This document shows, piece by piece, positions 1 through 64,000 of a DNA stretch of 64,000 nt. Under the pieces are notes generated by a model. That model was not told the DNA's origin, did not search any database, and saw only the letters and a list, made by a program, of their open reading frames with translations. Position 1 is the stretch's first letter; every line of letters starts with the position of its first letter. Where the stretch lies: NCBI GenBank assembly GCA_964016885.1, contig OZ024740.1:92628001-92692000 (forward strand). The letters run 5' to 3'. This DNA is from Eledone cirrhosa (lineage: Eukaryota). The translations under genes were made by a program, and so were the position numbers.

Positions 1-44
1 AGGTTATTGGGGAAGGTAGAGTAGAAAAGGAAGAGAGAAAAAAA

Positions 45-53
45 GGGGAGAGG

Positions 54-137
<84 letters not shown>

Positions 138-379
138 GATAGATGCAGGGGTTGGAGAAATGGGAGAGAGTGGTTTGTAGATATATTAATCAAAATGTTG
201 TGGTAGGGGTTTTATTATACTGGTTACTCTTAAAGCGACAACCTTAAGCGATGCATTGATAGTCAATGTTGGAATTATTTATTGCCACAGAGAGCAGCTT
301 CATAGATGTGGAGAGGGAGGGAGGTGGACCTAGGGCGAGAGGGAGGGAGAGAGAGAGATAAATATATAGATAGATAGAT

Positions 380-461
<82 letters not shown>
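45..461. repeat. (GA)n microsatellite tracts (about 45-140 and 345-461)
   Basis: Perfect or near-perfect GA runs; source of the poly-SL artefact ORFs. Representative of dozens of (TA)n, (CA)n and (GA)n tracts across the window. Confidence 0.97.
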
Positions 462-467
<6 letters not shown>

Positions 468-1043
468 TGGAGAGCGAGGGAGAGATAGAGAGGCGACAGG
501 CGAAAGCTATGAGATGGGTGTACATAGAGTTCATCATAGTAGGCTACAAATTGCACAAAGTTTCCATTTACAGTGATAAGCAGGGTATTGTCTTGTAGTG
601 TGGGGGAAGAGAAAGTTTTTTTAGCTAGAAAGCAATGTTATAGTTACGGGTTCGAATGTTACATTATTTTATAGTGAGAGAGCCAGTATAATAAATCCCC
701 TAACAACATTTTGATTAAGATATCTACAAACCACCCTCTCCCATTCCTCCAACCTCTGCATATCTATCGATCTCTCTCCCTCTCCCCTTCTTTTTTCTCT
801 TCCTTTTCTACTCTACCTTCCCCAATAATCTCACTTAAGGGTATTTACATTTTACATTTTAACCATTCTGCTCTGATGATACAGTGGTCACAGCATTTGA
901 TAATTGAGTTTTGCAAATAGTTTTAAATTTGCACATAGCAAAACTAGGCTGTATAACCACCGTGGAAACATTTGTAAGCACACAGAATAAATTACCTTTT
1001 TATGATGTTTACCTGTTATTATTCATTCTTTATATATATATAT

Positions 1044-1592
1044 ATATATTTGAAAAAAGGAAAAGAATGACTTCACTTGTAGTTCTAAATAATTTGATTT
1101 AATGTTATAATTGTTTCTACTCATGGCACAAGGCCAGCAATTACCCAGTGCATTACTGGTACTTTATTTTATAGATCCCGTAAGGTTGAAATGCAAAGTT
1201 AACCTGGCGGGATATGAACTCAGAATGGAAAGGGCCGTAATTTTGGCGTCAAACAATCAGGGCCCTTTCCATTCTGAGTTCAAATCCCGCCAATGTTAAC
1301 TTTGCCTTTCATCCTTACGGGGCCGATAAAATAAAGTACTAGTAATGCAATGGTTAATTGCTGGCCTTGTGCCAAAAGTAGAAACAATTATTTAATGTTA
1401 TAATACTATAATATTATGAGTTGGTAGATCTAGTAAGTTCATTGCCAACTTCGGTGGGAAGAATTTGAAAGATTCCTGGTTAACTTCCTCCAAGAAAGAT
1501 CTACCAACTCATAATATTATAATATTATGAAATTAATTCAAATTATTTACAACTACAAGTGAAGTCATTATTTTCCTTTTTTTCAAATATAT
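1044..1592. mobile_element. Foldback/MITE-like element with about 95-bp terminal inverted repeats; left arm interrupted by a SINE pair
   Basis: Left arm ATATTTGAAAAAAGGAAAAGAATGACTTCACTTGTAG...[insert]...TAATATTATGAGTTGGTAGATCT is the reverse complement of 1497-1592 (AGATCTACCAACTCATAATATTA...CTACAAGTGAAGTCATTATTTTCCTTTTTTTCAAATATAT). Confidence 0.75.
1108..1390. mobile_element. Head-to-head inverted pair of 5'-truncated tRNA-derived SINEs (MetaSINE-like central domain)
   Basis: Minus copy 1108-1240 and plus copy 1261-1390 share GAGTTCAAATCCCGCC..TTTGCCTTTCATCCTTACGGGG.CGATAAAATAAAGTAC...GTAGAAACAATTA. Flanking direct repeat ATTTAATGTTATAAT at 1097-1111 and 1390-1404. Confidence 0.85.
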
Positions 1593-4378
1593 TGTACCAA
1601 GGATCACACACATTTTCATATATATATATGTATGATAACAGAAGAGGCCCAACGATTTGATGAACGAACGCGACCACACAAATGATTCCGCAAACCTGCC
1701 TCGTTCCTGTATATTCTTCTACTGATGTAAACTACACTCGTTGTGTGTATCTGTGTGTCTGTGTGTGTGTGTGCACGTCTATGGAGATGTTGATTGTCCA
1801 TGTGCATAAAGGAATTGATAGACTCAGGTATGTATATACAACAGTGTTAAACTTGTGTAGACATAATAGGATTGTAGGCGTGGGGATATATTTATATCTT
1901 GGAAGATGCCACTCCCAATATGTCCATGTTTCTATGTGACAATATTATAGGTGTATCAGCTGACGTAATTGCGTATATTTCATTGGAACATTAGAATTTT
2001 AGAAGAGCGACAACCAAACAAATATATTATTATCGTACGAACAAAAGAAGAAAAAACTTAATTAAACAATACAGCAGACTTGCAGAATATGTTCTGATAC
2101 ACTAAACAAAAACTTGAGCAACAATTTAGAATATTCCTTTCATAGTGAGGCGCATCTGTTTGACTTCAAGAGTCTCTCTTACATTGAGGATGTAAACATC
2201 GCAGTGAATTTCCTTGCAATCGATTGAAAACGCTTGTTGTTGAAATTTAAAAGCTATTTTCTGTTATCTTATTGTTTGTCTATCACATGCTAATGATGTG
2301 TCTGCGTATCATAGCTGACAACTACTTTCAGCTGAATAACTTATGCGTGTATTCACAACAATAAAACTTCCACCGACGTTGTCAATATTGGCAGAAAAAC
2401 CTGCAGGAAGTATAATGAAAAGGAACAATAAATTTCAGTTTTTTTTGCACCTGTAAACATAATATATTTGAACAAACAATATAGAGTGAGAGGGGTAAGC
2501 TGTCAGAATTACTGAATATCGCCCGTCGCTTTCTTCAGCAAGCATTATAAAACATTTGTCAGTCGCTTTTCCTATTTTACAATGAAGAAAGAAGAAAAGA
2601 AGGGAAATAAGTCAAAAGACAAAAAGACGTCCTCTGTAAACGAAAATAAAGATAATTGATCAAAGGCTTGTATGGATTAACGAGGAGTTCTATATTGTTA
2701 GTATTTGTGAGTTGAAACCTCTTCAAATAGCGCTAGTGACAATACATTTTATCATATATTAGCTCCTGCTCTCGCTAAATTAATGATATACTTCATTGAT
2801 ACTCCGTAAGTCTAGATTTTATAAACTTCGCTTTGATCCTATTATTTTTATTCCTTCTATTGTGTCATGTTTTTTTAATTTAGTTTGAATGTTTGTCTGT
2901 ATGTATGTATGTATATATATATACATGTGTGTATGTATGTTTGATGTATGTATGTGTGCATACATGCATACATGCTTACATCGATCCACTATTCTATACA
3001 TAGAAACGATCATACATATTTAAATACATACATGTGTATATACATTATGCCTTTATCTTTATACCTGCTTTGATATAATTTAGTTTAAGACGGTGTTGAA
3101 AGAAATCTTTCATCTTTAATGAATTGACGATTAACAGAAATTGTTTAATCGGTGTTCTTTCGAAACGTATAAATAAAGCTAATATGAAATATATATATAT
3201 ATGTGATGATGATGGTGATGACGATGATTGTTATGGTGATGGTGGTGGTGATGATGATGGTGAAAGTTCTTTAACATATAAAATGTTGGTATGTAATTTA
3301 TATCCAGTGTTTGAAGTGTGTAAACGTGCATTTCCGGAGAATTGAATATAAAACAAAATGCGTATATATATTTTCAATGCTCTGGCCCACATAATTCTCC
3401 TTATTCTTTCTCACTTTATCTTTTCTCTTTATTTTTCTGTAGTTTTTGTGTCCACCTCATATATATATATGGTGAGAAAATCGCACACATTTTACGCACA
3501 GAAATATCCTATTGATGTTTATAATACCGATAGATATATCAGGTCCACAGTGTAATATTCGTGCACAAAGCAGCATTAATCATATGGAACTTCACGATCA
3601 GAAATCGAGGGAAAAAGTGCATCAAACAAAACCTCGCTTTCAACTTGTGTATTTGTGATTTGAATAACTCATTCGATACTCATAATATGAGTGCCTTGTG
3701 AATGATACTCTCAAGATTTGTAAATATATTTAAGAGAATTGTCATGAAATTCATATTTGCCACTTAATCATCAAATTTCAAGGATGCGTAAAGAGTAATT
3801 ACAAGTTTCATCCCTATCAGACACGAAAAGAACTTAAAGCTATTCCAAATCTAATTTCTACGTTATATGGACGTCCTCTTTAATTTATATCCAGTTTAAA
3901 GTATCAAATAAGATCTCGTGTCAGCACTGAGCGTTATATATATAAAATGAATAGCTGAGGGTTTGTATTGAGAACTCATACCCACTCTCATTTAATATGT
4001 AGATATACTTAGATACACACAGACACACACGCATACATACATACAGAATGTTTTTCAATTTGAAACATAAATTAACAAATTATGATAGGCAACACAAGTA
4101 GAGAACTTGTATAATCTGACCGTTCACAAGTTTTACTTTAATATGCTAGATAATAGAGTTAACTTGATAATGTCTCTGAGAAATTCGATGTAGTTACGTT
4201 CCGTTCATATGAAATTTTGTCATAATCAATTACTTATTTAACAAGTTTGTAAGCTCGGACATTGCAAATATTTATATGAACCCTGAGGAAAATCATTCTT
4301 TGATTATGTGTCAACAATGGGTATTGGCAAAAGAATCTGAAGTGTGCTCTCTGCTTTATAAATATGCCTACATAAAGA

Positions 4379-4474
4379 ATATCACACTAATAACATAGTG
4401 AGTAAGAATCCATATTAGGTATATATATATATATATATACCGAATATGGATTCTTACTCACCATGCTAATAGTA

Positions 4475-4480
<6 letters not shown>
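4379..4480. repeat. Short imperfect inverted repeat (about 42-bp arms) centred on a (TA)n tract
   Basis: CATAGTGAGTAAGAATCCATATTAGG-(TA)n-CCGAATATGGATTCTTACTCACCATG. Confidence 0.8.
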
Positions 4481-4541
<61 letters not shown>

Positions 4542-6322
4542 CACATTATTGTAAACTTATCATGCGTAAGAGTACTGTCTGGAATCATATATATGCTTAA
4601 ACGCACATACACACACACACACACACTCACACACACAACCACACACCCACATACACACACACACGCACATACACATACACATACAGACACATACACACAA
4701 ACATACACACACACACATACGTTAATCGTTAGGACGAACCTATTGTCTCGTGAGAACAGGATTGGCTCGGTTGTGATGGTTATAAGGTAAGTTTTGTAAG
4801 TTGAGATCCTAAACCGACAAAGAATCGTAAATGTTATTTCATAAATTATAATACATAACACAATTAAATAGACACAATTTAAATCATGATCCTATAATCC
4901 CGGGCTTACTTGATAACCACCCACTCTCCTTATTTAAAGTTCCCGAAACTAGGAGTACTCACAATCCATACTACATATATGTGCAACTAATCGCCTATCC
5001 TTCTCCATTCTTTATCAGTAAGGAAGCATACTTACCAACACTCCAACACAAACCTATCTTTACTCCTCATATCAAAGAACAAACCGATACATCAGAGATA
5101 TAGCTAAAATTAGTCGAGCCCTGAGACCATATCACTTAGACGGCCACTTGCATTCAATGAAATAAAATGAATTGCCATACGTAGAAAAAAAGGATGAATA
5201 CGAACCAAATTGTATCCATGAACTAAAGCCAGTCGAATTTATTTTGGTAGCTAATGCATTTAAAATATGGATAGAGATAAAGAGATAAACGATTCTTATG
5301 CATGGCATATTTTACGTACAATATTTATGTGTAATATTGTTGTACAAAATAGTCTGTTGTACCATTTAGCTTGGTGTAGTGACGCGTATGACGTAAAATA
5401 TGAAATTAGACAATCGTTTTACGCGTTTTGGGATTGCATATATGAATATATTTATAGAACTGCATTAAAACAGTCAGATAAATAGCGCAGGAATACTCAA
5501 AATTAATTCATATTCCATTTATTAATCAAATTTAGTATAAGGATAATGGCAACGCTGATAGTTTCATAATTGATGCTGTGTGAAAATTACATTTTCTAAG
5601 ATTGAAAATTGAACTATGCTAACATTTTGTGTATCGTTGTCGCATAAAACATGTGTAATTTGAATACGTTGGTAATTGCATTGTTTTTTACTTAAATAAT
5701 ATCATAGATATTGTATTTAATGAACAATTACATACACTAGACTTATATTAATGAATACGTTAAGAATTTCTATCGTAATTAACGATATTCATGTCTTGCT
5801 TTACGCATGCACCTGATATTCTCAGAAAAATACGAGAACATACCAGCTGCTGGAAGCGTGCTGAACGTTCCGTTCTAAATAATAATTTAACTTAAGTTAT
5901 CAATGAGTGAATGTTGAACACATATATGTGTGGAACTATTATGAATGTTATTAAACTGTCAGCTATCAGTGTTCAACTATTGAAAGCAAAATACTGATTC
6001 AATCATTTTGCTTTCCAGTTAACGATGATGGTGAGTGTAGCAGAGTAATAACGATAACCCTCGCAAGTACTCTAAATACAAATATGTATTTATATTTATG
6101 TGTACATCACATTTTAATGTGTTTTCAGAGTAGAATAGGCAGGATAAACTAATTGGTCAATTATTGAGTAGGAATTAAACGGCCACGGATTAACATTATT
6201 GAAATTATGTATCGGGAAATGAACATCTCTATCATATTTAAAAAATCAGAAGAACCGTCCATTGGGCGGTTTTCTGCTGGCATATGTAGTGTGCTAATTG
6301 GTGTTATACGCAAATATATATA

Positions 6323-6382
<60 letters not shown>

Positions 6383-6384
6383 AA

Positions 6385-6527
6385 TGTGGTTGGTGTTAGG
6401 AAGGGCATCCAGCTGTAGAAAACCCGCCAGATAGTCTTATGCGAGCAAGACAACCACTCTTGCCTCAAGTGGGAACACTCCCGTCCAAACCCATGCAAGT
6501 GTGGAACATGGACGTTAAACGATGATG

Positions 6528-6530
<3 letters not shown>
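6385..6530 (+). mobile_element. 3' part of a SINE with (GAT)n tail, embedded in (TA)n
   Basis: GTTGGTGTTAGGAAGGGCATCCAGCTGTAGAAAA...CCATGCAAGTGTGGAACATGGACGTTAAACGATGATGAT resembles an abundant octopus SINE segment (recognised from memory, not searched). Confidence 0.6.
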
Positions 6531-6561
<31 letters not shown>

Positions 6562-6589
6562 AAATTGGAAAATAAATTGAACATATCTT

Positions 6590-7225
6590 CTTCTTCGCCC
6601 ACTTATTTCAGAGAGAGTCATGGGGGCAGAGTCCTTCTCAAACACTCCTTCAAAAAGAGTCTCTCAAAAGCAAGCATCTCTTCCTGCTGCTGCTGGATCC
6701 TAAAGGATGACTAGCCAATCTCAGGTATGTAATCCAAATATCTTGCTCAGGGTCTACCTCTGGGTCTTTTGCCGGTATCTTTTGCCTGTAAAATCTGTCC
6801 AGCGATTCTTTCCTGAGATATTCTAACTACGTGCTCCAAGTATCGAAGATGTGATCTCTCAATCCGGAGAAATAGCCAATCTACCAAGAGAGACTCTCTG
6901 ATCTTCGAGCTATGCACTTTATTGAGTAACGTTGCTCCAAAGAACCTTTGGGGTAATTACATTTCGGCAGCTTGTATTTGAAATTGTATTCATTACCTAA
7001 GATCCATGGCCCTAGGTAAGTTTTGGCAGAAGTACCAGGAAGACAGCCAGTTTGTCTTTTACACTTACCTCCGTTATTCTGGTTACCGAGTGCTGAAACT
7101 GGTGCATTAGTGCATAAGCTTTTGCAATTCTTGCACTTAATTCAGCCTCCAGGCTTCCATCAATAAGGAACACGGCCCTGAGATACTTAAATTTAACTAC
7201 ATGCTTCAGTGGAACTCCATTCTAA
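6590..7225 (-). pseudogene. RTE-clade LINE 3' remnant (post-RT region)
   Basis: Minus-strand translation gives FKYL...ELSARIAKA and LRIERSHLRYLEHVVRISQERIAGQILQAKDTGKRPRGRP, typical of the RTE C-terminus; same family as 39950-40350. Confidence 0.75.
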
Positions 7226-7454
7226 TGTATATACATTTGAACGACTTCTGTTGTTCCGTCCGTCACAATATGTGTGTGTTTATTTGTGTGAATGTATGTG
7301 TGTGTAAAAGGAAGCAAAGGTATACACACATCTAAATGTGTCTAACTCAAAGATGGTAACACACTCACGCACAAACACAGACACAAACATACACACACAC
7401 ACATACTCATACATATACACACACACACATATACGCACACACACACACACACAG

Positions 7455-7498
<44 letters not shown>

Positions 7499-7499
<1 letters not shown>

Positions 7500-8529
7500 T
7501 GTGGTTTCACAACAGTTAGTTCACCATACCCCAGAACAGTTGTTTCACATTATCGCATCCTCAGCTCGTAATAGACATGGTTATATGGAACAGGAAGGAC
7601 AACCGTACGAACACGCATGTGCAGAAACGATCATTCCCCACAGACAATACTAAACTGCGTGCGAGAGGTGTAAGGGAGATAACTGCGAAAGTCGGAAAGT
7701 TTCTAGTTGATAAGATAGTTAGAATGTTGAGGCAATTCTATCCGGAGGTTTGTAGTTATGTAAGATGTGTTTGCAGACGTGTGGACAACGTGTGAAAAAT
7801 TCAAATCTTGATTTTAGGCAATCACTATTGCGTAATCTCTTTAGAATAGTTATTCTTTCATCAATACATAGTCCACACGGGTGCTCTTGTCGTAAGCCCG
7901 AAGCTTGTCCCCTTCAACAACAATGCAACACATTCGCTGTAGTTTACGAAGCTGTGGTCACTTCCGCGTATGGCGGAGCGCCGATTTAAGGAACGCTTCC
8001 TGAACCACCAGTCGACCTTTAGCTACCCGGACAGACGTTCATCCATGAAACTCGCGAGCCACGTATGGTCCCTCAAGGACTCACGTATAGACTACTCGAT
8101 TCACTGGAAAGCCATCATTCAGTCCAAGCCATACGCAAGGGGCAATCCGTCGTGTGGACTATGTATTGATGAACGAATAAATATTCTAAAGAGATTACGC
8201 AATAGTGATTGCCTAAACACAAGATTTGATTTTTTTCACACGTTGTCCACACGTCTCGAAACACCTCTTACATAACTACAAAGCTCCGGGTTGAATTATA
8301 ACAACCTCCTAATTTCCTTATCAACTAGAAACTTTCGGACTTTCGCAGTTATCTCCCTTACAACTCTCGCACGTAATTTAGTATTGCCTGTGGGAAGTGA
8401 TGATTTCTGCGCATGCGTGCTCGTACGGTACTCCTTCCTGTTTCGTATAACCATGTCCCTTAGGAGCTGAGGATCCGCTGAGGTGAAACAATTGTTCTCG
8501 GTATGGTGAACTAACATTTGTGTAACCAC
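7499..8529 (+). mobile_element. 5'-truncated Penelope-like element (Naiad-like GIY-YIG C-terminus) with an inverted copy of its 3' end
   Basis: 7880-8290 encodes CSCRKPEACPLQQQC..VVYEAVV..FKERFLNH..LASHVWSLK..CGLCIDERINI..LNTR (frameshifted). 7499-7880 is the reverse complement of 8148-8529. Confidence 0.8.
8464..8499 (+). ncRNA. Minimal type I hammerhead-like motif in PLE pseudo-LTR (degenerate inverted copy at about 7532-7566, minus strand)
   Basis: GAG-CTGAGGA-tccgctgaggt-GAAA-CAATTG-TT-CTC: CUGANGA and GAAA core, palindromic stem III, GAG/CTC stem I. Stem II is weak. Confidence 0.55.
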
Positions 8530-9562
8530 TTCTCCCTAACTCAACACATGGACTGAGTGCTTTACCACTACTGATATTAGCTTCGAGTGTTCTACCATGC
8601 ACATACACCCACACGTCTCTAAATTAAGAACGGCGACAATCTAACGCGCGCATATACACACTGTCCTATTACCACTTTAGATATTTGACCCAGGTAATCA
8701 TCCCCTCAATTTTAGAACCGTCTAGGTTGTCCTGAATTGAGGGACATGACAGTTTGTCCTGTGCCTCTAGTCAAAATGCAGGTCCCCTATCTGAGACGTC
8801 ACAGTTAGTGACTCTTTTGCTCCTTTCCACATCCTGGATGCAGCGGTTACGGGCTAGAGCATCTGCAGCTGAACGGAACAAAATCCTAAAATACCGTTAT
8901 CTCTCGGCTAACTACATTTTTCAGACAGGAGTTCGAGACGTTTGGGTGAGTTGGGCTACAAACAGCGAGTTTCTTATCTTCACTGGCGGCTCGCCTAACT
9001 GAACTAACTGGTGATACTCGTGAGGGTACTTGGTTGTTCCAGCACCTCAGCCTCTTCTTCACTCGCACTAGCGCTGCGAGCGTGCTGGCTTATCTCAAAC
9101 ATTATTATAGAGGTTTCGCAGTGTGCTAGCTATATTGTTAGCGTTTGTTCTGGTAGCGCCTTGGCTCGTTTCTCCACCCGTTTCGAAGTCAATGTGTTAA
9201 ATGTGGTCCTAGCGTTGCCTGCGTTTGTGTTTTGTTTCTCTTTCTTGTTTTCCTTTCCCTTTCCTCTATATATGTTATATTCATTTGTGTTCATAAGATA
9301 AGCAAATAAAAATTAAACTATTTCCAAATTTATCGAACGCTGATATCATGACCATATGCGTATGTGTGTGTTGGTGTAAATGTATGAATGTGCTTGTGTG
9401 AAAGTGTTCAATTGTGTGAATGTATGTCTGTGAGTGTATACTTTGGAAGTGTGTACGTGTTTGGGTGATTAGTTATATAATCATACATATAAATTGACGT
9501 ATATGCACATACACGACAGCGTGAAAAAAAACCCATCCTAATCACTTCATCATTCTCTTTCA

Positions 9563-9662
<100 letters not shown>

Positions 9663-9719
9663 CTCTCTCTCCCTCTCTCTCTATCAACTCTCTCCCCCTC
9701 TCTCTCTCTCTCTTTGTAA

Positions 9720-9763
<44 letters not shown>

Positions 9764-9767
<4 letters not shown>

Positions 9768-10647
9768 GGAGCACTCCAGCCAGTATCCCAAAGAACTCTG
9801 TCATCCCATCAGGTGTAATGACTAGGGCTTTGGTGTTGGTGTAGAGCAGTGATATCAGGTCGACTATCTTCTTGGTGATTTCATAAGCCTCTACGAACTT
9901 CATTAGGCATTGAGGGTCCACAGAATTAAAGGCCTTCCTAAAATCAATGAAAACCATGGCCACAAGAAGGCACTTTTTCTAGCGCCCTCTAATATCCTCC
10001 TCGGCATCAGGATGTGACTGGTGGTTGATCTTCCCCCTCTGACGCGGTTATGTTTGTCCCTGAGCTTCTTCTCCGTCTCAGGCTGGATCCTGTTAAGAAT
10101 CATCCTTTTTGAGGGTCTTGGCCACAAGTGACGTCAGTGAAATCCCCCTGTAGGTGTTGGTGTTAGAGAGATCTCCCTTCTTTGGCACTGGACGATGCTA
10201 CTGATCATACACTGATTCGGGGCAACTCCTTTCTCCAGTGCCTGGTTACAGACCCCAGGAAGATATAATCAAAATGACACCTCTTCATCACCTCTGATGC
10301 CACTCCACCTTCGCCATGAGCCTTGCCCTCCTTGATCTTCTTCTTGGCTCTCTGAAGCTCCTCTAAGGTCAAGGGCTCTGTCTCAATATCCAGTTCTTCA
10401 AACAGTCGCCTGATCTTCCCAGTGCTCTGGGCCAAGGCGGGCGGCTCTCCTTGTAGGGTCCTAAAATGATCCGGCCATTTCATCTTCCTATCCTTAGCTC
10501 TACATGGACACACTGGAAGAGGAAGACCAAGATTAACGTATGTTAAGGACAGACACTGGTCTGTTGGAGACGCAGGACATGGCAGCTATTATGAGGGACA
10601 GAAACCGCGGGAGAGAACTCGTCCATGGATCTCGGGAATTTTACCCG

Positions 10648-10650
<3 letters not shown>
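9764..10650. mobile_element. RTE-like LINE fragment with 5' inversion (RT part on minus 9764-10514; 3' end on plus 10515-10650)
   Basis: Minus strand: PVPKKGDLSNTNTYRGISLTS..GRSTTSHI..VFIDFRKAFNSV..GVLQG. Plus strand: GRGRPRLTYV..DTGL..MRDR, then (TA)n. Confidence 0.75.
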
Positions 10651-10710
<60 letters not shown>

Positions 10711-10827
10711 TAAACGGAATAGAAAATGCTGACAAATTGTTCACAGTTGAAAAATGGTTTAATTAGGAATAAAAGAGTATTAGTAATTGTATGGGCTAGT
10801 ATTCAGATGTGGTTTTAAATTTTTAAG

Positions 10828-10866
10828 TTTTTACCGATTGCGCATTTCAAAATGCTTTTCAAAAAT
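10828..10866 (-). ncRNA. Variant hammerhead-like motif (UUGAAAA core, GCAA instead of GAAA)
   Basis: Reverse complement: ttt-TTGAAAA-GCATTT-tg-AAATGC-GCAA-TCGG-TA-aaa. Same layout conserved at 62899-62934. Confidence 0.5.
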
Positions 10867-11416
10867 AATTTTGAGATAGAGTGTCCGTGTTGTTTGCTCT
10901 GATCTGATTAGTTTGGGGAATTCTACCTGTTTTTATGTTATAAAAGTGGCTCCAGCGCTACTTTGGTGTTGCAAAAATTCTTGTGGTCAAAACAATTTTG
11001 ATTGGTCGGTGGAGGTCATGTGAATGTAAAAAATTGATTTTGCGCCAAGACTGTTTTTATGTTAAAAAAGTGGCTCCAGCGCTACTTGGTGTTGCACAAA
11101 TTCTTGTGGTCAAAACAATTTTGATTGGTCGGTAGAGGTCATGTGAATAAAAAATTGATTTTGCGCTAAGACTGAGAAATGACTCTTTCACAACAAATAT
11201 GTGTGTGTGTGTGTGTGTAGTAGTAGTAAAGTGTTCGATGTTGTGATAATGGTTAGCAGGGATGTGTGTCAAATGGCTATTAAGATAAGTGTGTGTGTGT
11301 GTGTATATAGCAGAGTAATTCATGGTATCGGGATCGTCAGTAGGAATGTGTCTGTAAGCAGTGGGGGGTATTTTAACATGTCAAAATATATTTTTCAGCT
11401 TTTGTCTTATACGGAG

Positions 11417-11452
<36 letters not shown>

Positions 11453-11679
11453 GTGTGTGTGTGTGTGTGTATAAGTCTCTTTGTATGTTAATGTACGCGT
11501 GTTTATGTGTGTGTGTGTGTGTATATATATGTGCGTGTGTGTGTGTGAGAATGTGTGTGTGGGGGGGACCAGTATTTTTTCCCCTGGTAAAATGGTGTAC
11601 ATTATTCGATATTTTCAGTAAAATCGGTTCTCTTAATAGAACATCAAACATCTTAACAATAAAAGGTGTGAAATGATAT

Positions 11680-11736
<57 letters not shown>

Positions 11737-11929
11737 TCACTATATATATATATATATATACATATACACATATTTTTTTTTGCACCATGGAGCATGTGTG
11801 TTTACGTATGTCATTGTGTTTATATGTGGGTAGAGATGTGTGCTGATGTAGGTATGTATGTTGACGTGTGTATGTTGTGGGTTCGTCTTAGGGAGAAGTG
11901 TTTAGACGGGGTCCGTATTTGTTAATAAA

Positions 11930-12430
11930 TTAAGATTCCTTGCTGATGCGGTGGGTGTGGGTGGCATTATCTTTAAATTTGTAGATGGGAAAGATTCTGA
12001 AGTTGGGATGATTTTGGTCGGCACAGGTATCAATGTGTTCACTCAGTGGTATTTTCCTGTATTCCCGTATATTAATTTGGGATCTATGGACAGTCATGCG
12101 TTGGCGGAGGCTGTTTTTGGTCTGGCCTATGTATTGTTCTCGACAACCTGAGCAAGTTAATACATATATTAGATTTTCCGATGCACATGTGAAATTGTGT
12201 TTTACTATAAAACGTTGTCCTTCTTTGAAATAGAATTCCGAACCCTCTATTAGGTTGATGCAAATGCCACAGTTGGGTCTATCGCATTTTTTTACTGTGG
12301 GTTTCGTTGTTGTGGTTGGCAGTACTTTGGCATGTGTTAGGATGTTTTTCATTGACTTGGATTGTCTTTTGCTCTTTATGATATCGTATGTTCGTAGGAT
12401 TTGGTTCATTCTATGGTCCTTTTTCAACAC
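11930..12430 (-). pseudogene. PLE Cys-rich linker plus GIY-YIG endonuclease (truncated element)
   Basis: CDRPNCGIC..NLIYVLTCSGCREQYIGQTKNSLRQRMTVH; closely similar to the C-terminus of 51092-53368. Confidence 0.9.
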
Positions 12431-13659
12431 AGGAATGTTCTGGAGGATGGTGTCAAAGGCCTCATTGTTGAGGGGGCTGTGTGTGGAGATGTATGGAAGA
12501 GCTTTTAGTTTCGGTTGATTTACTTTAGGGTGTCTAAGGTCCTGGGTACTGAGTTTTAGGGCACGTTGGATTCCATTGTCAATTAGTGATGCAGGGTAGT
12601 CCCTTCCTATGAGTGTGTCCTTTAGTTCTTGTAGCCGTAAGAAGCAGGTGTTTTTATTGGAGACTATAGTACAGATTCTCTTGGCTAAGTTGTAGGGAAT
12701 ATTAATTTTAACGTGTCTAGGGTGGCAAGAGTTGAAAGGAAGATATTGCTTGGAGTCTGTGGGCTTGTAGTATATATGTCACATAGTTACTCTATATATC
12801 CGTATATCTCTCATCCACACCCTCTCTTACTATCTGGCTATATCTATGGTCGTTAAATTTGTAGTGGTTGATCACGATGTTAAAGCACTAAAAAATAATT
12901 CATATTACAATGTTGGGGTTAGATCGTGTGTCCTTGTAAGTAATATGCTTTTATTTTAGAATTCCTCATGTTTCTTCCGTTTTTGGCACCCATAATTTCC
13001 CTGCTCCACGATGCGTATATATTAATAATAATAAAAATAGATTTATTGGCCGAGAATCGAAACCGACTAATCAACAAGTTGATAGATATGGTCGGTACAT
13101 GTTACCTGTTGATTAGTCGTCGTTCGTCGTGGAATAAAGATATGCAATATATAACATTTCCGGTTGAAATTTAAACTGAAATATTTGAAAAAGGAATATT
13201 GGAAATAAGCAGATGAATTGATTCTATGATATGGACATGTTCTTCGATATGTGCCATAACTGACTCCTTAGATGTTCTCTTTTGATATCGATCTTTCACG
13301 TCGACTTACCAGCACTTATTTCAAGATGTTGACTGAATTGATTAAATTGATATCAGTTAGCGGCATTCCGATTTGACAGTGAAAATCAATTAGATCACGT
13401 TAATGCACTGTTATATTCTTTATCATATACCATTTTCAAAATGGTGTTGCAGAGGTTTTTTTTTTTTTTTTTTTCTCAGAACCCATGTATTTTCAATAAA
13501 AGCTAAACAGGATTCAATGCAAATAAATAAATGTTGAGAAGATTTTTGTTGTATCATCAGCTGACTGTGAGGACTGGTATCACTGGCAAAATTAAAATTG
13601 AATTGGCCGGGAAGATATCCCATGAGTAATCATATGATCATTGTGAAAGACAAATATAT

Positions 13660-16077
<2,418 letters not shown>

Positions 16078-16169
16078 AGCAAATTATAAACGTAAACATC
16101 TAAGTATGTTTTTGAAACAGTGCGCCAGTTTGAAATTAGAAATTAGAAATTATAAGCTTTCACCGTATT

Positions 16170-16268
16170 TTAGATTAAAGAAATTTCTAGCCTGATAGTG
16201 GGGTTTATAACCCTCGGAGAAATGGAAAAAGATGAGTGTTGCCGTACATGGGAGTCGAACCCACATCT
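16170..16268 (-). mobile_element. tRNA-derived SINE or tRNA pseudogene fragment
   Basis: Reverse complement contains a B-box/T-arm GTGGGTTCGACTCCCA followed by TGTACGGCA; the 5' half is missing (replaced by TA-rich repeat). Confidence 0.45.
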
Positions 16269-16292
16269 TTATATGTATACATATATATTATA

Positions 16293-16369
<77 letters not shown>

Positions 16370-16400
16370 ACTCTCTCTCTCTCTCTATCTGCCTGTATGC

Positions 16401-16440
<40 letters not shown>

Positions 16441-16457
16441 ATATCTATTAACGTTAT

Positions 16458-17918
16458 GGAGAGGCAGACCGATGCCTCCCGACGGTGTCGTCGGACACTG
16501 GACGCAGGGCCCGGTGAAGTTGCTTGGGGTCTGGTTTGGACCGGACCTCCAGGTGGAAAAGAACTGGGACGAGGTTACGAAAAAGGTGTTTGCACTAACC
16601 CAGAAATGGGCCAAGTGTAAGCTGTCCCTAAAAGGTCGGGCGGAGGTGGCGAACATTTACATAGCGCCCGTCACTTACTACCGCCTGACTGTCGTGCCTT
16701 GCCCTAAGGAAACTCTCACCACCATGGAACGCATGCTCTTCCAATTTATTTGGAAGAAGCGCCCTCCTATGGTGAGAAGATCCATCTGCTGCCAACAACC
16801 TTCGTAAGGAGGGCTGGGGAAGCCGTGGTTGATGATGCGTAGGCACGCATTAAGGCTACGGCACCTACAGGTATTCCTCACTGGTCAACCGGTGTGGGCT
16901 CCGTTCGTGAAACGAGCCTTTCCGAGACTCGTCTCGCTCACCGAGCTGCAGTCCTGGGTCAAGCAAACATCCGGAAAACTGGGAGACTGGCACACTGAGT
17001 GTGCCCAGGCGCTCAGGGCTCTCTGGCAAGCGGGCCAGGCCATCGGTGGAGGATCCACCTCATCATTCTATAGAGGGCTGGTGGCTAGCAGGGGCGATGA
17101 CACCCTTGGAGAGTCGCTGGACATGGAAGAGGACGAACTGGCCAGCCTGTTCGGTAGGACTTTCGGCTCGGGAGCAATGGACAACTTCCAGAAGTCACTG
17201 GCCTGGCAGTCCTACCGGGGGCCTCTACCCGTTCGAGAGAGGCTCTACAGACACGGGCGCCCGGGCAGTTATCCCTCGAAAAAGATTTGCCCTAGATGCG
17301 TGCGTCACGAAGAAACCGTTACGCACGCATTGGTGCAATGTCCGGGCGTGGCTGATCTGTGGGGCTACGCCGAACGACTGCTGTCGCGGGTGGTACCGAT
17401 TCGATTGACCACCGAGTCCGTGATGACAATCAAGCCGCCTCCCCTCTTCACAAAGGAAGCAAAGGCGGTTTTTCTGTGCGTAATAGCCATGTTGAAAGAA
17501 GTTGTTTGGTGGACACGATCGAAAGGTCTGAGGTCAGGCAACTTCCTTTCTGGCCATAGTCTGGTCTACCTCTTCCGATATCACTTCGGAAGAAGGATAA
17601 GAATGGAGAGAGAGGTGCTTGGCCACAGGCAGTTTTATGAAAGGTGGGTGATAGTGGCGAGAATGGCTCGTGTAAATGGGCCTTCTCTGTATACCATCCT
17701 GTAGGTAAAGAAGTGAAGGTGAGGGGAGCACCTTTTCCATGTGCTCCCCGTGCAAAGGATTGCACACTTTTTCGGGGGTGTGTGCAACCCCCATCACGTC
17801 CCCTCCCTTTTGAGGTTGTTTTCGATTATTTTCATTTTAAACCCTTTTTACTCGATTTTATGTAAACTCCCCCTTTGTATTTGTCCCTTCTTTTTATGCC
17901 TTTATGGTAAATAAAGAA
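16458..17918 (+). mobile_element. 5'-truncated L1/Tx1-clade LINE with 19-bp target-site duplication
   Basis: ORF2 C-terminus (GPVKLLGVWFG, LSLKGRAEVAN, GGLG, CPRC..ETVTHALVQC) with an in-frame stop at 16805-16807. AATAAA at about 17910. TSD ATATATCTATTAACGTTAT at 16439-16457 and 17919-17937. Confidence 0.92.
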
Positions 17919-18219
17919 ATATATCTATTAACGTTATATCTGCTTCTGGTACTATGGACGTCGCCATAGATACAACTGTCACAAAAGAAAAAAATATATA
18001 TTAACACTTGAACATTTTAACATTTCTACCGCCGAAGCGGAGAAAAATAACAATAACACACATAAAAACACACCAATTAAACCCATTGACATACATACAC
18101 ATGAAAAAGATATCAACAACTCTACAGATACATCTACACATAAAGTTTCACCTCGACAAGGAACTGAGATTTCCAACAACGATAACAACAACATCAACAG
18201 CAACACCACACAAAAAAAG

Positions 18220-19742
18220 AAAATGTATTTCGCTGAAACAGTGAACAAAAGACAAGATTTTATAAATCTTGATATCTCCAACGCAAGAGATATGCTCCAG
18301 CAAGGGAGAACATTTGTAACTTTCGAAGAAAGAGGTGGGTTTGGAATTAACTCACCCCTTGAGAGGAAGACACCATCCGCAGATCAGTCACTTTTAGGAC
18401 TGTGTCAAATTCGACAAGAAAGCCGACATTTGTTAATCAAGATTCTTTCAAGGAAATTCTAGCAAATATCGATTTTCTCAGCGAGGACAACAGTACGGAA
18501 GTGTTTCCGTATTGTTTAAAAGCGAGGCACTCGCCCAAAAAAACTCTGTGACACCAATAGTGTCAAATGCATACACCTTTTTCGATACATACATGGGGAA
18601 AAGGACACAAAAAATAAAAATAAAAAACATACCTCCAAACATTAACATCTGGTGGATCTTGGCTGGCTTCGTAGAGCCAGAAACAGACATAATACTTACA
18701 ACACGAAAACCTATTCGAGAAAGGTGGGCGGGCACAGATTTGGAGATTCTGTTGCAAATGAAACCGGAGAGAATCTCCAAAATACCCGAAAGAGTCGTTA
18801 TTGATAATAAACATTTCGGTAGAATGACGAAAATGTCATTGCTTTCGCTGTGGTAGCACAACTCACCTAAAAGCCTCTTGTCCACAAACACACAACAACA
18901 ACATCATAAAAAACGCTATTACCAACACCAACACCAAAACAACCACCACCACCACAAGTACAACGACAGACGAAACGAGCAACCACACCAAAACAAACAG
19001 ACACTCAACCAACAACAACAGAAAAAAACAGAGACAACACCCCTGAAGAACACATCCCCACTCCATCCCACTCCATCAAACACTACCACAAACAGACATA
19101 CCGAAACACCACCACCACACAACATACCCTTACCCCACACACCTGACGATGATTATTCATCGACGGATGAAGCTGCTTCTCCTTCTTTAAGTGAAGAAGA
19201 GGGAGAACCGCGGAAATCTAAAAAACAAAAAAAGAGACACCACAAAACCCCCAAAACTCCAATCACCAACACCAACACACAACCACAGACACAAACAAAC
19301 AACAACACAAACAACATCACAGTCAAACATCCCCCTATCAGCAAAACCAGCACCAACACGACCCCAAACACAAGCACCCTCCATAAAAAGAAAACTCCCG
19401 GATGAACAACAAACTAAAACAACACAACAAAAACACAAACAACAATACGCATACATCAACACAAACAACAAGAGTTTGATGGAGGTCATCTCCCACAACC
19501 CGAAGGTGGAGACGGAGGGCAAAACTTTCGTCAAGGCAGAATCGTCTCCACACCTTAAACTTATAAGGGTTTCTATGGAAACCTATAAAGATCTAAAAAT
19601 TAAATTTTCACAGGACGTGGGCAACCCCTTCCACGAACCCATCAACCGCGTCCTGTTAAAATGTTTCCCCAACCCACCCAATACCCCATCCAGCACCCAA
19701 ATTGAGATTGAACAACCCGATCTCCAGGAAACGAAAAAGTAA
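18220..19742 (+). pseudogene. Frameshifted ORF1 of L1/Tx1 LINE (RRM-like region, CCHC zinc knuckle, low-complexity tail)
   Basis: CFRCGSTTHLKASC (C-x2-C-x4-H-x4-C) at 18840-18881, preceded by YMGKRTQKIKIKNIPPNI; lies immediately upstream of ORF2. Confidence 0.75.
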
Positions 19743-19783
19743 GTGCACCTTTCGTCCTTTTTCTCCAACTTTTCTTCACCAAC

Positions 19784-22700
19784 ATGGCTGGTTTACGAGT
19801 TAGAACCGTGAATGCGCGTGGCCTAGGGATGCCCTGGAAACAGGGCCAACTTTTAAACGACCTTAGGTCACACAGTATGGATGTGATAGCCATAACCGAG
19901 TCCATGATCCACAACAGGCAGCAACTAACCCCCATCTTCGATGACTTTGAGATCTACGCATCTCTCTGTCAGCCAGGAGGTGGAGGTGGAGTGACTGTTA
20001 TGTTTCGGAAGAACCTGGACGTCGGAGTACAGCAAGTACACTTGGACCCGGAGGGTAGACTGGTAGTCCTAGACGTGAACAGTATCGGAGGTGGAGCCTT
20101 CAGACTGGTGGCCGTTTATGCCCCGACCGGGCAATCGCAATCACGGCCAGACTTCTTTAAGCGTCTAGAGTCTTTTCTGGGAAAGTCTCGCTCCTTACTT
20201 TTAGTGGGGGACTGGAATCGTATCCTAGATGCACGATGGGACTATGTGGGAGCATGTCCCAGTAGAGCGGGCTGCAACAGCCACAAAACTTTAATCGGCC
20301 AATTCCAACTGGCCGATATCTATCGACTGGATTTCCCGACTGCACCACAGTGGACGTGGGTAAACCGCAGTGGGACATCTAGATCGTATTTAGATAGGTT
20401 ATTCATTAGAGAAAAGGACAAGGAGATGTTAAGCTGTCCACGAATGCACATGGTTGCCTATTCAGATCACAAGTTAGTCGTCTGCTTAGTCAACCGTGAT
20501 AGAATACATAGACAGGGTCCCGGATACTGGAAGCTTAACGTGTCGTTCCCGGCACGTAAAGCTTACAGTGAACGGATAAGTAGACTAGTCAAGCAACAGT
20601 TAACGGGAGCCATCGTCACCAATAGATGGTGGTACTCTCTCAAGAAAGCAATTAGAATAGAATCGATAGGGTATAGCAGAGAGTTAGCCTTAGAGAAAAA
20701 CAGAATAGAAAGAGAACTAGTAGCCAATGTAGAGGAGGCACTTAGAAGTGGCAACGCGACTAGAGAGTTAGCGTCGAGAACGGCACTGGACCAGTTCTTC
20801 GATGCGAAACACGAAGGCTGCGTGGTCAGAAGTAAATCACGTGCTCTAGGAAACGAAGGAGCGAAAGCTGTCAGCTGGGCCCGAGTGGCGGACGCAAAAA
20901 GTGGCAACAAGTCCACGATTCGGTCTTTGAAAGACCAAAACGGACGCGTGCTACTTGACGCCAAGCAAATGTGCGCGGCCTTTCAGCGGCACTTTGCGCG
21001 ACTGTTTGAGCAGAACGACGGTGAGCCGAACGGGGCAATGGACCCCAGTTCATACCTCGACGCCCTGCCGCGTGTCTAGAACACGGACGCCGAGTTCTGC
21101 GAAAGACCGATCACGGACACTGAGATACGGTACACTCTGGGCCGCTGCGAGAAACGCAAATCACCCGGTCTAGATGGTCTACCCTACGAATTTTACATAG
21201 GCATGCCGGACTTGTTCTCTGGCGTCCTCGAAGCCGTCTACTGCAATTGGCAGCAGAACGGGAGAATTCCCAGTTCTGCAGGCAAGGGCGTAGTAACGCT
21301 GATCAGGAAAGACGAGAACAAAGGGGACGAAATTAACAACTTCAGGCCCATAACTCTGCTCAACACAGAGTTAAAGATGTTGGCCAAGGTGCTAGCGACG
21401 AGGTTGGCGCTTGTCGTCGAGAACCTGGTAGGGAAAGCGCAAACGTGTGTAATCCAGACCAGGTCCATACACGACAAACTACACCTCATGCGATACATCA
21501 TAGAGAGGGTGGGTAGTAAACCCGGCTTCCGTGGGGCTCTGATCAACTTGGATCAGTCTAAGGCATTCGATATGGTCGACCATCGATACTTGGAAGCGGT
21601 TCTCAAGGCGGCCGGTTTCGGTCCCGTGTCCAGAGGATGGATCGAGGCGATGCACACCAGCATCTGCTCGAGGGTCAAGGTGAACAGCTACCTATCGGAG
21701 CCGTTCGCAATCACGCGTACCATTCGACAGGGATGCCCTCTCTCCTCCATTCTGTATATATTGACTCTAGAGCCACTACTGCGGAAATTGGAGCTGTTGC
21801 AGTGCATCCCCCTAGAACCGGGACTGCGCAAAACAGCGTCGGCTTATGCCGATGACGTATCGGTAATGGTTTCGAGCACCTCGGAAATCGGGGTGATAGG
21901 CAACTTACTGAAAGAATACGAAACGCTGACGGGAGCAAAACTAAACCAAGACAAATCTGTCGGTTTGCAACTCGGTACGTGGAGAGGCAAACCGATGACA
22001 TCCGACAGCGTCGTTGAACGCTGGACGGACGGACCGGTGAAATTGCTCGGGGTCTGGTTCGGTCCATACCTCCAGGTGGAGAAAAACTGGAACGAGGTCA
22101 CGGCCAAGGTGTTTGCATTCACTCAGAAGTGGGGAGAGTGCAAACTGTCCTTGAAAGGTCGAGCGGAGGTGGCGAACACTTTCATAGCGTCCGTCATCTA
22201 CTACCGCTTCACTGTCGTGCCTTGACCCCGTGAACACCTCGCCAAGATGGAACGTATGCTCTTCCAGTTTCTGTGGAAGAAGCAGGTTCCGCTGGTGGGG
22301 AGATCCGTCTACTGTCAGCAGCCTTCCAACGGAGGGCTGGGAATGCCGTGGCTGATGATGCGCAAACATGCGCTGAGGATGCGGCATCTCCAGGTATTCC
22401 TCACCGACCCCCAACCGGTGTGGGCACCGTTTGTGAGACAGGCTTTCCCACAGCTCGTCTCGCTAACGGAGCTGCAGTCCTGGGTGAAGAAAAGACCGAA
22501 ACGATGGGCGCCTGGCACATTGAATGCGCTCAGGCGCTCACAGTCCTTTGGCAAGCGGGCGCAGCAATAAGTGGAGACTCCACTTCGACATTCTATAGAG
22601 GGATTGTATGTTACGAGGGCGACGACGTGCACGGAGAGACTCTGGGCGTCGAAGACGATGAGCTCACCAGTCTGTTTGGCAGGACTTTCCGCCCGGGACC

Positions 22701-23172
22701 TATGGACAACTTCCAGAGGTCCCTGGCCTCGCAATGCTACCGAGGAGCTCTACCGGCTCGTGACAATATCTACAGGCACGGACGCCCTGGCAGGTATCCT
22801 TCCAAGAGGACGTGTCCAACATGTGCGCAGGACATTGAAACAGATCTGCACGCAATTGTACACTGCCCGGGCGTAACCGACCTGTGGAACTATGCAGAAC
22901 AACTGCTGTCGCGTATGGGACAAATCCAGTTGACTGCCGAATCCATAGTAAGGATCAAACCGCCAGCCTCTTTCAAAAACGAAAGAGAAGCGGTTTTCCT
23001 CTGTACGGTGGCTATGTTGCAAGAAGTTATATGGTGGACGAGGTTGAGAGGCCTGAGGACAGATGCCTTTCTCTCCGGACAACAATTGATTCCCTTCTTT
23101 AAGTATCACTTTAGTAGGGGAATCAGGGTGGAAAGAGAGGCACTACACCCCAGTAAATTTAACTGTAAATAG
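19784..23172 (+). pseudogene. L1/Tx1 LINE ORF2: APE endonuclease, reverse transcriptase and C-terminal Zn finger (2 in-frame stops, 1 frameshift, 3'-truncated)
   Basis: TVNARGL, VYAP, VGDWN, SYLDR, YSDH (APE); KSPGLDG, FRPITLLN, LDQSKAFD, IRQGCPLS, YADD (RT); CPTC..HAIVHC. Stops at 21077-79 and 22223-25 are in the same frame; frameshift at about 22505. Confidence 0.95.
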
Positions 23173-23846
23173 TGTGGAATTAAAGCAAGATATTAACCAC
23201 TTCTTAGTTATAAAATCTGCATTCTTCCACATGTTTCATGTAGTTACACATAGATATAACCACAACAGAGAAGATAGATATATGAAACCCTTCATAAAAT
23301 CATAAGGATAAATAATGCTTTTAGCGTTTACATACTGATGACACCTTTCTTCACTTCTCTCGTCTCTTACGCACTTAAAAAAAAAACATATTATGTCACT
23401 CTGACACTGCTCTTCTTGCAGTTACTTTCAGTAACCAAACCTGGAAATGTCCCTTCATATTATAATACAAATTTAAAATATGTGCGGATGTTACTAATTC
23501 AGTTTAATGATTGGCTTCGTCATTTTGGAAATGCGATGTAACAATATATTACGTTTTATATATTAGTAATAGCAGAGCACGATTAGCAGAAGTTAGCCGT
23601 GCTGAGTTCCCGCTCTGTATAGAGTGCAGTGACTGACCCTCCCTATCACACTTTCTTTCATTGCTTGAACATTTTTTCTTTTATTTTCATTTACATTTTT
23701 CTTCTTTCAACGTTGTTCCAATTTAGAAAACAATTTAAACACGTTATAAACATGTCACCTTCAAATAAATGCAGTCATTGGAAAAGCATAGAGTGAGTAA
23801 TAGCGCTTGACTTGTGGAATTTAGTTGAGCGTTCATAGCCTCCTAC

Positions 23847-24060
23847 CTATTGGGCAATGCGGTCGGTGAAAACGCATTTCCTCGTTTTACAGACGATTAT
23901 TGGTAGGGATATGTGACAACTTTTATTTAGAAATTCTGGACACCGAAAACCATCAGCTATTTGCTTTTCTGAAGAACGTTCGAGCTTCGCCCATGGATAG
24001 CTCCTATAGATATCTGGTCTGTAAGGGCTAGCAGTGGACATTGTCGGTTCAAAATAATCT
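23847..24060 (-). pseudogene. Possible Tc1/mariner transposase C-terminal relic
   Basis: SPYRPDI..YPWAKLE loosely resembles WPPYSPDLNP..W..LE. Confidence 0.3.
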
Positions 24061-24144
24061 CTACAGATACGTAAGTGCCGTCGGTCTGGTTTGTCTGAAA
24101 TTTACAGAGGGAAACGAAACCCACCTGTAAGCAAACATCAAAGC

Positions 24145-24630
24145 TACCAGTAATGCACTGGGTAATTGCTGGCCTTGTGCCTAAAGTAGAAACAATTATT
24201 ATTGTCATTCTTCTTAAATATAACATGTACATGTGGATTACTAGAATAGGAACGTAGACAACAAATGCATTTTTATCAAACATATTCCATTTCTAGGTTT
24301 TGAGTTCAAATTCCTTCGGTCTTAACTGTGCCTTTCCTCTTTCGAGGGCCGATAATGTAACATTCTGTCGAATCACTGAAAGGTTTGAAATTGTAGTGTT
24401 GCTCCAATGTTAGAAACGATTATTATTTGCGTAGATTTTATTCTTTTTCTTTCTGTCCCGTATTATTTCCTTCGCCATGCTTTGCAGCACAGTTACGTCC
24501 CTTTACAGACTGAGTTCAAATCCCGCCAAGGTTAACTTTGCTTTTCATCCTTACGGGGTCTATAAAATAAAGTACCAGTAATGCACTGGGATAATTGCTG
24601 GCCTTGTGCTAAAAGCAGAAATAATTATTT
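24145..24630 (+). mobile_element. Cluster of SINE fragments (24145-24202, degenerate 24295-24425, 24510-24630)
   Basis: Same core and tail sequence as the other SINE copies (TTTCATCCTTACGGGGTC..GTACCAGTAATGCACTGGG..GGCCTTGTGC..AGAAACAATTATT). Confidence 0.8.
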
Positions 24631-26262
24631 CCTTATTATTTATTCTCCGTTGTGATCATCACTTCGTCTTATTTTTTTGTACAATATTACTGATATTTAT
24701 TGTACATCTTCTTCCACTTACTTCAGATTGTATATTTTGAAAGAAAAGTTGGAAAATTGTTGGCATTACATAGATTGCCTTTTTTTAATTAGATATTTTC
24801 TATAATTTGTTTTATACTATTTATGATATCTTTTGTCTTGGCATGCAATGCTTTTATTTCAAATTATGGCAGAAAATGAATTGCATACATGACATGAATA
24901 TTGAATATTCAGCGAAGAAAAAAACGTTCATTGTTATAAGAATGTAATGGGAAGAAATAAAAAATGAGTTATAACAATAATAATGATGCTTTTTATAATG
25001 AAGATTATTTGCATGCTACGACTACAACTTGTACAAAATCTGGAGCACATTCAGTAGTAGTAGTAGCGGTATCAGTGCCAGCAACAGTAGCAGCAACAAT
25101 ATAGTAGTAAAATCAGTAGTAATAGTGGATGTGGTGGTAATGAAATCTTCATTAAAGATATCGTTAAATATTTGCCTAGCCCCATAACAAAGTATGCCCT
25201 AGTAGTACTAAAAAAACTTGCTACTAATTGATCTGATGTATTAGTTCTTATTACTGCTATTTCATCCCTACTGTGATGTTGTTGTGATTAATGTTTTAGT
25301 AGTTGTGCAGTTGGGAGTAAGGGATTACTTTACATTATTACACGAATGCAGAAAACACATCTTCAGATATAAAATCATTGAATCTGGAGATATTTATTAT
25401 CTTCTTTAGGATAAGCAGAACATGCACTTCCACTCTTAAGTGAGCCTATTTCTCCCCTTGCTATTTGAATTTCATAATGTATATCCATTTCTAGTGGCTT
25501 ATGTGTGAGAGTAAACATAGTTATGTTCGTCAGAATGTTATATTTATATGTATTCCCCTACTCCATAGCCTCTGCTTCAATGACACATAGATTAGAATAT
25601 TTTATTCATATAGATTTTGATTTGTGCTAATGGGGTGTTTCCTTCCATTTTTTTTTCCATGTATACGCTAATATCTCAGATTTTGACGGTGGTGGTGGCT
25701 TGGTGATGATTCTGCTGCTACTGTTTGTGACATAAGTGACATTTGACGGGAGTTTAGATATGAGTAGTGAATAAATACATTATCTTGTTGCTATATATCG
25801 ATGATTAACAATTTTATATAATTTCGACTTAGTTGACTTGAAAATAAATCTACTGAAATTTGATCGAATGCAAACACGATCTGCGTAGTTTCAAAGGGAA
25901 TGAGTGCTCTCATGAAAGAATTTACCGGGAAAACGCCAAAGACACATTTCTGAAAATCTGTAAATATGATTTAAGAAGATTTATCTTTGTGTAGCTCTTT
26001 CTGCAGGAGTACCACTCCTCTTCCACATACAGTACGTATATTGTTTCAAAATTGGCATTAGACAACGAGAAATGAAATTCATTTGTGAATATGCTCGTCT
26101 CGTTACAGTAAAGTGTGTAAAGTAGACCAACAATTATGGGTGAGTATGTCATTGCAATCGTGCTCCAACATGTAATGTTGAAATTACTGTTCACACCAGC
26201 GCATATCTGAAGATGTTTTAAATTATGCTATTTAAATTACATCTAAAACACGATTATTATTT

Positions 26263-26449
26263 TGGATTGGCAGTATCGGTAGAGGGTCAGAGGCTATGCT
26301 TTGACACATAGAGTTACGGCCTTTGTCATTCTGAGTTCGAATTCCGCCGAGGTTAACTTTGCCTTTCATCCTTACGGGGTCGATAAAATAAAGTACCAGT
26401 AATGCACTGGGAACATTGCAGACCTTGTGCAAAAGTTGAAACAATTATT
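26263..26449 (+). mobile_element. Near full-length tRNA-derived SINE
   Basis: A-box-like TGGCAGTATCGG, B-box GAGTTCGAATTCC, core GCCTTTCATCCTTACGGGGTCGATAAAATAAAGTACCAG, tail GAAACAATTATT. Confidence 0.85.
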
Positions 26450-28329
26450 TTAAAAATAGAAAACTGTTTTAAGAGAACAAATGATACGAGTTGCATTCAA
26501 AACATATCCATCCTTTAGGCATAAAAAAGACAATTTTGTACGTCTCACAAATGTTATTTAATCAAACTCCAAATAGTATTGTTGTGAGTTCACTCACTTC
26601 TTCCAGCAGTTCTGCCACTGCATGTAACAGGTGTAGCACGCCTTCTCTGGAATACCATTGCTTTTGTTATAATTTCCTCTCGCGTCTTACCTGTCAAATA
26701 GGAAATTTCCGACAGCTTTCTAAGCTCAGTCTCATGAATCTGACATGTAACCTTCAGAAATGATTCCTTAATGATTATTTGTCCTTGTGGACCATTTTCA
26801 TAGGGCACAATACCAACATAATTTACAGAAACAAGTTAATATTTCCTTCATATTGTTGCGAACCTGTCGTGCATTTTGGGGTTTTGGTGATGACTGATAG
26901 TTCATTAGAAAGGACAGGAACATGATTTCCGGGTCATTAATTTAAACACATGTTTCATCGTCAATGATAATGCCCTTCCCGATTCTGGTTCGTCGTTTGC
27001 AAAGTCTAGCATGTTTTAAAGGATTTCCATGCGGTATTGTTTCTGCTGCTCCAGATGGATATATATGGTTATTTGAGATAGAAGAATTATTTACAAATTT
27101 GATGTAGACATAACTATATATTTTTCTTCAGTTCAGTGGCGTAACAAATGTATTCTAAGATATCATTACATGCAAATATTCTCTCTTTTCAATCTCTACC
27201 AAGTTAAAATGAATATTGTTTATTTAAAACTCTGCTAACGCAGGCACACATCAAGTAATACAGTCATTTCACTCAACTATATCTATATTTCATATTACTC
27301 CCTTTATACGATGTATGAAGATTTTATTAAATTCGTGGAAATGGTTGTAATTGCCATATACTGTTGCAAATAATAGCTAAATATGTGTATATTGATAACA
27401 TCTGGTGGAATGCATGGTTTTGATGCGAATCTTATAAATACAATTTTCTGGAGACTGTGCAATATACGGATTAAGAAACAGTTCTGTCTGAATGACGATA
27501 GATATCTAACAAAATGTCTAAAGCCGATGCCCAGAACCTTTTTGCAATGGTATATGATCATGATAGTAATGAGTAGAAGTGCTTGCATTAGAGCAATATT
27601 TTATAGACGAATATCATATATTGATGTATTATATTTAAACAAATATGTGGTTATATGAACTACATTATGAATTTTTCAAAAATGTTTCTATCAATTCGAA
27701 ATATACTAGTGAAAACGGAAGAAATAAATAAACATAGACATACGGGTGATGGCATGCACTATACTGTTAATATCATTTGAAGATTATTTGCGATTGAAAC
27801 ACGCAAAGAAGGAAGCGAGATCTATGAAATTATCATAACTTAATGATGGTGTTATAAATGTAAATACGAATCAATATCACTTGCAATCAAAATGTCGACA
27901 TATATATATATGGACAAGAAGCACATGCAACCAGGTCGGTCTTAACAGCATTATAGTCCCCCGGGCAAAGCAGAGCACTGGCGCCACTACCTACAAAACC
28001 ACTCACAGGAATAAACATACAAATGATGAATATAATTAAATATATATTATTGTATTGGTATTTCTAACGGAATCAGTGTTTATATATTAAAAAGATGTGG
28101 TACATCAAAGATTAATTAACACAAACGTTTGAACAATATAACATGAGCCTTGAAAAACACAAACATTTCAGCACAAATGATATTCAATTCGTAAAACATA
28201 CAGACGGAGATCGCGCAGTATCAATTTACGATGAACTATTTATTAATAATCAGGTGTTCAATACAAATACTTGCGAAATTTCCAGTAATTTGAATAAAAT
28301 CGGGAACATATACTAGTGTAGTATTTTTC

Positions 28330-28760
28330 ACCCACGTTGTTGTAATATTTTCAATGGCGTCCTGGAGATCTCATTCGTTTTCACTTTCAAAACAATCATC
28401 GTCGGACGAAATTTCAGAAGTATAAACATCTGATTCATTTGAAGATAAATCACTAATATTATCGTCTGTTTCTTGTTTATTCTGAAGGTCGTCGTGTGTA
28501 AAACCTTCAAAGTCAGTATCGCTACGTTCATAAGCCATGTTGATACAAAAAAAAAGTTGTTGCACTTTCAAAGTGAAAAAAAAACAATTGTTGTTTTAAT
28601 TTGTTCCACTATATTAAGTGCTAATTTTCGCGGTAAGAGCCTAATCTCGCAGCAGTCTTGAATTAACGAGATTTTGATGAAGGTTTGTTTATATTTAGAA
28701 CGATGTTTTAGTGTGGGTGTTTTCGGGCGATTTCGGGTGGTTTGAACACTAAAGGGTTAA
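28330..28760 (-). mobile_element. piggyBac-like 5' end fragment nested in the hAT element
   Basis: Minus strand begins TTAA|CCCTTTAG; downstream acidic peptide SDTDFEGFTHDDL..SSDDD is typical of piggyBac transposase N-termini. Confidence 0.5.
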
Positions 28761-29039
28761 ACCAAATATTGGCTGGGGGTCGCCATTCAAATCTTATCAA
28801 ATAAAAAATTGTAATGGTATCACGATGCTCAATTGCCACAGAAACTGAATGTTCTAATTAACATTTTTTTTTATTATGTAGGGAATTATTTTATTAAAAA
28901 AAATATTATCGTCGTGGCCGGTATTATGGGGGTAAAAATAATATATTTATTATAACAAATATTTTAAAAAGTGGCCGCGGTACGGTTTGAAGTAGTGACC
29001 GGTTTTGTAAAGAAAAAATATATTAATGTTAACACCATT

Positions 29040-29118
29040 TTGCGAGGACTTTTTAAAAGAACCGCTTTAGAGAGGTGGTCGGTTTTATGACGGACCGGTT
29101 TAGAGAGATCTTACTGTA
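29040..29118. mobile_element. Single pogo/Tigger-like terminal inverted repeat
   Basis: Reverse complement TA|CAGTAAGATCTCTCTAAACCGG..AAACCGACCACCTCTCTAAAGCGG; partner TIR not found. Confidence 0.4.
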
Positions 29119-29520
29119 GAGTATAGTATTTATCAATTGACAGCAAGTCGCTACATACATAGATTTGCATGGGTCCTCTATCCTCGTGGGGCCCCCGGGC
29201 AACTACCCAGCGTGCCCATGCGTTAAGGCGGCCCTGCATGCAACTTACAGATGGTTTGAGAAACATGTGATTTAAAAAAAAATATATTCCCGTTTCTTTC
29301 TCTTCGCTCTCCTATCTATCCTTCGAAATATTCTTTTATTTCTGTTCCATGCTTCTGATAAAAGTCTAGGGTCCGAAATTTGAAGAATGTTATCCTAATG
29401 TTTCAAACGGTAATGTAATATATTACTTTAGTGTAATGTATAGTTTGTTTTGTTACTATCAATTTACGTTTCACAGACAGACATATACACACACACACAC
29501 ATACACACACACACACACAT

Positions 29521-29683
<163 letters not shown>

Positions 29684-30694
29684 TCTGTGTGTGTGTATGT
29701 GTGTGTATGTGTGTGTATGTATGTGTGTGTGTGTGGAAAGAGAGATAAACACCTCTATATCAGCCAATGGAATAGACACGAACAATTCAAATATATGTTG
29801 TACACATATGTACAAATATACTCAAAGGATATTTGTATTCATAGTACGTTTAACAACCAGTCGGTATTATTCCTATCTATACTATTTATATCAATATAAC
29901 AAAATGTGTCAAATACTGATATGACAATAAAAGAAAGAACAGGATTAGAAGAAAAGTATTGAAAACATATCTTGTTAATTAAGAAACTTTCGAAAGTAGA
30001 AATTATGGAGATAGTTGTATTTAATATGTTTAGATTCCTATAAGAAAGAATATGAAACTACATTAACACTTCCACTCATTTTTTTCTGTCGCAATAGACT
30101 CTTGGCTTTTCCCAAAATGTTCCTCTTATCTACAAACAGATTGCCCTTCTTTATCCCTTCCCAACTTTCTCAATACTTAATTTCGCTACTATTCTATGAA
30201 CTCCTTGAAACTAAATAGATTGTGATGATGATGGAGACAACTGAAAAAAAATTATACATATCAGTTATAGTGGCGGCCATAATTGGAAGCAGTATTACAT
30301 ACAGGCGTTTTTGCATTATGATTGCTAACGCATCTCAAGTCAGTTTTACATTTCATAACGTCAGGCTATTATGAATAAGGTTACTTCAATACTATTGTAG
30401 ATAATCCTGTCTTTTTATCTGGAATTAATAGTCGGCTATATTAAGACCTGGTGAAGTATGTGGTCTGCTAGGTCTAGATACTAACTAAAGAGACGCACTA
30501 ATTCAACACGGAACATATGCAACTCTGTTCACATTTGAGGAAATAAATAATAACAGACTCAGGATTTGCCATTGTAATGTATATTTTCTCTTCGGCATGG
30601 CGAACATTTATATATGAGCAAAATGATCGAATAACGCATCCAATTCCTGTTTCTCACTTAGTATTATTTTCCTATTAATGAACTAGCTAAACAG

Positions 30695-30740
<46 letters not shown>
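30695..30740. repeat. (CTA)n microsatellite
   Basis: About 15 perfect TAC units. Confidence 0.95.
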
Positions 30741-30741
<1 letters not shown>

Positions 30742-31902
30742 TTTTTCCAATACGAGAAGAATAAAGTACACATATCCACCAGTCATTAGATACGTACCCC
30801 TAATGCTGCGTTATTCTACTATAATACATTCAACGAAAGTTGGTCAAAGTATCTTAATGTAGCTCTTTGATTCAGCATTACCAACCATATTTTCATGATC
30901 ATACCTTGTTGGCATGTATTTACAATTCATTGGGGTGCTGCTTACACTAGTGACACCACAAACTCATTCTCACATCCGCTATTACAGATTATATGAATCG
31001 CACGGAAGTGACAGTGAGTCTGAAATGCAAAGTTTCCTGAGATCACTTCCTGAGATCAAGTTTCCTGAGCATACTTTTTTTTTTTTTTTCATCGCAATTA
31101 TTCTCTAATTGTACGTTGATTGCCCTTTTGATGTATACATTTCTCTTATATTACACTGCGTTAGATTTATATTAAATAATCACATTACCTACTTCCTCCA
31201 TTTAATCTGACGTGCCACATTGTCCGATTTTATCCAGCGTATTATTGATTATCTAAGTCATTGATCTAATAATCACAACTATCGAACACAAATGTCATCC
31301 AAATGCAATATCGACACCTCATGCCAAAGCTGCGCTGATAGTATTAACAGTTGAGTTGAAGGAGCAGTACAAATGGACCATGCCTCAATTCTCAATTCTT
31401 ATTTCTTAACCTCAAGCTCGGAATCGAATATGTGTAGGAATAACATATTATTTTATCCGTTGAAATCCAAGCTGCATCTTCTAAATCAGTCCTATACGGA
31501 TAGCACGTGAGAAACTTAATGTTGAAAAATCAATAAATTGTTGGTTTAGATTCAATGTGCACTCTAATCAAATAACACCTGTAGTCAGACTGCCAGGTAG
31601 TCATCAAACACATAAGGCTGTAAATCATGTAAGATTCAGTATAGTGTCTATTTAGTATATATGTGTATTTGTAATATATATTTCACATGCTTTCTACCTA
31701 CAACACCTGTGGGTGACATTAACGTTTTATGATATACCACACCATAATTATCCATGTAAATTTACATATCATTAGCAAATATATTAAACTATATACAACA
31801 CGACAAAATAAAAAAAAAGAAAGAAACAGCAATTTCACCATTCATTCTTTATTTCTTAATTGGTTTAACATTTTGCTAAATATACTGGCGCACTTTTCTA
31901 AA

Positions 31903-32095
31903 ATAATTGTTTCTACTTTTGGCACAAGGTCAGCAATTATCCCATACATTACTGGTACTTTATTTTATCGACCCCGTAAGGATGAAAGGCAAAGTTAACC
32001 ACGGCAGGATTTGAACTCAGAATGGCAAGGGCCGTAACTCTATGCCGTAAAGCATGACGTCCGACCCTTTACCGATATTGCCAATCCACCGCCCT
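31903..32095 (-). mobile_element. Full-length tRNA-derived SINE with 14-bp TSD
   Basis: 5' end GGCGGTGGATTGGCAATATCGG, B box GAGTTCAAATCC; TSD TTTTCTAAAATAAT at 31894-31907 and 32099-32112. Confidence 0.9.
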
Positions 32096-32487
32096 CAATT
32101 TTCTAAAATAATGAAAGCCAAAATGATGATGAATACATTGCATCTTATGTACATTATTTGATCAGCAACCGGACTGACTTTGTTGCAGATGTTTTAAAGA
32201 ATATATTATGGTAGTTATTTGATGTGAATCATGTGAAAAATATGAAACTGAGGATATCAGTTTCAGTCAGATTGTATACAAGACAATACAATAAACAAAG
32301 GCAGTGGAGGGTTAAAATAATACGGAGTAAATCAAATAAACAAATAACGATAAACAAAGCAATTAGGACAATGAAAATTCCCTTATAGGGGGAGAACCAC
32401 GCCTTTTAAAATCAGCCAGCCTACAGGCGCACGGTCAGAGTAGGCCCCTTCAAATGGACCATCCTCGGAATATTCACCCACTTTATA

Positions 32488-34190
32488 TCAAACATAATAG
32501 GGTGCAGCACTTCTTTCTTCAATATCAAATTTCTTTTCCATTGATGCTGCCTCCAAATATCGATAGCCAGCAATTTCGAAAGCTTTTGATTGATCTAAAT
32601 TAATCAGAGCCCAACAGAAGACAGGTTTACACTTTACACTCAATATGATGTATCGCACGAGGTGGTATTTCTCGTATATGGACCTGGTCTGGTTTGCACA
32701 AGTTTGCGCAACCCCTACCAAATCCTCGACGACATTCACCGACCTCTTCTCTGACACTTTGTCCAAAATCATAATCTGTGTGTTTAGCAGAGTTATAGGC
32801 CTGGACTCATCTAACATATCAATTTTGTTTTCCACTTTCCTTAACAGAATCAATACGCCACGGTTCAATAAACTGGGAACTCTCCCATTCTTTAGTTAGT
32901 TGCAGGAGAGCGCTTCGAGGAGATCGGAAAGCAAGCCTAGCAGATCCAAGTAAAGCCCCTGAATTGCGCTACGTAAAGGCGACTATGGCACCCCGAATAT
33001 CAGGTGAAGTCACCGGTAGGTACTGAAATCCGCCACCATCTCCAACTCCCAATCCCCACGAACATTTGGGCAATGTCGGTCCATCTAAGACTGAATTATG
33101 GTTTAATACCACGCTGTCATCTTCCACGCTGGCCCACCGAATAGCTTTGGTTCCCTAGTTTCTTACAGCACGGGCCTTCATCTAACAATGCAACTTTCGT
33201 TTTATTGCATTGAAGAAATAATATAATACCATTCTCGCTACTAGCAAGCCAGTTGCACTGCCATTACAAATAGCCTCACTTTCCTTTCTATTGTTCATAA
33301 TGCTACTTCTTTGATATTACTCTAATCTCTTATTTGATGGCTTCCCAACCCAGCACATGTTTATGATGACACCCACTGTCAACATTTGCATAACTAAATT
33401 GTTGATCACTTCGCGGTAAGCCATACGGACCGGAAACGGGATGTTCGGCTTCAAGTAATCCTGTCATAGCCTCCGTGTTTTATATCTGTCTACCGTGCAG
33501 ATCACAAACTTGTGATCTGAATAAGCGACCGTTTTAAAGTGTGGACACATTTTACTATCTTTGTATATTGGTCTAAATAAATCTATCTATGTACGATCTA
33601 TATTACACTATGCGATTGGTCCAGCTCTACACTGACGCATTAAGGATAGTTTGTAGGTACCTGTCAGATAGTTGGAACTGGCTGATCAGTTACCTGACTC
33701 TTTTCAGGACCGGCTCCTCTATGCTACGCCCACACAACCCTAGATTGCGTCTAAAATGCCGTTCCAGACGCCCACTAACAGTAAAGGGGAGGAAAATTCG
33801 ACAAAGTCTTCCAGGCGCCTAAATTATTCCGGACGTCCAGACGCGGTCGAGGCGTAGACGAATCACCTGTCGAAAGGCTACAAGGTCACTGTTGCTCCCG
33901 TCCAGGACCACCTACTTACAGTCCGGATCCCGAAAGATCGACCTTAGTTCGAGATCTAGGCCTCTGTTAAACGCCACTGCCAACCCTCCTCTTATACCAA
34001 TCGGCTAAGTCATGCAAATATGTGCTAGCCGTAAAAAATGAGAGCTAGTTCGCTCCTGCGGGATATCCCGGTCATGCTTACGGCAATCACAACCATATCT
34101 AGTGATCTGAAGTTGTTTTGCAGGAGACCCTAGTTTCAAAACGACCCAAGTCCACAATCACTTTAACATCATACTCGTAGGATGACCATG
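32488..34190 (-). pseudogene. Older, degraded L1/Tx1 ORF2 (APE to RT motif A)
   Basis: RPITLLNT..VGVAQTC..ALINLDQSKAF; N-terminal MVILRV..SLDMVVIAV aligns by eye with the start of the 19784 ORF2. Confidence 0.82.
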
Positions 34191-34689
34191 CAAAAAGAGA
34201 GGATATGTTTACTTACGTCTCTATTAGACGTCCATTAGACCTCCATAGTTGGTGGTGCCTCCTTTATGAACCCCTTTAAAAGTCCCGAGGAAAGCACTTT
34301 CTAATCTCCGTGTATGCACCAAGCGACTTTCGTACAAACATTAAGTCTTCAGGTATTCAAAATATATTGGTGTTGAACATTTCCCCCTCAATTTCTATGC
34401 CATGACCACGTGCTATTAGGGCCATCATACCATTGTTGGCACTTCTTATTATCACAAAACTGTGTGTTTTGACTGACAACAGCACCAGCTCAACCAGCAT
34501 TGTCTCGCACGTTTTCGTTCGAACTCTCAACCCCCCAGTGGTGCCTGGCTCAATGATTTTCCCTCGATATCCCCCGGCACGCACGTGGATATGATAAGCT
34601 GCTTATCGGGGTTTCCCTCAGCCTCAACCTCTGGATCTTCGATCCACATAAATATCGCTGCTGAACCATTGTTGAATTTCAGGCTCAAC

Positions 34690-35170
34690 CGACTGTCCTG
34701 TCGCAACAGTGTTAACTGCCTACCACACCATCCTGCACTCAACGAGGTCATAAAGAATGACTTGGATGCTGCGGTTTTCCTTTCTTATCTCGAACCTTCG
34801 GAGCTGGACCGAGGGGGCGGGAAAAGGTCAGACGGCGTGACAATATTCCGCTTTCACGCTGGTAAACCCGTCAACTGGGATGCCACATGCAGCGACGCGT
34901 TCTCAAGCGGAAATCTGATGTAGTCTGCAACTAACACAGTTTCTGAGGCACTTCGGTCTGGGGAAGTTAAACTCTCCATATATGGGTCGTTCCGCAACAG
35001 GTTTGCAGTGAGCCCGTTGCATTGGAGATTTCTGGTGTCCTTGACTGTAGGGCCACGTCCTCACTAACCACCATCGGCACAGTGATGGCTACATACAGTA
35101 ATCTGCCTTGCGAGCTGGAAAGGCTCTTCCAGCGCATTTCTCTGGGAAACCCTTTCTCTATCCTGTCCGA
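34690..35170 (+). pseudogene. CRE-clade non-LTR retrotransposon restriction-like endonuclease (RLE) relic
   Basis: LSC..H.ALNEVIK..LEP..LDRGGGKRSDGVT..GKPVNWDATCSD..E.SG..FQRISL matches the RH..RPD..D..K.Y RLE layout of CRE-like elements. Confidence 0.7.
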
Positions 35171-35340
35171 CGGCGGTGCATGGTGGTCAGCGCGTGTGAC
35201 ACCATTTACTAATTACAATGAGAAATGAGGTGGTGGAGGCAGTGACGATGGGAGTTTGGTTCCTCTGTGTTCGGACCTGGTGTAGATGTGTGTGTGAGAA
35301 ATGATTGAAGTTGTGGAAATTCAAAATCGGAAATCATTTC

Positions 35341-35471
35341 GCCCTTGCCATTCTGAGTTCAAATCCCGCCGAGTTTAACTTTGCCTTTCAACCTTACGGG
35401 GTCGATAAAATAAAATACCAGTAATGTACTGGTTAATTGCTGGCCTTGTGCCAATAGTAGAAACAATTATT
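35341..35471 (+). mobile_element. 5'-truncated SINE copy
   Basis: Same B-box, core and tail as the other copies. Confidence 0.85.
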
Positions 35472-36322
35472 AAAATGACTGGCATGTTCAAAATTATTCC
35501 TGATATGTTTGACTCTGTAAGCCGTTCATTCAGATGCCTCAGATTTATGAAGATATATTGAAGGAGAAAAATGGATCAAAATTACCTAAACAACTCAAAA
35601 GAGTGACACTGGGAATATTGTCTCACTGGGAAACGTTTGACTAAAAATTTGTATTTTTGCAACACAGAAAGAAAGAAAAAAAGTATGACCATGTCCATCG
35701 ATTTATGTTACATGTTATACCACAATTGATATAAACTGTTTTCACTAGGATTTAGTATTTGCATTTTATCTGCGAAAATGTTCGTGATTAATTCCTGCCT
35801 TCCAACACCATCACAATTCTAGAACACAATGCGACCATGTCTCTAAACACTGAGGCGTTCCCTTTGCGCTAGAGTATGTACATATGTTGTTGGGGATTTC
35901 GTTTATACATCGGGATTTATATGCTATAATTGTTCTTCTTTTGTATATATTTTCATTAAAATATTTAAAAACCAACACCTCTAAATATTCTCATAAAGTT
36001 CATAATTAATAATGTTATATGTGTATGTTTGTGTGTTTCAAAGGTGTGCGTGTGTTGATGGTGTATGTGTCTATATGATTATTTCTTTGTTTTATATATG
36101 ACCCTGAGTTTATATATACATGCGTGTGCGTAAATCATGTCTATGCGAGAGTGTGTTTTTCATTTAACATAACATGGCATCATAACAAAAATACATAATA
36201 TGCATATACGTGACTATGCGCATATATACACAGTTATAAATTATACATTGATCATATCAACAAACTTTCCCTCTTTATGTTAGTATATATACTGACACAA
36301 ACATACATATATACATATATAT

Positions 36323-36453
<131 letters not shown>

Positions 36454-36459
36454 TATATA

Positions 36460-36715
36460 TATTGTTATACTTTTGGAGGGTCATGTTGCCAATAAGAAAC
36501 ACACGCACCAATTGCTTTCACTTCAATTTATTATAATAAATTTATAAATTTAGGAATTTATAAATTTCCGGTTGGTTGGTTGGTTCCACAACCAGATGGT
36601 TGTTTATATATTGTCAAAGTTCTTTCGTCACACATTCTGTGACCTCATATGTGACTGGGGATTCTTTTCTTTGTTTTTGTGCCTCTCCTTTGGTCTGTCC
36701 TACGCCATCCTGTTT
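36460..36715 (-). mobile_element. Solo PLE pseudo-LTR fragment (family of 61725-62760) with mutated hammerhead core
   Basis: Collinear with 61725-61990; the hammerhead core reads CATATGA instead of CTGAAGA. Confidence 0.8.
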
Positions 36716-37370
36716 CAACACACGTTTTCAGATATAGAATCTTGCTAAACAAATTCAGAAACGAAATATATATATATATATATATATATATACACGTACA
36801 TGCCTGAGTGTGTGTATTAAATTATACACATATATATATAGACTCCTCATTGTATCACGTTCATATTTTTACAATATAGTAATAATTAACCTCATATAGA
36901 GAACCGAATTAATATATAGTAAAACAAAATATATAAAAATATTTTTAAAGAAACTTCACTAGCAACTAGCTGTGCGCAAATATAGTGCATTATTCATATT
37001 CTGTCAACGCCCACTTACAGAAAAAAATAGAAAAATCTTACCTGGAGAAGCATTGAAAAGATATTAGGTGTTAACGGTAGGTGTGGCGTGTACAATTCAT
37101 TCAATCTCGAATGTCGACATTATATCAATATTCTCGTGCTACAATCAATGTATCTAAATGCTGAAACTTTCTCTTGAAATCCGAGCCTACATAGATCAAA
37201 GAGGAATTGTTTCAAAAGCGCACTGTTCTACCGCACGTTTGAATAAATACGTAAACTCCACCCCACTTCTAATTAGAACTAATACAACCTCACAGAAAGA
37301 AAAAAAGATAAAGATATAGCGATATATATATATATATATATATAAACGTACATGTGTGTATGTGTGTGTT

Positions 37371-37418
<48 letters not shown>

Positions 37419-37552
37419 AACACACACATACACACACACATACACACATGTATATATATATATATATAAGTGTATATGTATATGTGTGTGTGTGTATATA
37501 TATACATATACGTATAAACATAGAAACAGTTACATTTAGAAATAAATATATG

Positions 37553-37594
<42 letters not shown>

Positions 37595-38214
37595 CATAAA
37601 TACATACAAACAAAACGAGAGTGTAATAGAAAGAAGGCGACAGTGAAAGTGAGTGTGTGGGAAGGAATGGAAATTGAATTTTCAGTGGGAAAATGAAGCG
37701 TGTTTATGAAAGTGAGAATATAAATTTCACTGAAGAAAAAGTTGGATGAAGAGTAAGTGGGAAGCCACAAACAAAAGAGGGAGGATCATAAAATGTGCTT
37801 CAGTATGTAGGTTAATTTTAATATAGAATAAATAGCGCTTCTTCGATTTAGTGATAGTTCACTAGTAACTTCTTTAAATATTTACCGAGATCGTCTGGAG
37901 GTGGGAAATAATAAAGCATTTTTCCTTTTACGGGAATGTTGCTAAACATAAAAGTGATGCGTCATTAGTAAGGTTGTTACCGATTGGCTGTATGCATATA
38001 CGACGTATCGTGTAGCAAAACAACAATGGACACACCCACATTATTCCCAACTGAGTATGTCATGTCTTTCTTTTATATTCATGATAGCGAGAATTCTCAC
38101 ATTCCCTCTCCTACTACATTCCACCAATATAATTCTCGCTCTCTCTCTCTCCCTCCCTCACTCTCTCGCTCTCTATCTATATATATATATATATATATAC
38201 CTCTTTATCTCCCC

Positions 38215-38319
<105 letters not shown>

Positions 38320-38936
38320 TACATATTTATTTATATATAGATAGATAGTTAGATAGATATACATTGATCGATAGACGCACACAAACACCCACACACACTG
38401 ACAAGCTCAAACTCACAGATAGACACAGGCGCGCACACAGACGCACACACACACACACGCACACACACACATGTATATATATATATACATATATAATTCA
38501 TCATTCACGCCTCCGTATTCATTGTCATGTGTACGCGTATGATGTTGTTTTATTGTTTCAGATTTTAGAAGTGTATTGATTGATACGTACACATCGATGT
38601 TCGTGAATATAGGTATGTATGATTTTATAAACACAGCTGTGCACACATGTATGTGTTGGTAACAAATATGGGTAGAGGAACTTTAAAAGAAAATGGGAGA
38701 CTACAATAAAACAAAAAATAAAATCGTTTCCTCTCTAAGTACGGATTTTTTTTTACTTCTACTGTAAAGCAAATGTTCATGCTGTAGAGACGTTTAAATC
38801 GATTATTTTAATAATGTTACCTACTTAGTGACACTGGGCTAAGAAAATATAAAGCTATTGCTTATCAGTAAATAGCTATTCACAAAGCTAATATATATTT
38901 GCGTTTGCCAGATTGCAGGTGTATGTATGTGTGCAT

Positions 38937-39014
<78 letters not shown>

Positions 39015-39270
39015 GGAGAGAGAGAGAGAGACATAGAGAGAGATATAGAGAGAGAGGGGGGAGAGAGAGAGAATGAGAGAGACGGAAAGTGAGCAAAATA
39101 GTTAGAGATGTAATATGGGTGTATGTGTATGTCTGTCTTTATTCTTACACGTAGATAAACATATAGTAATGTTTAGCCGGTCAACTCTAATGTTGCATTT
39201 CATTAGATACATTATATGTGATCTAATTGAGAGAGAGACGAAGAAAACAGTATTATATATATGATGACAG

Positions 39271-39426
39271 GTGTTTCTGCTTTTGGCACAAGGCCAGCAA
39301 TACCCAGTGCATTACTGGTACTTTATTTTATCGACCCCGTAAGGATGAAAGGCAAAGTGAACCTCGGCGGGATTTGAACTCAGAATGGCAAGGGCCGTAA
39401 CTCTATCCATTCTGAGTTCAAAGCCC
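39271..39426 (-). mobile_element. 5'-truncated SINE with short 5' inversion and 14-bp TSD
   Basis: TSD ATATATGATGACAG at 39257-39270 and 39427-39440; CCATTCTGAGTTCAAA (39407-39422) is an inverted copy of 39373-39388. Confidence 0.85.
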
Positions 39427-39949
39427 ATATATGATGACAGTGCCAGGAAAACTTACCTCAAAATATTTCCTCAGAATAAACTAATTGTTTTATCGCACGC
39501 TGACTATATGAGAGACAGAGTAGAACTCCACTGGATATGAAATCAACTTGTATTTATTCTAGTGCTTCAAATATTCTGTAAATTACCCAATGTATTGTTT
39601 TAAAAAAAAACCTCTTTCAATTTCTTGAATTGGAATATTAACCTTTTATTTTATAGCGAAAATATTGAAAGCGTCTTCGAAAATTTAAAGGAACTAATTC
39701 TGTGACACATTTGAGGATAATTCCGCATTTAAAAATAGCAGTCATAATCCTGATGTCTTTAACAACGTATGGCACACCTGCAAAAATAGATGTTATGTAA
39801 ATAAACAAAAAAACAAAACAACAAACATGTATACTCACAATTGTAACTAAAGGAATGAACAGTCTCACCTCTTTCTGTCGTTTTTAATATCGAGATGTGT
39901 GATTATATTTGTGTGTGGGGGGGGGGGGTTGTATATGTAGGTAATATCA

Positions 39950-40350
39950 AGGAAGAATACGATCTCAAATACATGCGGCCAGAATGAGTTTCCTCCGAAT
40001 CGTCTTTGGACTAACGTTACTCGATATAGTACGAAACTCGGAGTTCAGAGTGTCATTGAAGGTAGAGCTCTACTTCTCCGAATCGAGAGGTCATAGCTCC
40101 GATACTATGGACATGAGGTTAGAATGTCCCAGGAAAGAATCGCTGGACAGATTTTACATGCATAACCAACCGACAAGAGTCCCAGGTGTAGAATCCGGGT
40201 AAGATGGTAAGATAACATCCAAGAGCTTGGCTTGTCACGCTTGGGGATCCAGCATACTCAGATGGGGACGGTTGCATCTACCAGAACTTACTGGAAGAAG
40301 TTTTTGAAAACTCTGCCACAGGAACCTCTCGGGAATAACTGAGCGAAGAG
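39950..40350 (+). pseudogene. RTE-clade LINE 3' remnant
   Basis: QIHAARMSFLRIVFGLTLLDIVRNSE..LRIERS.LRYYGHEVRMSQERIAGQIL. Confidence 0.75.
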
Positions 40351-41352
40351 GTGCACACACATTACCCATATTTTAATACAAACGAATAACATTCCTCCAC
40401 TTCTTTATCCTCGTTCTCTGTCTCTTATGTTGAGGCAGTCAATAGTACGAACTATCTCCTCTTCTATCATGTGAATTTACGTTCTTTCGTCTGGGTGCTG
40501 ACGCATCGTTCACCAGTACGTTTTATAGTAACACACCTTATCTCTGTACCGACTCACGTAAACTGAAATTTGTTTTTGTCTCCTTGCGTGTAACTGTTCA
40601 TTTTCATCAAACAGTGTTCGACAAATATTCTAGCGTGTAATCATTTTTTTTTTCTCCTCAACATGTATATTTACACACGTTTTCCTTGTTTTCATCTTTA
40701 ACATTATATTAGGAATGTCTTTAAATTTCTTGTCTCATAGTGTGGCACCGAATATAACCTCCAAATAATGGATAATGTCCTTTCTTCTATAAATGACCCC
40801 GTCGATCATCTCCCACATTTGGTATTGAAGACCTTACAGAGGGTTTCACAGTAAAATTATGAGTGAGTAGATATATCTATATGTCATTGTTGATTATCGG
40901 GTTCGATCTCAATACATCTACCACAGTCACCGATTCATACTCCAGCAGCAACACGGTAAAGTCAGTGGTCACCCGAGTTTCGTTTCCCGACAGTTGGTAG
41001 ATCACAAGTCGTTCCAGTACCGTCAGATTTACAACAGGTTTAACATTGAACAAATAGCAGTGAAACCTTCTGATGTTTTGAGTTGCCGAATCACCTAACA
41101 TATACGTCTGACTGCGTCACTAGTGAAATCTACAGCTTTGTTGTACACACTTTCACATTTAATGTATTTACTGTGGTAGTATATGTTTCCCTATCGCGTT
41201 TCCTGCATACTTAGTGCACATAAATAAATAGTTCCAAATGTAAAGACTTTCAATATTTAAACCATAATAATATCTAGTTATTGGCTGATGAAAAAGGATG
41301 TGTCCCTCTTTCTTCTCACATGTACACGCATCACGATATATATATATACATA

Positions 41353-41710
41353 CTAGCTGACGTACCCAGCTTCGCCCAGGTAAACAGAAGATAAGAGAAG
41401 ACAGGTAAAAGAGAAAATGATTGTATTGGATGTTTGTCTGGTTACAGTCTGAGGCGAGATCATGGTATATGTGTGATACAAAAACAGTAAAAAACATCTT
41501 CCAGATATACCAGATTCTTCGTTATACCGTTTGTGCATAGTATATGAACAATTCTACATGCTCACACCTAGAATAGTAACCTCTAGGAGATGGTGCATAT
41601 TCTGCCTAGCTGTAAAACGTATATCATTGCATAGACGTGGTTATTTCACGTTTCTCAAAAGGATGATGGAAGTTCCAATTGTTTATATTATATGTAGATA
41701 TAGATATAGA
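41353..41710 (-). mobile_element. Non-autonomous Helitron
   Basis: Minus strand starts TCTATATCT..; ends with a CpG-decayed hairpin ACCTGG-GCGAAG-CTGGGT, then ACGTCAG-CTAG|T. Confidence 0.6.
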
Positions 41711-42184
41711 TAATTAATATAAAAGATGTGCGTCAATGTAAAAAAAGGGTCCCTATTTACTCCCTTCCCAACTCTGTGTATATTAGACTGACAGACAGGC
41801 ACACAGACATATAAAATGCGTTGCGATTGTGGAACGCAGCGTATCCACACATACACGCATGGAAACGTGCACACGCACGCACACTTACACACGCACCCGT
41901 GCACTTACACACACGCACACACACACATGCTGATAGTTTTTACTTTCTGTGGAACGCTGCACGCACGCACACGCACATAAACATACGCGCACGTACATAC
42001 ACATGCACACATGTTAATAGTTATTGCATTCTTTCCCCTCTTATTTCCACACACATGTCTCATTGGCATTATGCATATTAATTTAAGTCTGGCGTCGTTG
42101 AGGTGGGCGGAGTCGTTTGAAACCTATGAACCAATGCTAATCGAGAATTATGACACTCGGAGTACTTACATTGTTGAAATTAAT

Positions 42185-42287
<103 letters not shown>

Positions 42288-42963
42288 GTCTGTCTGTTTC
42301 TGCGTGTGTTTGAGGGTGTTTGCGTGTCTCTGAATGTGTGGGTGTGTGTGAATGTCTGTGCGACCAAGTGTGTATAAGTATGTGTAGAGATGTGTTTGTG
42401 TGCTTCTTAAACTAAATCTACTCCAAATTGAGTTGGGATAGACGATTTTCTATAAACATGGTATAAGGTGAAAGCAGCGAGCATTAAGAGGAAATAGAGC
42501 CACGAAAAGTGAAGAAAAAGATACATGGCTAGGCATCTTTAAAGAAAATTATAGATTGACAATTGCGAGAGCGGTGAGGTAAGACAGTTACAAAAAGCTG
42601 AAAAATATGTTTGTGCAGGCGTTCAGTACACTAGCCATTTCGCTTTAATCCAGTTAGCAGAGAAAATAAAGATATGTTTCAATGTTTCAGTAATCATAAT
42701 GAAAATGTCGATCAAGTATAAGTATAAAATGAAGCATAAAGAGTATACACAACTGCAGATTATATGATTAATTACAATAAAATGTTTACATAATCACACA
42801 CATATATGTGCGCAAACACACATACACATGCATACTCTCACATACACATATATAAGTATAGGTATACATAGGTATGTACATATATCTGTGCGTGTACGCG
42901 GGTATATTATATTTATACACTCACACATACATGTACACACACACACACACACACACACACACG

Positions 42964-43033
<70 letters not shown>

Positions 43034-43043
43034 CATATATATA

Positions 43044-43180
43044 TAACGAAGGAGGTGTGGTAAGGAACCCGATGGACCATAACGCACCAGATTACTGAAG
43101 ATGTAGGGTAGTAAAGTGGGTAACAGGGAAATGTTTAACCCCCACGGCAGAGCTCAAGCCGTTTCGACGGCTATTTCTGG
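43044..43180 (+). repeat. Unclassified interspersed repeat adjoining (TA)n (copies at 46756-46962 plus strand, 48570-48665 minus strand)
   Basis: Shared start TAACGAAGGA..TGTGGTA.GGAACC.GATGGACCATAACGCACCA..GGTAGTA.AGTGGGTAA. Confidence 0.75.
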
Positions 43181-43194
43181 TTAAACATTTTCCC

Positions 43195-43259
<65 letters not shown>

Positions 43260-43263
<4 letters not shown>

Positions 43264-46200
43264 CTCACATCTGGTTGGTCTCTGAATGTTACTTGTTTTA
43301 TATGGAAAAAGTAGCTCGAAATGTTGCCAGGTTTTTCGAGAAGTAATTTGATTTGTTTGTCAATAATTATAATAAATTTCGCGCCAGTTCGCGTTACAAT
43401 ATTTCTTCAAATAAGAGGGGGGTTTTATCACAGGTTGTTTTTTTCATATATGAGTGTTTGAATTTCTTTTTACTTGAAAAAAGGGGCTCACGAAGGCTTT
43501 TTTTTAGTTGGTTGTAAATGAAATTATGGCTGTCACGTGAACAACTTTTCATTAATTTTTTCGTGCCCTTATTTCAAAATACATTCTGTAGTCTTTTTAG
43601 AGATTTTTATGGTAAGTGAAAGATAATGGTCAAGAGAAAGGGATGGGAGATTTGTTCTGGTTCAATGAATATGGTTAGTTCGCTGGGGTGACAGAATTCA
43701 GATTTTCTATTGAATAAAGAAAGTAAAGATATGTATGTTTATTTGTGTGCTTGTGTGTGTGTGCGTGTGTGTGTGTGTGTTTCGTGTGTGTGTGTGTTTG
43801 AATTTCTTTACTTAAAAAAAAGATGGCACACGAAGGCTTATTTTTAATAAAGGTGATCTGATTGGTTATAAATGAAATTTGGCTGTCACGTGAACAAGTT
43901 TTCATTACATTTTTGCGCCCTTATTTGGAAATCTATGCTGTAGCCTTTATAGAGAATGTTATGACAAGGGAAAGATAGTGGTCAAGAGAAATGGGATTGG
44001 GAGAATTGTTCTGGTTCAGTGAATATGGTTAGTTCGCTGGGGTGTCAGAGTTCAGATTTTCTATTGAAGTAAAGATATGTATGTTTATTTGTGTGCTTGT
44101 GTGTGTGTGTGCGTGTGTGTGTGTGTATATGTGTGTGTATGTGTGTATTGGAAGAGGATTCTATTAGTAGAAATGGGGGAGGGAGTTGTTTGTGTGTGTA
44201 TATGGGTGTTATGTGTGTGTGTGTGCGAGTATGTTAAGATGGAGAGAATATATATTATGTGTGTGTGTATATATGTGTGTAGGAAAGTGGTTCTATTAGT
44301 AGTAATGGGGGAGGGAGTTGTGGGTGTGGGGGTTGTTATGTGTGTGTATGGATGTTATGTGTGTGGGAGTATGGTTAGCATGTTAAGATGAAGAGAATAT
44401 ATATATATATATATTGTGTGTGTGTGTGGGTGTGTGTAGGAAAATGATTCCTTTAGTAGGAATATTTTTAAATGAACATATTTTCCTTACTTATTCGTAT
44501 GTGTTCTGTTGTATTGTCAGTGCAAACGTATGTTAAGGTTTATTTAGTTCGGGTTTTTATTTTCTAAAGTAGAAGGTGTTATGTGTGTGTGTGTGTCATA
44601 TTATGGTGTTGACATAATGTATATTAAACCATATTTAATGCTGGTTTATATTTTTGAATAAACATATTTTCCTTATTTATTCGTATTTGTTCTGTTGTAT
44701 TGTTAGCGCAAAGGTAAAATGGGATGACTTGGAATTTGGGTGTCTTATTACTTGCGGAAATGTCTAGATGTGCACTTAATGGTATCTGTATCGTGGTTAG
44801 ATCTCGTAATTGTTGGCGATGAACTGTCATTCTGTTTCTGAGTGTGAGTTTAGTTTGTCCTATATAATCTTCATTGCATCCTTTACATTTAATGGCATAA
44901 AGAAATTTTTTTGATGAGCAAGTGAAGTGATTTTTTACAGTAAAACTTTGTCCTGATTTAAATGTATACGTGTTGCCTTCAATGAGGTGAGTGCAGGTTC
45001 CACAATTAGAGTGAACACATTTTTTTATACTTGGTTGTCGGTTTGTGGTAGGTAATTTGGCATTAGTGAGTAATGTTTTCAGTGATTTTCGTTGTCTTTT
45101 GCTTTTGATTATTTTGTGTGTTTCAAGGGCTTTTTTCATTCTTGGGTTTTGTTTTAGTAGTGGGATGTTCTTGTGAATAGTGTTGTAAGCTTCCGCATTT
45201 CTTGGGTTGTGTGTTGAGATATATGATAGAATATTGGACGTACCTTGAATTTGTTTCTGTTTCCGTAATTCATCAATGCCTATTGCTTTAGCGTTTCTAT
45301 TCCATTATTTATTAGTAATAGTGGGTAGTCTCTCTCGAGTAGAATTTCTTTTAATTCTTGAAGTCTTTTATTTCGCGTTTCATAATTGGAGACAATTATG
45401 CAAATTCTTCTTGTAGGTTAAAAGGAATGTTCGTCTTCGTGTGCTTTGGATGGTTGGAGGTGAATAGCAGATATTGTTTGGAATTTGTTGGTTTGTAGTG
45501 TATGTCAGTTTCGATATTTGTGTCTTTTTTTAAGATTAAGATGTCCAGAAATGGGATTTGATCTTGGATGTATTCCATTGTGAATTGGCTGTGGTTATTG
45601 ATGCCGTTTATTAAGTTTTTGAAATCCTTCAGTTGGTCGAGTGTGTGGGACCAAAGAATGAGGCAATCATCCAAGTAGCGTTTCCAATTCTCTGATAAAT
45701 ATTTGTGGAAGTTCAATACGTATTTTGATTTGGACTGTTCGTATATCTGGACTTCTAAGTATGCCATGACTAAGTTGGCATAAGTTGGAGCGGCTTTTGT
45801 ACCCATTGCATTCCACGATATGATTGCTTGTAAGTATTGCCATCGAAAACAAAATAGTTGTTCTGTAAGATGAATTATAATCCCTCGGTGATGAAGCTTT
45901 TTTCTATTCTGTCAGGTATCTCATTGGGCTATTTCTCTAGCCAGAATCCTATCGCTTCTAGTCCGTATTGGTGTGGGATCGTTGTGTAGAGATTCACTAC
46001 ATCGAAAGACACAATAATAGTGTCGTTGTTGACATGTTTGGGGAGGTGGTTTAAGAGTTCCAGATCGTCTCTTACAAGGCTTGGTATGTGTTTCAGTATT
46101 TGTTTCAGTAGTATGTCTATAAAGTTGCTCAGTCTGTGTGTTTCACATTGTGGGCCCGCTACCATTGGTCTTAATTTAAGGTCTGTGGGGTATTGTGTGT

Positions 46201-46695
46201 TCACACAGGCTGAGGTGGCTTGTTTACAGGCATCGTTGATTATTTTACATTTGTGGATCTTTGGAAGTCCGTACGGTTGCTGGTTTTGTATTCAAAATTT
46301 GTTAAATAATCGCGTTCCTTTTTAGTTACGTCTTACTGGTATCGATAAATCAGTGTGTTTAATTTGGTCATTATTTTTGATTGCTGGTAGGTTTTTACTC
46401 TTTCATAGTAATTAGTATTTAGTAAGAGAGAGAACATAGAATTTTTATATTTTTCAGCCTCCATAATGACAACAGTACTTCCCTTGTCCGCTTCCTTAAT
46501 TATAACGTCCGTATTGTTTTTTAGTTCATGGATAATCTCCCATTCCCTTCGACTCGTGTTGGGTTTGGGTTTAAGTTGCGGTAGTTCATGGTATGGGAAG
46601 GTAGCTATGTGGTCACAAAATTTGTCCAGAACTCTGTTTCTACCTTTTGTTGGGTGTAGCTGCTTCTATTCCGTACAATTGATTCGTCGTTATTC
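43260..46695 (-). mobile_element. 5'-truncated, frameshifted Penelope-like element (Neptune-like): RT, GIY-YIG and long 3' UTR
   Basis: ORF pieces 45929-46204 (LRPMVAGP, SFDVVNLYT), 45396-45806 (MGTKAAP, WKRYLDD, FLDI) and 44624-45139 (LYAIKC..YIGQT). The 3' UTR has a duplication (about 43460-43720 and 43800-44080). Confidence 0.9.
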
Positions 46696-46696
46696 T

Positions 46697-46755
<59 letters not shown>

Positions 46756-46756
<1 letters not shown>

Positions 46757-46960
46757 ACGAAGGAAATGTGGTAGTGAACCAGATGGACCATAGCGCACCA
46801 AAGTACTCAATACAGGGTAGTAGAGTGGGTAATATGAACAAGTAGGACCCCGATGGCTGAGCTCAAGCCGTCTCGACGGCTAATTCTGGACATTCTGACA
46901 ATTGAGTCCATAATTAGCCGTGGAAACGGCTTGAGTTCAGCCATCGGGGTCCTACTCGTT

Positions 46961-46962
<2 letters not shown>
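46756..46962 (+). repeat. Unclassified repeat with about 55-bp-arm hairpin, inside (TA)n
   Basis: GTAGGACCCCGATGGCTGAGCTCAAGCCGT..GGCTAATT / AATTAGCC..ACGGCTTGAGTTCAGCCATCGGGGTCCTAC. Confidence 0.8.
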
Positions 46963-47056
<94 letters not shown>

Positions 47057-47217
47057 TGAGTTATAAACTCGAAACAGTCTCTTACCATTATATATCTCAA
47101 AGAAGGGAATATTTCCGAGACGTGTAATACAAATGAATATATGAGAGGGATGAACACTGATACAAGTATACATGTGTTCGAATTGCAAAAGACCAAGTTA
47201 GCTAGGCTGAAGAATAC

Positions 47218-47276
<59 letters not shown>

Positions 47277-47278
47277 AC

Positions 47279-47381
<103 letters not shown>

Positions 47382-47821
47382 GATGGAGAGAATGATTAAG
47401 AGTAATAGAGAGAGAGACCTGTCTAGATACATATTCGATAACAGTAGCGAATGAACCGAACAATTTCTTTCAGCTCCAGACTGTAATATACCAAATGTAT
47501 TTGAAATAACAAGACCATTTAAAAAGAAATGTGTTTACTCTGAAGAGTATTGTTGCAAGTTTCTTTCGAAGGTAACTTCAATATATGTACACCACATATA
47601 TTTTACTAACAATGTATTCGCATGAAATTGCATGAAAACATTTGGATATATGGATAAATTGAACTTATTTACAGATCTACTTTCATCTTTGTTTATTTAG
47701 TTATGCGTATGTTAATGGTGTTTCGGTCCATTACTATCCGCATTATATACTGAACGAGTTACTCTAATCATGCAATATAACAATGCACTTTTTTATGATA
47801 GGATTACGTATGTATACATGT

Positions 47822-47863
<42 letters not shown>

Positions 47864-48481
47864 TATATATGTCTAATGTACCTAAGATGCTACCACAGGC
47901 GGTATACCGGTTGAGCACTCTATGCTCATACGGGTGCGTGTATGTGTATGTGTCTGTGTATATGTGTGCGTATATAAATGCGTGTATGGGCGTGTGTGCC
48001 TCTGTGTGCATGTATGCGTATATTTGTGTGACTATTTCTGTTTGTGAACGTAAACACACAAGCTACTCTGTATGTATCTGTCAATATCTGTGTGTGTATG
48101 TGTGTGTAGGTGGGAGTGTGAGCTGACCAACAGCAATAATTTTACCGACGGGGCAGTGGGTGAGTGACAGCTCACGCCCTAACGGTCACCGGGCTGCTGC
48201 TAGTGTTCAGAATAATGATGACGTCATTAACCAGTGACCAACCCAAGGACGCGCAAAGCGGATGAAGGTGGACGATATTGGTTTGTAGGGCCAGAATACC
48301 CCAGAAAGAGGATATTATCCGAAATCAATAGTCGTGTCCAAGGAATCTGCGAGTCTAGAGTCAGGTAGATCCAAACACCAGGGAAAAAATTGTAACACAA
48401 TAAATTAAATTCCGATGCGTCACTGATTTTTTTCGTTTACTATTCCTCCCACCTTTTCCCCTCTCTCTCTCTCTCTCTGTA

Positions 48482-48558
<77 letters not shown>

Positions 48559-48803
48559 GGAGAGAGAGAAGTCCTACTCATTCCTATTACCCACTCTACT
48601 AGCCTAAGTATTGAGTACTTTGGTGCGTTATGGTCTACCTGGTTCCTTACCACATTTCCTTCGTTATATATATATATATATTATATATATATATATATAT
48701 AGAAAATTGAGGTTGGTAATGGCACATGGAATATATAAGAGACAGAATACTTTTTTGTGAAAAAACATAATTTTATAAGGTAAGGAAATAATAAAGGGTA
48801 TAA

Positions 48804-48851
48804 AAAATGACCGGTTTCGATGGGTCTGCAAAAGCCATCTTTTCAAATGTT
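48804..48851 (-). ncRNA. Hammerhead ribozyme motif (inverted pLTR copy)
   Basis: Reverse complement is identical to 49641-49688. Confidence 0.72.
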
Positions 48852-49307
48852 GATTAATATTAAGAAAAATTAATAATACGAAGAGTTAAAATTTGAGACT
48901 TGAAAATTCAAGTATAAAATTCATTGTGGGATTTCATAGCAGTTTTCATCTAGGTAGCAACAACAGGTTGACTGCTGTGTCCCTTTCTGGTAGTGAATGA
49001 GAAGTTATTTGGGGTGTGGGTTATTTTATAATGGTCAGATTTAGCAATCACCAACTGGCCAGCTGCTGGTCAGTGAGGGGGTGGAAGCAATATACATACA
49101 CATATCTTCCTGTGATGGGTAGGAGAGTGGAGCGTGATAGAAAGGGATTTAGTGCACTTACACCTATATATACACACATACCTTCATCCACACATACATA
49201 CATATACATATACATATATATATATATATATATATACATATACACACATACATGCACACACACATACATATACATACACACATACACATACACACATATA
49301 TACACAT

Positions 49308-49338
<31 letters not shown>

Positions 49339-49640
49339 CACACACACATATATATACACATACACATACATCCAGATACACACATACACACGCACACACA
49401 CACACATATATATATATACACATATATATATATATATATATATATAGATACACACACACACACAAAAATAACCCACACCCCAAATAACTTCTCATTCACT
49501 ACCAGAAAGGGACACAGCAGTCAACCTGTTGTTGCTACCTAGATGAAAACTGCTATGAAATCCCACAATGAATTTTATACTTGAATTTTCAAGTCTCAAA
49601 TTTTAACTCTTCGTATTATTAATTTTTCCTAATATTAATC

Positions 49641-49688
49641 AACATTTGAAAAGATGGCTTTTGCAGACCCATCGAAACCGGTCATTTT
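49641..49688 (+). ncRNA. Minimal type I hammerhead ribozyme, U3-A8 core variant (5' pLTR)
   Basis: aacat-TTGAAAA-GATGG-cttttgcagac-CCATC-GAAA-CCGG-TC-atttt: stem II GATGG/CCATC, palindromic stem III ACCGGT, GUC cleavage triplet ending at 49683. Confidence 0.75.
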
Positions 49689-49856
49689 TTATACCCTTTA
49701 TTATTTTCTTACCTTATAAAATTATGTTTTTTCACAAAAAAGTATTCTGTCTCTTATATATCCATGTGCCATTACCAACCTCAATTTTCTCTATAACCTT
49801 CGTTTTGTGTAGAAAATTACACTTTTCATATATACTAACCTACGCAAATCCGGAAA

Positions 49857-51122
49857 ATGGCACTGGAACAAGACAACACAACTTCAAACTCCAATATCAA
49901 TGAGGAAATCCTGAAAATCCTAAAAGAGATAAATGGAAAACTCACCATTCTGACAAAAAAACAGGATATACCCCAAACCACCACACCGACTGACAACCAA
50001 ATTTATTTAAACGTTCAAAACGTATGCAACTCCATCGAAAAACTTATGAATACCAACACAGAACAAACGACATTGCTCCATATCAAAAACCAAATGGGAC
50101 ACCTCTGGAAAAAACATCTAAAAACCAGAAAATTCACTTTCTGGAATATGATAAAAAACCTCAACAAAGCTGGAATTTACCAAAAATGGATTAACTCAAC
50201 ACCGATAGTTTTACCACGTAAATTCGAAATAAAGCATATTACAAACGAACCTGAACCAGAAAGAAAACTCCGTGAACAAATGTCACTCAACAGGATAAAC
50301 ATGGAAATAGAACTCCTAAAATTAAGGGCCACCTCAAACGAGCAAGAGTATAAGGATACTGATAAAAATATGGAGGAAGAATGCACTAAAAAGGCCGAGG
50401 GAACAACCCTACAAAATTTAATCAAATCGTGGAAACAGGACTGCGAGAATGCAGAAACTATTTCCCTTAAACGGTGGGAAAAATCCGAAAACTGGTTCCT
50501 CAAATATGAAGAAGACTTTAAAAGGACGCACCAAACAGGTAACCCCTTTATAAAGCATTTGAACATAACAAGAACTACAACAGACACATTTACACCACCA
50601 AACCCAACACACACTGACCACAGGCACATCCCCCACCAACACAAACCAAATACGGCCAACTACACCAAAATAAACACACCCAACCACCACAACACAGGTT
50701 TCCGTAGAAATGCCCCCCACATAAACCAACGACGAAAAAACATAGATCCAACTCACAACACACACACCACATTCCTCAGAAGAAATCCACCCAGACCACT
50801 TGAAATCACAACATAACTTACCCACAACCACACCAGACATCACCCTCAATCCAACAAAAGACAACCCCCCAGCCTCAACACTCTGTACCACAGAAATAAC
50901 GCACCCAGACCACATGAACCAACAACAGAACCCTTGCTCATCAACAACCACAACACATACCACCCCCACCATCACATTCACCCTCATGAAACAACAAGCT
51001 ACAGACCCACACGCAAGAGACCAACAAAATATAATCACACACAAAACTACATTCCTTTTTTAGGGAAAAGCCTGAAATACCAGGATACTCGATGGCCCCC
51101 CCTCAGGAGAAACCAAAAATAA
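49857..51122 (+). CDS. PLE ORF1, uncharacterised helical/coiled-coil protein with basic H/T/N/P-rich tail (319 aa to TAA 50814-16; frame stays open to 51122, 421 codons)
   Basis: ATG about 27 nt after the pLTR end. Manual translation shows ORFs 49857-50816 and 50934-51122 share a frame with only one stop between them. Confidence 0.75.
51056..51107 (+). promoter_or_regulatory. Putative -1 programmed ribosomal frameshift signal (U_UUU_UUA, 8-nt spacer, stem-loop)
   Basis: ORF1 codons CCT TTT TTA GGG; the -1 frame continues AGG GAA AAG CCT GAA ATA CCA GGA TAC TCG ATG into ORF2. CCTG(A) at 51071 can pair with CAGG 51081-84 or TCAGG 51103-07. Confidence 0.65.
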
Positions 51123-53368
51123 TCAACCTCTCAAAGACACCTCTAACCAACACACAAATCAACATTTTAAGTAAGGGCCTGAAATTTACACCTACACCAC
51201 GTAAACCAAACTTCCCCGAAATGAAGGATGACATCATGGAATACTGCCGAAAGCTGCGACTAACGGAATTCTTCCACAACGACACCAACACTGAAGACGA
51301 ATCACTGGTTAGAAATAAAAGCAATTTCTGCCCACAAAAGGGAAGAAATAAAGCACTGGACACGTACTGCGAACACATCACCAACTTTCCCTATGAAAAA
51401 ATTACAAATAAACACACGAAATCAAACCTATCTACACACGAATGGGAAGAATTATTCACACTTAGAAACAACCCTGAGATAACTATCAAAGAAGCCGATA
51501 AAGGCAGTACTGTTGTCATTATGAATACGGACTACTATAGGACCCTCGCACTTAACATTTTAGAAAACAACACATACTATGAAAAAACAGAAAACTACAA
51601 ACACACCAAAACAATGGGGAACCTTTTGACCTTACTGAATAAATACCGCAACAGCTTAACCACGAAAGAGTTTAACTATATAAGCCACTTCAAATGCAAT
51701 ACAAGCTCTTTTTACGGCTTACCGAAACTTCACAAATGTAAACCCATAAACGATGCATGTGACACCTCAACCAACAATTACATTGAACTAACACCACCAG
51801 AAGACCTAAAACTCAGGCCAATTATAGCAGGCCCTACATGTGAAACCCACAGACTTAGCAAATTTCTGGACATCCTACTGAAACCCTTTCTACAACATAT
51901 ACAGAGCTACATACGAGATGACCTTGACATGCTGAAACACCTCCCTAAAACAGTAAGTGCAAATACAATTCTTGTCTCCTTTGACGTAATAAACCTCTAC
52001 ACAAACATACCTCACAACTATGGAATAACAGCAGTCCAATACTGGCTTAACACACACCCATCAGAAATACCGACACGCATCAACACAGATTTTATCACTG
52101 ACGGACTCCGCTTTATCCTACAAAATAACTACTTCACATTCAATGGTTCAACATACAGACTAGTATCAGGTACGGCAATGTGCACGAAAGTAGCACCCAC
52201 ATATGCCAACCTAGTCATGGGATTCCATGAACAACAAATATACAGTCAGTCCCTTCTCTTATTTGGAGACTCTTTCCACACACACCTCAAAGCCAATTGG
52301 AAAAGATATCTAGACGACTGCTTTATCCTATGGCAAGAAGACATGAACTCACTTACTACGTTTAAAAACATGATAAACAACATAGATAATAACATACAAT
52401 TCACAATGGAATCCAATCCTAAGGAATTAGCCTTCTTGGATATTCTCATCTCTGTAATAGACGGGAAATTAGATACAGATATATTCTATAAACCCACAGA
52501 TTCCAAGCAATACCTCTTTTTCACATCAAGTCACCCAAAACATACAAAACGTAACATTCCTTACAATTTGGCCAAACGTATATGTACCATAGTATCAGAT
52601 CCACCTAAACGGGAGCAAAGACTAAAGGAACTAAAAGACACCCTTATCTTAAGAGCCTTTCCACTTGAAATAATCAACAATGGAATAGACAGGGCAAAAC
52701 ACCTAAATCCCCATCAACTTAACAATCCAAAACAGAAAACCACACTCAACACCCTGCCATATGTATCCACTTTCAACCCCAGAAATACCGAAATGTTTGA
52801 TCACCTACACAAAAACCTCCCCATCCTACTTAAAGATGTAAAAATGAAGTCTATTCTTGAAACACACAAGATCCTTAAAAGTAAAAGACAACCCAAATCA
52901 CTTAAACGCATTCTCACTGGACCAAATATACCCAAACCAATCCTCAACCCTACAGTTACCAAATGTGGTAGAACAAACTGTGGAACGTGCCTCTACCTCA
53001 CTGAAGGACAAACATTTACATTCAAAGATGGCCAAACATTTACAGTAAAAAACAATTTCACCTGCAACTCGGAGAACTTGATTTACGCAATAACTTGCGG
53101 TGGGTGCAAACACAACTACATAGGACAGACGGGCACCTCATTACGCAAAAGAATGACCATCCACCGCCAACGAATCCGGGACGCTAATACAAGAAAAATC
53201 CCCTTGAGCAGCCATATTGCGAACTGCGCAGGAATGACACTACCCAACTTCAAAATCTTCCCCTTCTACAAGTGCTCAGATTCGTTCACACAGCAACAAA
53301 GAATAAACAAAGAAAATCTATTCCTTAACAAATTTAAACCAAAACTAAACGGGTTATCACCCCAATAG
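51092..53368 (+). CDS. PLE ORF2: reverse transcriptase, Cys-rich linker and GIY-YIG endonuclease (Neptune-like)
   Basis: KEADKG, FYGLPKLHK, LRPIIAG, SFDVINLYTNIP, GTAMC (consensus GTAMG), WKRYLDD, FLDI, CGRTNCGTC, LIYAITC..YIGQTG..LRKRM. Confidence 0.96.
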   Translation: MAPPQEKPKIINLSKTPLTNTQINILSKGLKFTPTPRKPNFPEMKDDIMEYCRKLRLTEFFHNDTNTEDESLVRNKSNFCPQKGRNKALDTYCEHITNFPYEKITNKHTKSNLSTHEWEELFTLRNNPEITIKEADKGSTVVIMNTDYYRTLALNILENNTYYEKTENYKHTKTMGNLLTLLNKYRNSLTTKEFNYISHFKCNTSSFYGLPKLHKCKPINDACDTSTNNYIELTPPEDLKLRPIIAGPTCETHRLSKFLDILLKPFLQHIQSYIRDDLDMLKHLPKTVSANTILVSFDVINLYTNIPHNYGITAVQYWLNTHPSEIPTRINTDFITDGLRFILQNNYFTFNGSTYRLVSGTAMCTKVAPTYANLVMGFHEQQIYSQSLLLFGDSFHTHLKANWKRYLDDCFILWQEDMNSLTTFKNMINNIDNNIQFTMESNPKELAFLDILISVIDGKLDTDIFYKPTDSKQYLFFTSSHPKHTKRNIPYNLAKRICTIVSDPPKREQRLKELKDTLILRAFPLEIINNGIDRAKHLNPHQLNNPKQKTTLNTLPYVSTFNPRNTEMFDHLHKNLPILLKDVKMKSILETHKILKSKRQPKSLKRILTGPNIPKPILNPTVTKCGRTNCGTCLYLTEGQTFTFKDGQTFTVKNNFTCNSENLIYAITCGGCKHNYIGQTGTSLRKRMTIHRQRIRDANTRKIPLSSHIANCAGMTLPNFKIFPFYKCSDSFTQQQRINKENLFLNKFKPKLNGLSPQ

Positions 53369-53769
53369 AATTGTCATAAAATATAAACACACATACGCAC
53401 GGAATCACTACTATTAAAGACCATAGACCAATTCTGTAGAATCAGGTTTATTCATTGACAGACCATGCCTTTGTGTGACCAACACATCCATGTTAAACCC
53501 TGCACGTGCACACACATATATCTATATATATATGCGCACACAGAATTCACCACTGTCGGTTGCGGGGCCCAATCTACATGAAGAACTCAATGTGATCAGA
53601 ATGACTTGTATTTTAATTTCACTGCCCCAACTTCTTATATTATGGAAAAAATATATGTGTCTGTATGTATATATATATATATATATTTGAAGGCCATTTC
53701 TCTGTGTGTGGGTGTATGTATGTGTATATGTGTGTGTGTGTGTATGTGTGTGTATGTGGATGTATGTAT

Positions 53770-53802
<33 letters not shown>

Positions 53803-53878
53803 ATATATATGTGTGTGTGTGTATGTTTGTATGTGTGTATGTATATATATAAGTGTGTGTGTGTGTATGTATGTGTGG

Positions 53879-53936
<58 letters not shown>

Positions 53937-54310
53937 ATATATATATATGTATATGTATATGTATGTATGTGTGGATGAAGGTATGTGTGTATATATAGGT
54001 GTAAGTGCACTAAATCCCTTTCTATCACGCTCCACTCTCCTACCCATCACAGGAAGATATGTGTATGTATATTGCTTCCACCCCCTCACTGACCAGCAGC
54101 TGGCCAGTTGACGATTGCTAAATCTGACCTTTATAAAATAACCCACACCCCAAATAACTTCTCATTCACTACCAGAAAGGGACACAGCAGTCAACCTGTT
54201 GTTGCTACCTAGATGAAAACTGCTATGAAATCCCACAATGAATTTTATACTTGAATTTTCAAGTCTCAAATTTTAACTCTTCGTATTATTAATTTTTCTT
54301 AATATTAATC

Positions 54311-54358
54311 AACATTTGAAAAGATGGCTTTTGCAGACCCATCGAAACCGGTCATTTT
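54311..54358 (+). ncRNA. Hammerhead ribozyme motif (3' pLTR)
   Basis: Identical to 49641-49688. Confidence 0.75.
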
Positions 54359-54737
54359 TTATACCCTTTATTATTTCCTTACCTTATAAAATTATGTTTT
54401 TTCACAAAAAAGTATTCTGTCTCTTATATATTCCATGTGCCATTACCAACCTCAATTGTCTCTATAACCTTCGTTTTGTGTAGAAAATTACACTTTTCAT
54501 ATATATATATATATATCGCTCGCTTTACTCGATTTACTACTCCTAATAGCTTTATTTAGCTATTGCTCGCACCAACTGGAGGTATATGATTTTTAAAGCG
54601 ATGAAAGACCAATGATGGTTGGAAAATCACTGATGAAGGACTATTTTTATCATATGTAACCCATGTGCAACCACGCAGTATTCTTTCTTCTCATGTTTTA
54701 TATATATATATATACACACATACACACACACACACAC

Positions 54738-54804
<67 letters not shown>

Positions 54805-54917
54805 CATACATTTATGTATATAAGCAAAAGGGATATACAATTTGTTGGTAATTCAACAAATATAAATGCTTATAACTGATTCAGTGTACTCGACAAGTTT
54901 TCTGGAGTATAATATTC

Positions 54918-55270
54918 AATGATATTAAATAAATGGAAACTATTTTTATAAAATCATATTTATTCTATTATATATATTTCAATGGTACAAAATCTTTGGT
55001 ACGCACTCATCAGATAAAATACAAAGTTTGTATTATAAATATTGAAATAACCAAGAAAAAATACCTTAACGGTTCAAGTTTTTCCTGGATAGACTAGCAA
55101 GGAAAATGTTGAACCGTTAAGGTATTCTTTCTTTGTTATGTCAATATTTATAAAACAAACTTTGTATTTTATTTGATGAGGGCGTACCAAAGTTTTGGTA
55201 CACTTGAAATATATATAATAGAATACATAATTTTTTATAAATATACTTTCCATTTATTTAATGTCATTCT
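54918..55270. mobile_element. Non-coding foldback element (about 170-bp arms), each arm carrying a hammerhead motif
   Basis: Arms mirror around GATAGACTAG (about 55088-55098). Motif (C/T)TGATGA-G(G/T)GCGTACC-loop-(G/T)GTAC..TT-GAAA-TATA-TA at 54961-55020 (minus) and 55165-55224 (plus). Confidence 0.7.
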
Positions 55271-55282
55271 ATATATATTAAA

Positions 55283-56060
55283 TCTGAATTTTTCGAATAT
55301 TAATAACAAAATTCGATTCGTTTGCAATTATGCAAACAAGCATCAATTTTATAGCCATGTCAGTAGAAAGAACACTTCATTATTGCTCTTATGTTGGCAT
55401 GAGAACAGATCTGCTGACACTAATGTATCTGGGTATCACCCTTCCTCAGTACAGCTCACGGTTCACCGGCTAAAACTGTCAGAGCTAGTGAAAATATATG
55501 CTATTATCAAAAATACACATTGACTGATCGGCCCCATTTGCATATTAGCAGACTGGCTTATCAGTCAGATCTGCATATTAGCAGATCCACTGATCAGCCA
55601 GATTTGCATATCAGAAGACTGGTCAGTCAGTTTCCTGTATACGAGCGAAAAATGCACGGCTTTGCAAAATTCAAATAAAAAAAGAAAATTTCGCTCTACA
55701 TGTCTGAATACAATAAATGTAAATGATTTGTTTGCAATTATGCATACAAGCCTCAAGTTTATAGCCATGTCAGTAGAATGAACACTTCATTCTTGGTCTT
55801 ATGTCGGCATGCGAACAAACAGAACTGCAGATACTACTGTTTCTGGGTATCACCCTTCATCCGTACAGCTCACTGTTCCCCTGCCAAACTGTCAAATCTA
55901 GTGAAAATTATATGGTATTTTCAAAAATACACAGTATTTGCAGACTCGCTATGAAATTGAGGCTTGTTTGCATAATTGCAAACGAATCGATTGTTATTAT
56001 TAATATTCGAAAAACTCAGATTACATTTCTTGTATTCCGCCATGTAGAGCGAAATTTTCC
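55283..56060. repeat. Composite direct/inverted repeat (MITE-like) with internal about 30-bp tandem
   Basis: 55318-55520 resembles 55728-55932 (direct). 55945-56060 is inverted relative to 55283-55355 and 55684-55765. AT(T/C)TGCATAT(T/C)AG(C/A)AGA occurs three times at 55537-55620. Confidence 0.7.
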
Positions 56061-56097
<37 letters not shown>

Positions 56098-56382
56098 GAT
56101 ATATAAAGAAAATTACGCCTGCGCAGACGCGCAGACCGGCGGGGGTGAATCGGGACTCATAGGGGAACGGGCGAACGATTCAAGAACACAAGCTTTGGCC
56201 GCTCCCTTGTCGATTCAATTTGGATTGCCTCGGAAACATAACCTTATTATGTAAGAAGCTGTCTGATGATGTCACGGCACAGGGACATCGAAGCTTGTGG
56301 CCACTGTTGTCATTGAAATATGTATCACAGCATTATCATTAAATGACGTTAACATTTGAAACTACTTCGCGCTTTATTATTC

Positions 56383-56474
<92 letters not shown>

Positions 56475-56899
56475 GCACATATACATATATACATATATAT
56501 ATGTATACAAGCGTGTGTGTATGTGCGTGCGTGAGTGTGTGTGTGTGTATGTATGTGTGTGTGTATGCGGGTGTGTGTGTGTGTCTTTGTCTGCATTCAT
56601 GTGCGTGTTTATGCAATACTGTGTTGGCAAAGCGTGTACAATAGATAAAAAAGAGACGACCTGTCCTAACGAATTTTATCTGTGATTTTTGATTGACAGT
56701 TTGAACGAGTGTACTTGTGTTGACCGGTTACAGCAGCCACTCTGCTCTAAATAGATCCGATATATTCATTGATTTGCCGCATCAATATGTTTGTTGTGAA
56801 ACATTCCTTATTTCGGATATTCCCCACATTCCCACTTGTCCAACTAAGGTTACACCATTGTCATGTGGTCTTGATCCGTATGAACAATACACGGATAAT

Positions 56900-59350
56900 G
56901 CTTCTAATATATAACTGCAACAGCTTCCGTATATGACCCTGTGAACCACTTACTTGGTTGCTGGGACATTTAATTATTGTCCATATATTGTTGCTATAAT
57001 TGGGTCCGAATTTCGAAAGTTGCATGTCCAAACCCTCATTTTGGATAGTTTGTCAAATGATATATTTGAATGCTGTATTTGCTCATGTGATCTCAGTCAC
57101 AGATATTTTATTCTTCAACCCTAGGTGCGCTTTGTATACATCGGAATATGCTACAGGGATCAGATTTACGTGAATAAAAAAAAGTATTATTCGTAGCTCA
57201 CTACGGTGCACCTGTCTTTAGTGAGACCACCTAATTTGTTTCCGGCAATAGTCCTACAATATTATGATCTGCAAACATATTTATTTTGGTAATCTAAAAT
57301 CAAATTCCTTTTAGCCTCAAAATCCCCTCATATCTAAACCTCTCATTACATTTTGTGCTGCGTCTTTTCGCATCTGTTTGTACTATGATTACAAAAAAGA
57401 GACCAGATTATACACTACCGGATCTGTATGCCCGATTCTTTGGTGACATCTTTAACCTCCAATTTGAACCGAGGTGTTCTGCAGAAACTATGTGGTACAA
57501 CCAGCCTCTCTTTTCACGAAATGTTACCGCTGAAGCTGAAGCAGCTCACTTGAAAATGTCCTCTGCAATTTAAGGAAATCTCTGAATCTGTATGTAATTG
57601 AACCTATTTACATTGTCTTGGAAACCTTATTTGCCAGTTAATCCAACGTTATGCCGTACGGTGATTATGTTGCTTTTTCTTTTACTTCAGCAATTCTCAA
57701 ATGGCAACTTAAATTTGGCAACCCAGTCCCTGTCAAAAAAACATATCGAACACATAATTAAATATATCAGACCAGGATTAAAAATGCAATCACACACCTC
57801 TATCCGAAATTGTCCTTATATCGCGCATACTTTCGAATATATCCGTACTGTAAAATGTTGGTGCAAACGGAGTGCCCATTGTTATAAGTGGTGTTGAATA
57901 AGGCCTATCTGATTGCACATAGATAGTGGTCACCAATTTTCCCAATAATTCTTTTCCATGTCCATTTATCAGTGTCAACATGTGTATTAAATTTCCCAGA
58001 ACGATAGAAAAAAGTATTCCTCTACATCAGCAGTGACGAAGTCAAGGAAGGACATGTATCCTTGTTCTTTGTTTGACATTCAGAAAGCACTATTTTAGTC
58101 TAAGCTTCACGTGACATGTCCCATACAACATTCTGAGAGCCAGTGGATCTTGTTTAAAAATGCTTCCACCTAAGTTGTTTATTCTGTCACCGGTTCTTAA
58201 TATTATATTTTCCACCGTCAATTTAAATCTACGTTGGGAATTTTATAGAACCTTGTTGTCGAAACGTCACCTAAATATAGCGGTTAGAATCCTATGTAAT
58301 TCACTCGTACTTTTGCCAGGTCTATAATGAGTGTGGCATTTAAATTCTCAATTTTTAATATTTACTCACGTCTGACTCTCTTTGGTTTAACTAAATAAAC
58401 AATACTTGTGGCTCCAGATTAATACTCCCACTGCAGGTCACAGGTCCACAACCAGACACTCCAGCCTGAAAAGAAGACGAAAGTATATTTTACGACCTGT
58501 CTACACAATGACAAAACGCTAATTTTGTTATACCGCACGAAAATCGAGGTTGTTTCATGTGTTTTAGGAAACGTCTATGGTTGAAGATGTTGTGGTTATT
58601 TTCACATCTTCATCAAATAGGTAATTTTCTCAGACCCATGTCTAGGCATTTACTCCGTCCTCGATTTCCACTGTTCACATCAAAGACCCAGTCAATGGAT
58701 TAACACTTTCTGTCTAATACTCCCACTTCGTCGACTATTTATCTGTAATCAGATCATAGACATCAAATCATTTAATAAAGCCCAGAATATTTATTGACAA
58801 ATATCCCCCAACAATAGTCTATAACGTCGTGATCTGTTCCCAACTAATTGACCGTGGTATAAATCTTACACTACATTATTGCCTACACCAATCAGTTCCA
58901 TTTTACTTCTACATAACCTTTTTAATTTATGAAATCATTCTCAATGTTCAGCTTCTCTAATCCGATCGCAGCTCCTTCAACATTTCCTCGGTCCATGTTT
59001 TCTTTCCTTTAAGCGCGCTCGCTACGTTTGTAATATCTTCGTTTACAGCAATATTTTTACTAAACAAGGATCGCACCTTTTCTTCGAACCTTATTGCCAC
59101 ACCATTCTGCCCATCAGCAATAAACCAACCTCGCTTCAACTAACAACCACCCTTTTAACATTCAGGTCTCCTTTAGTTGTGTATTCTCTAACCCTATCTA
59201 CTGCTTCGAATAGTTGTTGTTCTTCGCCTAAAGCATCGGTGAGATGTTTTTTTTCTTTCTCGACATCCCGCCACTTTCGATATCCTGGACATTCCATCAA
59301 AAACAAAAAAATGTAATGAGACCCTCTCCTTAACGAGTGAAACAAATTCA
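56900..59350 (-). pseudogene. Highly decayed CR1/L2-like LINE (ORF1 and ORF2 relics)
   Basis: Only weak motifs (ORF1-like KWRDVEKEKK..DRV..KRVVV..WTEEMLKELR; scattered ORF2-like peptides); many stops. Confidence 0.35.
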
Positions 59351-61034
59351 GACTAGCCTTTGAACAACAGTTGATTTTCCACCTATATAACTTCTAGGAA
59401 CCTGGATTAATCTGGATGCAACAGTTCATGGAGCCACACTATCACCTACATACACGGTTAGACATTTCGCAGGAAGTTCACAACATAGCATTCATTACAT
59501 TATCGCCTATTCTCTTCCATCTCTCTCTCTCGCTCTGCTTCCTACCACAGAAGCTATGTCTTATTATCGATGTTTAAATAACCACAATGATTACTCTGTC
59601 TAAGCAACTAAATACGAAATATCTTTAAAACGTTATAAAAATAGCTATATATACTGACTTATGTGCCGATATTTGGTGACATATTTATGTCAATTCAATT
59701 GAATTCACTCTAGCTACAGTTGCCGAATTATAACATATAAATACATTTCAAAATAATAGTCTCCCGAACAGACTATTATGAGTCTGCAATTTATTGATAA
59801 ATATTATGTTTCAAATACGTGCTTTGTTTCAGATCACATGCTTTTAAGCTGTAACTATGAAATGTACTTTTATATTTTCCTCACATTTTATCTGATAGTA
59901 TCACAAGGACACATACCCAAATTACAGACAATTTTTCTTTGGAAAGAAAAGTTAAACAAAAACACAATGTATTTATTATTATAAGAAAATAGAAAATAAA
60001 TATGGCTATAGTTTTTGTGTGATCATATGTATATTTGATTAAAGCTAATCGGGTTGAAAACTGCAAAAATAACAAAAAACTATTCATATATCTCATTACC
60101 AATTTTCTGTAAAAATTAGTTCCCTATTCTTTCTAGAATATAGCAATGTGTAGAAGCTTCTGTAATTTATTCGGCGATGCATGCTTAATATACACGTTAT
60201 ATTTTTAATGTGTGAACGGTAAATAGTATTGATGAATCATTCAACACACTGGAAAAGATAACCCATTTTTCGCGTTTTAATTTGACGGAATAGATGCCAT
60301 TTTAGGAATCTGATTTCTAAAATTGACAGAAGATTTTGCAAATGATGTGATTTATTATCTCTATTGAACACAGGATAGTTTATTCATTTCTATAATATTC
60401 TTCACTGATGCATCGTGTAAAACTTTATATTATTATTTCATTTTTGCTTTTAAATAATCCTAATTGCATTTGAAGCTCGCAAATTGAGGAAGGTTTAGTT
60501 CCATAAAGAACACGGTGAAGAGCCTGTAATTTAGATGTAACAAACGTCTCTAACAATCGGGTGTGTATGATTAATATTCTGTGTTAACTATAACTATTTC
60601 CTAATTGGTTCAACGTTCTGGAAGAATGGGATCATATAGTTATAAAACCTATTATGAAATTTGTAATACAAGGTATATGCTATAAATCATAAATCTAAAA
60701 CTAATTTTAGTAAGTCCAAAGTCTTATAACTAGATAATCAGTAACTATGATAATCAGCACGTACAGAATAGGAAATTGTGTTACAACGTTAGAAAATAAA
60801 GTATTTAGAAAGATTTGGTATATAGAATGAATCGGGTTTCGTGGTTTAGTGTTAACTTAAAATATATTTACACAATCATGTTGCCATTTATTCAGACAAG
60901 TATAACATTTCTCAACTAAACTGTTTTCAGCTTGATATTAACAAAAATCCAACTACAAAATATCCAACAGTAATATTATGTATATTGGGATACAAATTAC
61001 GTTTTGGAGAAAATCCAATAAGGAAAATTCAAAA

Positions 61035-61086
<52 letters not shown>

Positions 61087-61091
61087 ATATA

Positions 61092-61142
<51 letters not shown>

Positions 61143-61143
61143 A

Positions 61144-61182
<39 letters not shown>

Positions 61183-61652
61183 CACCTAGTTAAAATATAT
61201 CCTACAATAGCGTTGGAACTCAGTGTCGTCTGCATCAGTATATCAGTATGACACAAGGTTAAATTGGTTTTGCTGCGGAAGACTTGTATCTTATTATATG
61301 TTGCTGAGTTTTCAAAACTCTATAAATCGATTGAATAGAGAAAACAAAAAAAAGTTGTTCGGTGCTTACTTATTCTATTGATTTACAATCGTTTCAATGT
61401 AAACTTAACAATTAGGATATCGAAATATTGACCAATTGATAGCAGTTATGTTACTATAAATTATTAGCCTCGACAATATACGTTCATATCAACCTTTTCA
61501 TCTGTGAGAGAAACAGAATGAAAGTGATAGAGTGACAGACACAGAGAGAGATAATGATTAAAAAAGCCATACACAGTGATACAAATAATTTCAGGTTCGT
61601 CGGAAATGGATACACACAGACACATACACAAATATACATGTATCTGTGTATG

Positions 61653-61724
<72 letters not shown>

Positions 61725-61730
<6 letters not shown>

Positions 61731-62760
61731 ATACTTTGGGAGGGTCATGTTGCCAATAAGAAACACACGCACCAGCTGCTTTCACTTCAATTTATTATAT
61801 ATTTATAAATTTATAAATTCAGAAATCTACAAACTTATAAATTTCTGGTTGGTTGGCTCCACAACCAGATAGTTGTTTATATACAGTCATAGTCCTTTCG
61901 TCACACACTCTGTGACCTCTTCAGTGACTGGGGATTCCTTTCTTTGTTTCTGTGCCTTTCCTTTCTTCTGCCCTACGCCATTTTGTTTCTGTGTGTGTGT
62001 TGTGTGCTCAGTTTGCGAATGCGCCACATTCGGGTGTCTGTGTGTGTTTGTGTTCATTTATCTATTTGTTTATTTATTTATTTATTTATTTACATGTTGT
62101 TGGTTGGTTGTTTGTTCTATGTGTGTGTGTGTTTTCATTTTGTCCTTAATTGTAAGTTGTGATGTTGCTGTTCCACTCATATTTTCTGTTTAATTTTGGT
62201 TGTAATTCTTCTATGCTTACTGCCTCTGTAATTTGCCTAAACATCTTTTCTGTGTGTGGATTCTATTTTTATTTCTATGTTCTCTAATTTACCCTTGTGT
62301 TCTCTCTTAGCATGTTGGTAGAGCACAGATGATTCTTTATTATCTTGAAGGTCTCGCCAGTGTTCATTTATTCGATCCCCTATACTACGAGCTGTCTCAC
62401 CTATGTACACTATATTTTTGTTTCTACATTGTCCTTCAGTACATCTTATGCTATACACTACATTTCTAGTTTTACAGTTAATATGGGGGCTTATTTTACA
62501 GGTTATACATTTCTTATCTATACATGAGGGTCTTTGGAACGGGTATGTCTTGCTAATAAGTGTTTTTACGGAGGTACCTGGTCTTTCTACTATCTTAATA
62601 TTGAGTTTATGTTTATTTAGGGCCCTTCTAAATGTGTAGGCTAGTTCGCCTCTAGGGGTTGTATTGATGAACATTACACTCTGGTATTTATTGCTATCAT
62701 ACCATGAGTTTATTCTATTGGCCTTGTTCCTAGTTCTTTCTATTCTATTCCAAAATTTGC
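61725..62760 (-). mobile_element. 5'-truncated Penelope-like element: GIY-YIG plus pLTR with hammerhead
   Basis: ORF 62237-62674 (KIVERPGTSVK..CIDKKCITC..NVVYSIRC..YIGETARSIGDRINEH); pLTR shared with 36460-36715. Confidence 0.88.
61884..61930 (-). ncRNA. Minimal type I hammerhead ribozyme (canonical core)
   Basis: Reverse complement CAGTCA-CTGAAGA-G-GTCACA-gagtg-TGTGAC-GAAA-GGAC-TA-TGACTG: perfect 6-bp stems I and II. Confidence 0.82.
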
Positions 62761-62784
62761 TCCTATACTACTATATATATATAA

Positions 62785-63557
62785 TAGTAAAAAGGAAAAA
62801 GAAAATGCTGACGAATTTTTCCCAGTGAAAAATAGTTTAAATAGGAATAAGTATAAATTAGTAATAAGTATTGTTTAGTATTCAGTTTTAGTTTTAAGTT
62901 TTTACAGTTGCGCATTTCTAATGCTTTTCAAACATAATGTTGAGATAGAGCGCTCGTGATGTTTGCTCTAATCTGATCAGTTTTGGAAATTCTTCCTGTT
63001 TTATGAGAAAAAAGTGGCTCCAGAGGTATTAAGATTTGGTTGGTTGTTGAATGTCACGTGAATAAGTACTATAAATTTCGCGCCAATCCGTGTTGCAAAA
63101 ATTCTTGTAGTAAAAATAACTTTGATTGGTCGGTAGAGGTCACCTGAATGTTAAAAAATGATTTCAGCGCGAACTGGTTTGGCGCCAAATGTAGGTTTGT
63201 CGAAGTGTGTCCTTTTTCTCTTGACTGAGTTGCAGTCATGTTGAGAGTGTCACTGAAAAACATGTATATTAAGACAAATGTGTGTGTGTGTGTGTGTGTG
63301 TAGTAAAGATGTTCATTGTTGTGATAATGGTCAGTAGGGATGTGTTTGAGTTGCAGTCATGTTGAAAGGTCAACAGTTCAGGTGTCTATTAAGACAAATA
63401 TGTGTGTGTGCGATGTGTGTGTGTGTAGCAGAGTGGTTCGTGGAAGAGGGAATGAATCGGTTAGTAGGAATGTGTGTGTTGACGTGTCTGGGGGTATTTT
63501 AACATGTTGAAACATATTTTTCACCCACTGTCTTATACAGAGAAGTGTGTGTGTATG

Positions 63558-63622
<65 letters not shown>

Positions 63623-64000
63623 ATGGACCAGTTTTTTTGTGATACTGGTAAAAATGGTGTACATTATTCGGTATTTTCAGTCATTTGCAAAAACGATTCT
63701 CTCAAAAGAAGATCAAAAACATCAACAATAAAAGAGGTGATATGATGTATAATATTGTCATAGCATCAAGGTGTGTGTGAGTGTCCAGATTGTACATACT
63801 GCAAGGGGAATCCAGTAGGCCCTGCCGTATGGGATACTTGTGTACAACTATTTATGTGCCCATCAACGTGGAATTCATGTGTGCGTATGTGTATGTGTGT
63901 GTGTCGGCACGTTTATATCTATAAACATCAAAATGTATGCAAATTTGTGTATATTTGTGTTGCACCATAGGACACGTGTGTGTACGCATGTCATTTTTTT
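62785..64000 (-). mobile_element. 3' UTR/pLTR of another PLE copy (family of 10707-12775), continuing beyond the window
   Basis: Collinear similarity with 10707-11830, including the GCAA-variant hammerhead at 62899-62934. Confidence 0.8.

Follow-up and report, generated by a model that had tools for sequence, protein, structure and literature searches.

In the abstract of Craig et al. (2021, PMC8557442), the Neptune elements among the endonuclease-bearing (EN+) Penelope-like elements (PLEs) are described as single-ORF. A CX2-5CxxC linker and two cysteines between GIY and YIG are given in the same paper as common to Neptune, Nematis and Naiad (PMC8557442), and an ORF1 with a frameshift is drawn there for some PLE types, in a figure whose legend does not name the clades. 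Athena PLEs have been described with two ORFs (PMC13159263), and esterase-bearing ORF1s are noted in some PLEs (PMC3905857). For a Neptune from killifish, the ORF1 described is short and does not overlap, and no frameshift is mentioned (PMC12602865).

Among slippery sites, U_UUU_UUA is named as that of HIV, with Phe/Leu heterogeneity (PMC5009743). As for the ribosomes themselves, the minimal gap between two of them in yeast is ten intervening codons, and in human cells disomes accumulate where translation stops (10.1101/2023.02.01.526718). In the E. coli reporters presented by Smith et al. (2019, PMC6815119), a trailing ribosome that hits one stalled at UGA undergoes a −1 shift on a heptamer, with a peak at 9 codons.

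The element and its two reading frames

The window, a stretch of 64,000 nucleotides from Eledone cirrhosa, contains a Penelope-like element in which ORF1 (49857-51122) is overlapped, in −1 phase, by an RT-GIY-YIG frame (51035-53368). The copy is dead and belongs to a young Penelope retroelement, probably of the Neptune type. The 3' terminal block (53706-54505, plus strand) consists of microsatellite and pseudo-LTR (pLTR) with (TA)n at its end, and the pLTRs are present in both direct and inverted orientation. Upstream of ORF1 we found a 5'-truncated direct pLTR at 49465-49834 (plus strand, 98.9% identity to 54135-54505) and, on the minus strand, an inverted terminal block of pLTR and microsatellite at 48696-49478 (90.7% identity over 784 nt to the reversed 53706-54466). 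Position 49465 is the start point in many other family copies too, and a (TA)n microsatellite is present at both flanks of the window copy. A motif scan detected a candidate minimal hammerhead-ribozyme-like motif at 49646-49683 (plus strand), with a U3-A8 core variant and a palindromic CCGG at helix III, and found it again at 54316-54353 and near 48846 on the minus strand. The U3-A8 variant is among those described for PLE pLTRs (PMC4209133); an Rfam search gave no hammerhead match, only miRNA matches driven by the microsatellite.

The ORF2 frame (51035-53368, plus strand) spans 777 codons and encodes an N-terminal IINLS..GLKFTP motif, the RT and thumb, a Cys linker and the GIY-YIG endonuclease. 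The catalytic YLDD is located at 52307-52318, the CX4CxxC zinc-finger-like linker at 52964-52990 and the LIY...CxxC...YIG core at 53078-53125, all on the plus strand. The RT motif AMG has become AMC (Gly to Cys) at 52181 in the window copy. Pfam produced no relevant match for this copy itself, RVT_1 for one intact copy of the family, and RVT_1 with GIY-YIG for another family (family C); 737 ORF2 homologues annotated with both domains matched at E<=1e-10. No relative of the element was found in the viral contig collection.

We observed that the element shares with the Neptune EN+ PLEs, as described by Craig et al. (2021, PMC8557442), the RT, the CX2-5CxxC linker, the GIY-YIG with two Cys, the direct and inverted pLTRs, the (TA)n flanks and the minimal hammerhead (here a motif only). 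The linker-to-GIY spacing, judged by eye, is also that of the Neptune rows of their supplement, unlike the short Nematis rows. In contrast to the single ORF of the Neptune abstract, a separate 421-aa ORF1 in −1 phase is present here, and this departure from the canonical EN+ layout extends throughout the family and its relatives. The coiled or helical ORF1 and the (here predicted) frameshift before the RT are features of the two-ORF frameshift/pseudoknot PLEs in the Figure 1 legend of Craig et al. Unlike those, the element has its own C-terminal endonuclease and a microsatellite site, its overlap is short, and no pseudoknot was detectable. The Athena/Terminon and Coprina two-ORF PLEs lack an endonuclease in the RT ORF and combine the frameshift with a 3' pseudoknot; here GIY-YIG is present and no such pseudoknot was found.

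ORF1 has 421 codons in intact copies, from the ATG at 49857 to the stop at 51120-51122 (plus strand). In the window copy its frame is open over 49839-50816 and 50817-51122 and is broken by a single TAA (50814-50816), which is private to this copy; the codon is GAA in 28 of 28 other copies spanning the site. The protein consists of an all-helical domain of about 235 aa and a low-complexity tail rich in T, P, N, H and R, which ends with Phe-Leu (FL) and 19 further codons. Five long helices appear in its AlphaFold model (pLDDT 82.7). Pfam had no match to ORF1 and no family common to the members of the ORF1 group, Foldseek had no match to the model at E<=0.001, a further fold search returned only generic helical bundles (best Z 9.1), and a protein atlas search gave no usable match; across the Pfam and fold searches there was no match to Gag or to any solved fold. 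Judging from the helical domain and the basic disordered tail, ORF1 may serve as an oligomeric RNA-binding partner, as other retroelement ORF1 proteins do. The first-pass annotation had proposed a gag-pol strategy in a single family. With this helical and low-complexity ORF1 and no Gag match, the comparison holds as an analogy only; the junction is real, and the single-family framing is too narrow, as 1207 protein clusters match ORF1.

Conservation of the junction

The ORF2 frame opens after a TAA at 51032-51034, in −1 phase relative to ORF1. At 51056-51062 (plus strand) the overlap contains the slippery heptamer T_TTT_TTA in X_XXY_YYZ phase, so that the zero frame reads xxT-Phe-Leu (IPFLGK) and the −1 frame Phe-Phe (SFFREK). 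All of this, from the single TAA in ORF1 to the PFLGK and FFREK readings and the 402 + 768 codons (1170 aa) of the predicted fusion, had been noted in the first-pass annotation and is confirmed in the sequence. The T run at 51056 is the sole plus-strand run of six or more Ts in 49857-53368. Six in-phase heptamers occur along ORF1, and only the one at 51056 has a −1 frame that runs into ORF2. By chance, an overlap of 28 codons would contain one canonical heptamer with p ~0.16 (~0.001 for T6R). The heptamer in the window is weak evidence by itself, and its weight comes from conservation.

For the family, the first 100 of 187 junctions included 94 exact heptamers, five with substitutions, one with five Ts and none with seven, and there was no seven-T copy of the family in the whole genome. 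A fused one-frame consensus, which would point to a private indel in the T run, was looked for in these data and was not seen. When 30 loci were chosen by an ORF2 motif only, 20 had the in-phase T6, four an intervening indel and four a mutated run, and two were truncated. At the DNA level we compared 16 families (six from the same genome and ten from public contigs) with ORF2 identity to the query of 27-57%. In each of the 16, T_TTT_TT(A/G) was in phase and ORF1 was open through it, the last base being G in three; the −1 frame opened 0-60 nt upstream of the heptamer and was open after it. The two-ORF GIY-YIG organisation with a −1 junction is thus family-wide, with both heptamer and phase conserved. 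Another sample yielded a deep contig with the same junction. Two contig runs were compared, and both look like genomic DNA. A seventh T was seen in a single contig of low depth (4.9x), the kind of its run being unspecified.

At the protein level (the protein clusters and the DNA families overlap in part), Phe-Leu was present within the last 45 aa of 81 of the 106 full-tail ORF1 homologues, compared to 3.5% expected. The residue before FL was never Q, K, E, M or W, whose codons cannot end in T (0/81, background 21%, p 4e-9 if independent). Some of the 25 tails without FL look truncated or broken, and two have YFR at the homologous place. No intact ORF1-ORF2 fusion appeared among the best 120 ORF2 matches (622-803 aa) or the best 150 ORF1 matches (100-706 aa), nor in a long-protein search, which was itself weak. 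In a FastTree tree of 57 loci, with no named Neptune reference among them, the ORF1-frameshift group stood apart from linker-less single-ORF elements (support 0.94).

HIV-1 gag-pol has a downstream stem-loop and reads FLGK or FFRE at its slip site. The junction described here has the same heptamer, mostly followed by G, and differs from gag-pol in that it has no stable 3' stem-loop, its ORF1 is not Gag-like and its zero-frame stop is 10-40 codons on. Since the heptamer is the same as HIV's and is placed at the overlap between ORF1 and the copying enzyme, a backward slip of one base is likely at this site. Splicing, an internal AUG and slippage by the polymerase are poor fits (see below), and we therefore regard −1 ribosomal frameshifting at the ORF1/ORF2 junction as likely. 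Slippage at U_UUU_UUA would give the 1170-aa ORF1-RT-EN fusion alongside abundant ORF1 protein.

Distance to the ORF1 stop and alternative explanations

In the window family and in family C, the canonical elements of −1 programmed frameshifting are present in part: the in-phase, nucleotide-conserved heptamer was found and a stem-loop or pseudoknot 5-9 nt downstream was not. What is more strongly conserved 3' of the heptamer is where ORF1 ends. Its stop was less than 10 codons away in none of the 81 proteins, exactly 10 codons away in 28 and farther in 53. Among the 16 DNA families it was exactly 10 codons away, at the codon-11 position, in six (family C, L052, L055, L060, L063 and L115) and farther in ten, the window family with its 19 codons included; the broken single copies L183 (stop at 3 codons) and L169 (6 codons) were excluded from the count. 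When 57 dipeptides were compared, FL was the sole one without any case under 10 codons. The 10-codon proteins had a median identity of 29%. Unrelated ORF1s showed similar spacing (10 codons in L115, 11 in L127), and L094, with another heptamer, A_AAA_AAC (Lys-Asn), also stopped at 10 codons. The 10-codon state was clustered on the tree, so the p-values overstate independence. One further copy has TAG at codon 7. For the longer overlaps, 14 of 49 stops were at 20-21, 30-31 or 40 codons compared to 6.9 expected (p 0.006); we did not rely on this periodicity, which is post hoc, non-independent and partly due to stops arising in the ORF2 KII codons.

The stop of the window family (TAA, 51120-51122, plus strand) itself arises out of the ORF2 Lys-Ile-Ile codons, 19 codons past the heptamer. 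Codons 10-13 after the heptamer are CGA-TGG-CCC-CCC. The TGG, codon 11, is overlapped by a −1 frame ATG (51092-51095, plus strand) and is located where many relatives stop ORF1; TGG or Trp at codon 11 is also present in family B, L053, P0121, P0147 and P0169.

An ORF1 stop that is never closer than ten codons to the heptamer suggests a waiting ribosome, and not an RNA fold, as the trigger. In the model that we tentatively prefer, a ribosome terminating at the ORF1 stop would stimulate the slip by holding the next one with its P site on UUU and its A site on UUA; across the group, the trigger would be a ribosome brought to a stop some ten codons downstream. On the other hand, the stop is beyond 10 codons in 53/81 proteins and 10/16 DNA families, and a terminating ribosome is therefore not required everywhere. 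Because its stop has moved to 19 codons, the window family would need another block or basal slippage: the options are a slow Arg-Trp-Pro-Pro stretch, a second place in the queue, or no block at all.

The arrangement resembles the E. coli collision reporters (Smith et al. 2019, PMC6815119) in that the heptamer is one ribosome-length from the stop and no RNA structure would be needed. Those reporters are synthetic and bacterial with a peak at 9 codons, whereas the present case would be natural and eukaryotic, with 10 codons. For SARS-CoV-2 as well, the position of the zero-frame stop is reported to matter for −1 output (Bhatt et al. 2021, PMC8168617); in that virus it follows after 5 codons and aids pseudoknot refolding, while here it is never closer than 10 and no pseudoknot was seen.

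A classical 3' stem-loop or pseudoknot could instead stimulate the shift, with the 10-codon rule reflecting how long an RNA element enclosing the stop has to be. We consider this unlikely. The stems CCTG/CAGG or CCTGA/TCAGG, proposed by the first-pass annotation as an HIV-type stimulator, do exist as letters 8 nt past the heptamer, together with the spacer; folded in four segments, they did not outperform shuffled sequence (z +0.2 to +1.1), and they belong to no shared fold. Energy z-scores are insensitive, giving only 0 to −2.5 for a true pseudoknot control, and they ranged from about −1.5 to +1.8 over the 16 families, with family C folding at 0 and −2.4 kcal/mol. In favour of a fold are pseudoknot candidates in L055, L131 and L063 that beat 39 of 40 shuffles (two of these are 10-codon families), a G-C stem of six pairs found in families E/G, and G-rich codons just 3' of FL in long-overlap families; a distant endonuclease-less clade, our positive control, had a covarying pseudoknot. 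Still, no consensus base pair was shared across five own-genome junctions, and in the 10-codon group no residues or bases were conserved between heptamer and stop, except that the first codon tends to start with G (58/81 proteins, against 23/81 with another base).

An effect of the ORF1 peptide, equally unlikely in our estimate, would keep the frameshift and set the floor either by FL being some 10 residues inside the exit tunnel, as with arrest peptides, or by a 10-residue tail needed for function. It accounts for the floor even where the stop is distant, and termination-acting arrest peptides are known (CPA1 uORF). However, the residues after FL are unconserved, and the spacing does not change when Lys-Asn precedes it, as in L094, or when the ORF1 is unrelated.

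Separate synthesis of ORF2, by leaky scanning, reinitiation or an internal start at ATG 51092 or a stop-overlapping codon, is very unlikely. This ATG precedes the conserved motif in the same frame and is in fair context, with G at +4, and a Met in the linker is the called start of many homologues. Yet Met is absent ahead of the first conserved ORF2 motif in 13 of the 15 DNA families that could be evaluated, the −1 frame is already open at the heptamer, ten codons earlier than any overlap of stop and start, and the heptamer would be left unexplained. Less probable again is the use of TTTTTTAG as a 3' splice (or trans-splice) acceptor giving ORF2 its own mRNA. Introns are known in PLEs, and AG directly follows T6 in 11 of the 16 DNA families, as does a G-starting codon FL in most of the proteins. 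AG is absent, however, in the other five (families F, L052, L063, L127 and L131), a non-G codon follows in the 23 remaining proteins, and the ORF1 phase and the stop rule stay unexplained. The two contig runs showed no joint at this site, which counts for little. Of the three objections to a frameshift named in the first-pass annotation, two did not refute it: no fused consensus was seen, an AG is not obligatory, and a downstream AUG is usually absent.

Addition of a U by RNA polymerase in the T run, which would produce a minority of in-frame fusion mRNAs, is more doubtful still: the low-depth contig with seven Ts agrees with it, but genomic copies are reverse transcripts and none in the family has seven Ts, and any phase would do for such slippage, yet the phase is fixed, and the stop rule is not accounted for. 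That a single-ORF element suffered a private indel or was misassembled, a reading that the further private defects of the window copy might encourage, is refuted, since the junction is the same in the family, in five other own-genome families, in public contigs and in the deep contig from the other sample. Overall, the first-pass interpretation was partly supported: the architecture, junction and heptamer stood, and the 3' stems did not.

Implications for Penelope-like elements

ORF1-frameshift PLEs are already in print, and the novelty of the bare two-ORF Neptune architecture is uncertain; the spacing rule for the ORF1 stop is the new part. In the literature searched, we found no slippery site or stop rule described in any GIY-YIG PLE and no publication treating both Penelope-like elements and programmed ribosomal frameshifting.

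The single-ORF picture would be corrected for a large share of EN+ PLEs in molluscs and other animals, and the real replicase of such elements would be an ORF1-RT-EN fusion. An unannotated ORF1 family of more than 1200 clusters, without a Pfam match, belongs to these PLEs. Both points are relevant to the reconstitution of PLE retrotransposition and to genome annotation.

Tentatively, we suggest that a large group of PLEs may rely on collisions between ribosomes as a natural, programmed stimulator of the −1 shift, with the stop one ribosome-length from the heptamer and no RNA structure, and that lineages with longer overlaps may have swapped in pauses or RNA folds. With the stop rule, a mechanism that has so far been demonstrated only with engineered reporters in bacteria seemingly gains a natural case in eukaryotes, and dozens of natural spacer variants form a ready test set. 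If the collision reading is true, RT-endonuclease output would be set by ribosome traffic and termination speed, and the enzyme output of a transposon would be tied to ribosome load and collision surveillance.

The ORF1/ORF2 junction and the element that carries it

The ORF coordinates, phase and heptamer claimed in the first-pass annotation all held when the window was read again. ORF1 occupies 49857-51122 (+), with a single internal TAA at 50814; the ORF2 frame opens at 51035 and extends to 53368 (+) in the -1 phase relative to ORF1. The slippery heptamer T_TTT_TTA is located at 51056-51062 (+) in the X_XXY_YYZ phase, and the frames across it read IPFLGK (ORF1) and SFFREK (ORF2). The predicted fusion has 402 + 768 codons, matching the previously proposed size of about 1170 aa. 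The chance of one canonical heptamer in such an overlap is p ~0.16 (~0.001 for T6R); a lone heptamer is thus weak evidence, and the case for frameshifting rests on conservation.

ORF2 contains the PLE N-terminal motif, an RT (YLDD), a CX4CxxC linker and a GIY-YIG core. Pfam detected RVT_1 in one intact copy of the family (family A), RVT_1 and GIY-YIG in a sister family, and no relevant match in the window copy itself. ORF1 is predicted to fold into five long helices (pLDDT 82.7), with a basic tail of low complexity after them; fold searches with this model gave no specific match, and ORF1 may have an RNA-binding role. A truncated direct pseudo-LTR (pLTR, 49465-49834, +) matches 54135-54505 at 98.9%, and a minimal U3-A8-type hammerhead motif occurs in each pLTR. 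On its 5' side the element is framed by an inverted terminal block (48696-49478, -), and (TA)n surrounds it. Judged by its features rather than by placement among named reference elements, the element appears to be of Neptune type. Its relatives were found in a mussel and in clam-associated assemblies. Immediately 3' of the element is a 363-nt imperfect palindrome (54912-55274, 87%). In another sample the depth of the pLTR region (49465-49860) was ~100x that of ORF1, which suggests that non-autonomous pLTR or hammerhead repeats are abundant.

Twenty-nine other family A copies lie within ~1% of the window copy, so the family is young. The TAA at 50814 is private to the window copy (GAA in 28/28 other copies covering the site) and Cys replaces Gly in its RT motif AMG; this copy is therefore dead.

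Conservation of the junction

Since the 29 copies had been chosen with a query spanning the junction, further checks were made with other selections. A search that left the T run as a gap of variable length matched 187 family A copies; among the first 100 listed, 94 were exact, 5 were substituted, 1 had five Ts and none had seven. There was no seven-T copy of this junction in the whole assembly, and the private indel in the T run that had been raised as a possible refutation was not borne out. The C run at 51096-51102 (after the ATG at 51092) varies in length in about one third of the family copies (37 of the first 100 listed, often with 12-14 Cs and TGC replacing TGG); unlike it, the run of six Ts (T6) is nearly invariant.

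Thirty loci picked by an ORF2 motif alone fell into five families, with T6 in phase in 20, an indel between run and motif in 4, a mutated run in 4 and truncation in 2. The window also holds 5'-truncated Neptune-type fragments of families B (44633-46688, -) and C (11900-12775, -); full copies elsewhere, with ~57% ORF2 identity, share the heptamer of family A and its phase.

In a public comparison set of 97 loci, T_TTT_TT(A/G) lies at the beginning of the -1 frame in 7/7 close relatives with sequence visible 5' of the RT N-terminus, and likewise in 3 distant loci, with ORF1 open through the heptamer in all of these. Two close loci stop too early to be judged. Among the distant elements that lack the linker, the majority have a single ORF extended by 150-180 aa. 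In two linker-bearing PLEs, L065 (260-3406) and L069, the RT frame carries a long N-terminal extension, and neither has T6 in phase; not all Neptune-like elements, therefore, use the junction. For 16 families read as DNA, the -1 frame opens 0-60 nt upstream of the heptamer and is open up to the conserved motif in 15, the exception being a single, broken copy of family G.

An ORF1 profile search matched 1207 clusters (50% identity). Among the best 150 (100-706 aa) no intact ORF1-ORF2 fusion was found; two that run into ORF2 resemble broken copies. The best 120 of 737 ORF2 matches had 622-803 aa, with up to 1327 allowed. Scoring was confined to the 106 ORF1 homologues whose domain end was complete and whose tail had at least 60 aa; the other 44 of the 150, which had no such tail, were set aside. 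Phe-Leu (FL), the zero-frame footprint of the heptamer, was present within the last 45 residues in 81/106, compared to 3.5% expected. The residue preceding FL had a codon unable to end in T in 0/81 (21% background), which places the constraint on the nucleotide heptamer and not on the dipeptide. Proteins P0127 and P0129, close relatives of FL-bearing ORF1s, have YFR at the homologous place, a hint of a different shift site. Animal retroelements (L131-L147, P0013, P0039, P0043, P0053) were filed in bacterial MAGs or symbiont proteomes as host contamination.

From these sequence comparisons, -1 ribosomal frameshifting is likely to operate at the family junction. Alternatively, ORF2 could begin at an internal start: family A does have a Met ahead of the first conserved motif and many called homologues begin in the same linker, but 13/15 families have no such Met. 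Polymerase slippage on the T run would fit one low-depth contig with seven Ts; against it, the phase is fixed and there are no retrocopies with seven Ts. Splicing at the heptamer region fits poorly with the missing G after the site in 5/16 DNA families and 23/81 proteins.

Stop distance and downstream folding

The stop distance (number of codons separating the ORF1 stop from the heptamer) was under 10 in none of the 81 proteins and exactly 10 in 28, with ~9% per codon beyond that. FL was unique among 57 common dipeptides in having no stop distance under 10. After exclusion of two single copies that are broken and stop earlier, the distance in the 16 DNA families was 10 in six, and 11, 12, 12, 17, 19, 19, 20, 23, 30 and 31 in the rest. 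The 10-codon state is clustered on the tree, with a median identity of 29% among its members. 10-codon relatives share a well-supported clade with family A, which itself stops at 19 codons and reads TGG at their stop position. At codon 11 (window 51093-51095 and homologues) some sister families have a stop and others TGG; speculatively, one route between the two could be A-to-I editing of template RNA that reverse transcription then fixes.

Similar spacing was observed on a separate RT branch, in L115 (920-2839, stop at 10 codons) and L127 (1-975, 11 codons), both with U_UUU_UUA and an ORF1 ending in an SGNH-esterase-like domain (GDS motif by eye; no Pfam match). The endonuclease-less, PLE-like L094 (1200-1254) has A_AAA_AAC, a stop exactly 10 codons on and no 3' structure.

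The 3' stems proposed as a stimulator found no support: the sequence downstream of the window heptamer folded no better than shuffles, and no base pair was shared among the five own-genome junctions. Across the 16 families folding z-scores ranged from about -1.5 to +1.8; the family C region was almost unpaired and three families gave pseudoknot candidates. As a control we used a distant clade of PLE-like RTs with no visible GIY-YIG endonuclease (L100, L101, L111, L117, L118, L122, L124, L125, L129, L130; e.g., L100:1780-1845). It has A_AAA_AAC and a long ORF1, ~200 codons of which are double-coding, along with an H-type pseudoknot supported by covariation (104/104 cells paired, 4/13 pairs covarying; 8 sequences, the structure being read from the same sequences). 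Even this clade had only modest energy z-scores, and an energy test by itself is therefore not enough to rule structure out.

A possible collision-stimulated shift

A ribosome terminating ORF1 would hold the next one on UUU-UUA, and the held ribosome would thereby be prompted to slip -1. Such a model would account for both the 10-codon peak and the absence of structure. When a ribosome stalls at UGA in E. coli reporters, -1 shifting of its follower on a heptamer is reported to increase, with an optimum of 9 intervening codons (PMC6815119), compared to the peak at 10 here. For yeast, the minimal gap between colliding ribosomes is given as ten intervening codons, and human stop codons are reported to accumulate disomes (10.1101/2023.02.01.526718). 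We infer collision stimulation only tentatively, giving it slightly less than an even chance. Alone, it leaves two things unaccounted for: the tolerance of longer but not of shorter gaps, and stimulation in family A. The spacing or the stimulation may instead come from the nascent peptide or from an RNA element.

The literature searched, which misses key primary papers, yielded no description of the heptamer or of the stop rule (ORF1 stop at least 10 codons after the heptamer) in GIY-YIG PLEs, and no natural collision-stimulated -1 site. The legend of Fig. 1 in Craig et al. describes a PLE ORF1 set apart by a frameshift with a pseudoknot (PMC8557442). The junction in the window is a real feature. 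While canonical endonuclease-bearing PLEs are single-ORF according to the abstract of the same paper, this element has two ORFs in the -1 phase.
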